Source: Candidatus Latescibacterota bacterium
GTDB taxonomy: Bacteria; Latescibacterota; UBA2968; UBA8231
Assembly (NCBI GenBank): GCA_965221775.1
Contig: CBDCSU010000005.1
Span: 1 to 64,000 of the forward strand
DNA length: 64,000 bases
Reading direction: 5' to 3'
The notes beneath the pieces are model-generated. The model did not search any database. It was not told the DNA's origin and saw only the letters and a program-made list of their open reading frames with translations. Made by a program: the position numbers and the translations under genes. Of this stretch, positions 1-64,000 are shown piece by piece (position 1 is the first letter of the stretch; every line of letters begins with the position of its first letter).

Positions 1-498
1 CAATATCTGCCCGACCTGCCGGAAGACCGGCGCGACCGGGCGGCGGCGCAATACCTCGCCCGTCCCGGCCACGGCTTGACGGACGACGAACAGCACGAGA
101 TCGCCGCCGAAATCCGCGCCGTGCTCGACCTGCCAGAGGCCCGGCCCCTGTTCGGCCCCGGCTCGATGGCCGAAGCGCCGGTCACCGGCACGGTCGGCGG
201 GGCGGTGATCTCCGGCCAGATCGACCGGCTCGCCATCGGCGCGCAGACGGTCTCCGTCGTCGATTACAAGACCAACCGCCCGCCGCCCGCCGACGCCGCG
301 GCGACTCCGCCGGTGTATCTGCGCCAGATGGCCGCCTACCGGGCCTTGCTGCGCCGCCTCTATCCGGCGCACAGGGTCGACTGTTTCCTGCTCTGGACCG
401 CCGCCCCGCGGCTCATGGCGCTCGCCGATTCGCTGCTCGATCCCTATGCGCCGGACGCGCCCGGAGAGGGTGTAACAGGAGAGGGTGCGGCCGCTTGA
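1..498 (+). CDS. addA: AddA helicase/nuclease, C-terminal nuclease domain (partial, runs off the window)
   Basis: RecB-type nuclease motif GQIDRL...VVDYKTNRPPP...YLRQMAAY; lies immediately upstream of trxA, as is typical in Alphaproteobacteria. Confidence 0.92.
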   Translation, partial: QYLPDLPEDRRDRAAAQYLARPGHGLTDDEQHEIAAEIRAVLDLPEARPLFGPGSMAEAPVTGTVGGAVISGQIDRLAIGAQTVSVVDYKTNRPPPADAAATPPVYLRQMAAYRALLRRLYPAHRVDCFLLWTAAPRLMALADSLLDPYAPDAPGEGVTGEGAAA

Positions 499-618
499 CC
501 GGCCGGCCGGCCGTCGCTAGATCGTAGGCACGCCCCGGGTTCCGATCCGGGGTGTGCAGTGTATGACGGAAGCCGGGCCGCGAGAGCCCCGGCCGCCGAG
601 GAAAGCGATGGGGTAAGC

Positions 619-951
619 ATGGCCTTGAACAACGTGACCGATTCGTCTTTCGACGCCGATGTCCTGCAGTCGTCCACGCCGGTCCTGGTGGATTTCTGGG
701 CGGAATGGTGCGGCCCCTGCAAGCAGATTGCGCCGGCGCTGCAAGACATGGCCGCGGACAAGGACGGTCAGATTTCGATCGCCAAGCTGAACATCGACGA
801 GAATCCGTCGATCCCGCAGCGCTACAACGTGCGCGGCATCCCCACCCTGATGCTGTTCAAGGGTGGTGAGCTGGCGGCCACCAAGGTCGGCGCCCTGCCG
901 AAGAGCAAGCTGTACGAATGGGTCGACAGCGTGCTCGCCGACGGCGCCTGA
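619..951 (+). CDS. trxA: Thioredoxin
   Basis: [14 protein letters not shown] and RGIPTL motifs; ATG at 619 chosen instead of the ORF-track GTG. Confidence 0.96.
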
Positions 952-958
952 CCCGCTT

Positions 959-2263
959 CTATCCTTCCGATAGCGCCAGCGCCTGCCCGATCAGGTAGAG
1001 CGACCCGCAAATCAGGATATCGTCGTCCCCGGCGGCGCGCGCCGCCGCCAGGTCGAGGGCGTGTTCGAGATCCGTTGCGGCGACCGCCTCCGGGGCGCCG
1101 CGGGCGCGCGCCTGCGCCGCCAGTTCCTCCGCCGGGAAACAGCGGTGGCCGGGAACCGGCACCGCCGTGAGCGACGCGCACACCGGCGCCAGCGCCTCCA
1201 GAATCCCGTCCGGGTCCTTGGTTTCCAGCAGGCCGAGGATGGCGTGGACCGGGCGCGCCTGCGCCTGCACCCAATCGGCGAGTGCCTTGGCCGCGGGCGG
1301 ATTGTGCGCGCCGTCCAGCCAGAGCTGCCGGCCGGGTCCGAGCCGGGCCGCGAGGTGGCCGGCCCCGAGGTGCTGAAGCCGGCCCGGCCAGGCGACCGCC
1401 TGCATGGCCTGCGCCCAGTGCCGGTCCTCCAGCCGCGCGACGCCGGACGCATCGGTCAGCGCAACGGCGAAGGCGGCATTGGCGGTCTGGTGGGCGCCGG
1501 GCAGCGCCGGAACCGGCAGGCGGCAGGCGCGGGCCGGGCCGGCGTAGGACCACATCGCTTCGCCCGATGCGGCGGCCGCAGCCTCGAAACGCCACGCCTT
1601 GCCGCATTTGAGCAGCGGCGCGCCGGCTTCGGCGGCGGCGCGTTCGACGACATCCAGCGCAGCGGGCGGCAGGTCGCCGACGACGACGGGAACGCCGGCG
1701 CGCAGGATGCCGGCCTTTTCCGCCGCGACCGCCGCGATCGTGTCGCCGAGATAGCCCTGGTGGTCGAGGCCGATGGAAACGATGCCGGTTGCGGCCGGCC
1801 GTTCGACGACGTTGGTCGCGTCGAGCCGCCCGCCCAGCCCGGTTTCCAGCAGCAGCACGTCGGCCGAAGTCTCGGCGAAGGCCTTGAAGGCGGCGGCGGT
1901 CGTGATCTCGAAGAAGGTGATCGGCGCGCCGCCGTTGGCGCGGTCCGCGGCTTCCAGGACCTCGACCAGCGCCGCATCGCCGATGTCACGGCCGTTCAGA
2001 ACGATCCGTTCGTTGAAGCGCACCAGATGGGGCGAGACATACTGGTGGACCGCGAACCCGGCCGCCTCGAAGGCGGCGCGGCAGAAGGCGAGGACGGAGC
2101 CTTTGCCGTTCGTGCCCGAGACGTGGATGACCGGCGGCAGCCGGTCCTGCGGCCGGCCGAGTTTGGCCAGCAGCGCCTCGATCCGGCCGAGCGACAGGTC
2201 GATGACGCGCGGGTGGAGCGCCGTGAACCGCTCGAGCAGCCGGTCGACGGTTGCGGCGGGCAA
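959..2263 (-). CDS. folC: Folylpolyglutamate synthase/dihydrofolate synthase
   Basis: HVSGTNGKGS, SPHLVRFNERI, TFFEITT, ETGLGGRLDATN, DGAHNP, GSLYL motifs; start (TTG 2263) approximate. Confidence 0.95.
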   Translation of the reverse strand: MPAATVDRLLERFTALHPRVIDLSLGRIEALLAKLGRPQDRLPPVIHVSGTNGKGSVLAFCRAAFEAAGFAVHQYVSPHLVRFNERIVLNGRDIGDAALVEVLEAADRANGGAPITFFEITTAAAFKAFAETSADVLLLETGLGGRLDATNVVERPAATGIVSIGLDHQGYLGDTIAAVAAEKAGILRAGVPVVVGDLPPAALDVVERAAAEAGAPLLKCGKAWRFEAAAAASGEAMWSYAGPARACRLPVPALPGAHQTANAAFAVALTDASGVARLEDRHWAQAMQAVAWPGRLQHLGAGHLAARLGPGRQLWLDGAHNPPAAKALADWVQAQARPVHAILGLLETKDPDGILEALAPVCASLTAVPVPGHRCFPAEELAAQARARGAPEAVAATDLEHALDLAAARAAGDDDILICGSLYLIGQALALSEG

Positions 2264-2271
2264 GGGTGGAA

Positions 2272-3372
2272 TCAGTCGGCGGCGGGTTCGCCGGATTTGT
2301 CCGGCCCGGACGCGTCGCCGGCTGCCTCTTCCGCCGGCTCCCCGGCCGGCTTCACGGACGGCTTCACGGACGGCTCTCCGGCCGGCTTCGCGGACGGCTT
2401 CGGGGCCGGTGCCGCGGTTTCGGCATCGGCTTCGGCCGGCCCGGCCAGCGCCTTCGGCGTTTCCGGCGCGGCCGCGATCTGGCCGGCAGGTTTCAGCGGC
2501 ACGACGTCGGCCGGCGGATTGGGCCGGACCAGGTGGCGCAAGGTGCGGATCAGCGTTTCGCGCATCTCCTGACGCGGCACGACCATATCCACCATGCCGT
2601 GCTCGTGGAGATATTCCGCGCTCTGGAACCCTTCGGGCAGCTTCTCGCGGATCGTGTCCTCGATCACGCGCTTGCCGGCGAAGCCGATGGTTGCGCCCGG
2701 TTCGGCGATCGCGATGTCGCCCAGCATGGCGAACGAGGCGGAAACGCCGCCCGTCGTCGGGTCCGTCATCAGGGAGATGAAGGGCAGCCGCGCCTCGCGC
2801 ACCTCCTGCACGGCGACGACGGTGCGCGGCATCTGCATCAGCGAGAGGATGCCTTCCTGCATCCGCGCCCCGCCCGAGGCCGGAATGGCGATGAGCGGCG
2901 CCTGCTGCAGGACGGCGAGCCGGGCGGCCGCGACGAAGGCCTCGCCGACCGCAACGCCCATCGATCCGCCCATGAAGGAAAAATCGAAGGCCGCGATCAC
3001 GACCTTCATGCCGCCCATCGTGCCGTGGCATACGATCGCCGCATCGCCGCCCGACTCCCGTGCGCCGGTCGCCGCCTGGGCGTCGCGCAGCCGTTCCGAA
3101 TAGCGCTTGCGGTCGCGGAACTTCAGTGGGTCGACGATCGCCTTCGGCGGTTCGATCTCCTGGTACGCGCCGTCATCGAACAGCGCGGCCAGCCGCTCGC
3201 GTGACGCGATGCGCATGTGGTGGCCGCAATGCGGGCAGACCTTCAGGTTGGCGTCCAGCTCGCGATGGAAGATCATCTGGTCGCAGGCGGCGCATTTTAC
3301 CCAGAGATTTTCCGGCACGTCGCGCGTGACCAGGGCGCGGATTTTCGGACGGATGTTTTCAAGCCAGCTCAT
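2272..3372 (-). CDS. accD: Acetyl-CoA carboxylase carboxyltransferase beta subunit with Pro/Ala-rich C-terminal tail
   Basis: LWVKC..C...VCPHC zinc finger, FMGGSMG, SGGARMQEG, PTTGGVSASF. Confidence 0.97.
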   Translation of the reverse strand: MSWLENIRPKIRALVTRDVPENLWVKCAACDQMIFHRELDANLKVCPHCGHHMRIASRERLAALFDDGAYQEIEPPKAIVDPLKFRDRKRYSERLRDAQAATGARESGGDAAIVCHGTMGGMKVVIAAFDFSFMGGSMGVAVGEAFVAAARLAVLQQAPLIAIPASGGARMQEGILSLMQMPRTVVAVQEVREARLPFISLMTDPTTGGVSASFAMLGDIAIAEPGATIGFAGKRVIEDTIREKLPEGFQSAEYLHEHGMVDMVVPRQEMRETLIRTLRHLVRPNPPADVVPLKPAGQIAAAPETPKALAGPAEADAETAAPAPKPSAKPAGEPSVKPSVKPAGEPAEEAAGDASGPDKSGEPAAD

Positions 3373-3445
3373 GGCTCCTCACAGAATTGCCCGCGGGCGC
3401 AGCGGCCGGGGCGTATGTCCCGAAGTGCGGTCCCGCGATGCGCGT

Positions 3446-3742
3446 TCAGCCCGCGCGGACGGCCGGCACGCCGCCGCCCGCCTCGACCTGGCGCTCCAGC
3501 TGCCGGGCCGTGCGCCGGATCTCGCGCGTCTTGCGCCGGCCCTTGCCGCCGGCCAGCCAGGCGACCAGCGCGCCGCCGAGGAAGCCGAGTGCAATGCCGC
3601 CGAACGCCAGCCCGTAAACCGGCAGCGACAACATCAGCGGCGCCGGCCACAGATTCACCGTTGCGGCATGATAGTTGTGGGTCGCGAAGACGATGAAGAC
3701 GATTCCGACCAGCCCGATGACGATCCAACCGATAAGTCTCAT
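3446..3742 (-). CDS. lapA: LapA (lipopolysaccharide assembly protein A) family membrane protein
   Basis: Two TM segments plus basic coiled-coil tail; directly downstream of ihfB. Confidence 0.8.
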   Translation of the reverse strand: MRLIGWIVIGLVGIVFIVFATHNYHAATVNLWPAPLMLSLPVYGLAFGGIALGFLGGALVAWLAGGKGRRKTREIRRTARQLERQVEAGGGVPAVRAG

Positions 3743-3851
3743 ACCGGTGCTCCTGTAAGGCCGCGCCGCGGCGCCGAACCGGGTAGGTGGCGACGGCCCG
3801 CCGCCGGCGCAAGCCGGTCCGGGGCAAGGCGCCGGCCGGTTGCCCCCGGGG

Positions 3852-4142
3852 TCAGTCCGTCCGGTCGGAATTCAGCCGCTCGCGCAGTTCCTTGCCCGTC
3901 TTGAAATAGGGCACGCGCTTGCGGGCGACATGGACGGTCGCGCCGGTGCGCGGGTTGCGCCCGGTGCGCGGCGCACGGTCCTTGACCGAAAAGGCGCCGA
4001 AACCGCGCAGTTCAACGCGGTCGCCGCGTTCCAGCGCATCGGAGATTTCATCGAACACCGTCGTCACGATGCGTTCGAAGACCCTCGCCTTCAGATCCGG
4101 GTGCCGTTCGGCCAGCCGGGCGATCAGTTCCGACTTCGTCAT
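3852..4142 (-). CDS. ihfB: Integration host factor beta subunit
   Basis: MTKSELI...[10 protein letters not shown]...GRNPRTG...[14 protein letters not shown]. Confidence 0.97.
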
Positions 4143-4437
4143 GGCAAGTGCGAACGCTCCCAAACGCGGCAAAAGGATTCCGGAACGGTCGCGAGCCAGT
4201 CCGAACATTGCCTGCGCACTGTCCCCAACCTGAAGGAAAGAGTGCCAAAGGGGCGCGCCAAGGTCAAGACTAAGTCTCTAAGAAATAACTATCTTTATGT
4301 TACCGCTGCATACAGGCCCGGCAGGGATGCGCCTGCGGCGGCGTGCGGCCGGCGCCGCGGATTGCCGGCGCGAACGCCAGCGCCGCAATTCCTTCGGACC
4401 GGCCGGAATGCGGCCATAGGGAGCGGCGCGGCCGCCC

Positions 4438-4466
4438 TTGACCTTTTGCATTTTCCGCCTTTATAC
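4438..4466 (+). promoter_or_regulatory. Putative sigma-70 promoter for rpsT
   Basis: TTGACC-N17-TTATAC about 75 bp upstream of the rpsT ATG. Confidence 0.55.
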
Positions 4467-4541
4467 CGCCCATTCCGCGCGCCGCCGCTGCCCGGCCGGC
4501 GCGCGTTTCACGCCGACGACGAACCGGACCGAAGAGAGAAG

Positions 4542-4805
4542 ATGGCCCACCACAAATCGGCCAGGAAGCGCATCCGCCGCAACGGCGCAAAGGCGCAGGT
4601 CAACACCGCCCGGCGCAGCCGGGTGCGCGGATATCTGAAAAAGGTGGAACTCGCGATTTCCGCCGGCGACCCGGAGGCGGCGCGCGACGCGCTCAAATCC
4701 GCCCAGCCGGAAATCATGCGCGGCGTGACCAAGGGTATCCTGCATCGCAACACCGCATCGCGGCGGATCAGCCGCCTGAACGCCCGTATCAAGGCGATGT
4801 CCTGA
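4542..4805 (+). CDS. rpsT: 30S ribosomal protein S20
   Basis: [12 protein letters not shown]...[16 protein letters not shown]. Confidence 0.97.
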
Positions 4806-5013
4806 CGCTGCGCGGCGTGGCGCAGGCTGCGCCGGGCCGCCGGCAGGACAGGCAGGTCGTTCGTCCCCAGAGCATCGGGTTTCCCCGGTCCGCGCACGGC
4901 CACATGCTGCTGCACCTATTGAATTTTGCAGCGCAACACAAATATCTCGCATCGCAACCCAGAAATCTCCGGGAAATCCCCCAGAAATCCCCCAGAAATT
5001 TAAGGAGGCCTAC

Positions 5014-5478
5014 ATGCCGGACGGATCCGGTGACCGGACGGTGCAGGAACTGCTCTCCAGCTGTACCTGCCAGAACCTGCGCCAGGCGACGCGGGTCGTG
5101 ACCCAGCACTACGAACAGGCGATGGAGCCGATCGGCCTGAAGATTACGCAGCTTCCGGTGCTGGCGGCAGCGGCGGCGAAAGGCCCGGTTCCGATGAGCC
5201 GGCTGGCGGAAACGCTGGTCATGGACCGCACGACCCTGACGCGCAACCTGCAGCCGCTGGAGCGCGCCGGCCTGGTGGCGGTTGCGTCCGGAGACGACCG
5301 GCGTGCGCGTCTTGTCAGCGCAACCCCGAAGGGCCTCGACGCGCTCGAAGCGGCGCTGCCCCTGTGGAAGCAGGCCCAGTCCGGCATGGTCGAAGCGCTG
5401 GGGCGCTTCAAGTGGGGCGTCCTGATGGAGAATCTGCGCCTGACCGTGGACGCGACCCGGAAATCGGCTCCCGACTGA
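5014..5478 (+). CDS. MarR-family transcriptional regulator
   Basis: CTCQNLRQATR, MDRTTLTRNL winged HTH, DRRAR; AAGGAGG RBS. Confidence 0.92.
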   Translation: MPDGSGDRTVQELLSSCTCQNLRQATRVVTQHYEQAMEPIGLKITQLPVLAAAAAKGPVPMSRLAETLVMDRTTLTRNLQPLERAGLVAVASGDDRRARLVSATPKGLDALEAALPLWKQAQSGMVEALGRFKWGVLMENLRLTVDATRKSAPD

Positions 5479-5621
5479 GGCCGCCGCGACAGGCCTGAGA
5501 TCGCCATGGGGCCGACCCGTCATCGGCCGGCGCCCCGCGCGGCGCCGGTTCCGCCCGGCCGGCGAACGGTCTAGACTCCGGTTCGCCGCTGCCCGCCGAC
5601 CGACCGCCGTCCGACCGCCCC

Positions 5622-6122
5622 ATGCCGGAAATCGACCTTCACGCCCTGCCGGAACACCTGCCGCCCGGCGCGCCGGCGATGGGCCTCGACGTCGGCGCCA
5701 GAACGGTCGGCCTCGCCATCTCGGACCGCACGCGCACTATCGCATCGCCACTGGTCACGGTGCGCCGGAAGAAATTCGCCGCCGATGCCGCAGCGATCGC
5801 AGCGCAGGTCGCCGGGCGCGGCGCGGCCGCCCTGGTCTACGGATTGCCGGTCAACATGGACGGCGCCGAAGGGCCGCGCTGCCAGTCGGTCCGGCAATTC
5901 GCGCGCAACCTGGACGGCCGGCTGCCGCTGCCCTACGCCTTCTGGGACGAACGCCTGTCGACCGCGGCGGTCGAGCGGTTGCTGATCGACGAAGCGGATA
6001 TGACCCGCAAGCGCCGCGCGGAGGTGGTAGACAAGGCGGCGGCGGCGTGGATCCTCCAGGGCGCCCTGGACGCCCTGAGAGCGGAGGCGGCCCGGGAGCG
6101 GCCGCCGCAGGATCCAGCCTGA
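5622..6122 (+). CDS. ruvX: YqgF/RuvX nuclease
   Basis: MGLDVGARTVGLAISD, GLP.NMDG, WDERLST, VDKAAAAWILQ. Confidence 0.95.
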   Translation: MPEIDLHALPEHLPPGAPAMGLDVGARTVGLAISDRTRTIASPLVTVRRKKFAADAAAIAAQVAGRGAAALVYGLPVNMDGAEGPRCQSVRQFARNLDGRLPLPYAFWDERLSTAAVERLLIDEADMTRKRRAEVVDKAAAAWILQGALDALRAEAARERPPQDPA

Positions 6123-6143
6123 CGGCGCCGCGGCGGAGATCCC

Positions 6144-7076
6144 GTGTCCGAGACCTTCACAGCAATCGCCCCGGTCGTCGTCCTGATCCTGCTGGGCTGG
6201 GCCTTGCGCCGGGCCGAGTTCGCGCCCGAAGCCTTCTGGACCGGCCTCGACCGGCTGACCTATTTCATCCTGCTGCCCTGCCTGCTGGTCAACGGACTGG
6301 CCGGCGCAAATCTGGGCGAGCTGCCGGTGGGCGACGCCGTGCTGGCGGCCGGCGCGGGCGTGCTGGCGGCGGTCGTGCTGATGCACGCGCTCCGGCGCGT
6401 CGTCGCGCCCAAGCCCGGCGCCTACGGCGCGCTGGTGCAATGCGGCCTGCGCGGCAACAACTATCCGGTCCTGGCGATCGTCGTCACGCTGTTCGACGAT
6501 GTCGGCCTCTCCGCCTTCGCGCTGTCGCTGATCGCCTTCGTGCCCCTGACCAACCTGATCAGCGTCATCGCGCTGGTGCGGACGGGCAGCGGCAAGGGGT
6601 CGGCGGCGAACGCCCTGGGGCCGATCGTGCGCGAGATCCTGCTCAACCCGATCCTGATCGCCGTTGCTCTGGGCCTCGCGATCAATGTCGCCGATACCGG
6701 CATCCCCGGCCCGGCGGACACTATCCTGGAGGTCCTCGGCCGGGCCGCCCTGCCGCTCGGACTGCTGGCGGTCGGCGCCGGCCTCGCCTTCGACGCCACG
6801 GCCGGAAGCGGGCGCGCCGTGCTGGCGTCCATGGCCGTCAAGCTGCTGCTCCTGCCGGCTCTCGTGCTGATCGGCCTCGACATGCTGGAGATCGGGGGCA
6901 CCTATGCCACGGCGCTGCTGATCCACGCCGCGGTGCCCTGCTCCGTATCGACCTATGCGTTCGCCCGGCAGCTGCGCGGCGATGCGAAGACGACGGCGGC
7001 CATGATCGCCGCGCAGACGGTGGTCAGCATCGTCACCCTGCCGTTCTGGCTCTGGCTGGCTACGGAGTTTCTGTAG
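6144..7076 (+). CDS. AEC (auxin efflux carrier) family transporter
   Basis: About 10 TM segments; LTYFILLPCLL, NPILIA, PLGLLAVGAGL, KLLLLP motifs. Confidence 0.88.
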   Translation: MSETFTAIAPVVVLILLGWALRRAEFAPEAFWTGLDRLTYFILLPCLLVNGLAGANLGELPVGDAVLAAGAGVLAAVVLMHALRRVVAPKPGAYGALVQCGLRGNNYPVLAIVVTLFDDVGLSAFALSLIAFVPLTNLISVIALVRTGSGKGSAANALGPIVREILLNPILIAVALGLAINVADTGIPGPADTILEVLGRAALPLGLLAVGAGLAFDATAGSGRAVLASMAVKLLLLPALVLIGLDMLEIGGTYATALLIHAAVPCSVSTYAFARQLRGDAKTTAAMIAAQTVVSIVTLPFWLWLATEFL

Positions 7077-7091
7077 GGCGGGGGCTCCGGC

Positions 7092-8405
7092 TCAATTCAT
7101 GATCGCGTCCGGCAGCCACAGCGGGATTTCCGGCACGAACATCACGACGAAGGTGACGACCAGGATCACGAAGAAGAAATGCTTGCCGTGCTTCCACCAT
7201 TCGAAAACGGTGGTGTCGAGCAGGCGGCAGGCGAACAGGGTCTGGACCCCGACCGGCGGCGTCAGGTTCGCGAGCAGGATGATCATGCTGAAGCTCACCC
7301 CGTAGTGGATGGGGTCGATGCCGAGGCTCTGGGCCGACGGCAGCATCAGCGGCACGAAGATCAGCATGATCGGCACGGCCTCGATAAAGAAGCCCATCAC
7401 GAAGAAAACGGCAAAATTCAGGAGCAGGAATTCGGTCGGCGTAAAGGCGCCGGCCTTGAAGAATTGTTCGACGACGTCCGCCAGGTTCAGCCGCACGATC
7501 AGCACGCCGAACACGGCTGCGCCTGCCACCAGGAACAGGTAGCTCATGGAGCTCAGCAGATTGCGGCTGAAGGAATCGGCCAGGCCGGTCATGCTGGTGC
7601 CGGCCCGGAATATGGTGAAGCCGAGGAACAGCGCGAAGACGATGCCCGCTGCGCCCGCCTCGACCGGCGAGAAGATGCCGAAGCGCATGCCGCCGAGGAT
7701 AAAGATCGGAATCGCCAGGCCGACGAGCGCCGCGGCCGGCGAGCCGCTGCGCCGGCGATAGACCCTCGGCGCGCCGGCCGCCGCGCCGGCCGCGGCCGGT
7801 TTCGCGGTTTCGTAGCGTTTTTGCAGGAACGCCGCGACGATCATCAACCCGATGGCGACCATGATACCCGGCGCGATTCCCGCGATCCACAGGCGCAGGA
7901 TCGAGATTTCGCCGGCAAGGCCCAGGATCAGCAGGACGTTGCTCGGCGGGATCAGGGCGCCGATCAGCCCGGCGCAGGAGATCAGCCCGGCCAGGTAGCC
8001 CCGGGCATAGCCGATCCGCTCCATCTCGTCCCGGAACATGGAGCTGAGCATCCCGGCCTCGGCCAGGGTCGAGCCGGTCATCCCGCCCATGAACAGCGAG
8101 GAGACGATCAGGACCTGGGACGTGCCGCCCCGGACGCGCCGGCCGATGACCTCGCCGAACCAGACCACGCCGCGGGCGACGCCGATATCCGACAGCACGC
8201 CGCCGAAAATGATGAAGAGCGGCAGCGCCAGCCACGCGAAGTTGCCGAGCACGCCCATCACGGCGATCGGCGATCCCAGCAGCGGAATGCCGGCCACCAG
8301 CATGCCGACGACGCCGGCCAGCCCCATGGCGGCGGCCAGCGGCACGCCGAAAATCGCCAGCGAGAACAGAACGCCGAAGGCGATCCCGCCGGCGATCAGT
8401 TCCAT
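7092..8405 (-). CDS. TRAP transporter large permease (DctM)
   Basis: LALPLF, LIPPS, GIDPIHYG, LTPPVG motifs. Confidence 0.93.
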   Translation of the reverse strand: MELIAGGIAFGVLFSLAIFGVPLAAAMGLAGVVGMLVAGIPLLGSPIAVMGVLGNFAWLALPLFIIFGGVLSDIGVARGVVWFGEVIGRRVRGGTSQVLIVSSLFMGGMTGSTLAEAGMLSSMFRDEMERIGYARGYLAGLISCAGLIGALIPPSNVLLILGLAGEISILRLWIAGIAPGIMVAIGLMIVAAFLQKRYETAKPAAAGAAAGAPRVYRRRSGSPAAALVGLAIPIFILGGMRFGIFSPVEAGAAGIVFALFLGFTIFRAGTSMTGLADSFSRNLLSSMSYLFLVAGAAVFGVLIVRLNLADVVEQFFKAGAFTPTEFLLLNFAVFFVMGFFIEAVPIMLIFVPLMLPSAQSLGIDPIHYGVSFSMIILLANLTPPVGVQTLFACRLLDTTVFEWWKHGKHFFFVILVVTFVVMFVPEIPLWLPDAIMN

Positions 8406-8857
8406 CGGCGGAGTCCCCGCAGGAGGTATTTGCCGAACTTGGCGAGGATCGTTACGCCGCCGCCGACCAGGATGGCGTAGTAGCCGACCTCGATCGGCCA
8501 GCCGAGCGCGGCGTATTTCGAGAACATCCTGGGCAGCAGGGCCCAGGTCGACCAGACGAGGAAGCCGACGAACAGGACGATGGCGGTATCCTCGAGGATT
8601 TCCTGCAGCCGGGGCGGCAGATCGAGGATCTGGACCTTGATGTGGCTGTTGTCCTGGTCGATGGCGAAGACGCTCAGGAACACCAGCCAGATCATGATGA
8701 TGACGCTGAGTTCCTCGACCCAGGAAATGCCCAGCGCACCGTCGAGCACGAAACGGTCGACGATGTTGACGAACAGCAGCGCGATCACGGCGGCGATCGC
8801 CGGAACGAAGAGGTATTTCCGGATCCGCCCGCTCAGCCTCAGGACCCGTTCCTGCAT
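8396..8857 (-). CDS. TRAP transporter small permease (DctQ)
   Basis: 4 TM segments, SWVEEL...W..FL...HI motif; lies between dctP and dctM. Confidence 0.9.
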   Translation of the reverse strand: MQERVLRLSGRIRKYLFVPAIAAVIALLFVNIVDRFVLDGALGISWVEELSVIIMIWLVFLSVFAIDQDNSHIKVQILDLPPRLQEILEDTAIVLFVGFLVWSTWALLPRMFSKYAALGWPIEVGYYAILVGGGVTILAKFGKYLLRGLRRWN

Positions 8858-8967
8858 GTCACGCGCCTCGTTGCAGGCCGGCGCCGGCCCGGACGAAACC
8901 GCCCGAAACGGCCGGGGCCGCCTCGGGCGGAATCGGATTCATCGGACCGGCGGCCCGTCGCTGCGGG

Positions 8968-10011
8968 CTATTTGAGCATGCCGGCTTTCCGCAGACGGGC
9001 CAGCAGCGCGGGCGGCGTGTATTTCGCCACATCCTTGCTCTTGTAGACGCTCTCGCTGGCCTTTTGCCACATCGCCGCCTGTTCGGGCGTCAGATCGATG
9101 ATCTCGGCGCCGCGCTTGGTGATCGCGTCGCGGAAGGCCTGGTGCGCCTCCTGGTCGACCTTCATCTCGTAGAGGGCGGCTTCCTCGCCGACCTCGGTCA
9201 TGACCTTGCGGATGTCCGCCGGCAGCTTGTTCCAGAAATCGACCCGGACCCACATGACCTGCGGCAGATACTGGAAATTCACCATGGTGATGTGCTTGGC
9301 GATTTCGTCGAAGCCGACATTGTGGATGTGCGGGATCGGGATCTGCACGCCCTCGAACACGCCCTGGCTGAAGCCGGTGAAGGTGTCGGCCCACGGCACC
9401 GGGACCGGATTGGCGCCCCAGGCCTTGTTGATGACGATGTCGAGCGGCGCGAGGCTGACGCGCTGCTTGGTGTTCTTGATGTCGGCCGGGACGACGAGCC
9501 GGACCTTGCGGGTCGCGATCGCCCGGGCGCCGCCGTTGCTCGGCATGATGTAGACCAGCTTGAGGCCGGTCTCCTTCTCGACCCTGGCCTGGATCTCCTT
9601 GCCGACGTCGCTGTTGATCATCTGGAGCAGCTGGCGCGGCCCGGTCTTGAGGTCGCCGCTGACGATGAAGGGCAGGTTGACCCAGTCGTAGTGCCGGGTG
9701 AACACGCCGACCGTGGACGTACCGGCGGCTGCGAAATCGATCGATCCGGCGAGCAGCGCCTCGAGCGCCTTCTCTTCCTGATAGAGGCTGCCGCTGTGGT
9801 GAATCTTGAACTTGACCCGGCCGTTGGTCCGCTTCTCGACCTCAGCGGCGAAGAAGTTGACCGCCTTGCCCGACGAAATTTTCGGGCTGGGATAGCCGGC
9901 ATAGGTGAATTTGAATTCCTGGGCCTGCGGCGCCTGGCTCGCCAGCGCCGTTCCCGCCAGCGCCATCGCGGCGAAAACCGCAGACTTTTCAATATGCTTC
10001 CAGATCGACAC
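8968..10011 (-). CDS. TRAP transporter solute-binding protein (DctP)
   Basis: Signal peptide; VEKRTNGRV, WGANPVPVPWAD, FWNKLPAD motifs. Confidence 0.92.
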   Translation of the reverse strand: MSIWKHIEKSAVFAAMALAGTALASQAPQAQEFKFTYAGYPSPKISSGKAVNFFAAEVEKRTNGRVKFKIHHSGSLYQEEKALEALLAGSIDFAAAGTSTVGVFTRHYDWVNLPFIVSGDLKTGPRQLLQMINSDVGKEIQARVEKETGLKLVYIMPSNGGARAIATRKVRLVVPADIKNTKQRVSLAPLDIVINKAWGANPVPVPWADTFTGFSQGVFEGVQIPIPHIHNVGFDEIAKHITMVNFQYLPQVMWVRVDFWNKLPADIRKVMTEVGEEAALYEMKVDQEAHQAFRDAITKRGAEIIDLTPEQAAMWQKASESVYKSKDVAKYTPPALLARLRKAGMLK

Positions 10012-10186
10012 GATCGAATTCCTCCCTTTCGCTAAAATGCCCCTCGGTCGAGGGGCGCGGCATTGTCAGGGTGCCCCTACACCCTGTCAAGCTGACCCCG
10101 GACATGGCTGCGTCCCGGACCGCGGCCGCAGGATCGGCGAGCGGAAATTCCGCGGCGCCGGCCCGGATTGGGGCGGCGGGCCGGGT

Positions 10187-11875
10187 TCACATGCGATGGG
10201 CGAAGCTGTCGCGCCGGAAGCTGTAGAGCGCATCCGGATCGACCTTGATGTCGACGACGGCGGGGCGGTCTTCGTCCAGCGCTGCGGCGATCGCGTCCTC
10301 GACCTCCGACAGGCGCTCGACCCGATAGCCGGCAGCGCCGTAAAGCCGGGCCAGCTCGTCGAACGGCGGGCTGCCGACGTCCGCGCCGATGTAGCGCCCG
10401 CCGAAAAAGTCCCGCTGATAGGCCTTTTCCGCGCCCCAGCAGCCGTTGTTCATCACGACCGCCACGGTATTGAGCCCGTGGTCCACCGCCGTGCTCAGCT
10501 CCGAGACCTGCATGCCGAAGCCGCCGTCGCCGGCGAAGCTGACGACCGGCCGGTCCGGCTGCGCCGCCTTCACGCCGAGGCCGCAGGCGAAGGAGAAGCC
10601 GACCAGGCCGAAATCCAGCGGCGTGAACAGGCAGGGCGGCTCCCGGTATTCGAGCGCGTCAGTGGCCTGGAGCGTCATGGTGCCGGCGTCGAGCACGATG
10701 GCGGCGTCGCGCGGCAGCACGCGGCGGTAGGACCGGAACAGGCCGGACGGCTGGATCGGGGTTTCGTCCAGGACCGCCTCGGCGTCGCGCCGGGCGAGGA
10801 ACGCCTTGCGCTCGGCCTGGAACTGCGCCGTCCACTGCGTCGCCTCGCGGATCGCGGCGGCTTTCCGCACAGCCTCGGCGAGTTGATCGGCGACGGTCGG
10901 CGCATCGGCCCAGATGCCCAGCGAGACCGGGAAATGCCGGCCGATTTCCGTCGGTTCGATCTCCACCTGGACGATCGCCGCATCCCGGTTGATGTTGTCG
11001 TAGGAATAGAAGGTCGAGTTGAAGCCGAGCCGGGTGCCGAGCGCGAGGATGACATCGGCCTCGAGCACGAGGCGGGACGCCACCGGATTGCCGCGCGGCC
11101 CCATCTGTCCGGCGTTGAGCGGATGCCCGAACGGAATCGCGTCGCCGTGCCCCGGCGACATGGCGACGGGCGCGCCGAGCAGTTCGGCAAGCGCGAGGGT
11201 CTGCGCCGCGCCACCGCCATTTTTGATCCCGCCGCCGGCGACGATGACCGGCCGCTCGGCGTCGAGCAGCATTTGCGCCGCCCGCTCGACCGCAGCCGCC
11301 GGGGCCGCCGGGGCGTACTGGACGCGATAGCTGTCCGGCGCCGGCGGTTCGGGGAAAACGGCCTTGGCGGACTGCACGTTGCGCGGCACGTTCAGCAGCA
11401 CCGGGCCGCGCCGCGGCGTGAGCGCCGTGCGGAAGCCGGCCTGGAACAGCTCCGGGATGCGGTCGACGCTCGGCACGGTCACGCTTGACTTGGTGACCGG
11501 GGACAGGGTCGCGTGCTGGTCGACCTCCTGGAAGGCGTCGCGGTAGACATGGGCGGACGAGAGCGCACCGGCGATGGCGACGACCGGGGAATGGGCGGCC
11601 GACGCCTGGGCGAGGCCGGTCAGCAGGTTGGTCGCCCCCGGCCCGTTCTGGCCCGCGACGATGACGCCGGGCCCGCCGCTCGCCCGGGCGTAGCCGTCGG
11701 CCATGTGGGTGCCGGTGCGCTCGTCGTGCACGCCGACGAAGCGGATCGAATTGGCCTCGTAGAGCCCGTCGAACACTTCCATGGTCGCCGAACCGATGAG
11801 CCCGAAAACATGGCGGACATTCTCGTTCTTGAGGGCTTCGACAACGGCCTGGCCGCCATAGATCGGTTCGGTCAT
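10187..11875 (-). CDS. ThDP-dependent enzyme, sulfoacetaldehyde acetyltransferase (Xsc)-like
   Basis: HMADGYAR, GQNGPGATN, GDGGF...NNGCWGAEK ThDP motif. Confidence 0.85.
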   Translation of the reverse strand: MTEPIYGGQAVVEALKNENVRHVFGLIGSATMEVFDGLYEANSIRFVGVHDERTGTHMADGYARASGGPGVIVAGQNGPGATNLLTGLAQASAAHSPVVAIAGALSSAHVYRDAFQEVDQHATLSPVTKSSVTVPSVDRIPELFQAGFRTALTPRRGPVLLNVPRNVQSAKAVFPEPPAPDSYRVQYAPAAPAAAVERAAQMLLDAERPVIVAGGGIKNGGGAAQTLALAELLGAPVAMSPGHGDAIPFGHPLNAGQMGPRGNPVASRLVLEADVILALGTRLGFNSTFYSYDNINRDAAIVQVEIEPTEIGRHFPVSLGIWADAPTVADQLAEAVRKAAAIREATQWTAQFQAERKAFLARRDAEAVLDETPIQPSGLFRSYRRVLPRDAAIVLDAGTMTLQATDALEYREPPCLFTPLDFGLVGFSFACGLGVKAAQPDRPVVSFAGDGGFGMQVSELSTAVDHGLNTVAVVMNNGCWGAEKAYQRDFFGGRYIGADVGSPPFDELARLYGAAGYRVERLSEVEDAIAAALDEDRPAVVDIKVDPDALYSFRRDSFAHRM

Positions 11876-11942
11876 TTCCGCGTTCTCCAAGGGCGCTGAA
11901 TCGTTCTTTCGCTGCACGATTGCCGTTGCTCGGGCGCGGCGC

Positions 11943-12836
11943 TCACCACACGACGTCGCCGAACACGTACGGGTCCATCGCCGGCAGGCCCATCTGCCGG
12001 AGCATGGCGCAGCACAGTTCCGACAGCGGATTGCCGAGCGACAGCAGGATCGAATAGTGCTGGTCGAATTCCGGCTTGAGATAAACGACCGGGCTGCCCC
12101 GTTCGCGCAGCACGACCATCATGTCGTCGGTCTGGCGGATCCATTCCTCGGTCTCCATGCCGCCGACGGCGACGACCAGCGGAATGTGGGGCGCGGGCGG
12201 ATTGTAGCGCGGGCTGAGCGCGCGCACCGCGTCGTCCGGCACCAGCAGTTCCTCGGCGCCTGGCACCAGCATTACCGGTTCCAGGTCCAGCATGGCGCTC
12301 ACGATGGTCGCGCCCTTGACGGCATCGTCCGGCAGGCCGAAGTCGCGGTTGAAATCGCCGGTGCACATCATCGCGGCGAGGTGGCCGCCCGCCGAATGGC
12401 CGGAGATGTAGATCTTCTCCCGGTCGCCGTTGGCTTCTTCGGCATGGTCCCAGACCCATTTCAGGGCGGCGCGGACCTGGCGCACCACTTCGGTGAGCGG
12501 AACCTTCGGGCAGAGATCGTAGTTGAGCAGGATCGACGCGCCGCCGGCGTCGAGCACCGCCGGAGCGACCAGGGTGTGGTCGAAGCTGTCGAGAAAGCGC
12601 CAGAAGCCGCCATGGACGAAGATGTTGACCGGCGAACCCGGCTCCTTCGCCGGAAACAGGTCCAGGGTCTGGCCCTCCGTCGGCCCGTAGGGGATGCGCA
12701 GCCGCCCCTCGTAGGTGCTGCGCGCCAACGCGCTGGCCAGCGTCCACTGGGCCTTCCAGACCGGATGTTCGGGCACCGCGATGCGCGGGCTGTACTGGCG
12801 TATCAGTTCTTCGCGCGGCAAGTCGCGATAGTCCAT
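11943..12836 (-). CDS. Alpha/beta hydrolase, arylformamidase/kynurenine formamidase-like
   Basis: YSPR N-terminus, FVHGGFW, YDLCP, GHSAGGHL nucleophile elbow. Confidence 0.85.
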   Translation of the reverse strand: MDYRDLPREELIRQYSPRIAVPEHPVWKAQWTLASALARSTYEGRLRIPYGPTEGQTLDLFPAKEPGSPVNIFVHGGFWRFLDSFDHTLVAPAVLDAGGASILLNYDLCPKVPLTEVVRQVRAALKWVWDHAEEANGDREKIYISGHSAGGHLAAMMCTGDFNRDFGLPDDAVKGATIVSAMLDLEPVMLVPGAEELLVPDDAVRALSPRYNPPAPHIPLVVAVGGMETEEWIRQTDDMMVVLRERGSPVVYLKPEFDQHYSILLSLGNPLSELCCAMLRQMGLPAMDPYVFGDVVW

Positions 12837-13057
12837 GTTCGCCTCCCGGCGCCCGCGGCCGAGGGGGCTGCGCTTGGCCAGATTTTCCGGAAATAGCAGG
12901 GAATTTGCCCAGCGCTAGCACGAACCGGCCGGGGGGCAAAGGCTTCTGGCCGGCCGCGACCGGTTTGAAAAATTCGAACCCACTGCAGCGCCCTGCGTGT
13001 CGCAAGCTGACCCCGCGATTTATTGCGGATGGGCATCGCCGCCCGACAATCCTCTCT

Positions 13058-13166
13058 TGCCGCCCCGGACGGAGCGCAGCGGAGATCCGGGGCCCAGGAG
13101 CCACAGGCAAACGCCTTTCGGGTCGGCTCTGGACCCCGGCTCTCCCTGCGGTCGGCCGGGGTGGCA
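13058..13166. repeat. REP-like palindromic element, family B copy 1
   Basis: TGCCGCCCCGGACGGAGCG...GATCCGGGGCCCAG...CTGGACCCCGGCTCTCCCTGCGGTCGGCCGGGGTGGCA; near-identical to 29543-29651. Confidence 0.9.
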
Positions 13167-13310
13167 GTCGTTAATTTTCCGGAAGGATTTCGGTCTTCGA
13201 ACCAGACCGAAATCAAAACCGGAGACGACCTTCCGGTGTCGCGCTTCACATCCGCGAACCCCTTCTATACGGTGCGGGCCGGCCATCGACATCGAACGGA
13301 GCGCTCCGCC

Positions 13311-14336
13311 ATCCCGTCCGCCGAAAACCGCCGCTTCGTGCTACGCTCCCGCCCGGTCCATCTTGCCGGTCCCGAAAATTTCGAACTCCAGCGCGGCCCG
13401 GTTCCGGAGATCGGGGACGACCAGGCGCTGGTCCGCATCGAGATGGCGGCGCTGTCGGCCTGGCAGGGCATGCGCACCAAGGATTTCAGGAACTTCATCC
13501 GGCCGTTCGATATCGGCGAGCTGATCTCCTGCGATACTTTCGGCCGCGTCGTCGAGAGCCGGTGCGCCGCGCTGCCGGCCGGCGCGGCGGTGGTCGGCCG
13601 CCAGGGCTGGCAGGATTACGCCATCGTCCGACCGGAGGATGTCTCGCTTGCCTCCGACGACTTTGCTGCGGAGGAATGGCTCACCGCCCTGTCCTCGCCG
13701 GGGCAGACCCCGTATCTCGCCTTTTCGCAGAAGGTGCGGCCGATGCCGGGCGAAACCCTGGTCGTCACCTCGGCGGCGGGCGCGGTCGGCAGCTATGCGG
13801 TGCAGCTCGGCCGGCTGGCCGGGGCGCGGGTCGTCGGGATCGCCGGCGGCCCGGAAAAGGCCGCCTTCGTGCGCGACCGGCTGGGCGCCGACGCCGCGGT
13901 CGATTACCGCTCCCGCAGCTTCCGCGACGACCTCGCCGCGGCCTGCCCCGACGGCGTGAACCTCTATTTCGATACCGTCGGCGGGCCGGTGGCCGACGCC
14001 GTGTCGGAACACCTCGCCCTCGGGGCCGATATCCTGCTGGTCGGCCGCGTCGCGGCGAACAACAGCGCCGAGCCGGAGCGGGACATGGCAAACCTGCGCC
14101 ATGTCTGGTCGCGGGAGGCGACGATCCATTCGTTCAACCGCTACGCCTACAAGGCGCTGTATCCCGGGGTCATCGAGCGCCTGGGCGCGCTGCTGCGGGC
14201 CGGGCGCCTGGCGATGCACAACCAGCTCGTCGACGGCATGGAGCGGACGCCGGCCGCCCTGCATGACGTGCTCTCCGGCAACCATGTCGGCAAGATGCTG
14301 GTGCGCTATTCGGATAGCGGCGGGGGCCGTATCTGA
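13311..14336 (+). CDS. NADP-dependent oxidoreductase (MDR, prostaglandin reductase/CurA-like); start uncertain
   Basis: NRRFVL..RP, GWQDYA, SAAGAVGS, GIAGGPEK, CPDGVNLYFDTVGG, GKMLV. Confidence 0.88.
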   Translation: MPSAENRRFVLRSRPVHLAGPENFELQRGPVPEIGDDQALVRIEMAALSAWQGMRTKDFRNFIRPFDIGELISCDTFGRVVESRCAALPAGAAVVGRQGWQDYAIVRPEDVSLASDDFAAEEWLTALSSPGQTPYLAFSQKVRPMPGETLVVTSAAGAVGSYAVQLGRLAGARVVGIAGGPEKAAFVRDRLGADAAVDYRSRSFRDDLAAACPDGVNLYFDTVGGPVADAVSEHLALGADILLVGRVAANNSAEPERDMANLRHVWSREATIHSFNRYAYKALYPGVIERLGALLRAGRLAMHNQLVDGMERTPAALHDVLSGNHVGKMLVRYSDSGGGRI

Positions 14337-14467
14337 AGACAATTTGCGCAAGCGAATCCAGGCATGGGTACAGGCCGGAATCCGGACCCGTTCAATGCCG
14401 GGGATAACCGGGAAAATTCAGGGATTGCAGCCGGTTGACCGGTGGCCGGCTGTGATCTAATGTGTGC

Positions 14468-14482
14468 AAACAAATATAGAAC
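14468..14482 (+). promoter_or_regulatory. Candidate operator upstream of nrdJ (alphaproteobacterial LexA box-like, or NrdR box)
   Basis: AAAC-AAATATA-GAAC, one mismatch to GAAC-N7-GAAC, within an AT-rich patch. Confidence 0.4.
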
Positions 14483-14562
14483 AAACTATTGTCGAATCGA
14501 CCGCGCGATGCTAGTTTAGGAGGCTGTGGCCTTGCGGCTGCGCGGCCGGAGACGCCAACCGT

Positions 14563-16974
14563 ATGACCAACATCGCCGCCATCTCCCACCGGATCTGGGA
14601 CATGAAGTACCGGCTCAAGGGGCCGGACGGCGCGCCGGTCGACCGGACGATCGACGACACCTGGCGGCGGGTGGCGAAGGCGCTGGCGGCGGTCGAGCGC
14701 GAGCCGGCGGCGTGGGAGGGCCGGTTCTTCGACGCCATGCGCGATTTCCGCTTCCTGCCGGCCGGCCGCATCCTCGCCGGCGCCGGGGCGGACCGCAGCG
14801 TCACCCTGTTCAACTGCTTCGTCATGGGCGCAATCCCGGACGACATGAGCGGCATCTTCCGCCAGCTCCAGGAAGCCGCGCTCACGATGCAGCAGGGCGG
14901 CGGCATCGGCTACGACTTCTCGACGCTGAGGCCGCGCGGCGCGCCGGTCCGCGGCGTCGGCGCCGACGCGTCCGGGCCGCTCTCCTTCATGGATGTCTGG
15001 GATTCCATGTGCCGGACCATCATGAGCGCCGGCCACCGCCGCGGCGCCATGATGGCGACCATGCGCTGCGACCATCCGGATATCGAGGCCTTCATCGAGG
15101 CCAAGCGCGAGCCCGGCCGGCTGCGCATGTTCAACCTTTCGGTGCTGGTCACCGACGCCTTCATGGACGCCGTCCGGCGCGACGATCCGTGGGATCTCGT
15201 CTTCGGCGGCACGGTCTATCGCACGGTGCAGGCGCGGGCGCTGTGGGACAGCATCATGCGCGCGACCTACGCGTTCGCCGAGCCGGGCGTGATTTTCATC
15301 GACCGGATCAATCGCCTCAATCCGCTGTCCTACTGCGAGACCATCTACGCGACCAATCCCTGCGGGGAGCAATGTCTCCCCCCATACGGCGCCTGCCTGC
15401 TCGGCTCGATCAACCTGGCCCAGCTGGTCCGGGACCCGTTCGAGCCGGGCGCCGCGCTGGACCTCGAAGAATTGCGCGCGCTCGCCGCCGTCGCCGTGCG
15501 CATGATGGACAATGTCACCGACATCTCGAACTTCCCGCTCCCGGAGCAGCGGGCGGAGGCGCAGGCCAAGCGGCGCATCGGGCTGGGCGTGACGGGGCTC
15601 GCCGACGCGCTGATCATGTGCCGGGCGCGCTACGGCAGCGCGGACGCCGTGCGGCTGGCCGGAGAATGGCTCGCGGCGGTGCAGAAGGCGGCGTATCTGG
15701 CCTCGGCCGATCTCGCCGCCGAGAAGGGCGCCTTTCCGCTGTTCGACGCGGAGAAATATCTCGCGACGCCGGCCATGGCCGAAGCGGACGGGGAAGTGCG
15801 CGCCGCGATCCGCGAAAAGGGCCTGCGCAATGCCCTGCTGACCTCGATCGCGCCGACCGGCACGATCTCGCTGCTCGCCGACAATGTGTCGTCCGGCGTC
15901 GAGCCGGTCTTCACCTGGTCCTACACCCGCAACGTCCTGATGCCGGACGGCACCCGGCGCGAAGAGGAGGTGGCGGACCATGCCTGGCGGCTCTACCGGC
16001 GGCTGAAGGGCGCCGACGCGCCGCTGCCCGACTGGTTCGTCGACGCCGGGAACCTGAGCCCGCGCGACCATGTCGTCATGCAGGCGGCGGTCCAGGATCA
16101 TGTCGACAGCTCGATCTCCAAGACGATCAACTGTCCGGAAGACATAAGTTTCGACGCCTTCAAGGACGTCTATCGGATGGCGTTCGACATGGGCTGCAAG
16201 GGCTGCACGACCTATCGCCCGAACGACGTCACCGGCGCGGTGCTGAACGCCGGCAGGCGGGAAGCGGACACGTCCGGGCAGCAGGAACTGCCGCTCGCCC
16301 CGCCGGAGAAAACCGCGGCGGCCAGGCCGGCGGACGATCTGGACGCCGGCGGGGTCGTCTACATGACGAAGCCGCTCGACCGGCCCGAGGCGCTGCCCGG
16401 CCAAACCTACAAGATCCGCTGGCCGGAGAGCGACCACGCCATCTACATCACGCTGAACGACATCGTGCAGGACGGCCGGCGCCGGCCCTTCGAGATCTTC
16501 ATCAACTCGAAGAATACCGAGCATTACGCCTGGACGGTCGGCCTGACCCGCATGATCAGCGCCGTGTTCCGGCGCGGCGGCGACGTCTCCTTCGTGGTCG
16601 AGGAACTGAAGGCGGTGTTCGATCCGCGCGGCGGCCAGTGGGTCGGCCCACGCTACGTCCCCAGCCTGCTCGCCGCGATCGGCGACGTCATCGAGCAGCA
16701 CATGATCGGCATCGGCTTCCTGCCCGATCCGAAAGAGGCAAGGGAAGGCCGGCGGGAGCTGAAGGTCGTCGGCGGCACGGAGGCGGCGGTGGCTGCCGGT
16801 GCGAGCGCGGGCGGGAGCGCCGGAGGGCAGGCGGTCGCCGTAACGGGCGGCGGGCCGGGGTCGGGAAGCGCCGGCCCGGCCATGCGCGGCTGCCCGAAAT
16901 GCGGCCAGCGCGCCCTGATCCGCCAGGAAGGCTGCGACATCTGCACCGGCTGCACCTACAGCAAGTGCGGGTGA
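14563..16974 (+). CDS. nrdJ: Class II (adenosylcobalamin-dependent) ribonucleotide reductase with C-terminal TSCPD/Zn-ribbon region
   Basis: TLFNCFV, GGGIGYDFS, TNPCGEQ...CLLGSINL, IAPTGTIS, SISKTIN, C-terminal CPKC...EGC..C..C.YSKCG. Confidence 0.96.
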   Translation: MTNIAAISHRIWDMKYRLKGPDGAPVDRTIDDTWRRVAKALAAVEREPAAWEGRFFDAMRDFRFLPAGRILAGAGADRSVTLFNCFVMGAIPDDMSGIFRQLQEAALTMQQGGGIGYDFSTLRPRGAPVRGVGADASGPLSFMDVWDSMCRTIMSAGHRRGAMMATMRCDHPDIEAFIEAKREPGRLRMFNLSVLVTDAFMDAVRRDDPWDLVFGGTVYRTVQARALWDSIMRATYAFAEPGVIFIDRINRLNPLSYCETIYATNPCGEQCLPPYGACLLGSINLAQLVRDPFEPGAALDLEELRALAAVAVRMMDNVTDISNFPLPEQRAEAQAKRRIGLGVTGLADALIMCRARYGSADAVRLAGEWLAAVQKAAYLASADLAAEKGAFPLFDAEKYLATPAMAEADGEVRAAIREKGLRNALLTSIAPTGTISLLADNVSSGVEPVFTWSYTRNVLMPDGTRREEEVADHAWRLYRRLKGADAPLPDWFVDAGNLSPRDHVVMQAAVQDHVDSSISKTINCPEDISFDAFKDVYRMAFDMGCKGCTTYRPNDVTGAVLNAGRREADTSGQQELPLAPPEKTAAARPADDLDAGGVVYMTKPLDRPEALPGQTYKIRWPESDHAIYITLNDIVQDGRRRPFEIFINSKNTEHYAWTVGLTRMISAVFRRGGDVSFVVEELKAVFDPRGGQWVGPRYVPSLLAAIGDVIEQHMIGIGFLPDPKEAREGRRELKVVGGTEAAVAAGASAGGSAGGQAVAVTGGGPGSGSAGPAMRGCPKCGQRALIRQEGCDICTGCTYSKCG

Positions 16975-17016
16975 GGGGCGGGGCTATCCGTCCTTGATGG
17001 GACCGCGTCTGTGCGA

Positions 17017-17123
17017 CGTCCCTCGATACGGCGCTTACGCGCCTACTCGGGATGAGGAGGGTATGTTCGAGTTACTCCCTTCCCCTCGTCCTGAGTAGCC
17101 GCGAAGCGGCGTATCGAAGGGCG
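17017..17123. repeat. REP/BIME-like composite palindrome, family A copy 1
   Basis: CCCTCGATACGGCGC..GCGCCTACTCGGGATGAGG [spacer] CCTCGTCCTGAGTAGCCGCGAAGCGGCGTATCGAAGGG; between convergent nrdJ and gdh. Confidence 0.92.
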
Positions 17124-17226
17124 TACCTCCTGGACGACGGCGGTTTCAATTGAAAGGGGCGCGATCTTGTCCGGCACCGCCGCCAACTCGAATTCGCCGG
17201 CCGTCATTCCGCTGAAGGCTCCCCCC

Positions 17227-18645
17227 TCACGCCAGCCCCATCTGCTGGTACGACAGCGCGACCTTTTCCAGGCCGACGGCGAAGGCGGCGGTGCGCAGGT
17301 CGTCGATCGCTTCCGTGTCGCGCATCCGTTCGCGGATCGCGCCGTAGCCGTCGCGCATGACGCCTTCGAGGCCGGATTCGACCAGGTCGAGTTCGTCGGT
17401 GCCGCGCAGCAGCGGCGCCTTGAGTTCCTCCGGCACCGGCCGGCCGGCCGCCGTCTCGATCATGTCGACGATGCGCAGGCCGCGCTGGATCTCGAGCTGG
17501 CGCGACAGGCGGCCGAAGCGCATGTGCGAGACGTTCTTGACCCATTCGAAATAGCTGACGGTGACGCCGCCGGCGTTGACCAGGATGTCGGGCAGCACGA
17601 CCCTGCCGCGCGCGAGCAATGCGCGGTCGGCCTCCAGCGTCACCGGCCCGTTGGCGGCCTCGACGATCAGCTTCGCCCGGATGCGCGGGGCGTTGGCGGC
17701 GGTGATCTGGCTCTCCAGGGCGGCGGGCACGAGAATATCGCAATCCGCCTCGAGGGCCGATGCGCCGTCCTCGACGAATTGCGCGCCGGGGAAGCCCCTC
17801 ATGCCGCCGGTGCGGGCGCGGTGCTCGGCGAGCGCCTCGGGATCTATGCCGTCGTCGGACAGCAGCGCGCCGTCATATTCGATCACGCCGACGAGGCGCA
17901 CGCCGTCTTCCTCGACGAAGAATTTCGCCGCGTTGAAGCCGACATTGCCGAAGCCCTGGACGATCATCCGCTTGCCTTCGAGGCCGCCGTCCAGGCCGGC
18001 CATGGCGACGTCTTCGGGGTGCTCGAAGAACTCGCGGACGACATACTGGACGCCGCGGCCGGTCGCCTCCGTGCGGCCGGGAATGCCGCCCTGGGTCACC
18101 GGCTTGCCGGTCACGCAGGCGATCGCGTCGATCTCCGAGGGGTAGAGCTTCCGGTACTCGTCGGCCATCCAGGCCATTTCGCGCGCGCCGGTGCCCATGT
18201 CCGGTGCCGGCACGTCGCGGCTCGGGCTGATATAGCCGCGGTCGGCGAGCTCCTGGGTGAAGCGGCGGGTGATCCGCTCAAGCTCGTCCTCATTATAGTC
18301 TGCGGGGCGGATCGCCAGCCCGCCCTTGGCGCCGCCGAACGGCACGTCGACCAGCGCGCACTTGAAGGTCATCAGCGAGGCCAGGGCCTCGACCTCCTGC
18401 TGATCGACCTGGGGCGCGTAACGGATGCCGCCCTTCACGGGGAGGCGGTGCTCACTGTGCACCGCGCGCCAGCCGCAGAAGGTATGGTAGCTGCCCCGGA
18501 GGCGCACCGGGAAGCGCAGCTGGATGACGGAATTGCACTCGCGGATGGTTTCCACCAGGTCGTCCGGGATGGCGAGGGCCCGGGCGGCCCGGTCAAACAT
18601 GCCGCGGACGCTGGCCTGAAAGTTGGGCTCGGTTGAAGCGTTCAC
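17227..18645 (-). CDS. gdhA: Glu/Leu/Phe/Val dehydrogenase (glutamate dehydrogenase)
   Basis: PVKGGIRY, VPFGGAKGG, DVPAPD, GRTEATGRG, QGFGNVG, EAANGP, NAGGVTVSYFEW. Confidence 0.92.
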   Translation of the reverse strand: MNASTEPNFQASVRGMFDRAARALAIPDDLVETIRECNSVIQLRFPVRLRGSYHTFCGWRAVHSEHRLPVKGGIRYAPQVDQQEVEALASLMTFKCALVDVPFGGAKGGLAIRPADYNEDELERITRRFTQELADRGYISPSRDVPAPDMGTGAREMAWMADEYRKLYPSEIDAIACVTGKPVTQGGIPGRTEATGRGVQYVVREFFEHPEDVAMAGLDGGLEGKRMIVQGFGNVGFNAAKFFVEEDGVRLVGVIEYDGALLSDDGIDPEALAEHRARTGGMRGFPGAQFVEDGASALEADCDILVPAALESQITAANAPRIRAKLIVEAANGPVTLEADRALLARGRVVLPDILVNAGGVTVSYFEWVKNVSHMRFGRLSRQLEIQRGLRIVDMIETAAGRPVPEELKAPLLRGTDELDLVESGLEGVMRDGYGAIRERMRDTEAIDDLRTAAFAVGLEKVALSYQQMGLA

Positions 18646-18745
18646 GTTAGCCTCCGGTAGCGGTCATGGCGGGTCTGGCAGGTTGCCCGCGGACGCTGCC
18701 GCCACGCCGGATGGCTCGATGCGCCGCATCGAGGGTAAACGCACA

Positions 18746-19306
18746 CTATCCGGGAAGGCGCCCGTCGTCATTCGGATTGTCGATCCGCTCCGCCTGCCGG
18801 ACCAGCCGGGCTTCCACGGCGAAAAGGCCCGGCTCTTCGATGCCCAGGCCGCGCAGGGCGCGGGCGGCGCTCAGTACATAATCGGCGTTGCTGCCGCTGA
18901 CGCCGGCGGCCTGTGCGACGATGGCAAGCTGTTCCTCCATGCTCAGGTCGGGCAGGAAATCCGGATGCCCGGCGCGCGGCAGGTAGGTCGCCGCCGAAAC
19001 CTGGCGGCCGTCGTCCAGTTCGATTGCCACGGCGCTTTCACGGTAGACCGGATAGTGGTCCAGTTCCCGTTCGCGCAGATAGGCGGCGACCGTTTCGGCA
19101 TCCTCCGCCGCGATCCGGTAGGCGATGCCGGTGCAGGACCCGCCCGGCTTCAGGCCCATGACGAGGCCCGGCCGCTCCGCCGTGCCGCGGTGGTGGACCG
19201 TGCGCACGCACAGGCCGCGCTGCCGGCCGTGCAGCGTCGCCCGCCGCCGCTCGGCGTAATCGAAGCCGGGCCGCCACATCAGCGAGCCGTAACCGAACAG
19301 CCACAT
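18746..19306 (-). CDS. chaC: ChaC-like gamma-glutamylcyclotransferase
   Basis: MWLFGYGSLMWRP, HRGT.ERPGLV, YLRERE, G.SGSNADY. Confidence 0.92.
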   Translation of the reverse strand: MWLFGYGSLMWRPGFDYAERRRATLHGRQRGLCVRTVHHRGTAERPGLVMGLKPGGSCTGIAYRIAAEDAETVAAYLRERELDHYPVYRESAVAIELDDGRQVSAATYLPRAGHPDFLPDLSMEEQLAIVAQAAGVSGSNADYVLSAARALRGLGIEEPGLFAVEARLVRQAERIDNPNDDGRLPG

Positions 19307-19311
19307 CCGAA

Positions 19312-20592
19312 TCAGCGTTCGGCCGGCAGGTCCAGCCGTTTCAGCGCCGGCCGGACGATGAACGCGACGGCGAAGGCCGCCAGTGCGGCTTGCAGCGCCA
19401 TCTGAAAACCGAGATTCATCCCCGCCGGATCGACCAGGGCCACGGCGAGCGCGCCGAGCGCCGCGCCGGAGACAAACTGGATGATGCCGATGAGCGACGA
19501 AACCGAGCCGGCGATGGTCGGAAAGGGGGCGAGGACGCCGGCATAGAGGCTGGGCGAAGACAGGCCGAGACCGAGCACGACGCCGAACAGCGGGCCGACA
19601 TAGGCGCCGAATCCGTCCGCGCCGGCGGAAACCGCCGCGATCATCGCCGCGACCGACACGATGATGATCGCCGCGCCGGACAAGAGGAGGGGGACGGGGC
19701 CGAGCCGCGCCGAAAGCCGCCCCGAAAGGAAGGCGCCGGCAATCTGGCCGACCATCAGCGCGGCGAAGGAAAAGCCGATATCCTCCGGCGACGCGGCCAG
19801 GCGCGCCACCAGAACGAAGGGCAGCGCCGACAGCATGGCGAACAGTGTGCCGTAGAGCCCGATGGTGACCAGCGCATAGCCCAGGAACAGCCGGTGCCGG
19901 CCGAGCATGGCGAAGTTCCGCAGGATCGGCCCCGCCCGCGTGGCGTCGGGGTTGAGCCGCGTGTTGGTCTCGTCGAGGAACAGGAAGATGACCAGCCACA
20001 TGGCCGCGCCGATGCCGAGCAGCCAGACGAACACGCCCTGCCACCCCTCGGCGCCGACGATCAGGCCGCCGAGCAGGGGCGCCAGGATCGGCCCGATACC
20101 GAAGATCAGCATCACCCACGACATCGGCCCGGTCGCGCGCGTGCCGTAGATGTCGCGGATGCAGGCCCGGCCGATCGCCATGGACGCCGCGGCGCCCACG
20201 CCCTGGCAGAACCGGCCGAGCAGCAGCATGTCGATCGAACCGGCGGCGGCGCACAGCGCCGAGGCGGCGACGAAAATCGCCAGCGAGGACACGAGCACCG
20301 GCCGCCGGCCGAACCGGTCCGACAGCGGCCCGTAGACCAGCTGCGCGCCGGCATAGCCGATCAGGAAGGCCGAGATGGTGAACTGGGCCTCCGTCGGGCT
20401 CACCTGCAGCGCGCGCGCCATATCCGGCAGGGCCGGCAGCGTCATGTCGACGGCGAGCGCGGTGATCGCGGCCGTCGTGCCGAGGATCGCGGTGACGATC
20501 CACGAGGTCGGCGCCGGCCGTTTCACGGGGTGCGCTGCCGGCGAATTGCGGGGCTGGCGGAGGGTTGCGGCATGAAATCCTGTCCGGCGCAT
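19312..20592 (-). CDS. Bcr/CflA-family MFS efflux transporter (start may be GTG 20526)
   Basis: DMTLPALP, QLVYGPLSDRFGRRPV, GPILAPLLGG, ET motif. Confidence 0.9.
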   Translation of the reverse strand: MRRTGFHAATLRQPRNSPAAHPVKRPAPTSWIVTAILGTTAAITALAVDMTLPALPDMARALQVSPTEAQFTISAFLIGYAGAQLVYGPLSDRFGRRPVLVSSLAIFVAASALCAAAGSIDMLLLGRFCQGVGAAASMAIGRACIRDIYGTRATGPMSWVMLIFGIGPILAPLLGGLIVGAEGWQGVFVWLLGIGAAMWLVIFLFLDETNTRLNPDATRAGPILRNFAMLGRHRLFLGYALVTIGLYGTLFAMLSALPFVLVARLAASPEDIGFSFAALMVGQIAGAFLSGRLSARLGPVPLLLSGAAIIIVSVAAMIAAVSAGADGFGAYVGPLFGVVLGLGLSSPSLYAGVLAPFPTIAGSVSSLIGIIQFVSGAALGALAVALVDPAGMNLGFQMALQAALAAFAVAFIVRPALKRLDLPAER

Positions 20593-20676
20593 CGGGGCCT
20601 TGGCCGGCGAGGCACGGTGAGGGTGTCGTTGGGTGGCTAAAGCGAATACGCCTTAGCTGGAAACATGGTGGCGTGG

Positions 20677-20807
20677 CGTCCCTCGATACGGCGCTGGCGC
20701 GCCTACTCGGGATGAGGAGGTAGTATTCGAAATACACCCTTGCCCTCACCCTGAGTAGCCGCGAAGCGGCGTATCGAAGGGCCTGCCCTGAGCTTGTCGA
20801 AGGGGCG
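20677..20807. repeat. REP/BIME-like composite palindrome, family A copy 2, plus an extra half-unit (CCTGAGCTTGTCGAAGGG)
   Basis: Arms nearly identical to 17017-17123; spacer differs. Confidence 0.92.
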
Positions 20808-20898
20808 TCCTCACCTGTGTCGGCAGTTCCGATAAAGTCGGACAGGCTCTAGTCTATTCCTGCGCGGGGACCAAACCGAAACGGAAGCGTGAGGCTGC

Positions 20899-21912
20899 AT
20901 GGCCGGGTTGCGCCCGGAAGACTGGCTGAAGGCGACGGAGCGCGGCCTTTGGTGCGCGCCGGCCGACCTCTATGTCGATCCGGTCCGCGCGGTCGAGCGG
21001 GCCGTCGTGACCCACGGCCATGCCGACCATGCCCGGCCCGGCAACGGCCGCGTGCTCGCCACGCCGGAGACGCTGGCGATCATGCGGGCGCGTTACGGCG
21101 ATGCCGCCGCCCGGCAGGCGCAGCCGCTGGCCTGCGGCGAAGCGCTCGACCTGGGCGACGTCACGGTCCGGCTGGCGCCGGCCGGCCATGTCCTCGGCTC
21201 GGCCCAGGTCGTGCTGGAGCATGCCGGCCGGCGCATCGTCGTCTCGGGCGATTACAAGCGCCGGCGCGACCCGACCTGCCCGGCCTTCGAGCCGGTGGCC
21301 TGCGACGTCTTCGTGACCGAGGCGACCTTCGCCCTGCCCGTGTTCCGCCATCCGGACGACGCCGGCGAGGTCGCGTCCCTGCTCGCCTCGGTCGCGCTGT
21401 TCCCGGAGCGCGCCCACCTGGTCGGCGCCTACGGACTCGGCAAGGCCCAACGGCTGATCCGGCTGATCCGCGAGGCCGGCTGGGACCGGCCGCTGTTCCT
21501 GCACGGCGCGCTGCGGGCCCTGTGTAATCTGTACGCGGCGCACGGCATCGATCTCGGGCCGCTCGAACCGGCGGCGGGCCGGGACCGGGCCGACTTCGCC
21601 GGGGAGATCGTGCTCGCCCCGCCGGGTTCGCTGTCCGACCGCTGGTCGCGCCGCCTGCCCGACCCGGTGACGGCGATGGCCTCCGGCTGGATGCGGGTGC
21701 GCCAGCGGGCGAAGCAGCGCGGCGTGGAACTGCCGCTCATTATCTCCGACCACGCGGACTGGGACGAACTGACCGCGACGCTGGAGGAGGTCGGCGCGCC
21801 GGAGGTCTGGGTGACCCACGGCCGGGAGGAGGCGCTGGTCCACTGGGCCGCGAAACGCGGCATCCGCGCCCGCGCCCTCTCCCTGATCGGGCGCGAGGAC
21901 GAGGATGAATAG
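20899..21912 (+). CDS. Ligase-associated DNA damage response exonuclease (MBL/beta-CASP)
   Basis: THGHADHARPG, AGHVLGS, SGDYKR, TEATF, SDHADW, THG. Confidence 0.93.
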   Translation: MAGLRPEDWLKATERGLWCAPADLYVDPVRAVERAVVTHGHADHARPGNGRVLATPETLAIMRARYGDAAARQAQPLACGEALDLGDVTVRLAPAGHVLGSAQVVLEHAGRRIVVSGDYKRRRDPTCPAFEPVACDVFVTEATFALPVFRHPDDAGEVASLLASVALFPERAHLVGAYGLGKAQRLIRLIREAGWDRPLFLHGALRALCNLYAAHGIDLGPLEPAAGRDRADFAGEIVLAPPGSLSDRWSRRLPDPVTAMASGWMRVRQRAKQRGVELPLIISDHADWDELTATLEEVGAPEVWVTHGREEALVHWAAKRGIRARALSLIGREDEDE

Positions 21913-21936
21913 GGCCCGAATGAATAGGGGCCGGCG

Positions 21937-23505
21937 ATGAAGAGCTTCGCCGCCCTGCTCGACCGGCTGGTCTATACGCCGTCGCGCAACGGCAAGCTGC
22001 GCCTGCTGGCGGACTATTTCCGGCGCACGCCGGACCCGGACCGCGGCTGGGCGCTGGCGGCGCTCACCGGCAACCTGGCCTTCCCCAACGCCAAGGCCGG
22101 CGCGATCCGCGACCTCGCCCGCGAACAGACCGACGAGGTGCTGTTTGCGCTCAGCTACGACTATGTCGGCGATCTCGCCGAGACCACGGCGTTGCTGTGG
22201 CAGACGCAGGGCGAGGCCGAACCGCCGCGGCTTGCCGGGGTCGTGGAGGCGCTGCGCCGCGCCGGCAAGACGGAGGTGCGCGGCCTGGTCTCCGGCTGGC
22301 TCGACGGGCTGGACGCGAGCGGCCGCTGGGCGCTGCTCAAGCTGATCACCGGCGGCCTGCGCATCGGCGTCTCGGCCCGGCTCGCCCGGGTGGCGCTGGC
22401 CCAGGCCTTCGGCGCCGCGGTCGAAGAGATCGAGGAAGTGTGGCACGCCGTCGAGCCGCCCTACCCCGCCCTGTTCGCCTGGCTGGCCGACGGCGCCGGC
22501 AAACCGGACGTCGCCGGTCGCGCGACCTTCCGACCCTTCATGCTCGCCCATCCGCTGCAGGAGCGGGCGGACCTCGACCCGGCGGACTGGATCGTCGAAT
22601 GGAAATGGGACGGCATCCGGGTCCAGCTCGCCGCGCGCGGCGGCGAACGCCGGCTCTATTCGCGCACGGGCGACGATATCTCCGCCGCCTTCCCGGACGT
22701 GCTGGACGCGATGGGCTTCGACGGCGTGCTGGACGGCGAACTGCTGGTGCGCGACCCGGCCGACCCCGGCTCCGCCGACCCGGCCTCCTTCAACGCGCTC
22801 CAGCAGCGGCTCAACCGCAAGACCGTCTCGAAGAAGATGCTGGCCGCGCACCCGGCCTATGTCGTCGCCTACGACATCCTGTTCGACGGACCCGCGGACC
22901 TGCGGGATCTGACGCTGGCCGGGCGCCGCGGGCGGCTGGAACAATTCGTGGCGCGGCACGATCATCCGGATATCGAACTGTCCGCTCTGCTCGAAGCGCC
23001 GGACTGGGAAAGCGTCGCCGCGCTCCAGGCCGAGGCGCGCCGGCTCGGCCGCGAGGGGCTGATGCTCAAGCGGCGCGACAGCCGCTACGAGCCGGGCCGC
23101 AAGACCGGCCTGTGGTTCAAGTGGAAGCGCGATCCGCTGTGCGCCGACGCCGTGCTGATGTACGCCCAGCGCGGCCACGGCAAGCGCAGCTCCTTCTATT
23201 CCGACTACACTTTCGGCGTGTGGCGCGGCGGCGAGCTGGTGCCGGTCGGCAAGGCCTATTTCGGCTTCACCGACGAGGAGCTGGCGCAGCTCGACCGATG
23301 GGTGCGCAACAACACGGTGAACCGCTTCGGCCCGGTGCGCGAGGTCGAGAAGCGGCTGGTCTTCGAGGTCGCTTTCGACAGCATCCACGCCAGCAGCCGC
23401 CACAAGTCCGGCCTCGCCATGCGCTTCCCCCGCATCGCCCGCATCCGCTGGGACAAGCCGGCGGAGGAAGCCGACCGGATCGAGGCGCTTGAGGCGATGG
23501 TGTGA
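21937..23505 (+). CDS. ATP-dependent DNA ligase (cisplatin-damage-response type)
   Basis: EWKWDGIR (KxDG), LDGEL, EGLMLKR, WFKWK, RFPRI.RIRWDK. Confidence 0.95.
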   Translation: MKSFAALLDRLVYTPSRNGKLRLLADYFRRTPDPDRGWALAALTGNLAFPNAKAGAIRDLAREQTDEVLFALSYDYVGDLAETTALLWQTQGEAEPPRLAGVVEALRRAGKTEVRGLVSGWLDGLDASGRWALLKLITGGLRIGVSARLARVALAQAFGAAVEEIEEVWHAVEPPYPALFAWLADGAGKPDVAGRATFRPFMLAHPLQERADLDPADWIVEWKWDGIRVQLAARGGERRLYSRTGDDISAAFPDVLDAMGFDGVLDGELLVRDPADPGSADPASFNALQQRLNRKTVSKKMLAAHPAYVVAYDILFDGPADLRDLTLAGRRGRLEQFVARHDHPDIELSALLEAPDWESVAALQAEARRLGREGLMLKRRDSRYEPGRKTGLWFKWKRDPLCADAVLMYAQRGHGKRSSFYSDYTFGVWRGGELVPVGKAYFGFTDEELAQLDRWVRNNTVNRFGPVREVEKRLVFEVAFDSIHASSRHKSGLAMRFPRIARIRWDKPAEEADRIEALEAMV

Positions 23506-23635
23506 GGGAAGGAGACCCGGCTCGGTTTTTCAGATACTTTAAGGTATATACATATACAACTTTTCTGTTTAAATTTCTATAAGCACCCCTTATAATGAGT
23601 GTATAATTGTATGTTCGAGGGAAAAGGGTGCTGAA

Positions 23636-24259
23636 ATGATTGATCGGGTCGACAACGAAGTGCTGCGTGAAGCGGGCCTAACGCTGATGCGAGAAAATGG
23701 GAAACCGCTGACCAAACTCCCGAGCCGCGGTCGCTCGATGCTCTACGCTATGCAAAACAGGGAGTCCGTCCGTCTTCGGACCTGCAACGACCACATACTG
23801 ATCGTCGTCGCTGACTCGCCGGAAAGAGACGCGCGTCTGAACATTGAGGGCACAGATTGGCTTTTGCTCGTTATGCCGGAAATCGAACGTACCGCTGGCA
23901 GGATCATCGGCTACTTGGTTCCAACCGAAGTAGCAGTCGAAGCTGTTCGTACGAGTCATCAAGCGTGGCTATCTAATTCCCCAAACACTAAGGGCGAGAA
24001 TACCACTTGGAATATCTGGTTCGACGGCGAAGGCTCCGGGGGAACAAAGAAGCGCGCTTCACACGGCTACTCCGACAAGTGGGCGATGTACCGTCTTGAG
24101 GGCAAGGGATCAGCCGCGGAAGTTTCGAGTACGCGAAGCGATCAAGCAAACAAGGCGGGAAGCATCAAGGCCGAGGTCGATGCCGCGCGGCGGAGAATTG
24201 CGCGCGTGGCCGCCGTTTCGCCTGAATCTGTGAAAATTTCCATAGAATTTTCAGCATGA
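23636..24259 (+). CDS. Hypothetical protein (207 aa), lower GC than its flanks, probably horizontally acquired
   Basis: Clean ORF with many A/T-ending codons, preceded by a strongly AT-rich ~110 bp leader and a purine-rich RBS. Confidence 0.8.
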   Translation: MIDRVDNEVLREAGLTLMRENGKPLTKLPSRGRSMLYAMQNRESVRLRTCNDHILIVVADSPERDARLNIEGTDWLLLVMPEIERTAGRIIGYLVPTEVAVEAVRTSHQAWLSNSPNTKGENTTWNIWFDGEGSGGTKKRASHGYSDKWAMYRLEGKGSAAEVSSTRSDQANKAGSIKAEVDAARRRIARVAAVSPESVKISIEFSA

Positions 24260-24354
24260 CAGCCAACTATCCGCCCAAAATTCGACGAAATAAAGCCTGC
24301 CCGGTTTTGCCAATTGCCTTTCAGTTCATTCGAACTGACCGCCCGCCTGCCCCT

Positions 24355-25014
24355 TCAGATCATCTCGTCGCGGCGGTCGTCGGTTTCGCCGAAGCGTTTC
24401 ATGACGGCCGGGCGGGTGCCTTCGTAGACCTTGTCCAGCCCCGCCGCGATCTTGGCGTTCTCGCGCTCGAACAGGCTGTTGCCCTCAAGGTCGCTCTCGA
24501 CCAGGAAGGGGCCGAAATTCGCGACCTCGACGACCCAGACGGCCTGGGCGAGGCCGAGCTGTTCGCGCCAGTGCACATCTTTCACCCGCCGGATGCCGCG
24601 GCCGAGCAGGGCGCCGGTGCCGTAGCCGACGGTGGTGAGATAGACCGCGCCGTTGCGCACGAAATGGGCCCGGTAATCCTCCGGGTTCATGCCGCCCTTG
24701 CCGAGGATCAGCGTCGCGCCGGAGCGCTCCAGCCACGGGCCGATCCACTTGCTGAAGCGGAAGGAGGCGGTCGCCGTTACGGCGCCGACCCGGTAACTGC
24801 CGTCCGGCTCGACCGTGGCGGCCGGCGAGCAGTGGAAGTTCGTGCCGCTCTCCGCCGGCAGGTCGAGCGGCAGGGCTTCGCCGCCTTCGACCACCCGCTG
24901 ATAGACGCCTTCGCGGGCGGTGTAGACCGTGCCGTCGAGATAGACGACGTCGCCGAGCGACAGCGCCGCCAGCGCCGTCCGGTCGGGACTCGTGCTCAGC
25001 CGGACCTTGTTCAT
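24355..25014 (-). CDS. Fe-S hydro-lyase (fumarase/tartrate dehydratase type) beta subunit
   Basis: LSLGDVVYLDG.VYTAR, ILGKGG, LG.AQAVW..EV.NFGP...D..GNSL; ATGA overlap with the alpha subunit. Confidence 0.88.
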   Translation of the reverse strand: MNKVRLSTSPDRTALAALSLGDVVYLDGTVYTAREGVYQRVVEGGEALPLDLPAESGTNFHCSPAATVEPDGSYRVGAVTATASFRFSKWIGPWLERSGATLILGKGGMNPEDYRAHFVRNGAVYLTTVGYGTGALLGRGIRRVKDVHWREQLGLAQAVWVVEVANFGPFLVESDLEGNSLFERENAKIAAGLDKVYEGTRPAVMKRFGETDDRRDEMI

Positions 25015-25979
25015 GCCACGGCGGCCGTCACCGAAGCCGGCGGCCACTCGACGGTCTCGCGGCGCTGGTAGGGCGTGAACCATCGCGGATCGGTGCGGTA
25101 TTCGACCCGGCCGTCGCTATGGAGCCGCGCGCAGGCCCGGCGCGACGACAGGCAGAAGGCGTGCACGCTCATCTGCATGCCGCCGGTATGGCAGTAGCCG
25201 ACCTCGATATGGCAATCGACCACCATGGACTTGCCGACGAAGCCCATGGCGCCCATGCCGATGCTGTTGCCGAGGTCGATGAACTCCCGCTCCAGCGCCG
25301 CGATCCTCGGGTCCGGGTTGCGGTCGCCGACCGTGCGCAGGCAGGCCGCGCGCTTGCCCAGCACCATGCAGGCGTCCTTGGAGCCGCCCAGGCCGATGCC
25401 GACGATCGCCGGCTGGCAGGCCAGGCCGCGCTTGCCGAAGGCGACCAGCGAATCGAGATAGAAGCGCTTGATGCCCTCGATGCCGTCGGACGGGAACAGC
25501 ATCCGGTAGTCGGTGCCGAACAGGCCGCCCTTGTGGACGGTCGTGAGGTCGATCCAGTCGCCGTCCGGCTCGAAGGCGACCTCGATCTCCGGCGCGGCGA
25601 TGCCGACATTGTTGTCGTGGTCGGTGCGCCAGAGCGGATGGACGCGGTTCGGGCGCAGCGGGATGTTGTGCGTCGCGTCCGCCGTCGCCCGGCGCAGGGC
25701 CTGTTCGAGCGCGACCGGGCCGCCTTCCACCTGCGCCTCGTTGGCCAGCTTGACATACCAGCGCGGGCAGCCGGTGTCGCCGCACATGGCCCGGCCGTCC
25801 TCCTTCGCCGCGTCATAATTCTCCAGCATCGCCTGGAGCACGAAGGCGGAGAGATCGCCGTCCTCCGCCTCGGCGGCCCGGCGCAGCCCGTCGAGATAAT
25901 CGTCGGGAATCTCGATCGCCGCCTTGCTCATCAGGGTGAGCGCGGTGCGGTGGATGCTGTCGATGGAGATCATCGGCAT
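25011..25979 (-). CDS. Fe-S hydro-lyase alpha subunit, divergent
   Basis: MCGDTG, PLRPN, ACQP..VGIGLGG, N.IGMGAMG, FCLSSRR. Confidence 0.88.
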   Translation of the reverse strand: MPMISIDSIHRTALTLMSKAAIEIPDDYLDGLRRAAEAEDGDLSAFVLQAMLENYDAAKEDGRAMCGDTGCPRWYVKLANEAQVEGGPVALEQALRRATADATHNIPLRPNRVHPLWRTDHDNNVGIAAPEIEVAFEPDGDWIDLTTVHKGGLFGTDYRMLFPSDGIEGIKRFYLDSLVAFGKRGLACQPAIVGIGLGGSKDACMVLGKRAACLRTVGDRNPDPRIAALEREFIDLGNSIGMGAMGFVGKSMVVDCHIEVGYCHTGGMQMSVHAFCLSSRRACARLHSDGRVEYRTDPRWFTPYQRRETVEWPPASVTAAVA

Positions 25980-26002
25980 GTCTCCTTCAGCCCGATTCCC
26001 GG

Positions 26003-27772
26003 TCAGACCGCGGCGAGCGTGGCATGGTCTTCGCCGAGCAGCGATTCGCCCGGCTGCACGATGGAGAAATTGACCGGCTGGCGGGAAACATCAAGGCCGC
26101 CGCCGTCCCGGCGGATGACGGTGAAGCCGGCGGCGGCCGGGTCGCCCTCGTCCGGGCAATCCTCCCGGTAGTGGGCGCCGCACGAATTCTCCCGCGCCAG
26201 GGCGGCGGCCGCGACCGCCTCCGAGACCTCGACCAGGCTGCGCAGGTTCAGCCAGTCGTGCCAGGTCAGGTTGAAGACCCGGCCGGGATCGGCGAGGCCG
26301 GTTTCCAGCAACTCCCGGTGCAGATCGCCGAGCCGCCCGAGCGCACGCCCAAGGCTTTCGGCGGCGCGGATGACGCCGGCATCCTCCCACATCAGGTCCA
26401 TCAGCCGCCGGCGCAGCGCGTGGACATCGCCCGCCGGGCCTCCCGAACCGGCCCGGCCGAACGGATGCAGGGCGCGCGCGATTTCCGCCGCCAGCAGGTC
26501 TTCGTCCGGGGTGCGGAAGGGCGCGCCCGGGCCCGCCAAGTCCCTGGCCATCGTGTCGCCGGCGACGCCGCCGAACACCGTGGAGTTGGCGACCCCGTTG
26601 CCGCCCAGCCGGTTGGCGCCGTGCGCGCCGCCGGCGTCCTCCCCGGCGACGTAGAGGCCGGGCAGCTCCGTCCGCGTATCGGGGTCGCAGACCAGCCCGC
26701 CCATGAAATAATGCGCCGTCGGCACGACCTCGACCCGCCCGGCGGCGAGATCGAAGCCGCTGTCGGCGCAGCGCCGCACCATGCCGCCGAACCGGTCGCG
26801 CACCGTCTCCGGCCCCAGATGGCTCATCGCGATGTAGACGCCGCCGTTGGGCGTTGTCCGGCCCTTGCGCATCTCCTCGAAGATCGCCCGGCTGACGATG
26901 TCCCGGGTCGCGCGCTCGCCCGCCTCGTCGTGATCGAACATGAAGCGCCGGCCGTCGCCGTCCAGCAGATGGCCGCCGGCGCCGCGCAGCCCCTCCTCCA
27001 GCACCGTGCCGGTCATCCGCGTGTCCGGGCCGGCGAGCAGTCCGGTCGGGTGGAACTGCACCATTTCCATGTCGCGCAGGGGCAGGCCGCGGCGCAGGGC
27101 CATCGCCAGCCCGTCCATGCTCTTGTCGCCCGACGGCGTGTGGTAGCGGTACATGGTCGGCCCGCCGCCGGTCGCCAGCAGCACGGCGCGCGCCCGCACG
27201 AAGCGGAAGGCGCCGCTGCGCATGTCGGCGAACAGGACGCCGGCGAGCGCTTTGCCGGCGCGGTCGGGGATCAGGGCGAGCGCGCGATGTTCCTCCAGCC
27301 GGTCGACCGGGCGGGCGAGCACCTGCTCCATCAGCCGGTTGACGATCTCGATGCCGGTCAGGTCGCCCTTGTGGACCGTGCGGTCGAAGGACTGGCCGGC
27401 GAACGCCTTCTGGTGCAGCGTGCCGTCCGGGTTGCGGTCGAAGAAGCAGCCGATCTCGTTCTCGAGTTCGCGCACGCGCACCGGCGCGGTCTCGCACAGC
27501 CGCCACGCCATCGCCTGGTGCGGCAGCCACTTGCCGCCGGCGATCGTGTCCATGAAATGCCGCTCGACCGAATCGCCGGGGCCGAGCGCCACGTTGTAAC
27601 CGCCCTGGACCATGCGGGTGCAGCCGGACTTGCCGAGCAGGCCCTTGACGGCGATCGTCACCGACAGCTCCGGCGCCGCCCGGCAGGCATGCAGGGCCGC
27701 GAACAGGCCGGCCCCGCCGGCGCCGACGATCAGGATGTCGGTATTGTGCCGCTCGACATCTGCAACCGTCAT
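26003..27772 (-). CDS. Succinate dehydrogenase/fumarate reductase/NadB-family flavoprotein
   Basis: GAGGAG, QFHPT, EGLRGAGG, RDIVSR, PTAHYFMGG, HGANRLGGN, RENSCGAHYR. Confidence 0.92.
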   Translation of the reverse strand: MTVADVERHNTDILIVGAGGAGLFAALHACRAAPELSVTIAVKGLLGKSGCTRMVQGGYNVALGPGDSVERHFMDTIAGGKWLPHQAMAWRLCETAPVRVRELENEIGCFFDRNPDGTLHQKAFAGQSFDRTVHKGDLTGIEIVNRLMEQVLARPVDRLEEHRALALIPDRAGKALAGVLFADMRSGAFRFVRARAVLLATGGGPTMYRYHTPSGDKSMDGLAMALRRGLPLRDMEMVQFHPTGLLAGPDTRMTGTVLEEGLRGAGGHLLDGDGRRFMFDHDEAGERATRDIVSRAIFEEMRKGRTTPNGGVYIAMSHLGPETVRDRFGGMVRRCADSGFDLAAGRVEVVPTAHYFMGGLVCDPDTRTELPGLYVAGEDAGGAHGANRLGGNGVANSTVFGGVAGDTMARDLAGPGAPFRTPDEDLLAAEIARALHPFGRAGSGGPAGDVHALRRRLMDLMWEDAGVIRAAESLGRALGRLGDLHRELLETGLADPGRVFNLTWHDWLNLRSLVEVSEAVAAAALARENSCGAHYREDCPDEGDPAAAGFTVIRRDGGGLDVSRQPVNFSIVQPGESLLGEDHATLAAV

Positions 27773-27795
27773 GTTTCGGATGTCCCCGGCACGGT

Positions 27796-28185
27796 TCAGA
27801 CCGCGCTCAGCAGAAAGCCCACGGAGACCGCGCAGGAGAGCGCGACGGCGGCGGCGGCGAAGGTCTTCTGGCGCGGCGACCAGGGCAGGAATTCGAGGGC
27901 GAGCAGGCGCAGGCCGCCGAACAGGTGCAGGCCGAGCAGCAGGACGAGCCCGGTCTCCGCCGCCTTGACCCAGGGATTGTCCATCCAGCGCAGCGCGCCG
28001 TCCAGCGCAGCCGGATCGTTGAGCGCCAGGCCGAGCACGAGAAAGTGGGCGGGCAGGAAAAGGGCCAGCGCAAGGCCGGACAGGCGGTGGACCAGCCAGG
28101 CGATCCACAGCGGATGGCCGCGATGCGCCCCCGCACGAATCCGAGCATGACTCCGGGCCTCCGGCGCGGCCGGCGCCACGGTCAC
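27796..28185 (-). CDS. SdhC-like cytochrome b membrane anchor
   Basis: WLVHRLSG, LPAHF, LHLFGGLRLL; 3 TM segments. Confidence 0.85.
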   Translation of the reverse strand: MTVAPAAPEARSHARIRAGAHRGHPLWIAWLVHRLSGLALALFLPAHFLVLGLALNDPAALDGALRWMDNPWVKAAETGLVLLLGLHLFGGLRLLALEFLPWSPRQKTFAAAAVALSCAVSVGFLLSAV

Positions 28186-28511
28186 AGCACCACCGCTGCG
28201 ACGGCGCGCCCGCCGAGGATCAGCAGGCCGGCGAACACGGCCCAGGCGAGCAGGTCGAGCGTGCGGCCTTTCAGCTTCAGCCATTCGAAGGCGACCGTGC
28301 GCAGGCCGATCGCGGCGTGGACCGAGACCGCGGCGACGAACAGGCCGTAGAACAGGCCCCACCACAGGCTGCCCTGGGTCCGGCCGAGGATTTCCGCCGC
28401 GCTCAGCCCGTCCTGCACCGCGACGATCATGGTGGCGATATGGCCGACGATCAGCGGCGCCAGCACCATCGCGCTGATCCGTTGCAGCATGTAGAGCCGG
28501 ATGCTCGTCAC
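28182..28511 (-). CDS. SdhD-like membrane anchor
   Basis: LQRISA...GHI, VHAAIGLRTV..EW; 3 TM segments. Confidence 0.85.
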   Translation of the reverse strand: MTSIRLYMLQRISAMVLAPLIVGHIATMIVAVQDGLSAAEILGRTQGSLWWGLFYGLFVAAVSVHAAIGLRTVAFEWLKLKGRTLDLLAWAVFAGLLILGGRAVAAVVL

Positions 28512-28515
28512 GGCG

Positions 28516-29244
28516 TCACGCTCGGCCGCGCAGCCAGGCCCGGCCGGCCGCGCGCTTCAGCCCGGCGATGGCGGCGGTCGGGTTCAGCCCGTTCGGGCAC
28601 AGGTCGGCGCAGCTCTGGTGCGAATGGCAGTTGGCGCAGCCGCCATCGCCCGACACCGTCTTCAGCCGCCCGGCCTGCCCGCCATCCCGCGCATCGTTGA
28701 CCAGCGTCCAGGCCCGGTTGAGCGCCGCCGGGCCGAGATAGTCCGGCGCCATCGCCACGGTATCGCAGGCGGCGTAGCAGACGGCGCAGTTGATGCACTC
28801 GATGCCGGCGTCCGCCGCCATCCGCTCCGGCGACTGCGGCGCAATCTCCGCCGCCGGGTCGTCCCGCGTCGCGGTCGGGGCGAAGGTGCCGCCGGCCGCC
28901 GTCCACTTGTCGAAGAAGGGCGCCATGTCGGCGGCGAGGTCGCGGATCACCGGCAGGTTGCGCAGGGGCGCGATGCGCAGGTGCCCGGCCTTCGCCACCC
29001 GGCGCACATGGGTCCGGCAGGTCCAGCGCGGCGCGCCGTTCACCGTCATGGCGCAGGAGCCGCACATGCCGACCCGGCAGGCGAAGCGGTAGGCCAGCGC
29101 CGGCTCGGCGTGCTGCTGGATCCAGGTCACCACGTCGAGGACCGTCTGGCTCTCCCGGCGCGGCACCGCATAGGCGACATAGCCGCCGCCGCGCGCATCG
29201 CCGCGCCAGACCTCGACGCTCAGAGTGTCGGCATCGGGTGTCAC
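28516..29244 (-). CDS. SdhB/FrdB-like iron-sulfur subunit
   Basis: CRVGMCGSC...C, CINCAVCYAAC, CHSHQSCADLCP. Confidence 0.92.
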   Translation of the reverse strand: MTPDADTLSVEVWRGDARGGGYVAYAVPRRESQTVLDVVTWIQQHAEPALAYRFACRVGMCGSCAMTVNGAPRWTCRTHVRRVAKAGHLRIAPLRNLPVIRDLAADMAPFFDKWTAAGGTFAPTATRDDPAAEIAPQSPERMAADAGIECINCAVCYAACDTVAMAPDYLGPAALNRAWTLVNDARDGGQAGRLKTVSGDGGCANCHSHQSCADLCPNGLNPTAAIAGLKRAAGRAWLRGRA

Positions 29245-29304
29245 GCCGCACTCTTTACGACGCGGCGGGCCGGCATTTCACGGAAATTGTGCGCGGGCGG
29301 GTTC

Positions 29305-29380
<76 letters not shown>

Positions 29381-29542
29381 GCACCAAAGGCGTGTCGTCC
29401 GGCCATCGGCCCGAAGTGCGGGCCGGCCTGCGGAGGCGCATATGGGGTGCGGCGGTGCGGCAAGTCAAGGAGCCGCCCTGCGCCGAATGTCCCGTCGGAA
29501 TTTTCCGGGGCCGCCGAAACGCTACGCCCGGCATCCCTCTCA

Positions 29543-29651
29543 TGTCGCCCCGGACGGAGCGGAGCGGAGATCCGGGGACCAGAGCCACAGGGCAAAGGCC
29601 TGTCGGGTCGACTCTGGACCCCGGCTCTCCCTGCGGTCGGCCGGGGTGACA
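29543..29651. repeat. REP-like palindromic element, family B copy 2
   Basis: Near-identical to 13058-13166. Confidence 0.9.
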
Positions 29652-29837
29652 ATTCTGGTTTTCCCGTTTGGTTTTCCCGGGGCGACAAATCGGGGTGGCG
29701 GACAGGACTTCGGGTTCCGCCCGTACCTGAAATGCAAACCGGCTCGCTACCCCGAGGCCGATTTCCTTGCCATGCGCCGGCCGCCCCGATAGGGTCGCGG
29801 CGCCTTTCGCCGAACGAGCCCGCCGCCGCGCCCGTCC

Positions 29838-30146
29838 ATGTGCACCCTGGTTCAACTGATCGACATGGTCCTCGGGATCCTCACCTGGATCCTGATCATC
29901 TACATCGTGCTGAGCCTGCTGCTGTCGTTCGGCGTGATCAACGCCTACAACCGCTTCGTCAACATCGTCTTCGACGGGCTCCAGCGGCTGATCGAACCGA
30001 TCCTGGGGCCGATCCGCCGTTTCCTGCCCCAGACCGGCGCGCTGGATTTCTCGCCCATCGTCGTCTTCATCGGCATCTGGGTCGCCCGCAGCCTGCTCGC
30101 CGAATACGCCTTCCTGCCGGCCTGCAGCGGAGCCTATCTCGGCTGA
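29838..30146 (+). CDS. yggT: YggT family membrane protein
   Basis: [30 protein letters not shown]. Confidence 0.9.
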
Positions 30147-30219
30147 ACCGGCCGGCCGCCGGACCGGCGGAGCCGGTTTCGCAACGCCCCGAATATCCTG
30201 CAACGGAACAGCCCCGACC

Positions 30220-31122
30220 ATGGACCGATCGAACGTCATCGACGGCAAGGCCTTTGCCGCCCGCCTCCGCGCAACCGTCGCCCGCCAGGCCGCCGTCCTG
30301 AAGGCGGAGCACGGCCTCGTGCCCGGCCTCGCCGTCGTGCTGGTCGGCGAAGATCCGGCGAGCCAGGTCTATGTCCGCAACAAGGGCAAGGCGACCGTGG
30401 AGGCCGGGCTGAACTCCTTCGAGCACAAGCTGCCGCCGGAGACCGGCCAGGAAACGCTGCTCGCCCTCGTCCGGCAGCTGAACGGCGATCCCGCGGTCCA
30501 CGGCATCCTGGTCCAGTTGCCGCTGCCGGACCATGTGTCCGAGGCCGCCGTGCTCGACGCCATCGACCCGGACAAGGATGTCGACGGCTTCCACGTCGTC
30601 AACGCCGGCCGGCTGGCGACCGGCGGCCAGGCGCTGGTGCCGTGTACGCCGCGCGGCTGCCTGATGATGCTCAAGGACCGGCTGGGCGAGCTCAAGGGCC
30701 TGCGCGCCCTCGTGCTCGGCCGCTCCAACATCGTCGGCAAGCCGATGGCCCAGTTGCTGCTCGGCGAGCATTGCACGGTGACCATCGCCCATTCGCGCAC
30801 CCGCGACCTCGCCGGGGAATGCCGCCGCGCCGATATCCTCATCGCCGCCGTCGGCCGGCCGCGCATGGTGCCGGGCGACTGGATCGCGCCGGGCGCCACG
30901 GTGATCGACGTCGGCATCAACCGAATCCCGGACGACCGGCCCGGCGCGGCGGAGGGCAAGATGCGGCTGGTCGGCGACGTCGATTTCGACTCGGCGGTCG
31001 AGGTCGCCGGCGCGATCACCCCGGTGCCCGGCGGCGTCGGCCCCATGACCATCGCCTGCCTGCTCGCCAACACGGTAACGGCGGCGTGCCAGCAGGCCGG
31101 GATCGAGGAGCCGGCGGGGTAG
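30220..31122 (+). CDS. folD: Methylenetetrahydrofolate dehydrogenase/cyclohydrolase
   Basis: [49 protein letters not shown]. Confidence 0.97.
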
Positions 31123-31141
31123 GTGGGGGCATATTTGGCCG

Positions 31142-31264
31142 GCCCCTCGATACGGCCCCTTCGGGGCCTACTCGGGATGAGGGTTTTGGTTTTTCTTCAG
31201 CCTCGCCACCCCTCTCCCTCACCCTGAGTAGCCCCGGATTCAATCCGGGGCGTATCGAAGGGCG
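31142..31264. repeat. Family A REP/BIME copy 3
   Basis: CCCTCGATACGG..CCTACTCGGGATGAGG...CCCTCACCCTGAGTAGCCCCGGATTCAATCCGGGGCGTATCGAAGGG. Confidence 0.9.
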
Positions 31265-31299
31265 CCCGACCTACCGCCCCCGCTGCCCAAACACAAAGT

Positions 31300-31399
31300 T
31301 GCCGCCCCGGACTTGATCCGGGGCCCAGAGTCGCCCGGCACGGCCTTGCCCTGTGGCTCCTGGACCCTGGATCTCCGCAGCGCGCCGTCCGGGGTGGCA
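31300..31399. repeat. Family B REP-like copy 3 (inverted variant)
   Basis: TGCCGCCCCGGACTTGATCCGGGGCCCAG...GTGGCTCCTGGACCCTGGATCTCCG...CCGGGGTGGCA. Confidence 0.82.
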
Positions 31400-31432
31400 T
31401 TGAGGGAAGGTTTACGGCGTCGCCCTGCGCCG

Positions 31433-31556
31433 GCCCCTCGACACGGCGCTGGCGCGCCTACTCGGGATGAGGGGTTTATGGGTTTATCTCAGGGTCAACC
31501 ACATTCTCCCTCACCCTGAGTAGCCCCGGATTTAATCCGGGGCGTATCGAAGGGCG
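31433..31556. repeat. Family A REP/BIME copy 4
   Basis: Arms match copy 3. Confidence 0.9.
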
Positions 31557-31571
31557 CGCTGCCCCGAACCG

Positions 31572-32795
<1,224 letters not shown>

Positions 32796-32962
32796 CGTTC
32801 CGGTCCCGGCTGCCGTGGGGAATGCGCTCCGCGGGGAGGTGTCCGCAGATGGGCTTGGGGTATTCGCCGGGACAAGGGGTCAAATCCGCCGTGCGCAAGC
32901 CCCGTGCGGCGGGCGGCCGGAGAAGTTTATATAATTATTTTCTCTTTTTGCAATTATTTTCC

Positions 32963-32991
32963 TTGACACAGCGGCTTTCGCGCCCTATATC
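32963..32991 (+). promoter_or_regulatory. Strong sigma-70 promoter, divergent from argG, with an AT-rich UP-like element
   Basis: TTGACA-N17-TATATC preceded by the AT-rich tract 32925-32960. Confidence 0.7.
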
Positions 32992-32996
32992 GGCCC

Positions 32997-33087
32997 CGTC
33001 AACGCCCGAAGTGCGCCTGCGGCGGCCGGCCGACGCCCCCGAAAAAAGAAGCAAACGAAGAACCAGGCGGGAACCTGCCCGCTTTCC
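32997..33087 (+). ncRNA. Candidate small RNA (~90 nt)
   Basis: Follows the consensus promoter with no plausible ORF; GC-rich 5' part, A-rich GAAAAAAGAAGCAAACGAAGAAC tract, then a GCGGG/CCCGC hairpin and TTT. Confidence 0.4.
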
Positions 33088-33426
33088 GGCCCGCCGCCGC
33101 CGATCGGCCATCCGATCGGCCATCCAATGCGCCACCCTGTGCGCCGGCGGGGCTTGACGGCCGGACCCCGTCCGGTTCGACCCTCCGATTCCGCCGGGCC
33201 ATGCTGCCCGGCGGTGCCGCCCCCGGTGTCGACCGGCGCTCCTGCACGGCCGGGAGGCTGGAAAATTTCCTATCAGGATCAGTTTTGCGCATTCCCGATG
33301 GGCATCTTTCCAATGATTCCAAGGGGTTATGACCGCGCCGCGCAAAAAAACATACTATATGGAACGGTCTGTCCAATACCCAAAACAGAGCGATTTCAAC
33401 GACTTAGGGAAGCTCATATTGAATAA

Positions 33427-34044
33427 TCATTCAAAATCCGGCCGCTTTCCGGCCTCCGGCGCGACCAGCGCCGCCACCCTTGCCCGCAGGTCGGGCAGGA
33501 GTTCGGCCTCGAACCAGGGGGTGCGGGCGACCCAGCCGCGGGTGCGCCAGCTCGGGTGCGGGGTCGGCAAGTAGGCGGGCAGGAAATCGCGCCAGCGGGA
33601 AACGGTTTCGGTCAGCGTCCGGCCGCGCCGGCCGCCGAGATAATGCGCTTGGGCGTAGCCGCCGACCAGCAGGGTCAGCTCCACCGCCGGCATCAGCGCC
33701 AGCAGGGCGGCGTGCCACTGCGGCGCGCATTCCGGCCGGGGCGGGGCGTCGCCGCCGCGCGGCAATCGTCCCGGATAGCAGAAGCCCATCGGCACGATGG
33801 CGATGCGCCGCCGGTCGTAGAAGGTCTCCCGGCCGACCCCCATCCAGCCGCGCAGCCGGTCGCCGCTCGGATCGTTCCACGGCACGCCGCTCTCATGGAC
33901 CTTCGTGCCCGGCGCCTGGCCGACGATCAGCAGCCGCGCGGTCGCCGAGGGCCGCAGCACCGGGCGCGGGCCGAGCGGCAGGTCGGCGGCGCACAGGGTG
34001 CAGCCGCGCACCTCGTCCCACAGGGCGTCCAGCGCGTCGCTCAA
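33427..34044 (-). CDS. Uracil-DNA glycosylase family protein
   Basis: CTLC, IVGQAPG.KVH..G.PWNDPSG, PMGFCYPG, PHPSWR; TTG start overlaps the cobB stop. Confidence 0.9.
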   Translation of the reverse strand: MSDALDALWDEVRGCTLCAADLPLGPRPVLRPSATARLLIVGQAPGTKVHESGVPWNDPSGDRLRGWMGVGRETFYDRRRIAIVPMGFCYPGRLPRGGDAPPRPECAPQWHAALLALMPAVELTLLVGGYAQAHYLGGRRGRTLTETVSRWRDFLPAYLPTPHPSWRTRGWVARTPWFEAELLPDLRARVAALVAPEAGKRPDFE

Positions 34045-34766
34045 AATCCTTCTTCGAGGACGCGCGCGACCCAGGCCGGCACGACCTCGGTCGCCGGGCC
34101 GTAGACCGTCTCGGCGAACATCGTCGCGCCCTCGCTCGGCTCCATGTTGAGCTCGACGGTGTGGGCGCGCGCCGAGAAGATCGCCTCCTGCACGAAGCCG
34201 GCGGCCGGATAGACGTTGCCGGAGGTGCCGATGGAGACGAACAGGCTGCATTGCGCCAGGGCGCGGGAAATCCGCTCCATCTCGAACGGCATCTCGCCGA
34301 ACCACACGACATGGGGCCGCATCCCGCCGGCGCGCTCGCAAGCCGGGCAGACGGTTTCGATATCCATGTCGCCGGTCCAGCCGTGCACGGCGCCGCACAG
34401 GTCGCAGCGCGCCTTCAGCATCTCGCCGTGCATGTGGATCAGGTTCTTCGAGCCGCCGGCCTCGTGCAGCGCGTCGATATTCTGGGTCACGACCAGCACG
34501 TTGTCCGGCCATTCGGCCTCGAGCCGGCCGAGGGCGACATGGGCCGCGTTGGCCCGGACGTTGCCGGATTGCAGCTCGCGCCGGCGGTGGTTGTAGAAAT
34601 CGTGGACCATCTTCGGGTTGCGGGCGAAGCCCTCCGGCGTCGCGACATCCTCCAGGTTGACCCGCGACCACAGGCCGTCGGCGTCGCGGAAGGTGTCGAG
34701 CCCGGATTCCTTCGAGATGCCCGCCCCGGTAAGGACGACGATATTGCCCGATTTTCTGCCCCGCAT
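34041..34766 (-). CDS. cobB: NAD-dependent deacylase (sirtuin)
   Basis: LTGAGISKESG..TFRD, TQNIDALHE, HMHG, RPHVVWFGE, GTSGNVYPAA. Confidence 0.95.
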   Translation of the reverse strand: MRGRKSGNIVVLTGAGISKESGLDTFRDADGLWSRVNLEDVATPEGFARNPKMVHDFYNHRRRELQSGNVRANAAHVALGRLEAEWPDNVLVVTQNIDALHEAGGSKNLIHMHGEMLKARCDLCGAVHGWTGDMDIETVCPACERAGGMRPHVVWFGEMPFEMERISRALAQCSLFVSIGTSGNVYPAAGFVQEAIFSARAHTVELNMEPSEGATMFAETVYGPATEVVPAWVARVLEEGF

Positions 34767-34774
34767 GGCCGGCT

Positions 34775-34999
34775 CTACTCCCGCTCCGTGCCGCGTCGCT
34801 GCGCCGGGTGCCGATTATCGCGGGCGAGCGCCGCCCGCGCCACCTTCTTCATCACGCTCGGCAGGGCCTGCCGGTCGAGGCGCGACGGATCCTCCCAGAC
34901 CGCCGCGCCGGCGGACCCGCCCGTCCGGTCTTCGGTCCGGGCCGTGCGCACGGCGAGTTCGAGCCGGAAATGGGTGAAGACATGGCCGACCGTGCCGCG
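34775..34999 (-). CDS. mutY: MutY adenine glycosylase, C-terminal fragment only (5' end cut at the junction)
   Basis: Hand translation GTVGHVFTHFRLELAV...ALPSVMKKVARAAL* matches the MutY NUDIX-like C-terminus; absent from the ORF track. Confidence 0.82.
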   Translation of the reverse strand, partial: RGTVGHVFTHFRLELAVRTARTEDRTGGSAGAAVWEDPSRLDRQALPSVMKKVARAALARDNRHPAQRRGTERE

Positions 35000-35898
35000 C
35001 CTGGCTCCACCTGCCCGCCCTGGCCTGGGCGGTGACCGTGGAGGCCGCCGGCTGGATCTGCCCCCTGACGCCGCTGGAGCGGCACCTGCGCCTGGCCGCG
35101 GGAGAGACGGCCTACGCCGGAGGCTTCGTCGAGCATTACATCCTTCCCGTCCTCTATCCCGGCTCGCTGACGCGGAACATCCAGCTCCTGCTGGCCATGG
35201 CCCTGCTGCTGTTCAACGCGGTCGTCTACGGAGCCGGCTGGCGGCGGCGGGAGCGGACGCCGGAAGGCCGGGACCGGACGGCCCGGGCCGGTCCCGCCGG
35301 CAAGGGCGGCGACAGCCGCTCGGAGCCCGATCTCTTGTCGCCGGGAGGAATGTTCCTCGCCGCCGCGGGGGTGCAGGGCGCCGTGCTGCTGCTGGCCCTC
35401 GGCGCCGGCCCCCTGCTCGGGGCGCCGCCCCTTCGCGGCCTGCACCTCTCCCCGGCCGAGGTCTGGCTGGGGCTGGCGGCGGCCCTGCCCCCGACGGCGG
35501 CCGTGGTCCTCGCCGTGCACCACGGGGTCCCCTGGGCCCGGCGGCTGGCCGAATCGGTAGAGGAGGTACTGAAGCCCCTGCTGCTCAACTCGCCGGCGCG
35601 CCTCGCCCTGGTGGCGGGCCTCGCCGGCCTCGGCGAGGAGGCCTTGTTCCGGGGTGTGCTGCAGTCCGCCCTGGCCGCTGCCGCCGGCCCCTGGGCCGGC
35701 CTGCTGGCGGCGGCCCTGCTCTTCGGCGCCGCCCATTCCGTGAGCCTCGCCTACGCAGTCCTCGCCACCCTCTTCGGCCTCTACCTCGGCGGACTCTACC
35801 TGTGGTCCGGCAACCTGCTGGTGCCCGCCGCGGTCCACGCCGCCTACGACTTCGTCCTGCTCCTCTACCTGCGGCGCAGGGTCCGTCTCAGGGCCTGA
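34999..35898 (+). CDS. DUF2784-like membrane domain (5'-truncated) in frame with a CPBP/CAAX intramembrane metalloprotease
   Basis: AWLHLPALAW...GWICPLTPLE...GGFVEHYI..LYP, then GEEALFRG, FGAAH, HAAYD. Confidence 0.8.
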   Translation, partial: AWLHLPALAWAVTVEAAGWICPLTPLERHLRLAAGETAYAGGFVEHYILPVLYPGSLTRNIQLLLAMALLLFNAVVYGAGWRRRERTPEGRDRTARAGPAGKGGDSRSEPDLLSPGGMFLAAAGVQGAVLLLALGAGPLLGAPPLRGLHLSPAEVWLGLAAALPPTAAVVLAVHHGVPWARRLAESVEEVLKPLLLNSPARLALVAGLAGLGEEALFRGVLQSALAAAAGPWAGLLAAALLFGAAHSVSLAYAVLATLFGLYLGGLYLWSGNLLVPAAVHAAYDFVLLLYLRRRVRLRA

Positions 35899-36721
35899 GG
35901 CCGGACTCCTCCAGGAAGGCGTCCAGATCCCGCCAGAAGCGGCCGAAGTCCGGGGGGGTATCGCCGTGGCCGGAGTCGTAGCTGATCAGCCGGCCCCGCG
36001 GGGCCGCCCGCGCCAGACGCTCGCCGTGGGCGTGGGAGATCAGACCGTCCCGGGTGCCGTGGACCACGAGCACGGGGCCGGCAAAGGAGCGCAGGACCGC
36101 GGCGTTGTCGTAGCGATCGCGCACGAGGAAGGACGGAGCCAGGTAGCGGTGCGCCATGGAGGGCAGGTCGGCGAAGGCCGCCACCAGGACGAGGGCCTGC
36201 AGGGGCCTGCGCGAGGCCAGGGCGCAGACCGCGGCGCCTCCGAGGGACTGGCCGAGGGCGAGGACGCGGTCCCCGTCCACGTCCGGACGCGAGACCAGGG
36301 AGTCGTAGGCCGCGGCGAAGGTCTCGGCCACGCTCTCCAGCGACGGCTTGCCGTCGGAGGACCCGTACCCCGGGTACTCCACCAGCAGGAGGCCGAAACC
36401 GCGCTCGCGGAAGCCCAGGAACCCCTCGGGCATGGTGTCGATCAGGTCGTTGTTGCCGTGGGCGAGGATCACCGCCGGCGCCGGTCCCGCGGGGCGGCTC
36501 TCCCGGGCCGGAGGCAGGTACCAGGCCTCCACCCGCCCGAAGCTGGTCTCGAGCCAGACCACCTCGCGGCCGTCGTGCGCCGGTTGCGGCCCCGGGCGCT
36601 CGCGCAGGTGGGTGCCGGGATAGACCATGGTGGACTGCGTCGCCCAGAGCAGGGCGAGGTAGCCGCCGTAGAGGCCGACAATGGCGAGCAGGCTGAGCAT
36701 GGCGGTCCGAACCTCGGGCAT
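35888..36721 (-). CDS. Alpha/beta hydrolase with N-terminal membrane anchor
   Basis: AHGN, EYPGYG.S.G.P, GQSLGG, HGTRD, GH. Confidence 0.88.
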   Translation of the reverse strand: MPEVRTAMLSLLAIVGLYGGYLALLWATQSTMVYPGTHLRERPGPQPAHDGREVVWLETSFGRVEAWYLPPARESRPAGPAPAVILAHGNNDLIDTMPEGFLGFRERGFGLLLVEYPGYGSSDGKPSLESVAETFAAAYDSLVSRPDVDGDRVLALGQSLGGAAVCALASRRPLQALVLVAAFADLPSMAHRYLAPSFLVRDRYDNAAVLRSFAGPVLVVHGTRDGLISHAHGERLARAAPRGRLISYDSGHGDTPPDFGRFWRDLDAFLEESGLRP

Positions 36722-36770
36722 TCGCTCGACCCGGTTGCGGGCGCCGGCGGCGGCCCCCGGCCGCGCCGCC

Positions 36771-37937
36771 TCAGCGCCCGAAGATGATCCGCTCCTTCTC
36801 GAAGAGCCGCGCCGTGATCTCCACGCAGACCAGACCGAGGAGGGCGGAGGACAGGACCACCGCCAGGCAGGCCCCCACCCGGACCGGCTCCCCGCCGAGG
36901 ACGTCGGTGAGCAGCACGTACTGGCCCAGGGCCGGGATGGCGAACATCCACCAGGCGTCTCCGAGGCTCCACAGGGAGGCGATGAAGTGGGGGACCATGG
37001 GCAGGAGGATCAGCAGCGAGAGGTAGGTCTGGGCCTCCTTGTAGGAACGGGCGAAGGTGGAGAAGGTGACCTGCAGGCCGGCGGCGAAGAACGCCAGAGG
37101 CAGGGTCCCCACCAGCAGCCAGGCGGCCTCCCGGCCGCCGATGTGAAGCTCCAGGCCGAGCTGCTCCAGGGGCACCCGGCTGAGGGCGAAGAGCAGGGCC
37201 ACCAGGGTGAGCCCGACCCCCGCCCCCGAGAACGCCGAGGCCGCCAGCCACTTGCCCAGGACCAGCGTCCGCCGCGGCACCGGGTTGACGAGGAGCGGCT
37301 CCAGGGACTGGCGCTCGCGCTCGCCGGCGGTGGCGTCGATGGCCAGGTTCATGCCTCCCATGAAGGCGGCGAGGATGACGAGCATGGGGATGAAGGTGAA
37401 CCAGCTCGCCGCCCGCTGCCGGGGGCTGGCCACATCGACGTCGTCGATGGTGACGGCGCGGCCCAGCCCGGGGCTGACGCCGCGCGCCATGAGGCGCAGG
37501 TTGCCCACGACCTTGCTGTAGCTTCTCACCAGGCCGCGGACGCGGCCCACGGCCTGGGCCGCCTCCTTGCGCGAGCCGTCGTGAACCAGCTCGACGGCGG
37601 CGCGGCGGCCCTCGGCGAAGTCGGCGGCGAAGTCCTCGGGCACGACCAGGACGAAGTCGAGGTCCTGGGCCCGCACCGCCTCCTGCGGGTCGGCGGGCCC
37701 GTCGACGACGGCGTATCCCCGGCGCCCGAACCAGTCCACCAGGTCGGGGGCGCGCTCGGCGCCGACCACCGGGATGTCGATATCCAGCGACTCCCGGTCG
37801 CGCTCCAGCATGGTGTGGAAGATGATCGGCAGGAGGAAGGGCATGGTCAGGGGGAAGATCAGCGTCGCCAGGACCGACCGCCGGTCGCGGATCCCATCGA
37901 CCAGCTCCTTGCGCAGAATCGCCGGCAGGACCCTCAC
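36771..37937 (-). CDS. ABC-2 permease, NatB-like
   Basis: RKEL.D..RDRR, AIDATAGERERQSLEPLL, FARSYKEAQ. Confidence 0.9.
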   Translation of the reverse strand: MRVLPAILRKELVDGIRDRRSVLATLIFPLTMPFLLPIIFHTMLERDRESLDIDIPVVGAERAPDLVDWFGRRGYAVVDGPADPQEAVRAQDLDFVLVVPEDFAADFAEGRRAAVELVHDGSRKEAAQAVGRVRGLVRSYSKVVGNLRLMARGVSPGLGRAVTIDDVDVASPRQRAASWFTFIPMLVILAAFMGGMNLAIDATAGERERQSLEPLLVNPVPRRTLVLGKWLAASAFSGAGVGLTLVALLFALSRVPLEQLGLELHIGGREAAWLLVGTLPLAFFAAGLQVTFSTFARSYKEAQTYLSLLILLPMVPHFIASLWSLGDAWWMFAIPALGQYVLLTDVLGGEPVRVGACLAVVLSSALLGLVCVEITARLFEKERIIFGR

Positions 37938-38665
37938 GGCTCCACCTCGTCGAGGCCGCTCAAGGCGACGAAGGCGTCCTCCAGGTTGGCGTGGCCGGTG
38001 CGGGCCCGCAGCTCGTCAGGCGTCCCCTCCGCCGCCACCCGGCCCTCGGCGAGGATGACGATGCGGTCGCACAAGGCCGCCACCTCCTGCATGATGTGGC
38101 TCGAGAACAGCACGCAGCGGCCCTCCTCGCGCATGCGGCGGATCAGGCCGCGCACGGCCCGCGTGCTGCCCACGTCGAGGCCGTTGGTGGGCTCGTCCAT
38201 GAGCACCGTGCGGGGATCGTGGACCAGCGCCCTTCCGAGGGAGACCTTGGTCCGCTCGCCGTGGGAGAACCCCTGGGCCCTGCGGCCGGCGATGGCGCCC
38301 ATGTCGAGGAGCTCCACCAACTCGTCGACGCGGCGGTCGAGGGCGGCGCCGGCCAGCCCCCGGAGCTGTCCGAAGTAGCGCAGGTGCTCGCGGGCGGTGA
38401 GCCTCTGGTAGAGGCCGTGGGCGTCGGGCAGGACCCCCATCCGGGCGCGGGCGCCGGCGGGGTCGGCGGCGGCGTCGACGGCATCCACGGCGATGCGCCC
38501 GCCGTCGGGCCGCATCAAGCCGTAGAGCATGCGCAGGGTCGTCGTCTTGCCGGCGCCGTTGGGGCCCAGCAGCCCCGTCACCTCGCCGTCCCGCGCCGCG
38601 AAGGAGACGCCGTCCACCGCCGTGACCTCGCCGAAGCGCTTGCTCAGTCCCTCGACGGAGATCAC
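37934..38665 (-). CDS. ABC ATP-binding protein, NatA-like
   Basis: GPNGAGKTT, FSHG, MDEPTNGLD, SSHIMQEV. Confidence 0.93.
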   Translation of the reverse strand: MISVEGLSKRFGEVTAVDGVSFAARDGEVTGLLGPNGAGKTTTLRMLYGLMRPDGGRIAVDAVDAAADPAGARARMGVLPDAHGLYQRLTAREHLRYFGQLRGLAGAALDRRVDELVELLDMGAIAGRRAQGFSHGERTKVSLGRALVHDPRTVLMDEPTNGLDVGSTRAVRGLIRRMREEGRCVLFSSHIMQEVAALCDRIVILAEGRVAAEGTPDELRARTGHANLEDAFVALSGLDEVEP

Positions 38666-40161
38666 TCGGCGCCTCCCGCCGCCGCCTCTGCGGCCTGCGC
38701 CCCGACCCGCGGACCGGTGAAGGAGCGGAAGTACATGGGCCGCCGGAGATCGTCGACACAGCCGGCGTCGAGGTTGTCGACGCCGGCGTCCTCGAGGAAC
38801 CGGGCGATGAGCCTGGGCACGCAGCCGTGGACCGAGGCCCCGTGGGCGGCGCCGGGCACGACCACGTGGAGCGAGTTCGACAGGTGCCGGGCCACCGACT
38901 CGCCCCAGCGCGGCGGCGTCACCGGGTCCAGCCGTCCGGACAGGACCAGCACCGGCTTGTCGGAGACCACGGGGTCGTGGTAGCCCGGGGGCAGCTCCCC
39001 CCGGGGCCAGAAGTCGCACACCGGCCCCCACATGTCGAGGACCGCCGGGCCCAGGAAGGGCTCGGCGGCGACCCCGCGGCGGTCCTCCTCGGTCAGCCAG
39101 GCCACGTCCTCGGCGCACAGGACCGAGAACAGGAGGGGCACGTTCATCTCGCTCACGCCCTCCATCAGCGGCTCGGAGAGGGCCAGCAGGGGCGCGTAGT
39201 CGCCGCCGTGGGCGCGCTCGATCACCAGCGGCAGGAGGCGCGTCGTCTCGGCGTCGTACAGGGCCGCGCGCAGGAGGAACAGGACGTGCCGGCGCCCCAG
39301 CTCCAGCTCGACGACCTGCCCGGTGCGGGGGTGGGGCACCGCGACCTGCTCGGGGGCCTCCTCGAGCCGGGCGAGCAGCTCCTCGTAGCGGCTCCGCACC
39401 CGGGGGAAGGCCTCGGCGCAGTCGGGGTCGGCCTCGCAGTCGGCGAGCATCAGCTCCACCGAGCGCCGGGCGTCCTCCCCGATGTGCAGGGGCATGCGCA
39501 TCCCCGTGGGCGCGACGCCGTCGAGGACGACGGCGCGCACGCGCTCCGGGTGGCGGCGCAGGTAGACCAGGGCCGCGCGCGTGCCGTACGACCCCCCCCA
39601 CAGGTTGATCCGCTCGTAGCCGAGGGCGCGGCGCACGTCGTCGAGATCGTCCATCGCCGCCGGGGTGGTGTACCGACTCGGGTCGGCGTCGAAGGACTCC
39701 AGGCAGCCGCGCAACTGCTGCACGGGGAGGTCCAGGTCGAAGCTGAAGTAGGTGGAGTCGGCGTCGATGTCGTCGCAGCGGAGGGGGCTCAGGTCGCCGG
39801 TGCCGCGCTGGTCGACGAGGACGATCTCCCGGCGCTCGCGCACCCGGCGCAGGCCCGCTTCGGCGACGCGCGCCAGGGCGCTGGCCGGCATCCCCGGCCC
39901 GCCGGCCAGGAGGAAGAGGGGGTCCGGCGCCGCCCCCCGGCCGAGGGCGGGAAGGACGATCACCTTCAGCTCGATGGTGCGTCCCCGGCCGGACTCCCTG
40001 TCCTCGAAGACCTGGAGACGGCCGCACTCGGCGCCGCTCACGTCGACCTCGTCGGAGCAGGGCCGCAGCTCCAGGGTGCGCTCCGCGGCGCCCACGGGAG
40101 CGGCGACGAGCAGGGCCGCCAGCAGCGCCGGCAGCCGTCTCGCCGGGGTGGGCCGCGACAC
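38662..40161 (-). CDS. Secreted TAP-like (S33) alpha/beta peptidase
   Basis: Signal peptide, LAGGPG, DQRGTG, GGSYGT, DPVTPP, HG. Confidence 0.88.
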   Translation of the reverse strand: MSRPTPARRLPALLAALLVAAPVGAAERTLELRPCSDEVDVSGAECGRLQVFEDRESGRGRTIELKVIVLPALGRGAAPDPLFLLAGGPGMPASALARVAEAGLRRVRERREIVLVDQRGTGDLSPLRCDDIDADSTYFSFDLDLPVQQLRGCLESFDADPSRYTTPAAMDDLDDVRRALGYERINLWGGSYGTRAALVYLRRHPERVRAVVLDGVAPTGMRMPLHIGEDARRSVELMLADCEADPDCAEAFPRVRSRYEELLARLEEAPEQVAVPHPRTGQVVELELGRRHVLFLLRAALYDAETTRLLPLVIERAHGGDYAPLLALSEPLMEGVSEMNVPLLFSVLCAEDVAWLTEEDRRGVAAEPFLGPAVLDMWGPVCDFWPRGELPPGYHDPVVSDKPVLVLSGRLDPVTPPRWGESVARHLSNSLHVVVPGAAHGASVHGCVPRLIARFLEDAGVDNLDAGCVDDLRRPMYFRSFTGPRVGAQAAEAAAGGAE

Positions 40162-40163
40162 GC

Positions 40164-41597
40164 TCAGCGCCAGCCGCGCTGTCCGGAGAGGCCGCGGTTC
40201 GGCGCCGGCCTCACGTCGCGGTCGGGCTCGCCTTCCAGGCGGCCGCCGCGCACCCAGCGCTCGTCCGAGCCGTAGAGCTCGCCCAGCAGCCGGCGCGTGA
40301 GGTCCTCGCGCACGCCGGCGTGGGCGGGATCCTCGGAGAGGTCGCGCATCTCCATCGGGTCCCGGTCGACGTCGAACAGCTGCAGGCGGTTGCCCACGGG
40401 GTACCAGATCAGCTTGTGGGAGCCGCAGCGGACCATGCGCATCGACTTCTCGTCCTCGAAGTGCTCGCAGTAGAGGTGCTCCCGGCGGCTGTCGGAGACC
40501 AGCGACAGGCCCTCCACCGTCTCCGGCGCCGGCAGGCCGCACAGGTCCAGAAGGGTGGGCATCACGTCGCGCAACTCGGCCAGCCGGCCGTCCCGCCGGC
40601 CGGGGCCGCCGCGCTCGCAGCCGGCGGCGGGCATGAGGATCATGGGGACCTTCGCCGACCACTCGAACATGGGCGGCTTCGCCCACAGGCCGTGGTGGCC
40701 GAGCATGTCCCCGTGGTCGGAGGTGAACATGAGGATGGTGTCGTCGAGGAGGCCCTCCTCGCGCAGGCAGCCGACGAGCAGCCGCAGCTGGTGGTCGATG
40801 TAGGTGCACTGGCCGTAGAAGGCCTGCCGCGCCAGGCGGATCCCGGCCTCGCCCATGGGCTGCACCTTGGCGTGGTGCAGGCGCAGGGCGCAGGGCAGCC
40901 GCTCGGGCTCCGCCGCCCATTCGGCGACGACCGGATCCTCGACGCCCAGCCGCTCGTAGAGGTCGTAGTACGCCTGGGGCGGCACCACCGGCGGATGGGG
41001 GGTGATGAAGGAGCAGTACCAGAAGGCCGGGCGCGTCGGGTCGCGGCGCTGGATGGCGCGGCTCATCTCGCGCACCGTCCAGTTCGTCGGGTGGCAGTGC
41101 TCGGGCAGGTGCCAGGGCCGGGTGGTGTAGACGTTGTTGCCCATGGCGTGGGTGAGCTCCTGGCCGGGGTAGCCCTCCTGGCGCAGGAAGCGCTCGAAGT
41201 CGTCGTCGTCGCCGCCGAGGTGGTGGCGCCCCTCCTCGCAGAGGATGACCTCGTCGAAACCGATGCGGTCGCGCTGCGGATAGACGTGCAGCTTGCCCAC
41301 GGCGTAGGCCTGGTAGCCGTTGTCGCGGAAGACCTGCGGCATGGTCGGCAGGTCCGGGCTCATGGGCCGGCCCTCGTCGAAGACGCGGTCGCCGTGGGTC
41401 CGGGCCGTGGTCCCCGTCATCAGCGCCCGCCGCGCCGGGATGCAGGTCGGCGTGGCGGTGTAGGCCTGGGTGAAGAGGGTGCCGTTGGCGGCCACCTGGT
41501 CGAGGGTGGGCGTGAGGATGCGCTCGTGGCCGGCGGCCCCCAGCAGGGGCCCGGGCCAGTGGTCGGCGCAGATCAGCAGGACGTTGGGCTGCGGCAA
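40164..41597 (-). CDS. Cys-type sulfatase
   Basis: PNVLLICADH, CIPARRALMTG (CxPxR), GKLH, PHPP, FTSDHGD. Confidence 0.93.
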   Translation of the reverse strand: MPQPNVLLICADHWPGPLLGAAGHERILTPTLDQVAANGTLFTQAYTATPTCIPARRALMTGTTARTHGDRVFDEGRPMSPDLPTMPQVFRDNGYQAYAVGKLHVYPQRDRIGFDEVILCEEGRHHLGGDDDDFERFLRQEGYPGQELTHAMGNNVYTTRPWHLPEHCHPTNWTVREMSRAIQRRDPTRPAFWYCSFITPHPPVVPPQAYYDLYERLGVEDPVVAEWAAEPERLPCALRLHHAKVQPMGEAGIRLARQAFYGQCTYIDHQLRLLVGCLREEGLLDDTILMFTSDHGDMLGHHGLWAKPPMFEWSAKVPMILMPAAGCERGGPGRRDGRLAELRDVMPTLLDLCGLPAPETVEGLSLVSDSRREHLYCEHFEDEKSMRMVRCGSHKLIWYPVGNRLQLFDVDRDPMEMRDLSEDPAHAGVREDLTRRLLGELYGSDERWVRGGRLEGEPDRDVRPAPNRGLSGQRGWR

Positions 41598-41611
41598 GAG
41601 ACGCCTCCCCC

Positions 41612-42601
41612 CTACTCCTCGGCCACCATCTCGTCGTAGAAGGCGACGAGGTCGCTTCGGTTCTCGGCGTTGAAGGCCATGCCGGAGCGCGGGTGCTCGT
41701 TGAGGATCCCCGTGACCATGTACGGATGGTCGTAGCCCCACATCAGCTCCTGGCGCATCGGCTCGATGTGGTTCTGGATGCACTCGAGGACCGGGCGCAG
41801 GTGGTACTTCGGGTTGTGCAGGAAGCTGAGGAGCAGCTCCAGCTGGCAGTTGCCGGCGCCCCGCCCGAGGCCGGCGACGCTGGCGTCGAGGAAGTTGGCG
41901 CCCTTGATGATCGCCTGCACGGTGTTGGCGAAGGCCAGCTGCCGGTTGTTGTGGGTGTGGATGCCGACCTCCTTGCCGCTGCCCCTGGTCACGGCGAGGA
42001 ACTTCTCCACCAGCGCCTCCACCTGCTCCGAGTAGAGGAACCCGAAGCTGTCGACCACGTAGATCACGTCCACCGGCGACTCGACGAACAGCTCGACCGC
42101 CTCGTCCAGGTCGCGCTCCTGCACCTTGGAGACGGCCATGAGGTTCACCGTCGTCTCGTAGCCCTTGTCGTGGGCGTCCTTGATCATGCGCAGGGCCAGG
42201 GGGATCTGGTGGATGTAGGTGGCCACCCGGATCATGTCGAGGACGCTCTCCTCTCGCGGCCGCACGTCCTCCACGTAGTCGCTCTTCTCGGCGTCGGCCA
42301 TGGCCGACAGCTTGAGCCCCGTGTCGTTGCCGCCGACGATGCGGCGAACGTCCTCCTCGGCACAGTGCTTCCAGGGTCCGAACTCGTTGACCGGGAACTG
42401 TTTCCGCGAGTTGATGTAACCGATCTCCATATAGTCGATGCCGGCCGCCACGCAGGCCTGGTACACGCCCCGCACGACATCGTCGTCGAACTGGTGGTCG
42501 TTCATCAGCCCGCCGTCGCGGATCGTCGCGTCCAGGACCTTGATCTCCTCCCGGTACGAGATCCAGCGCTCGGCGGCGGTGTGCTCCTCCCGCTCCGTCA
42601 T
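41612..42601 (-). CDS. DRE-TIM metallolyase (4-hydroxy-2-oxovalerate aldolase/HMGL-like)
   Basis: LDATIRDGG, VDSFG, GIHTHNN, GLGRGAGN; ATG at 42601. Confidence 0.85.
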   Translation of the reverse strand: MTEREEHTAAERWISYREEIKVLDATIRDGGLMNDHQFDDDVVRGVYQACVAAGIDYMEIGYINSRKQFPVNEFGPWKHCAEEDVRRIVGGNDTGLKLSAMADAEKSDYVEDVRPREESVLDMIRVATYIHQIPLALRMIKDAHDKGYETTVNLMAVSKVQERDLDEAVELFVESPVDVIYVVDSFGFLYSEQVEALVEKFLAVTRGSGKEVGIHTHNNRQLAFANTVQAIIKGANFLDASVAGLGRGAGNCQLELLLSFLHNPKYHLRPVLECIQNHIEPMRQELMWGYDHPYMVTGILNEHPRSGMAFNAENRSDLVAFYDEMVAEE

Positions 42602-42785
42602 CTCTCTTCCCTGCTGTGCCTGGTGGTTGCCGAATGCGGTCCGCGGCCCGTCTTGCGGGTCGTCCCGCGGGCTGAGACGGGCCTGGGCCCAAAGGGGCCC
42701 GGACAGCGCGCCAAAGGTCGACACTCGAGGCCGGTGGCGCCAGTGCCGGCGCCGCCCGGCGTGGGCGCCATGGGCGAAGTTGTGC

Positions 42786-42834
42786 TTGACACCCCGGTCC
42801 TCCCCTCTATCTTCGTGGGTTTGGCATGCCAAAC
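42786..42834 (+). promoter_or_regulatory. Sigma-70-like promoter followed by a perfect 16-bp palindromic operator
   Basis: TTGACA-N16-TATCTT (42786-42813) and GTTTGGCATGCCAAAC (42819-42834). Confidence 0.7.
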
Positions 42835-42896
42835 TGATGCATGGATTATAGATCATCCGGTTGGTGTCAGAATCACATGTATTGCTCAGATTCCGA

Positions 42897-44171
42897 ATGA
42901 TGGCCCGGCCAACCAGGGGTCCTGCGCGGGGCTCCTCGACCGCGGCCGTGGCCGCTCTCCTCTGTCTGGTGACGGTCCGCGGCTCGGCCTCAGGCGAGTC
43001 CCCCGGGGAGACGCCCTTCCAGCTGAGCGGGTACGGCGAGATCAACTACTGGCGGTTCGACTACGGCCCCGACCAGAAGAGCCGGCCCGAGGGCTCGGCC
43101 CCCGACGACCGCGCCCTGATCGACGTGACCCGCCTGGCCCTGGAGCTGGAGGTCGAGCTGCTGCCCCGGGTCGAGCTGGAGGCGGAGGTCGAGTTCGAGC
43201 ACGGGGGGACCGGCGGCGCCATGGAGCTGGAGTACGAGGAGTTCGGCGAGTTCGAGCAGGAGGTCGAGAAGGGCGGCGAGGTGATCCTGGAGGAGCTGTA
43301 CGTGAAGCGCTCCTTCGGCGATCTCCTCGAGCTCGGCGCCGGGCACTTCTACGTCGCCGTGGGGTGGATCTCCAGCCTCTACCAGCCCCTCGATCACTAC
43401 GGCACGGTGCGCCCCGAGGCCGAGACGGCGGTGATCCCCGCCCTGTGGCACGAGACCGGCGTCGAGGCTTCGGGCCGCCTGCGGCGGTGGCGCTGGCGGC
43501 TGCAGCTGATCAACGGACTCGATGCGACCGGTTTCAGCTCCCAGCGGTGGGTCGCCGGCGGCCACCAGCTGCGCTTCGAGCAGGTCCGGGCCGACCGCCT
43601 CGCCATGGTGGGCCGGGTGGACTTCGAGCCCGTCCGCGGTGCGCTGGTGGGCGTCTCCCTCTACCGGGGCGACAGCGCCGGCAACCGCCCCAAGCCGGAC
43701 CTCAAGGGCACCGATGCCCACGTCACCATCGCCGAGGTGCACGCCCGCCTCGACCGGGACCGCCTGCGGGCGACGGGACTCTTCCTCCGCGGGCATCTGG
43801 AGAACGCCGCCGCCGTGAGCGCCCGCAACCGCACTCTCTCCAACAACCTCGAGGTGCTGCGCAGCCCCGTGGCCAGCGCCGCCCACGCCCTCTGGCTCGA
43901 GGCCGGGTACGACATCCTGCCGTGGCTGGCCGCCCGCCCCGGCGAGCGCCTCGACCTCTTCGCCCGCCTCGACGACTACGACACCATGGCCGAGGTGCCG
44001 GAGGGGTTCTTCGACAACCCCCGGTTCGACCGGCGGGTGTACACGGTGGGCCTCAACTACGCCGCCGCCGGCAAGCTGGTGCTCAAGGCCGACTACGCCA
44101 TGCGCCGGCTCGGGGCGGCGCGTTTCAACGACGAGAACACCCTGGGCCTGGCCCTCGGATTCCAGTTCTGA
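42897..44171 (+). CDS. Outer-membrane beta-barrel protein associated with iron uptake (start approximate)
   Basis: Signal-like N-terminus, E.EFEHGG.G...E.E..E.GE.E.EVEKGGE motif, amphipathic strands, C-terminal LGFQF. Confidence 0.8.
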   Translation: MMARPTRGPARGSSTAAVAALLCLVTVRGSASGESPGETPFQLSGYGEINYWRFDYGPDQKSRPEGSAPDDRALIDVTRLALELEVELLPRVELEAEVEFEHGGTGGAMELEYEEFGEFEQEVEKGGEVILEELYVKRSFGDLLELGAGHFYVAVGWISSLYQPLDHYGTVRPEAETAVIPALWHETGVEASGRLRRWRWRLQLINGLDATGFSSQRWVAGGHQLRFEQVRADRLAMVGRVDFEPVRGALVGVSLYRGDSAGNRPKPDLKGTDAHVTIAEVHARLDRDRLRATGLFLRGHLENAAAVSARNRTLSNNLEVLRSPVASAAHALWLEAGYDILPWLAARPGERLDLFARLDDYDTMAEVPEGFFDNPRFDRRVYTVGLNYAAAGKLVLKADYAMRRLGAARFNDENTLGLALGFQF

Positions 44172-44202
44172 AGCAGACTCACCTCAAACGGGAGAGCATC
44201 CC

Positions 44203-45276
44203 ATGGCACATCGCCTGATCCACCTCGCCCTCACGGCGGCCCTCGTCCTCGGTCTGGCGGCCTGCGGCGACGACGACGACGACGTCGTCGGCCCCGGCAG
44301 CGAGGCGTACGACTTCGGGCCGGTCCTGTCCGACTTCACCAACAACGTGGTCATCCCCACCTACCGGGACCTCGATGCCGCGGCGGGGGCCCTGGCCGAT
44401 GCCGTGGCCGCCCTGCGGGAGAACCCCGGCGACGCCACCCTCACCGCCGCCCGCGACGCCTGGGTCGCCGCCCGCATCCCCTGGGAGGCGAGCGAGGGCT
44501 TCCTCTTCGGCCCCGTCGACTTCAACGGCTACGATCCGGCCCTCGACAGCTGGCCCGTCAACCGCACCGACCTCGACGGCGTCATGGCCAGCGACAACGA
44601 CCTCGGAACCGAGTACGTGGACGGCCTCGACGGCACCCTGAAGGGCTTCCACACCATCGAGTACCTGCTGTATGACGAGGGCGGCAGCAAGACCGCCGCC
44701 GATTTCACCGGGCGCCAGTTCGACTACCTCGTGGCCAGCACCCGGCTCCTGGCGCAGACGGCGGAGGCCCTGCACTCCAGCTGGGTCCCCTCGGGCGGGA
44801 ACTTCGGGGCCAAGGTCATCGAGGCCGGCTCCGGCAGCGACGTCTACCCCTCGCAGCGGTCGGCGGCGCAGGAGATCGTCAACGGCATGGTCGGGATCTG
44901 CGACGAGGTGGCCAACGGCAAGATCGCCGATCCCTTCACCGAGCAGGACCCCCGGCTCGTGGAGTCCCAGTTCAGCTTCAACTCCCTGGCCGACTTCCAG
45001 AACAACATGCGCAGCGTCTGGAACGCCTATACCGGCGACTACGGCGGCAACGACGGCCGCGGCCTCGACGAGTTCGTCGCCTCGCGCGACAGCGCTCTCG
45101 ACAGCCGCCTGAAGAGCGAGATCCGGGCGTCGATCGACGAGATCGGCCACATCAGCAACCCCTTCCGCGACGCCATCGCCACCGACGCGGCCCAGATCGA
45201 GACGGCGCAGCAGGCGATCGCCAAGGTGCAGCAGACCCTCGAGGGGGATGTCCTGCCCCTGGTGCTCGCCGAGTAG
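44203..45276 (+). CDS. Imelysin-family (M75/IrpA-like) iron-regulated lipoprotein
   Basis: Lipobox LAAC, WE.SE.FLFGP, LDSWP, GFHTIEYLL, ES.FS.NS. Confidence 0.9.
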   Translation: MAHRLIHLALTAALVLGLAACGDDDDDVVGPGSEAYDFGPVLSDFTNNVVIPTYRDLDAAAGALADAVAALRENPGDATLTAARDAWVAARIPWEASEGFLFGPVDFNGYDPALDSWPVNRTDLDGVMASDNDLGTEYVDGLDGTLKGFHTIEYLLYDEGGSKTAADFTGRQFDYLVASTRLLAQTAEALHSSWVPSGGNFGAKVIEAGSGSDVYPSQRSAAQEIVNGMVGICDEVANGKIADPFTEQDPRLVESQFSFNSLADFQNNMRSVWNAYTGDYGGNDGRGLDEFVASRDSALDSRLKSEIRASIDEIGHISNPFRDAIATDAAQIETAQQAIAKVQQTLEGDVLPLVLAE

Positions 45277-45281
45277 AGGGG

Positions 45282-46688
45282 TTGGTTGTTCCCGGGGGGC
45301 GGCCATCGGGCCGCCCCTGGTACGCCGGCGCCCTCCTGTTGCTGGGCGCCTGCGGCGACGGCGGCCCCTCCGGACCGGAGCCGGACCCGGCTGCGGACAA
45401 GGCCCTGTCCGGGGGGGCCGCCACCGTCTTCGACGCCGCCAGCACCGCCTTCGAGAACCCACTGCCCGGTCTCGACGGCGAGCAGTTGTCCCGCTTTCTC
45501 GACGGGGACGCCGACTTCGAGGCGATCTTCGTCAGCGCCCCCGCCGAGGTCAACGGCGGCCTCGGTCCGGTCTTCAACCAGACCTCCTGCGCCGGCTGCC
45601 ACGGCCGCGACGGGCGCGGCCGCTCGGGGTTCGGAGCGACCTCGCCCTTCATCGGCTCCTCCCTCATGCGGGTCAGCCTTCCCGGCGCCGGCTCCGAGCA
45701 TCCAGGCGCCCCGGCGCCGGTGCCGGGGTTCGGCGTGCAGATCGGCGACCGGGCGATCTTCGGGGTCACTCCCGAGGCGCGCGTGGAGGTGAGCTACTTC
45801 GAGGAGCAGGGCCGCTTCGACGACGGCGGGACCTACACCCTGCGGCACCCGACCTACCACATCATCGACCCCTACACGGAGTGGCCCGCGGGGGTGCTCA
45901 CCTCGGCGCGCATGGCGCCTCCCGTCTTCGGCCGGGGCCTGCTGGCGGCGGTGGAGGAAGCCGAGATCCTGGCCCTCGCCGACCCGGGGGACGCCGACGG
46001 GGACGGCGTCTCGGGGCGCCCCAACCACGTCTTCGACGTGGCCGCCGGGCGCACGGTCCTCGGCCGCTTCGGGTGGAAGGCCAACAACCCCACCCTGCTG
46101 CAGCAGGTGGCCGCCGCCTACAGCCAGGACATGGGCATCACCACCCCTTACTTCCCGCGCGAGTCGGCCGCCGGCCAGCCCCAGGCCGACGGCCTCACCG
46201 ACGACCCCGAGCTGCCCCGGGAGATCCTCGACGACGTCGTGTTCTACATCGCCACCCTCGCCGTCCCCGCCCGTCGCGGCCTGGACGACCCCGAGGCCCT
46301 GCGCGGCGAGGAGCTGTTCGAGACCGCCGGCTGCGCCACCTGCCACGTGCCCACCCTGCGCACCGGGCCGGACGAAGTCGCCGACCTGTCGAACCAGGTC
46401 ATCCATCCCTACACCGACCTGCTGCTCCACGACATGGGGGACGAGCTGGCCGACGACCGCCCCGACTACGAGGCCGACGGGCGCGAGTGGCGGACGCCGC
46501 CCCTGTGGGGCATCGGCCTGACGGCGACGGTGAACGGCGTCCCCGCCTACCTCCACGACGGCCGCGCCTCCACCCTCATGGAGGCGATCATGTTCCACGG
46601 CGGCGAGGGCGAGAAGTCGAGAGAGGCGGTGAGGCGGATGAGCGCCGCGGAGCGCAAGGCGCTGATCGCCTTCCTCAACTCGTTGTAG
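45282..46688 (+). CDS. Di-haem oxidoreductase family (DUF1111) lipoprotein
   Basis: LGAC lipobox, CAGCH and CATCH, GRFGWKA, TDLLLHDMG, LHDGRA. Confidence 0.9.
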   Translation: MVVPGGRPSGRPWYAGALLLLGACGDGGPSGPEPDPAADKALSGGAATVFDAASTAFENPLPGLDGEQLSRFLDGDADFEAIFVSAPAEVNGGLGPVFNQTSCAGCHGRDGRGRSGFGATSPFIGSSLMRVSLPGAGSEHPGAPAPVPGFGVQIGDRAIFGVTPEARVEVSYFEEQGRFDDGGTYTLRHPTYHIIDPYTEWPAGVLTSARMAPPVFGRGLLAAVEEAEILALADPGDADGDGVSGRPNHVFDVAAGRTVLGRFGWKANNPTLLQQVAAAYSQDMGITTPYFPRESAAGQPQADGLTDDPELPREILDDVVFYIATLAVPARRGLDDPEALRGEELFETAGCATCHVPTLRTGPDEVADLSNQVIHPYTDLLLHDMGDELADDRPDYEADGREWRTPPLWGIGLTATVNGVPAYLHDGRASTLMEAIMFHGGEGEKSREAVRRMSAAERKALIAFLNSL

Positions 46689-46776
46689 GCTGGGAGGATC
46701 AGCGCCGCTCGGGGCGTGATCCCGAGCCTGGGCCAGGGCGGAGCGTGCTCCCGCCGCGTCTGCAGGGCCCGCGGTG

Positions 46777-47508
46777 TTACCGGGGCGGCAGGGAGACGCG
46801 CAGGTGGCCGGGAGCCCCGAAGTGGGGCGAGGCCTTCAACCCGAGGCCGAGGAACAGCCCCTGCCGCGCCCAGAAGACCAGGGGCCCCGCCTCCGGGGTG
46901 CGCAGGTCCACGCCCCGCGCGTAACCCCGCCCCGGCGCGGGGAGGGTATCCGGGCCCCTCGACTCGGGAAGCCCCGGGGAGCCGTACTCCCACGGGGCGC
47001 GGGCGACGCCGGTGACCACCACCTCTCCTCCCAGCCGCGCGATCCACAGGGACAGCCGCAGGGTCGGGTGCAGGCGCTCCCACTCGCCGCGCAGCTCCAG
47101 GGTCCGGAACCCCGCCTCCGGGAAGTGGGTCACCGACAGGCACCCGGCGGCCACCAGCAGGATGGGGACCGCCGCCATGAGCAGCAGGGCCCGCCGCGGG
47201 GAGGGCAGGCCGAAGGCCAGGCAGAGGGCTCCGGAGAGCGCCAGACCTCCGGCCAGCAGCCCGCCCGCCAGCGCCATCCACTCGGCCTCCGGGTAGCGCT
47301 GCAGGATGGCCAGCTGCACGCGCCCGGTGACCACCAGGGCCGCCGCCAGTCCCAGGCCGAGGCGCACCAGGCACCCGGGCAGGCGGGCCAGCGCGACGAA
47401 GGGGGCCGCGCTCCGGCGCCGCGCCGGCGGGGCCGGGTCGAAGCCGCGGGCGGATCCGGCCTCCGGGAGCTCCCCCGGGGCCGGACGCACCTCCTCCACG
47501 GCGCTCAC
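46777..47508 (-). CDS. Membrane protein with a degenerate M15/DD-peptidase-like domain
   Basis: 3 TM segments then LHPTLRL...VVTGVAR...GVDLRT...GHLRVSL; GTGA overlap with the upstream gene. Confidence 0.55.
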   Translation of the reverse strand: MSAVEEVRPAPGELPEAGSARGFDPAPPARRRSAAPFVALARLPGCLVRLGLGLAAALVVTGRVQLAILQRYPEAEWMALAGGLLAGGLALSGALCLAFGLPSPRRALLLMAAVPILLVAAGCLSVTHFPEAGFRTLELRGEWERLHPTLRLSLWIARLGGEVVVTGVARAPWEYGSPGLPESRGPDTLPAPGRGYARGVDLRTPEAGPLVFWARQGLFLGLGLKASPHFGAPGHLRVSLPPR

Positions 47509-48914
47509 GAGCCGCTCGCGGGCGGGGGGTCGGTCCCCTCGCGGTGGCGGGAATCGATGCGGTCCAGCTTCTCGCTCAGGGCGATCATCACGTCCTGGGT
47601 GTCGGTCATGCGCGACTCGAGGGCGGCGAGGCGGTCCGTGAGGCCCGGGGGGTCCGGCTGGGTACGGCGGCGGACCACGTAGACCGCCCCCAGGCCGACG
47701 GCCAGCCCCAGCAGGCATCCTCCGAGGAGCACGAGCCAGTCGTCGCGTCCGGAGTCCCCCCGCAGTTCCCGCCGCAGGGCCTGCAGCAACTCGTCCTCAC
47801 GAGGACCGGCGTCCGCACCCATGGGACCGCCGGGCGATCCCCACGGAACCGTCCGGTGGTCCCAGGTGGCGGGACCCGGCGCATCGGTCCCGAGCATCCG
47901 CGCATCGGCCCGGGAGATGGCCCCCGCCGCCTGCTCCAGCCTCCGGGCCAGGGGATGGGAATGCGGTCGGGACTGCCTGGCCGCGGCTCTCTCGATCGCC
48001 GCGATCCAGACATCCGGATGCTCTCTCAGCCAGGTCTCCAGGTAAGCCTCCATCGCCTCGGCGTCGAACCCCGCCGACCAGTCCTCCGGCGCCAGCACGA
48101 GACGGCCCACCCGGTCGTCGCCCACCATCTTGATCGACCGCGGGGGCCCCCAGGGCACCCAGGAGGCGGTCTCCTCACAGCAGGCGGTCGGAGTAGGAGA
48201 GACCACGGAACCCCGGGGCGGCCCGTCGCCGTCGACGACGACCACGTCGAAACCGATCATCCCGCCGCCCTCGAGGCGGACCGCCCGGCCGGGGTCGGGG
48301 TTCATCGCCGTATAGCCGTGCCTCGGATCGGTCCGCGGATCGGCCGGCAAGCCGGAGCGCACCTGCACGCCCCACTCGTAGGTGGTGATCCTGCCGTCGC
48401 GGCGCAGCCAGGCGCCGCGGGACCTCCTGTCGACCCGGAGGTTGCGGTGGACCCCCCTGCGGTCGAAGCTGGTATAGGTGACCCGCCCCGGCACGAGGGC
48501 GTACTGGATCGGAGTGTGGTCCGACGACACGAGCCCGGAGACGTAGATCTCGCAGGCGTCGGTCTGTGACACCATCCAGTCCGAATAGAGGATATCGTCG
48601 CGCACCTCCACGGCCACGTAGAGCAGCTGCTCCTCCGGGTCGTACCCCACCCGGAAGGAGGGGCTGAGGTCCTGGCTGGTGTCGAGGTTCGTCGCCTCGG
48701 TGTCGGTGGGGCCGTAGGCGCCGAACTCGTTGCGAATCGGCAGGGACGGCATCTCCGGCGGCCAGTCGGACAGATCCCCGTCGACGGTGATGCCGGAGAG
48801 GGGCAGGGCCAGGGCCAGGTGGTCGGGCAGCTCCGCCCGCGCCAGGGGCGGTCCCGCAAGGCTCAACCCCGCCAGGACGACGGCGAGATGCAGGGGCGGG
48901 CAGGGTCGAGGCAT
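47505..48914 (-). CDS. Secreted CBM9/DOMON-like domain protein with C-terminal TM and cytoplasmic coiled coil
   Basis: Signal peptide, ITVDGDLSDW, YD....LYVAVEVRDD, YEW, IGFDVVVVD.D; TM WLVLLGGCLLGLAVGLGAVYVV. Confidence 0.78.
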   Translation of the reverse strand: MPRPCPPLHLAVVLAGLSLAGPPLARAELPDHLALALPLSGITVDGDLSDWPPEMPSLPIRNEFGAYGPTDTEATNLDTSQDLSPSFRVGYDPEEQLLYVAVEVRDDILYSDWMVSQTDACEIYVSGLVSSDHTPIQYALVPGRVTYTSFDRRGVHRNLRVDRRSRGAWLRRDGRITTYEWGVQVRSGLPADPRTDPRHGYTAMNPDPGRAVRLEGGGMIGFDVVVVDGDGPPRGSVVSPTPTACCEETASWVPWGPPRSIKMVGDDRVGRLVLAPEDWSAGFDAEAMEAYLETWLREHPDVWIAAIERAAARQSRPHSHPLARRLEQAAGAISRADARMLGTDAPGPATWDHRTVPWGSPGGPMGADAGPREDELLQALRRELRGDSGRDDWLVLLGGCLLGLAVGLGAVYVVRRRTQPDPPGLTDRLAALESRMTDTQDVMIALSEKLDRIDSRHREGTDPPPASGS

Positions 48915-48931
48915 AACTGTTCTCCGGGGGG

Positions 48932-49300
48932 TCAGGCCAGGTGTCCGTAGCGGCGCCGGTCCAGCTTGTCGGCCATATCTATCATGACTCCCTGAAGATC
49001 GGTCAACTGCCGGTCGATGCGGTCCATGCGGCCCCGCAGCTCCTCGGACCGGGATCCGGCCGCCGCCTCGGCCGGCATCCACGCCGAGAGCCGCAGGCCG
49101 CCGGCGTCGGTGAAGGCCCCGCAGAGGATGAGGATCAGGTCGATGAGCGACCAGATGCCGAAGCCTCCGAGGGTGAGCACCATCAACAGGCCGGTGCCCA
49201 TCTTGCCGACGTAGAACCGGTGCGCGCCGATCCAGCCGAGGAAGAAGCAGAGCAGCGCCGCCGCCAGGCGCGAACGAGTGGAGTGCTCGGAGCCGGTCAT
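48932..49300 (-). CDS. TM2-domain protein with C-terminal coiled coil
   Basis: SRLAAALLCFFLGWIGAHRFYVGK.GTG...TLGGFGIW..ID; ATGA overlap with pspA. Confidence 0.92.
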   Translation of the reverse strand: MTGSEHSTRSRLAAALLCFFLGWIGAHRFYVGKMGTGLLMVLTLGGFGIWSLIDLILILCGAFTDAGGLRLSAWMPAEAAAGSRSEELRGRMDRIDRQLTDLQGVMIDMADKLDRRRYGHLA

Positions 49301-50028
49301 CGGGAACCCTCCCCTGTCTTTTCGCCGCGCGGGCGCAGGGCGGCCAACTCTTCATCGACCCGCCGGCGCATCTCGAGTTCCTCGAAGCGGCGCCCGAGGA
49401 CGCCGTCCTCCCCGAGAAGGGTGCGGCGCGCCTCGGCCGAGGCCTCCCCTGCCACCTCGGCCAGTTCCAGGCGCTGGCGCATGCGGTCGAACTCGCTGCG
49501 GTTGTGCTCCAGGCGCTGCCCCAGGCGGTCGAACTCGGCCGCCGGATCGCCTTCGAGATCGTCGCGCCGGAAGCCCACCTGGCGGCTGGCGCGGATGCGC
49601 GCGATCAGGGCGGCCTGGCGGTTGCGGGCCTCCTCCAGCTCCTGGCGCAGGGTCACCAGCTGACCCCGCAGCTGCGACGCCGTCCGGCGCCCCTCCTCGA
49701 GGGCCGGCTCGATGTCGTCGGCCGCCTGGTCGCTGAGCACCTTGCGGGCCAGCACCTGGCGGGCCAGCTCCTCGTCGCCGGCATCGAGGGCCTGGCGGGC
49801 CCGGCGCTCCAGCCGGCGGCTGCGCTCGCGGTGCTCCTCCTGGTCCTTCTCCAACCGGCGCTGGCCGGCCACGGCGGCGCCGGTGGCGCTGACGACCCGG
49901 TCGACCTCGGCCTCCATGTCGCGCACCATCTGGCGCACCATCCTCTCCGGGTCCTCCAGGTGATCGAGCAGGTCGTGGACGTTCGACCTGACGATACCGG
50001 AGATCCGGGACAACGTCGATTTGACCAT
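49297..50028 (-). CDS. pspA: PspA/IM30 family protein
   Basis: LSRISGIVRSNVHDLLDHLEDPERMVRQMVRDME, AL.AGDEELAR, VDEELAALR; GGAGG RBS before ATG 50028. Confidence 0.93.
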   Translation of the reverse strand: MVKSTLSRISGIVRSNVHDLLDHLEDPERMVRQMVRDMEAEVDRVVSATGAAVAGQRRLEKDQEEHRERSRRLERRARQALDAGDEELARQVLARKVLSDQAADDIEPALEEGRRTASQLRGQLVTLRQELEEARNRQAALIARIRASRQVGFRRDDLEGDPAAEFDRLGQRLEHNRSEFDRMRQRLELAEVAGEASAEARRTLLGEDGVLGRRFEELEMRRRVDEELAALRPRGEKTGEGSR

Positions 50029-50071
50029 CTCTGCCTCCAGTTCGCTCCCGAGGGGTTTGCTTGCTTCCTGA

Positions 50072-50087
50072 TGCAATCCGGGTGCCA
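50072..50087 (-). promoter_or_regulatory. Sigma-54 promoter of pspA
   Basis: Minus strand TGGCAC-CCGGA-TTGCA, an exact -24/-12 consensus. Confidence 0.85.
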
Positions 50088-50169
50088 TCGCCTCCCCCAT
50101 TGGGGAAGACGAGACTCAACTTGCTGTCATACAGTCCATTGCAGGGAAAACCGCATGCTTGTCGGAAGG

Positions 50170-50213
50170 TGGCGGACCGGCTGGATCCGCCATCTCGATG
50201 GCGGATTTCGCCA
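50170..50213. promoter_or_regulatory. Candidate upstream activator sequences for a PspF-like enhancer-binding protein
   Basis: TGGCGGATTTCGCCA (50199-50213) and TGGCGGA-N9-TCCGCCA (50170-50192), about 85-125 bp upstream of the -24 box. Confidence 0.55.
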
Positions 50214-50318
50214 CCGGCGGACAGCGGATGGGGGAGCGAGGCCGCCCCGGGGTCTCGCCTCCGAGGCTTCCTCCTCGGGCCGCCCCTCCCCGCGCCGGCA
50301 GCCGATCCCGCGCAGGGA

Positions 50319-50553
50319 TCAGCCGGGGTACCCGGCCTCGCACAACCCCTGTCCGCCCCCGGTGACGGCCGGGGCCGGACCCAGGGTGCCCCGCGCCCGC
50401 CGCTTCTGCACCCAGGGCGTCTCCACGCCGTACTTGCGGCACAGCCGTCCGAAGCTGCGCAGGGTGATGCCGAGGGCGGCGCAGGCCTCCTGGGTTGCTC
50501 TTGTACATGCGGGCGACGCGCTCGATCGTCGCCTTGTCGAATCCCCGATTCAC
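50319..50553 (-). pseudogene. Small Fis-like HTH protein with a 1-nt frameshift near 50493 (pseudogene or sequencing error)
   Basis: AGGAGG RBS and GTG: MNRGFDKATIERVARMYKSN, then in another frame QEACAALGITLRSFGRLCRKYGVETPW; removing one C from AACCC restores a ~77 aa ORF. Confidence 0.7.
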
Positions 50554-50618
50554 GGCTCCCTCCTGGTGAAGGATGGACGCCGGGGCCGGTCCCCGGCGAC
50601 TGAGGTCGAGGACGGTAC

Positions 50619-50634
50619 AGCAACCCTCGTGCCG
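50619..50634 (-). promoter_or_regulatory. Second sigma-54-like promoter, upstream of the small HTH gene
   Basis: Minus strand CGGCAC-GAGGG-TTGCT (GG-N10-GC). Confidence 0.6.
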
Positions 50635-50762
50635 GCCGCCGCGGGAAGCCTGCCTCAGAGAGCGGACCGGGAAGGAGCCTTCGGAGAGCGTTGCAGCGGT
50701 GGCCGCATCCGCCACCGTCCGGCGGCAGCCGCCGGAAGCGGGAGGGTTCCGCGAAGGGTCTC

Positions 50763-51998
50763 TTAGAGGAGGATCTCTCGCCCCTGGAGGAAGACGCGCT
50801 CCACGCGGAGCCCCTCGTCGAGGACGAGCAGGTCGGCGGTCTTGCCCGCCTCGAGGCTGCCGACGCGGGCGTCGATCCCGAGGATCCGCGCCGGCGTGAG
50901 GGAGGCCATGCGCACCACCTCGGCCAGGGGCGCGCCGGTCAGTTGGCGGAAGGTCCGCACCATGTGGTCCATGCCCTGGCACGACGAGGCCGGACCGCCG
51001 CCGTCCGGCGTCAGGCAGACGTCGCCGCGGCGCACGAAGGGCTCGCCGCCGGCCTCGGGGCCGAAGCGGTACTCGCCGTCGGGCCGGTCGAGGGCGCGGT
51101 TGCAGTCGGTCACCAGGGCGAGGCGCTCCGGCCCCTTGATCTTGTACGCCAGGCGCAGGAGTCCGGCGTCGAGATGGACGCCGTCGGCGATCACCTCGGT
51201 GGACAGCCCGTCGAGGAGCAGGGCCGCCTCGAGCACGCCGGCGCGCATCGGCCAGGGCTCCCGGCGGCGCAGCTTGGTCTTGTCCGACATGGCGCAGAAC
51301 AGGTGGTCCACGTGGGCCACACCCCAGGGCAGGCTGGCCTCCACCTGCGCCAGGGTGGCGTTGGAGTGGCCGGCGTGGAGCCGGATGCCCCGCCCCCGGG
51401 CGGCGCGGGCGAAGGCCTCGGCGCCGGGCAGTTCCGGGGCCACGGTGGCGCAGGCGATGGCGCCGCCCTCGGGCAGCCCGCCGAAGGCGAGATACGCCTC
51501 GAACTCCCCCGGCCGCGGCGGGCGCAGAGGGCCGGCCGGGTGGCAGCCCTGGGCCCCGGGGCCGAAGTAGGGGCCGTAGAAGTGGGCCCCCGCCACGCGG
51601 CTGCCGGCGCCGGAGCCTTCGCCGAAGAGACCGAATCCGCCGCTCGCGGCGGCCCGGGCGCAGACCCGCAGGGCCGCGAGGATCTGCTCGTGGAGGGCCA
51701 CTGTCGTCGTCGGAGCCACGGTGGTGGTGCCGTGGCGCAGATGGGCTCGCAGGACGGTGCGGAAGGCCGCGGCGGTGCCGTCCATGAAGTCGGCGCCCCC
51801 GCCGCCGTGACAGTGGAGGTCGACGTACCCGGGGGCGACCAGCCGGCCGTCGAGGTCGATCTCGGCGGCTCCCCTCGAGGCCTCCTTGTCGGCGGCGGGA
51901 CCGGCGGCGGCGATACGGCCGGCCGCGTCGACGAGGAGGCCGCCCTCCTCGACGCGGTCGGGCAGGATCAGGGAGCCGCCGCGCAGCAGCGAGGGCAT
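50763..51998 (-). CDS. nagA: N-acetylglucosamine-6-phosphate deacetylase
   Basis: PGYVDLHCHGGGG, APE, GHSNAT, HLFCAM, IADGVH, LVTD, ASLTPA. Confidence 0.88.
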   Translation of the reverse strand: MPSLLRGGSLILPDRVEEGGLLVDAAGRIAAAGPAADKEASRGAAEIDLDGRLVAPGYVDLHCHGGGGADFMDGTAAAFRTVLRAHLRHGTTTVAPTTTVALHEQILAALRVCARAAASGGFGLFGEGSGAGSRVAGAHFYGPYFGPGAQGCHPAGPLRPPRPGEFEAYLAFGGLPEGGAIACATVAPELPGAEAFARAARGRGIRLHAGHSNATLAQVEASLPWGVAHVDHLFCAMSDKTKLRRREPWPMRAGVLEAALLLDGLSTEVIADGVHLDAGLLRLAYKIKGPERLALVTDCNRALDRPDGEYRFGPEAGGEPFVRRGDVCLTPDGGGPASSCQGMDHMVRTFRQLTGAPLAEVVRMASLTPARILGIDARVGSLEAGKTADLLVLDEGLRVERVFLQGREILL

Positions 51999-51999
51999 C

Positions 52000-53196
52000 T
52001 CAGGCGAGGCCGCAGAAGCCGGCCGCCGCCAAGGCGTAGACGCGGGCGCAGCGGCCCAGCTGCGCCGCCGAGACGCGCTCGCCGTCGGAGTGGGCGGTCT
52101 CGTGGGCGGGCCCGTAGTAGACGGTGGGCACGCCGCCGTCGTTGGCGTAGAGATTGGCGTCCCCCACCAGCCCCATGCCGACGGTCTCCGGTCGTTCGCC
52201 GTTGACGCTCTCGCCGGCGCCGAGGAGGGCCTCCACCACCGGGTGCCCGGCGGGCGTCTCGAAGGGCTCCCGGTCGTTGGTCAGCTCCACCTCGAAGCGC
52301 AGACCCGAGGCGGCGGCCAGCTCACCGCAGACCGCCGACAGCTCGGCCTCGGCCTCGGCGCGGGTGGTGCCCGGCATCCACCGGAGGGTGCCGGTCACCT
52401 GCCACTCCACCGGCAGGCGGTTGAACCAGTCGCCGGCGCGCACCATGCCGACGTTGAGCTGCTGGCGGCCGCACAGGGGGTGGTGGCGCCCGGCTTCGTA
52501 CCCGGCCTCCAGGCGGTCCAGCTCCGACAGCAGGGGGCCGAGCCAGCGCGCCGGGTTCTCCCGCCAGGGGACCTTGATCGTGTGGACCGGCTCGCGGTCG
52601 GCGAAGGCCCTCACCGTGAACAGGGCCGAGCCGAGGCTCGCCGCCCACACGGCGAAAGGCCCTTCCACGATGATCACCGCCTCGGCCGGCACGCGGCCGG
52701 AGCGGAAGTGCTCGATCAGCCGGCGCGGCCCCTCCTTGCGGCCCACGGGCGTCTCGTGGCCGACGACGCCGGTGAGCCACAAATCGCCGGCGAGCCCGAC
52801 CCCGGCGCGGCGCAGGGCGGCGGCGCCGTGGACCATGGCCGAGAGGCCGCCCTTCATGTCCTCGGCGCCGCGGCCGAGGATCCAGCCGCCGTCGCGTCCC
52901 GGGCCGTGGCAGCCGCCCACGGGGATCGTGTCGGTGTGGCCGTTGAAGGCGAGGGTGCGTCCGCCGCCGGCTCCCTCGAGGCGCGCGTACACGTTCGGCC
53001 GGCCGGGGAGGAACTCGTCGACCTCGACCTCGAACCCCTCCCGGCGCAGCAGACCCTCGAGGAAGCGGCTCCCCTCCCCCTCCTCCCCGGTCTCGCTCAC
53101 CACCTCGATGAAGGCCAGGGTGTCGGCCGCCAGGGCCTCCTCGTCCACGGCGGCGGCGACGGCGGCCTGCTGCCCGGGCGTCAGGGAGTGGTTCAC
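52000..53196 (-). CDS. M20/ArgE/DapE-family metallopeptidase or deacylase
   Basis: FNGHTDT, GRGAEDMKGG, GEG/HE, GP...AH..GE. Confidence 0.88.
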   Translation of the reverse strand: MNHSLTPGQQAAVAAAVDEEALAADTLAFIEVVSETGEEGEGSRFLEGLLRREGFEVEVDEFLPGRPNVYARLEGAGGGRTLAFNGHTDTIPVGGCHGPGRDGGWILGRGAEDMKGGLSAMVHGAAALRRAGVGLAGDLWLTGVVGHETPVGRKEGPRRLIEHFRSGRVPAEAVIIVEGPFAVWAASLGSALFTVRAFADREPVHTIKVPWRENPARWLGPLLSELDRLEAGYEAGRHHPLCGRQQLNVGMVRAGDWFNRLPVEWQVTGTLRWMPGTTRAEAEAELSAVCGELAAASGLRFEVELTNDREPFETPAGHPVVEALLGAGESVNGERPETVGMGLVGDANLYANDGGVPTVYYGPAHETAHSDGERVSAAQLGRCARVYALAAAGFCGLA

Positions 53197-53924
53197 GCCG
53201 GCCTCCCGGCCCCGTGCGGGGCTCCTGCGCCCGGCGGGCGACGGCGGCGCGCCGCCTCGAAGCGGGCGACGATCTCGTCGCTGCCGTTGATGCTGCCGCG
53301 CAGCCAGCGCAGGAGCAGCTCCTCGCGCTCCGACTCTCCCAGGCGCCACTCAGCGGCCCCCAGGCGCAGCCGGCGCGTCAGCTCGCGCAGCACGAGGGCG
53401 GCGCTCACCGAGATGTTGAGGCTCTCCGTGAAGCCCACCATGGGGATGCGGACCCGCTCGGCGCAGCGGCCCAGGGCCTCCTCGGTGAGCCCCTCCAGCT
53501 CGGTGCCGAAGAGCACCGCCGCCGGCCCCGCGCAGGGGTCGAAGTCGTCCACCGAGGCCGCATCCGCCGCCGGCGTGGCCGCCACCAGCCGGTAGCCCCG
53601 CGCCGCCAGCGCGTCGCAGCAGCGGCCGATGGCCGCGCCTTCCCCCGCCTGCCAGCGGACCACGTCGAGCCACCGGGCGGCGCCGAGGGCGACGTCGCGG
53701 CTGACGCGGAACTCGTTGCGCTCCTCCACCACGTGCACCTCCTGGACGCCGAAGCACTCGCAGGAGCGCAGGACGGCGCTGGCGTTGTGGGGCTGGTAGA
53801 CCTCCTCGAGGACGGCGGTGATCCAGCGCGTGCGCCCGGCCAGCACCGCCCGCATGCGGCGCAGGCGGCGCGGGGTGACGTGCCGCGAGAGATGCTCCAC
53901 CAGCCCGGCGCTCTCGGGTGCCAT
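53193..53924 (-). CDS. trmH: TrmH/SpoU tRNA 2'-O-methyltransferase
   Basis: PHNASAVLRSCE.FG, FGTE..G, IPMVGFTESLNISV. Confidence 0.88.
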   Translation of the reverse strand: MAPESAGLVEHLSRHVTPRRLRRMRAVLAGRTRWITAVLEEVYQPHNASAVLRSCECFGVQEVHVVEERNEFRVSRDVALGAARWLDVVRWQAGEGAAIGRCCDALAARGYRLVAATPAADAASVDDFDPCAGPAAVLFGTELEGLTEEALGRCAERVRIPMVGFTESLNISVSAALVLRELTRRLRLGAAEWRLGESEREELLLRWLRGSINGSDEIVARFEAARRRRPPGAGAPHGAGRPA

Positions 53925-54013
53925 GGCAAGAGAGTAGGCAACCGCCGGAGGGTCACCAACCGGGGGGCGGGGCCTGCTGGCCGCGCCCCTCATCGGCCGT
54001 TATGGTACCTGTC

Positions 54014-54721
54014 ATGTGCGGGCGCTTCACCCTCCACCACGGTACCGAGGAGCTGACGGAACGGTTCGCCGTGGAGCAGGCCCTGCTGGACCTGAAGCCG
54101 CGCTACAACATCGCCCCCAGCCAGCCGGTGGCCGCCGTGATCCAGCGCGAGAGCCGGGTCCTGGTGGAGCTGCAGTGGGGGCTGGTGCCGTCCTGGGCCC
54201 GGGACCCGGCCGTGGGCCACCGCATGATCAACGCCCGCGCCGAGTCGGCGGCCACTCGCCCCGCCTTCCGCAACGCCTTCGCCCGCGGGCGCTGCCTGAT
54301 CCCGGCCAGCGGCTGGTTCGAGTGGAAGCGCCGGGGCCGCCAGCGCATCCCCATGCTGCTGCGGCGGCGGGGCGGCGAGCCTATGGCCCTGGCCGGGCTC
54401 TACGAACGCTGGAAGAGATCGGACGACGCCGTCCTGCGCACCTGCGCCATCCTCACCACCGGGCCCGAGGAGGTGGCCGCCGCGGTCCACGACCGCATGC
54501 CGGCGGTGCTGACGCCGGAGGCCTGCGAGGTCTGGCTCGACCGCCAGATCGAGGACGCGGAGAGCCTGGCGCGCCTGCTGCGGCCCTACCCCCTCGGCGA
54601 CCTGGTGGCCCACCCGGTGTCACCGCGGGTGAACCGGCCCGACGAGGACGACCCCTCCCTGATCGAGGAGGTGGAACCGCCGGCGGCCGAGGACCACGGC
54701 CAGCTCGCCCTGGGGCTGTAG
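54014..54721 (+). CDS. SOS response-associated peptidase (SRAP)
   Basis: MCGRF, RYNIAPSQ, WGLVPSW, INARAES, HDRMP. Confidence 0.95.
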   Translation: MCGRFTLHHGTEELTERFAVEQALLDLKPRYNIAPSQPVAAVIQRESRVLVELQWGLVPSWARDPAVGHRMINARAESAATRPAFRNAFARGRCLIPASGWFEWKRRGRQRIPMLLRRRGGEPMALAGLYERWKRSDDAVLRTCAILTTGPEEVAAAVHDRMPAVLTPEACEVWLDRQIEDAESLARLLRPYPLGDLVAHPVSPRVNRPDEDDPSLIEEVEPPAAEDHGQLALGL

Positions 54722-54727
54722 ACCGCC

Positions 54728-54868
54728 ATGCCCGCGATCCTGGACCACCCCGTCGTCGTCTTCCTGGCCGCCCTGCTCGTGGGCTGGTTCCTGCTGCGGG
54801 ACACGGTGGGCGCCATCCTCGGCCTGGTCCGGTCGGCCTGGCGGACCTGCTTCCGTTCCCGCCGCTGA
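54728..54868 (+). CDS. Small (46 aa) membrane protein, below the ORF-track cutoff
   Basis: MPAILDHPVVVFLAALLVGWFLLRDTVGAILGLVRSAWRTCFRSRR*, starting 7 bp after the SRAP stop; GC-ending codons. Confidence 0.5.
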   Translation: MPAILDHPVVVFLAALLVGWFLLRDTVGAILGLVRSAWRTCFRSRR

Positions 54869-54939
54869 GAGCCGCCCCGGGCCGGCGGTCCACCCGCCCG
54901 GACCCCGCCCTCGTCGTCAGGGGCGGCGTCCGCCCCGCG

Positions 54940-55413
54940 TCACTGGGCGGCGCCGACCAGGGCCTTGATCCGCGCCCAGGCCGCCCTGTGGACAGCCGTG
55001 GACACCGCCTCGGGAGGGTGGCTCTCCGGGTCGGCGGGATCGGTGACCAGGGCGGCGTCGCCGGGGGGATCGTCCCCGGCCGTCCAGCTCCCTTCGGGAT
55101 CGCCGAGCTCCTCGCCGTTGGTGAAGCCGTCGCCGTCGGAGTCGAGGGCGGCCAGCTCCGGCGTCCAGAAGACCTCGCGGCCGTTGACCGTGACCAGGGC
55201 CTCCACGTCGAGGCCGAACCCGTTGCGCGGGCTGCCGCCGCCGGAGAGGTGGCAGAGGTTGCAGCCGGCGCCCACCGCCTCGGCGTTGGGCAGCATGTTG
55301 CCCCGGAAGCCGCGGGCCTCGGCGGCTTCGGTCCACGGGCCGCCGGACCACAGGCCGGCGGCCGCGAGGACGGCCGCCAGCAGAGCGGGGATTCTCCTGC
55401 TTCCTGGATTCAT
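54940..55413 (-). CDS. Secreted temptin-like protein with CxxCH and a W..IK-type C-terminal tag
   Basis: Signal peptide, CNLCH..GGG.PRN.FG.D, W...[35 protein letters not shown]; AGGAGG RBS. Confidence 0.75.
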
Positions 55414-56075
55414 GACTCCTCCTCCTGTCGGGCGGCCCACAGAAGGCCGCGGCGCTGGATCTCCCGGGCCTCGGGCACCTCGAAGTCGGCGGCCACGTGC
55501 CCCAGGGATGAGAAGAACACCCTCCCTTCGCCCCAGACCCGCTTCCAGACCACGGGCATCACCGTGCCGTTGACCCAAGGGGCGCTGCGGGTGTCGAAGG
55601 TCGTCGTGGCCAGCACATCGTTGCCGGGATCGACGTGCATGTAGTACTGCTCCGAGTGCATGCGGAAGTCGCCGAGGCCGCGGACGACGGGATCGTCCGG
55701 GGCGGTGATGTCGACGGTGTAGTCCTTGACGCCGTCGGGATGGCCGACGAACTGGCCCCCCGTCATCATCTGGTAGCCGCAGTTGTTGCGGAAGGCGTCG
55801 CACATGCCGCCGTGCCAGCCCCCCAGGCCGACGCCGCCCTCCACCGCCTGCAGCAGCCCCCTCTCCTGATCGCCGTCGATGTCGCCCATCGTCCAGCAGG
55901 GCACCACGAGGCTCAGCGAGCCCATGAGGTCGGCGTCGAGGTAGCTGTCCATGGTGTCGGACAGGATCACCTCCAGGCCGGCCTCCTGCAGCAGCGGCGC
56001 GAAGATGTCGACGCACTCCTTCGGCTGGTGACCGTTCCAGCCTCCGTAGACCATCAGGACCCTGGCCTGGGGCAT
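55410..56075 (-). CDS. ThuA-like (class I glutamine amidotransferase-like) protein
   Basis: GGW.GH.P, G.GGWHGG..D.FR, GGQFV.HP, SEQYY, GRVFF.SLGH. Confidence 0.85.
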
Positions 56076-56134
56076 CCGAGCTTCCTCCTGTTACGGATGG
56101 TGCGGTTGGGCGACGGGCCCGTCGCCCCGCCGCT

Positions 56135-57958
<1,824 letters not shown>

Positions 57959-57963
57959 CGTCC

Positions 57964-59409
57964 TCACCCGGCGGCCGCCACGCCCCGCCTCTCCTCGAGC
58001 TGCCTGCGGACCTCGTAGGCCTTCTCCTCGGTGAGGGTGTGGGTGGCGATCGCCCAGATGGCCAGCGCCGAGCTGACCATGGGCACGATCACGTCGAAGA
58101 GGCGCATGAGGAAGATGGTGCGCGCCGTCTGCGCCCCCTCGAGGGCGACGTCGAAGCCGGTGGCGTTGAGCAGCACGCCGCCGCCGGCCAGGGCCAGGGC
58201 CATGCCCAGCTTCACCACCCACCAGAAGATGGAGCCGAACATGCCCTCGCGGCGCTCGTGGGTCTCCAGCTCGTCGAGGTCGCAGACGTCGGCGATCATC
58301 GACGGCATGACGGTGAACAGGCAGCCGAGGCCGAAGGCGATGAAGGGGGTGGGCAGCAGCAGCAGCATGGGATGGGCCGGGTCGTAGCAGACCCACTTCA
58401 TCCCGTAGCCGAGGATGGAGACGCCGATGCAGACGAAGAAGGTCTGACGCTTGCCGATGCGGGTGCCGAGCCAGGTGACGAAGGTGATGACCACGAAGGT
58501 CGAGACCGCCGCCAGGGTGCCGGACCAGCCCGCGTATTGAGCGCCCAGGGACTGGTCCCCGGAGAACACGTAGTAGATGATGACGTAGGCCTGGAAGGAA
58601 GCGACCAGGATGAAGCCGTTGAAGACCAGGAAGGTGGCGGCGCAGAGCTTGAGGAAGGGCCGGAACTTCAGGGTCGCCAGGAAGCCCTGGAAGAACCGGG
58701 CCATGCTGTGGCGGAATCCGGAAGCCCCCTCCTCCGCCTCGGCGGCGGCGACCTCCTTGAAGCGCTCGCGCAGGAAGATCGCCGGCAGCACGCCGACGGC
58801 GATGGTGAACACGCCGATCGCCACCGACAGGCCGGCGGCGCCGGCCACCAGATCGTCGAAGAGCGGCTCGTACTGCATGACCCACAGGAACCACGGGGTC
58901 ACCACGTAGGCGAGCTGACCGATGAAGTTCTGCACCCCCATGAGGCGGGTGCGCTCGTGGTAGTCGGGGGTCAGCTCGTAGCCGAGGGCGACCCAGGGCG
59001 TGGCGAAGATGGTGTACCCGAGGTAGAACAGCAGCGAGCCGACGAGGAAGTAGACGAAGTAGAAGCCCTCGCTCTGGCCCCGGGGCAGCTGCCACAGCAG
59101 GATGAAGAGCAGCCCGGCGCCGATCGCCCCGGCGAAGATCCAGGGCCGGCGCCGGCCCCAGCGCGACCGGGTGTGGTCGGTGATGTAGCCCATGAGCGGG
59201 TCGGTGAGGGCGTCGGTCAGCCGCGGCAGGGCGCCGAGGAGGCCCACGAGGGCGGGGTTCATGCCCAGGCCGAGGTTGAGGACGATGGTCATGCCGCCGA
59301 TCGCCCCGGCCAGCAGGTTGTTGACGAAGGCGCCGAGGCCGTAGGCCACCTTCTGGGGGAAGGGGATCCGGTCTTCCGGCGCCGTCCGGCGGTGTGGCTC
59401 GGCGCTCAT
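57964..59409 (-). CDS. GPH-family (MelB-like) MFS sugar:cation symporter
   Basis: DALTDPLMG.ITD.TRSRWGRRRP, P.VALG.ELT.DY.ERT, RREGMF. Confidence 0.93.
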   Translation of the reverse strand: MSAEPHRRTAPEDRIPFPQKVAYGLGAFVNNLLAGAIGGMTIVLNLGLGMNPALVGLLGALPRLTDALTDPLMGYITDHTRSRWGRRRPWIFAGAIGAGLLFILLWQLPRGQSEGFYFVYFLVGSLLFYLGYTIFATPWVALGYELTPDYHERTRLMGVQNFIGQLAYVVTPWFLWVMQYEPLFDDLVAGAAGLSVAIGVFTIAVGVLPAIFLRERFKEVAAAEAEEGASGFRHSMARFFQGFLATLKFRPFLKLCAATFLVFNGFILVASFQAYVIIYYVFSGDQSLGAQYAGWSGTLAAVSTFVVITFVTWLGTRIGKRQTFFVCIGVSILGYGMKWVCYDPAHPMLLLLPTPFIAFGLGCLFTVMPSMIADVCDLDELETHERREGMFGSIFWWVVKLGMALALAGGGVLLNATGFDVALEGAQTARTIFLMRLFDVIVPMVSSALAIWAIATHTLTEEKAYEVRRQLEERRGVAAAG

Positions 59410-60230
59410 TCCCCGGCTCGCTGGTAGACGCGCACGTAGTCGACGAGCATCGTGCTCGGGAACACGGTGGCGGCGTCGGGATCGCCGACGAAGCCGCCGC
59501 CCACGGCGACATTGAGGAGGAGGAAGAAGGGGTGGTCGAAGACCCACTCGGCCCCCTCGGGCAGGTCCGCCGGGGTCACCTCGTGGTACTGGAAGTCGTC
59601 GACGTACCAGCGGATCCGGTCCGCCTGCCAGTCTACGGCGAAGAGGCGGAAGCGCCCCGCCAGGCCGCCGCCGACGGCGGTCTCCGTGCCCACGCCCCCC
59701 GCCCCCGAGTAGCCGGGCCCGTGGACGGTGCCCAGCACCACCGCCGGATGCTGGCCGCGGAACTCCATGACGTCGATCTCGCCGCAGGCCGGCCAGCCGG
59801 CCGAGTCGATGTCGTTGCCGAGAAGCCAGAAGGCCGGCCAGATCCCCTGGCCCTCCGGCAGCAGGATGCGCGCCTCGAAGCGGCCGTACGCCGCCTCGAA
59901 CAGCCCCTGGGTCTTGATCCGCGCCGAGGTGTAGCGGTTGCCGCCGAAGCTCTCCCGCCGGGCGGTGATGGCCAGGCGGCCCTCGCCGTCGAGGGAGGCG
60001 TTCTCGGGCCGGCCGGTGTTGTGCTCGAGCTGCTGGTTGCCCCAGCCGTGGCCGCCGACGTCGAAGCGCCAGCGCTCCGGATCGGGAAGGGTGCCCGCCG
60101 GGCCCTCGAACTCGTCGGACCAGACCAGCTCCAGGGCCGCTTCGGCGCCGCCGCCGGCGGACGGGCCGGACTCGCCGGCGCAGGCCGCCAGGACGGCGGC
60201 GGCGGCCAGGGTGAGGTTCCTGCGGACCAT
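59406..60230 (-). CDS. GH16 laminarinase-type endo-beta-1,3-glucanase lipoprotein
   Basis: Lipobox LAAC, WSDEF, WGN.Q, YTSARI, GIWPAFW, GEIDVME catalytic motif. Confidence 0.95.
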   Translation of the reverse strand: MVRRNLTLAAAAVLAACAGESGPSAGGGAEAALELVWSDEFEGPAGTLPDPERWRFDVGGHGWGNQQLEHNTGRPENASLDGEGRLAITARRESFGGNRYTSARIKTQGLFEAAYGRFEARILLPEGQGIWPAFWLLGNDIDSAGWPACGEIDVMEFRGQHPAVVLGTVHGPGYSGAGGVGTETAVGGGLAGRFRLFAVDWQADRIRWYVDDFQYHEVTPADLPEGAEWVFDHPFFLLLNVAVGGGFVGDPDAATVFPSTMLVDYVRVYQRAGE

Positions 60231-60259
60231 GGGCGTAAGGGCTTGCGGTCCGCCGCGGG

Positions 60260-61426
60260 CTACTCGGAGATGTAGACGCCGTCGACGAGGACGAAGTCGC
60301 CGGCCGCCGCCTTCGGACCTCCCAGCGACAGGGGCGAGGTCACCGCCGAAAGGTCCAGCCCCCGGGCGGCGAAGTCGGCCAGCGGGATCCGCAGGGAGTG
60401 CCACTCCCCGTCGGCGGCGTACCCGTAGTCGCCGGCGGGAACGATGTGGCGGTCGTCCGAGGCGCCGTTCATGCCGACTTCGATGACGGCGAAGCTCTCG
60501 GAGCGGAAGCTCACGTGCAGGCTCTTCCACCCGGACAGGTCGCGCGGCTCGCTCCAGTGCACGCCCATCCCCCACCAGTCGCCGCCGGCGTGGACCAGGC
60601 GGTGGGCCGCCTGTCCCTCCAGGGCTTCGTCGGTCTCCTGCATCGAGACCGTGTTGTCGTAGAGGTAGAGGTTCGCCGTGGTGTTGTCGATCTCCACCAC
60701 CTCCGAAGAGCTGCCCTCGTAGAACACGCCGATGCTCAGGCGGCGGCCGGCCTCCGCCGCGGCCGTGGTCCCCGGCGTCAGGTCGAAGTAGAGGTTGTCG
60801 ATGAGGACGAAGTCGCCGGCCTCCGCCTTGGCACCTCCCAGCGACAAGGGCGAGGTCACCGCCGCCAGGTCCAGCCCCCGGGCGGCGAAGTCGGCCAGCG
60901 GGATCTGCAGGGTGTGCCACTCGCCGTCGGCGGCGTACCCGTAGTCGCTGGCGCGCACCACGTGGCGGTCGTCCGACGCGCCGTTGAGGCCGATCTCTAC
61001 CTCGGGGAGACTCTCGGAGCGGAAGCTCACGTGCAGGCTCACCCACCCGGACAGGTCCCGGGGCTCGCTCCAGTGGAGGCCCATGCCCCACCAGTCGCCG
61101 CCGGCGTGGACCAGCCGGTGCGCCGCCCGGCCCTCCAGGGGCTCCTCCACCTCCTCCACCGAGACCGTGTTGTCGTAGAGGTACATGTGGGAGGTGGTGT
61201 TGTCGATCTCCACCAGCTCCGAGGATCCTCCCTCGTAGAAGGCGCCCACGGCCAGGCGCTGCTCGCCGGCCTCGAAGGGATCCGGCCCCGGCAGTCCGGG
61301 CTCCTCGCCGTCCACGGGGGTCACCGCCAGGTCGAAGCTCTCCTGGGACTCGTAGTCGGAGTCGTCCAGCCCCGACCGGCAGGCCGCCAGCAGCAGCAGC
61401 AGGAGCGCCAGGGCGCGGGCCGTCAT
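60260..61426 (-). CDS. Lipoprotein with two tandem ~172-aa CBM-like beta-sandwich modules
   Basis: Lipobox LAAC; GDWWGMG.HWSEPRDLSGW.SLHVSFRS and YGYAADGEWH.L.IPLADF each occur twice. Confidence 0.82.
   Translation of the reverse strand: MTARALALLLLLLAACRSGLDDSDYESQESFDLAVTPVDGEEPGLPGPDPFEAGEQRLAVGAFYEGGSSELVEIDNTTSHMYLYDNTVSVEEVEEPLEGRAAHRLVHAGGDWWGMGLHWSEPRDLSGWVSLHVSFRSESLPEVEIGLNGASDDRHVVRASDYGYAADGEWHTLQIPLADFAARGLDLAAVTSPLSLGGAKAEAGDFVLIDNLYFDLTPGTTAAAEAGRRLSIGVFYEGSSSEVVEIDNTTANLYLYDNTVSMQETDEALEGQAAHRLVHAGGDWWGMGVHWSEPRDLSGWKSLHVSFRSESFAVIEVGMNGASDDRHIVPAGDYGYAADGEWHSLRIPLADFAARGLDLSAVTSPLSLGGPKAAAGDFVLVDGVYISE
60270..61260. repeat. Intragenic tandem duplication with a 516-bp period
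   Basis: e.g. CCCACCAGTCGCCGCCGGCGTGGACCAG at 60571 and 61087. Confidence 0.9.
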
Positions 61427-61992
61427 CGCCTCACCGCCTTGTCGTTGCCGTGCGGGTCCTGGACCAGCAGCCAGCCGGCGGCGGGGGGCCCCCCGAGGTC
61501 GAGGATGCCGCGGTACGCCGCGGTCACCAGCTCGAAGGAGAAGGTGCCGGTGGCGTCCCAGCTGGCCGCGTCGGGGAAGTTGTCGAGGACCGACTGGTAG
61601 GCGGCCAGGGCCATCTCGCGCACCGCCGGCAGGTCCTGCTGCCGGGCCAGGCCCCGCGTCCAGATGCGGCCGAGGTTGACGGCGACGTAGTACTGGTGCT
61701 CGCCGGTGGGCTCGTTGGCCAGCCAGGTGGCCCAGCTGTAGTAGGCGGCCACGGCGTTTCCCGTGCTCTCGATGGCCCACTTGGTCTCCGGCCCGCTGGA
61801 GGCGCGGGCGAAGGGGTTGCCGGGGTCGTCGAGGACGGCCTTGCTCGGGTGGATGCCGGCGCTCTCGTCGAAGAGCCGCAGCGGCTCCTCGCTCATGGGG
61901 CTGCCGTAGCGGAAGGGGCCCGGCTCGGAGCAGCCGGCAGCCAGCAGCACCGGAAGAAGGGCCAGCAGCGGGATGGCGCTCGTGGGTCTCAT
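61423..61992 (-). CDS. Helical (TPR-like) lipoprotein of unknown function
   Basis: Lipobox LLAAGC; helical AAYYSWATWL, AYQSVLDNFPD segments. Confidence 0.72.
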   Translation of the reverse strand: MRPTSAIPLLALLPVLLAAGCSEPGPFRYGSPMSEEPLRLFDESAGIHPSKAVLDDPGNPFARASSGPETKWAIESTGNAVAAYYSWATWLANEPTGEHQYYVAVNLGRIWTRGLARQQDLPAVREMALAAYQSVLDNFPDAASWDATGTFSFELVTAAYRGILDLGGPPAAGWLLVQDPHGNDKAVRR

Positions 61993-61999
61993 GCTCGCC

Positions 62000-64000
62000 T
62001 CACAGGCCGACGTGGACGTAGAGGCCGACCTCGACCTCGGCGCCGGTGGCTCCGGGATCGCCGGGATCGGCCACGTACTCGGGCGAGTTCTCGTCGAGGG
62101 TGCGCACCTGGGCCCGCAGGCCGAAGCGCGTCGAGGCGCCCTCCAGGCCGGCCGGCTTCAGCCCGTACGAGACGTCGCCGTACCACTGCAGCGGGTAGGT
62201 CAGGTTGAAGTCCCGGTGGAAGTCGTACGGCCCCCAGTCGTCGAGGCGCAGACGGGTGCGCGCGTCGACGGTGTGCCACCACAGGCGCAGGTCGCCGCCG
62301 TAGCGGCGGATGCGGCGCGGGTCGTCCCCCCGGGGCTCGCCTTCGCCCGCCAGCAGGGTGGCCGCCAGGCGCAGGCCGCGGCCGGGGTTGTGGACCGTGT
62401 GCAGCTTCGCCTCCCACTCGTCGCCGGCCGGGGGCGTCTGCCCGAAGGGCACGACGGCGCCGTTGGCCAGGGTGAAGGTGTGGGCGTCGCGGCGTTCCGG
62501 GTGGTGGCGGTACCACAGGTCGAGGGCGGCGACGAAGGGGGCGTCCTCGCGGATGTCGCGGTCCCAGGTGTGGAACCAGGTCCCCGGCGTCGGATCGTAG
62601 ACCAGCAGCAACTCGCCGGCGGCGGTCTCGCGGTTGTCGAGGACGACGAAGGGGTCGTCGAGGATGTTGCGCGGCCGGACGGCGGGATAGTAGAGGCCGG
62701 TGCGGCTGCTGTAGTGATCGTCGATGCGCGGGTTGGCGGGCAGGACCGGCTTCTGGTAGAGGACCTGCGGCGAGATCTCCAGCAGCCCCAGCCGGTACGA
62801 CGCCCCCGACGAGAGCGCCCAGTGGTTGCCGCGTCCGCTCTCCTTCAGCGACCAGCCGGTGAGCAGGGTGGCGCCCGAGTAGCCGCCGTCGGCGACGAGG
62901 CCTTGCAGGCTGCCCTGGCCGTACCAGCGCACGGCGCCCTCCCAGGTCAGGCGCACGCGGCCGCCGAAGGTGTCGCCCCACTTGACCTCGTCGTCGATCA
63001 CCTCCCAGCCGGAGTCGAGGTAGCCGCGGCCCGAGGTCTCCCGGACCCAGGTGAAGGCGTCGCCGACCTTCGGCGAGCCGGAGAAGATGCCGCCCGCCTC
63101 GAGGGTCAGGGGCCTGGCGTCCCAGGAGAAGTAGAGGGTGGTGCGCCGGTTGAGCTGCTCGGGCACGGCGAAACTGGTCTGCGCCCCCGAGGCCTCCGCC
63201 AGGTCCTCGTGGTGGATCACCGACCAGCTCCAGGCCCCGACCGCGCGCTGGTACTTGGCCAGCACCGCGGCGTTGGCCCCCCACCACAGCTCCGGCCCGA
63301 CGGCGACCTTCCAGCCCTGCCAGGGGCCCTTGCCGGTGATCTCGAAGCCGTTGGGCGCCTGGCCGTTGTAGGTGTCGAGGTTGGGCCCGTAGTTGGCCTC
63401 CGGGTAGAGGCCGAAGAAGTCGCCCTCGTAGCCCCAGTGGAAGTGGCCGGTGCGGAAGAAGCCGTCGAGGGTGAAGCGCGGCCGCTCGATGGTGAACTCG
63501 ACGGCATGGACGGCGAAGCGGTCGACCACTTGCCGGGGCTCGCGCGAGGGCGCCTGTCCCGGCGCCGGCACGACCCGCTCGAGGGCGCGGTTCTCGTAGA
63601 AGATGTTGTCGAGGCGGTTCTGGCCCACGGCGCCGACGCCGTGCAGGGAGAGGCGGCCCCGCAGGTCGCCGCTGTCGACCTCCAGGTCGGTCCAGAACGA
63701 CTCGGTGTGGCCGAAGCGCTCCTCCTCGCCGCGCTCGGTGCGCTCGTCGCCGCTGCTGATGCTCGACTCGTAGCGCATGCGCACGTCGCCGAGGCGCACG
63801 GCGCGCAACTGCTTCACCTCGTCGAGGGCGCGGCCGGTGGCGTAGCGGTGCGAGTAGTCGGAGAGCCGGATCTGGCCGAAGCTCCGGCGGATGACCTCCG
63901 CCGTCGTCGCCTCGGCGTAGGGGTCGAGGCGGAAGGCCCGCTGCAGGACGTAGTAGGAGGTGCGCGGCGTCACCGGGATGAAGCCGCGGTCGTCGGAGGG
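62000..64000 (-). CDS. Large outer-membrane beta-barrel-like protein, probably the C-terminal part of a glycoside hydrolase-barrel fusion (partial)
   Basis: Frame open to the window edge; Trp/Tyr-rich alternating strands, RTGHFHWGYEGDFFGLYPEANYG, DDWGPYDFHRDFNLTYP, terminal strand VEVGLYVHVGL; the leading TPRTSYYVLQRAF resembles the end of a GH-A TIM barrel. Confidence 0.7.
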   Translation of the reverse strand, partial: PSDDRGFIPVTPRTSYYVLQRAFRLDPYAEATTAEVIRRSFGQIRLSDYSHRYATGRALDEVKQLRAVRLGDVRMRYESSISSGDERTERGEEERFGHTESFWTDLEVDSGDLRGRLSLHGVGAVGQNRLDNIFYENRALERVVPAPGQAPSREPRQVVDRFAVHAVEFTIERPRFTLDGFFRTGHFHWGYEGDFFGLYPEANYGPNLDTYNGQAPNGFEITGKGPWQGWKVAVGPELWWGANAAVLAKYQRAVGAWSWSVIHHEDLAEASGAQTSFAVPEQLNRRTTLYFSWDARPLTLEAGGIFSGSPKVGDAFTWVRETSGRGYLDSGWEVIDDEVKWGDTFGGRVRLTWEGAVRWYGQGSLQGLVADGGYSGATLLTGWSLKESGRGNHWALSSGASYRLGLLEISPQVLYQKPVLPANPRIDDHYSSRTGLYYPAVRPRNILDDPFVVLDNRETAAGELLLVYDPTPGTWFHTWDRDIREDAPFVAALDLWYRHHPERRDAHTFTLANGAVVPFGQTPPAGDEWEAKLHTVHNPGRGLRLAATLLAGEGEPRGDDPRRIRRYGGDLRLWWHTVDARTRLRLDDWGPYDFHRDFNLTYPLQWYGDVSYGLKPAGLEGASTRFGLRAQVRTLDENSPEYVADPGDPGATGAEVEVGLYVHVGL

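Follow-up and report, generated by a model that had tools for sequence, protein, structure and literature searches.

The window analysed here is the whole stretch of 64,000 nucleotides (64 kb) from a Candidatus Latescibacterota bacterium. Four genes lie on its minus strand between 46777 and 50100: pspA and the genes for a TM2 protein, a single-pass protein of CBM9 fold and a 3-TM protein (Table 1). The gene junctions are tight and consist, in order, of an ATGA overlap, in which the ATG of the TM2 gene overlaps the pspA stop, a 17-nt gap and a GTGA overlap. For the fourth gene the GTG codon was taken as the start, not the start of the longest open reading frame; the GTGA overlap is kept in the related loci L001, L003 and L004. 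The related loci (L001-L005, n = 5 true loci) came from a search anchored on the C-terminal tail described below and not on pspA, and statements on six loci refer to the window plus these five. The order of pspA, TM2-tail gene, CBM9-tail gene and fourth gene is repeated in L001-L004, while L005 consists of pspA, the TM2-tail gene and the fourth gene and is devoid of the CBM9 gene. Models of PspB and PspC matched none of the four proteins at E ≤ 1 (Pfam, NCBIfam) and neither of the two tails alone at E ≤ 10. The first-pass annotation had described this gene order with overlapping or closely spaced stop and start codons, a secreted CBM9/DOMON-like single-pass protein, a 3-TM protein and the absence of pspB and pspC after pspA, all of which is confirmed here. 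The data indicate that the sigma-54 pspA operon is genuine and conserved and that it lacks recognisable pspB and pspC genes.

Table 1 Features of the pspA locus, in window coordinates.
Feature	Position	Strand	Remarks
Fourth gene, 243 aa	46777-47508	-	GTG start at 47508, GTGA overlap
CBM9-like protein, 469 aa	47505-48914	-	starts 17 nt after the TM2 stop
Tail core of the CBM9-like protein	47559-47642		residues 425-452
TM2-domain membrane protein, 122 aa	48932-49300	-	Pfam TM2; C-terminal tail
Tail core of the TM2 protein	48956-49039		residues 88-115
pspA, 243 aa, PspA/IM30 family	49297-50028	-	Pfam PspA_IM30
Sigma-54 promoter of the pspA operon (predicted)	50072-50087	-	exact TGGCAC-N5-TTGCA, TGGCACCCGGATTGCA
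Upstream activator-type site (predicted)	50187-50214	.	perfect palindrome plus third half-site
Small helix-turn-helix gene, 64 aa when intact	50320-50555	-	frameshifted in the window
Sigma-54-like element CGGCACGAGGGTTGCT	50619-50634	-	one mismatch, GG and GC kept

Residues 6-233 of PspA align to profile positions 3-216 of the 220 positions of Pfam PF04012 (E = 1.1e-31; 110.7 bits, cutoff 33.9), and by its sequence the protein is a full-length family member. It reaches 96.2 bits with the equivalog model TIGR02977, for which the cutoff is 242.95, and lies outside the enterobacterial orthologue class. The pspA orthologues in L001-L005 are 53-96% identical. The second protein matches Pfam TM2 (PF05154) with residues 8-56 (E = 1e-19, 70.9 bits against a cutoff of 27.9). 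For the CBM9-like protein a layout of signal peptide, CBM9-fold ectodomain, helical region, one membrane helix and C-terminal tail is predicted. Its match to Pfam CBM9_1 stays below the cutoff (E = 0.012, 16.0 bits, cutoff 23.4). The AlphaFold model (pLDDT 74.6) features a beta-sandwich (residues 33-274), a membrane helix (391-417) and a single tail helix (425-459). CBM9 structures are its top Foldseek matches (7nwn, E = 4.8e-9; 1i82_A, E = 1.3e-8; 7nwo; range 4.8e-9 to 1.8e-8; TM-score 0.75 by target), and the modelled ectodomain is of a CBM9/DOMON-like fold. The haem-binding gamma subunit of EB-dehydrogenase (2ivf_C) also matches the model (E = 6.9e-4). That the protein binds glycans is an assumption. 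Its signal-peptide-like start and the RRR sequence after the membrane helix would place its tail inside. In the predicted layout of the fourth protein, about 35 cytoplasmic residues are followed by three membrane helices and then by a C-terminal domain of about 110 aa; the protein matches no Pfam family. Its model (pLDDT 71.9) gave no fold match at E ≤ 1e-3; weak matches to Hedgehog-N (LAS fold) recurred with probabilities of 0.5-0.85. An orthologue is also present in L005, with the patterns H..D and H.H in the C-terminal domain, which may correspond to the LAS (M15-type metallopeptidase) motif; in the window these read R..D and H.R.

The predicted sigma-54 promoter upstream of pspA carries the GG and GC elements at the correct spacing. 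TGGCACCCGGATTGCA is the sole exact match to TGGCAC-N5-TTGCW in the 64 kb, and in 6/6 loci the promoter lies 57-65 nt ahead of the ATG of pspA. If one mismatch is allowed, the window has two matches where 1.15 are expected, a count also reached by 36 of 100 shuffles; the motif alone is statistically unremarkable in this G+C-rich window. No sigma-70-like site was detected in 46500-50800. Further upstream, the perfect 18-bp palindrome CCGCCATCTCGATGGCGG (50187-50204), the only CCGCCA-N6-TGGCGG site in the window, has a centre that precedes the inferred transcription start by about 134 nt and is accompanied by a third half-site at 50209-50214. The arrangement TGGCG-N5-CCGCCA-N6-TGGCGG is kept in all six aligned upstream regions, including that of the divergent L005. 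The exact sigma-54 promoter and the palindromic UAS-like site that had been claimed for pspA are thus both substantiated. A pspF-like activator, for which a search of the genome had been suggested, was not found within the window: none of the 47 scanned open reading frames matched Sigma54_activat at E ≤ 1e-5, and any regulatory loop is therefore conjectural. The small helix-turn-helix gene upstream of pspA is broken in the window by one extra C near 50494 and intact in L001-L005; at the frameshift site the DNA alignment has AACCCAGG in the window against AACCAGG in 4/4 close relatives. Its product shows weak matches to RWP-RK (E = 0.002) and HTH_28 (E = 0.053) in Pfam, and BLASTP aligns it weakly (E = 0.032) with an NtrC-type activator at the HTH_8 end of the latter. 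The element CGGCACGAGGGTTGCT is located about 81 nt upstream of this gene, and GGCAC-N5-TTGCT is found at -81 to -83 of its start in 5/6 loci and is absent from L005.

The TM2 and CBM9-like proteins had been proposed to end in the same coiled-coil tail. Both of the 16-mers quoted for the tails are present (10 of 16 positions identical by eye), and BLASTP aligns the two tails with 12 of 28 residues identical (E = 2e-4 for the pair). With a profile of 62 TM2 tails, the tail of the CBM9 protein is the best non-self match among 2460 six-frame open reading frames (E = 1.8e-6), and the converse profile retrieves the TM2 tails (E = 8e-10). These reciprocal matches bear out the common tail, and the sequence comparisons support a homologous, portable C-terminal module. 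The tail core of the CBM9-like protein is identical in 4/4 orthologues, and the tail is near-invariant in the 62 TM2 relatives (GRMDRIDRQLTDLQGV[ML]ID[ML]xxKLDRR). Neither the window nor any of the loci contains a further tail.

A search of 1.84 billion proteins with the tail profile yielded at least 164 cluster representatives, clustered at 50% identity, at E ≤ 1e-3 and 19 at E ≤ 1e-10. The 150 matches listed comprise 74 small membrane proteins with one or two helices, 39 short fragments that lack a membrane helix, 20 CBM9-like and three TM2 proteins and one other; the remaining 13 are multi-stretch repeat proteins and probably unrelated. CBM9_1 was above the Pfam cutoff in 14 of 84 scanned tail proteins. 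The tail is nearly always C-terminal and downstream of a membrane helix, and among the 150 matches listed the distance from the start of its motif to the C-terminus has a median of 30 residues (range 19-106). The claim of a portable module in a non-canonical Psp operon is supported; fusion to varied N-terminal domains is borne out to the extent that there are three of them (TM2, CBM9-like and many PspB-sized small membrane proteins), but all three are membrane proteins. No entry in Pfam, NCBIfam or the PDB covers the tail. Its canonical form is RL..IERRLTDTQDVMIALSEK.DR.E, a helix of about 30 residues and four heptads, which in the CBM9 model is one continuous helix of 35 residues. Since the tail begins 8-30 residues after the last membrane helix, it should be cytoplasmic. 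In 123 non-TM2 tails, taken from clusters at 50% identity, 17 of the 20 positions E11-R30 carry more than 2.9 of 4.32 bits, and the highly constrained positions include the non-core residues T, D, Q, D, S, E, K and D. Such constraint on every face of the helix would be expected of a surface for a specific partner and not of a generic zipper. TM2-type and canonical tails have only 42-45% of 23 core positions in common and differ at several surface positions, which makes a single common docking surface less likely.

A test for enrichment of the tail near pspA had been suggested. The TM2-type tail is linked to pspA, which is directly upstream and translationally coupled in 5/5 true loci. Four of these loci share 72-98% protein identity and L005 is distant, so that the count amounts to roughly two independent lineages. 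Only the TM2-type tail could be tied to pspA, and any such link of the much larger canonical, non-TM2 family would rest on this clade. Since L005 has no CBM9-tail gene, the second tail gene is dispensable and two tails per operon are not required.

In E. coli, PspB and PspC bear putative leucine zippers, and that of PspC is needed for the interaction with PspA, as described in part of PMC3068692. We tentatively favour, with slightly less than even confidence, a sigma-54 Psp operon in which the tail replaces the zippers of PspB and PspC, joins the sensors and contacts PspA. In this Gemmatimonadota/Latescibacterota-type system of the FCB group, PspA would be co-translated with three membrane proteins in place of PspB and PspC, and the tail helix would take the role of the zipper segments of the enterobacterial proteins. 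The tail helices would join the membrane sensors into one membrane-proximal coiled-coil assembly and also expose a conserved face to which a soluble partner, PspA being the most plausible one, could bind. Damage sensed outside (by the CBM9 domain and the domain of the fourth protein) or within the bilayer (by TM2) would alter PspA binding; an enhancer-binding activator that acts at the conserved palindrome would become more or less active as a result. The data show the gene order, the conservation of promoter and palindrome, the homology of the tails, the distribution and architectures of the module, and the folds; the topology, the assembly through coiled coils, the identity of PspA as partner and the regulatory loop are the steps that we infer. 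An extension of this model, in which RL..IERRLTDTQDVMIALSEK.DR.E is the signature of an unrecognised multi-phylum adaptor family and a universal cytoplasmic tag that recruits PspA (bacterial ESCRT-III) to any membrane sensor bearing it, so that the small proteins of 60-120 aa would be the true PspB equivalents of the FCB group and neighbouring phyla and the TM2 and CBM9 fusions sensors connected to a shared repair machine, appears decidedly unlikely to us.

Alternatively, the tail could be a general homo-oligomerisation helix of small membrane proteins with no direct contact to PspA; two tails would then be present since both proteins are oligomeric, and membrane damage itself would bring PspA in, if it is recruited at all. 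The clean a/d pattern across four heptads is in agreement with this, as are the tiny proteins, consisting of a membrane helix and the tail and nothing else, that make up most of the family, the single tail gene of L005 and the sole, weak PDB sequence matches, to C-terminal coiled coils that follow the membrane helices of ion channels, although these matches are not significant (E = 0.04-0.9). The near-invariance of non-core positions at 50% clustering, however, presumably exceeds what a self-packing zipper usually needs, and the TM2-type tail gene is coupled to pspA in every related locus. We consider this explanation possible, if somewhat unlikely.

A further proposal is that membrane helix and tail represent a very divergent PspB that was fused to TM2 and CBM9 domains in an otherwise ordinary PspA-PspB system. 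The small tail proteins share the architecture of PspB: within 60-120 aa, a membrane helix at the N-terminus precedes a cytoplasmic zipper helix; the two window proteins depart from it by their extra domains. The tail protein P0166 covers positions 5-64 of the 73 positions of Pfam PspB (PF06667) with E = 0.001 and 19.5 bits, below the cutoff of 25.6, and an NCBIfam scan of 26 small tail proteins gave PspC in two (best E = 0.01) and PspB (TIGR02976) in one (E = 0.019). The ESM-Atlas cluster nearest to a small tail protein, of which Latescibacterota is the commonest phylum, bears the automatic name 'Phage shock protein B family protein' (score 0.93), a lead only, and a further PspB cluster lies at 0.78. 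Against this, 83 of the 84 tail proteins had no PspB match at E ≤ 0.1, and with one sub-threshold match the tail is not an ordinary Pfam homologue of PspB or PspC; the opposite outcome would have spoken against the original proposal. An hhalign comparison of the 26 small proteins with PspB gave 15% probability over 10 membrane-helix columns only; it is a weak test, since the shallow PspB profile held just three sequences. A divergent PspB is improbable in our view.

We regard it as very improbable that the tail is an amphipathic inner-leaflet helix that senses lipid packing or curvature, comparable to the N-terminal helix of PspA or to the role proposed for SHOCT-like domains, and not a protein-protein module. 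Its hydrophobic moment is high (1.54 for the 28-residue core), the tail is membrane-proximal, and membrane anchoring was proposed for SHOCT-like domains in part of the PSP survey PMC11237479; but the tail-bearing proteins are already anchored in the membrane, the polar face is highly charged and invariant, and in the small proteins the linker between membrane helix and tail can have anything from 18 to 56 residues. That the two coiled coils resemble each other by chance, conceivable for short segments with so modest a pairwise E-value, is extremely improbable and refuted as far as sequence statistics reach, because the reciprocal profiles each rank the other tail as best non-self match and both tails are placed alike with respect to the last membrane helix and the C-terminus.

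To our knowledge, the signals that place and time repair proteins of the PspA/ESCRT-III type are largely unknown beyond Proteobacteria, Firmicutes and Actinobacteria. The present locus is a compact, testable case, a sigma-54 operon with a conserved enhancer site and two kinds of sensor that share a cytoplasmic helix, and this helix represents a large uncatalogued family. Should the tail contact PspA or the activator, it would be a sequence handle for Psp partners in many uncultured phyla and provide a first functional context for bacterial TM2 proteins; should it merely oligomerise, it would still be a new domain family that deserves a database entry.

LiaI/LiaF-LiaH of Bacillus and PspM/PspN of Actinobacteria are likewise lineage-specific small membrane proteins that tether an adjacently encoded PspA homologue (in part after PMC11237479). 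They belong to other families, are regulated by a two-component system or ClgR and not by sigma-54, and none bears the tail helix as far as Pfam scans show. The main text of the broad PSP surveys PMC11237479 and PMC9239133 makes no mention of TM2 or Gemmatimonadota, nor that of PMC11237479 of CBM9. Like the tail, SHOCT and SHOCT-like domains are short helical modules that mostly stand at the C-terminus; they accompany many unrelated domains, TM2 among them, recur in PSP neighbourhoods and were proposed to assemble or anchor membrane-associated complexes (parts of PMC3581485 and PMC11237479). SHOCT is, however, a two-helix unit, whereas the tail is modelled as one, and SHOCT (PF09851) matched neither the two tails at E ≤ 10 nor the 84 relatives at E ≤ 0.1. 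With PspF-PspABC of E. coli and Yersinia the locus has in common the sigma-54 promoter, the upstream palindrome and pspA as the first gene (part of PMC9239133; E. coli locus). As in those bacteria, membrane proteins come next; the small enterobacterial ones, in the inner membrane, need their zipper-like helices for signalling to PspA (part of PMC3068692). It differs in that no pspF adjoins the operon, its upstream neighbour being the 64-aa helix-turn-helix gene, and in that TM2, CBM9-ectodomain and 3-helix proteins take the place of partners of the PspB and PspC families. While PspB and PspC are mutually unrelated, both zipper helices are copies of one module here.

The psp operon of the window (G+C 70.7%) consists of four tightly packed genes, with pspA followed by the genes for a TM2 protein, a CBM9-like protein and a product without any Pfam match (gene 4); we rate it as a Psp operon in which the partners are new and so is a widespread C-terminal module. 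PspA of the window reached 96 bits, well below the 243-bit cutoff of the enterobacterial NCBIfam equivalog, and NCBIfam holds no name for the three proteins encoded after it. PADLOC returned no defence-system match except two coiled-coil noise matches for PspA. No intrinsic terminator was detected 3' of gene 4. A paired imelysin gene and di-haem oxidoreductase (DHOR) gene converge on this end of the operon; such a pairing is typical for iron-uptake loci.

Features of the psp region and of other parts of the window
Feature	Position	Strand	Remarks
tRNA-Ala (CGC)	29305-29380	-	sole Rfam or ARAGORN match in 64 kb
long ORF	42861-44171	+	gene-like codon bias; no Pfam family at E<=1e-5
imelysin (Peptidase_M75) and DHOR genes	44203-46688	+	
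psp operon	46777-50100	-	
gene 4	46777-47508	-	243 aa; GTG start overlaps stop of CBM9-like gene (GTGA)
gene 4, region of C-terminal domain	46777-47130	-	
CBM9-like protein	47505-48914	-	469 aa; start 17 nt past TM2 stop
TM2 protein	48932-49300	-	122 aa; Pfam TM2 E=1e-19; ATG overlaps pspA stop (ATGA)
pspA	49297-50028	-	243 aa; Pfam PspA_IM30 E=1.1e-31
sigma-54 consensus TGGCACCCGGATTGCA	50072-50087		3' end 44 nt upstream of pspA ATG
18-bp palindrome CCGCCATCTCGATGGCGG	50187-50204		perfect; third half-site adjoins
mini-HTH gene	50320-50555	-	
long ORF	61423-61992	-	gene-like codon bias; no Pfam family at E<=1e-5
long ORF	62000-63973	-	gene-like codon bias; no Pfam family at E<=1e-5

The CBM9-like protein is matched by Pfam CBM9_1 below threshold (E=0.012). 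In its AlphaFold model, built from 20 aligned relatives (pLDDT 74.6), a signal-peptide-like helix is followed by a confident beta-sandwich (residues 33-274) and a helical region; one membrane helix spans residues 391-417, and the C-terminal end forms one long helix (425-459). Solved CBM9 modules were the top structural matches (E=4.8e-9 to 1.8e-8, TM-score 0.75) and the haem-binding gamma subunit of ethylbenzene dehydrogenase was a remoter one; because of these matches the label 'CBM9/DOMON-like' of the first-pass annotation is right as a description of the fold. The model of the gene 4 product (pLDDT 71.9) has a membrane part of three helices and, at the C-terminus, a small alpha/beta domain. 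For this domain the fold search gave no significant structural match; Hedgehog-N matches, weak and recurrent, give a hint of a LAS-type fold. Gene 4 had no usable match in the ESM Atlas. Among five related loci with the same type of operon (L001-L005), L005 (10197-11006) has a C-terminal domain that reads GYAHAVDL...DHLHISL, while the window, L001 and L003 read GYAR.VDL...GHLRVSL, with two histidines replaced by arginine; in L004 one of the two histidines is replaced. Should this motif prove to be a LAS-type metal site, the protein encoded in the window may lack catalytic activity.

The TM2 and CBM9-like proteins are unrelated and had been noted to end in one common tail. Both 16-mers quoted for this tail are present, and BLASTP aligned the two tails with 12 of 28 residues identical (E=2e-4). 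A profile of TM2 tails alone found the tail of the CBM9-like protein as its best non-self match (E=1.8e-6; 2460 six-frame ORFs from window and loci searched), and the profile of non-TM2 tails in turn found the TM2 tails (E=8e-10). On these reciprocal matches the two tails are homologous. A word-indexed search for longer proteins with the tail of protein P0002 brought up 11 candidates, none of which reached E<=10; as no 5-residue word is common to the two tails, this outcome carries no information. The TM2 protein with its tail has at least 62 full-length relatives, in which the tail is almost invariant; those bearing names are labelled Gemmatimonadota or Latescibacteria.

The tail is widespread. 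A profile made from eight translated tails of the window and the loci matched 164 proteins at E<=1e-3 (19 at E<=1e-10) among 1.84 billion cluster representatives, placing the tail on TM2, CBM9-like and small membrane proteins. Sorted crudely, the 150 listed comprise 74 small proteins in which the tail comes after one or two membrane helices (some few being fragments of larger proteins), 39 short pieces without membrane helix, 20 CBM9-like proteins, 3 TM2 representatives and 1 protein of another kind; 13 long multi-stretch repeat proteins were regarded as unrelated. CBM9_1 exceeded the Pfam cutoff in 14 of 84 scanned tail proteins. CBM9-type and small-protein tails belong together in a single family (66% identity across the 23 core positions) with the canonical pattern RL..IERRLTDTQDVMIALSEK.DR.E, from which the TM2-type tail diverges as a branch of 42-45% identity over the same positions. 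The tail is covered neither by a Pfam or NCBIfam family nor by a PDB sequence; PDB sequence searches with the tail alignments A7 and A4 gave nothing under E=0.03, DUF7310 coiled-coil matches stayed below threshold (9/84 tail proteins), and a tblastn search of plasmids with a small tail protein found nothing. In one protein from the tail-profile search, P0164 (84 aa), a canonical tail follows directly on the C-terminal end of an NtrC-type AAA+ activator. This activator-tail fusion was rejected because none of 57 longer homologues carries the tail and the join falls, by comparison with protein P0282, in a shared LNERLDEIER stretch; P0164 is probably an assembly chimera. In NtrC-type activators the helix that precedes the HTH is similar to the beginning of the tail.

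Linkage to pspA was assessed by a locus search that took the tail as its anchor instead of pspA, with one pattern from the narrow tail alignment A3. It returned seven loci, five true (L001-L005) and two false: in L006 the helix opens an ORF that we take to read like a chorismate mutase, and L007 reached only E=0.46 with the tail profile. L001 lies on the complete chromosome OZ220089.1. In all five true loci pspA lies immediately upstream of the TM2-tail gene. The complete four-gene order is found in L001, L003 and L004, and in L002 up to the contig end just past the CBM9 gene; L005, whose PspA is 53% identical, is without the CBM9 gene and retains gene 4. No additional tail occurs elsewhere in the window or the loci. 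Since the five loci represent roughly two independent lineages, the linkage read from these sequences is suggestive, not statistical.

The exact sigma-54 consensus reported upstream of pspA is present, and the element lies 57-65 nt upstream of the pspA ATG in 6/6 loci, including the window; the motif count by itself is unremarkable for this window. L004 has a second exact TGGCAC-N5-TTGCA (8603-8618) between pspA and the small helix-turn-helix (mini-HTH) gene upstream of it, seen in this locus only. The palindromic UAS-like site likewise holds: it is situated ~134 nt upstream of the inferred transcription start, is unique within the 64-kb window, and its pattern TGGCG-N5-CCGCCA-N6-TGGCGG is kept even in L005, whose flanks otherwise cannot be aligned. 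This conserved palindrome looks like an enhancer-binding-protein site. No sigma-70-like promoter was found in the operon region. A pspF-like activator was looked for within the window and not found, none of its 47 likely ORFs encoding an AAA+ sigma-54 activator.

The mini-HTH gene (61-64 aa) is found directly upstream of the pspA operon in L001-L005 (5/5), and in 5/6 loci a GGCAC-N5-TTGCT element of its own precedes its start by ~82 nt. Its HTH aligns end to end, weakly (E=0.032), with that of an NtrC-family activator, which is of the Fis type. In the window an additional C in a run of C near 50494 shifts the reading frame of the gene (AACCCAGG versus AACCAGG in 4/4 close relatives), so that the gene is either a genuine pseudogene or affected by a homopolymer error of sequencing. 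Its DNA (window 50320-50560; L001:8570-8775 and the corresponding segments) is near-invariant in L001-L004, third codon positions included, whereas the neighbouring proteins of these loci are only 66-97% identical to those of the window; this difference suggests an extra constraint, e.g. an RNA or regulatory overlap.

The hydrophobic positions of the tail follow a clean 3-4 heptad spacing through four heptads. The polar positions between them, with the T-D-x-Q and S-E-K faces, are near-invariant too, which in a family clustered at 50% identity would speak for a specific partner surface. We tentatively propose, as the best reading and a quite possible one, that the tails are cytoplasmic coiled-coil helices close to the membrane which would assemble the membrane sensors and offer a conserved side to a soluble partner, for which PspA is the most plausible candidate. 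The main rival, a generic oligomerisation helix that makes no contact to PspA, appears somewhat less likely. It is also conceivable, though unlikely, that the tail is a remote PspB homologue: the small tail proteins share size and layout with PspB, Pfam PspB matches one of 84 tail proteins below threshold, NCBIfam PspB weakly matches one of 26 small ones, and the nearest ESM-Atlas cluster of a small tail protein is auto-named 'Phage shock protein B family protein' (score 0.93). However, hhalign of the 26 small tail proteins against a profile of three PspB sequences (E. coli, Klebsiella, Aeromonas) aligned ten membrane-helix columns alone with 15% probability, and for this reason the tail is not filed as PspB.

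TM2 and Gemmatimonadota are absent from the main text of two PSP-wide surveys (PMC11237479, PMC9239133), as is CBM9 from that of the former, and a full-text literature search for PspA with 'TM2 domain' gave nothing relevant. The nearest concept is the SHOCT domain (PMC3581485), to which the tail has no match. In E. coli, the zipper of PspC is reported to be required for the interaction with PspA (PMC3068692). The role proposed here for the tail would be the job of the PspB/PspC zippers in that organism, which the tail resembles in layout and context.
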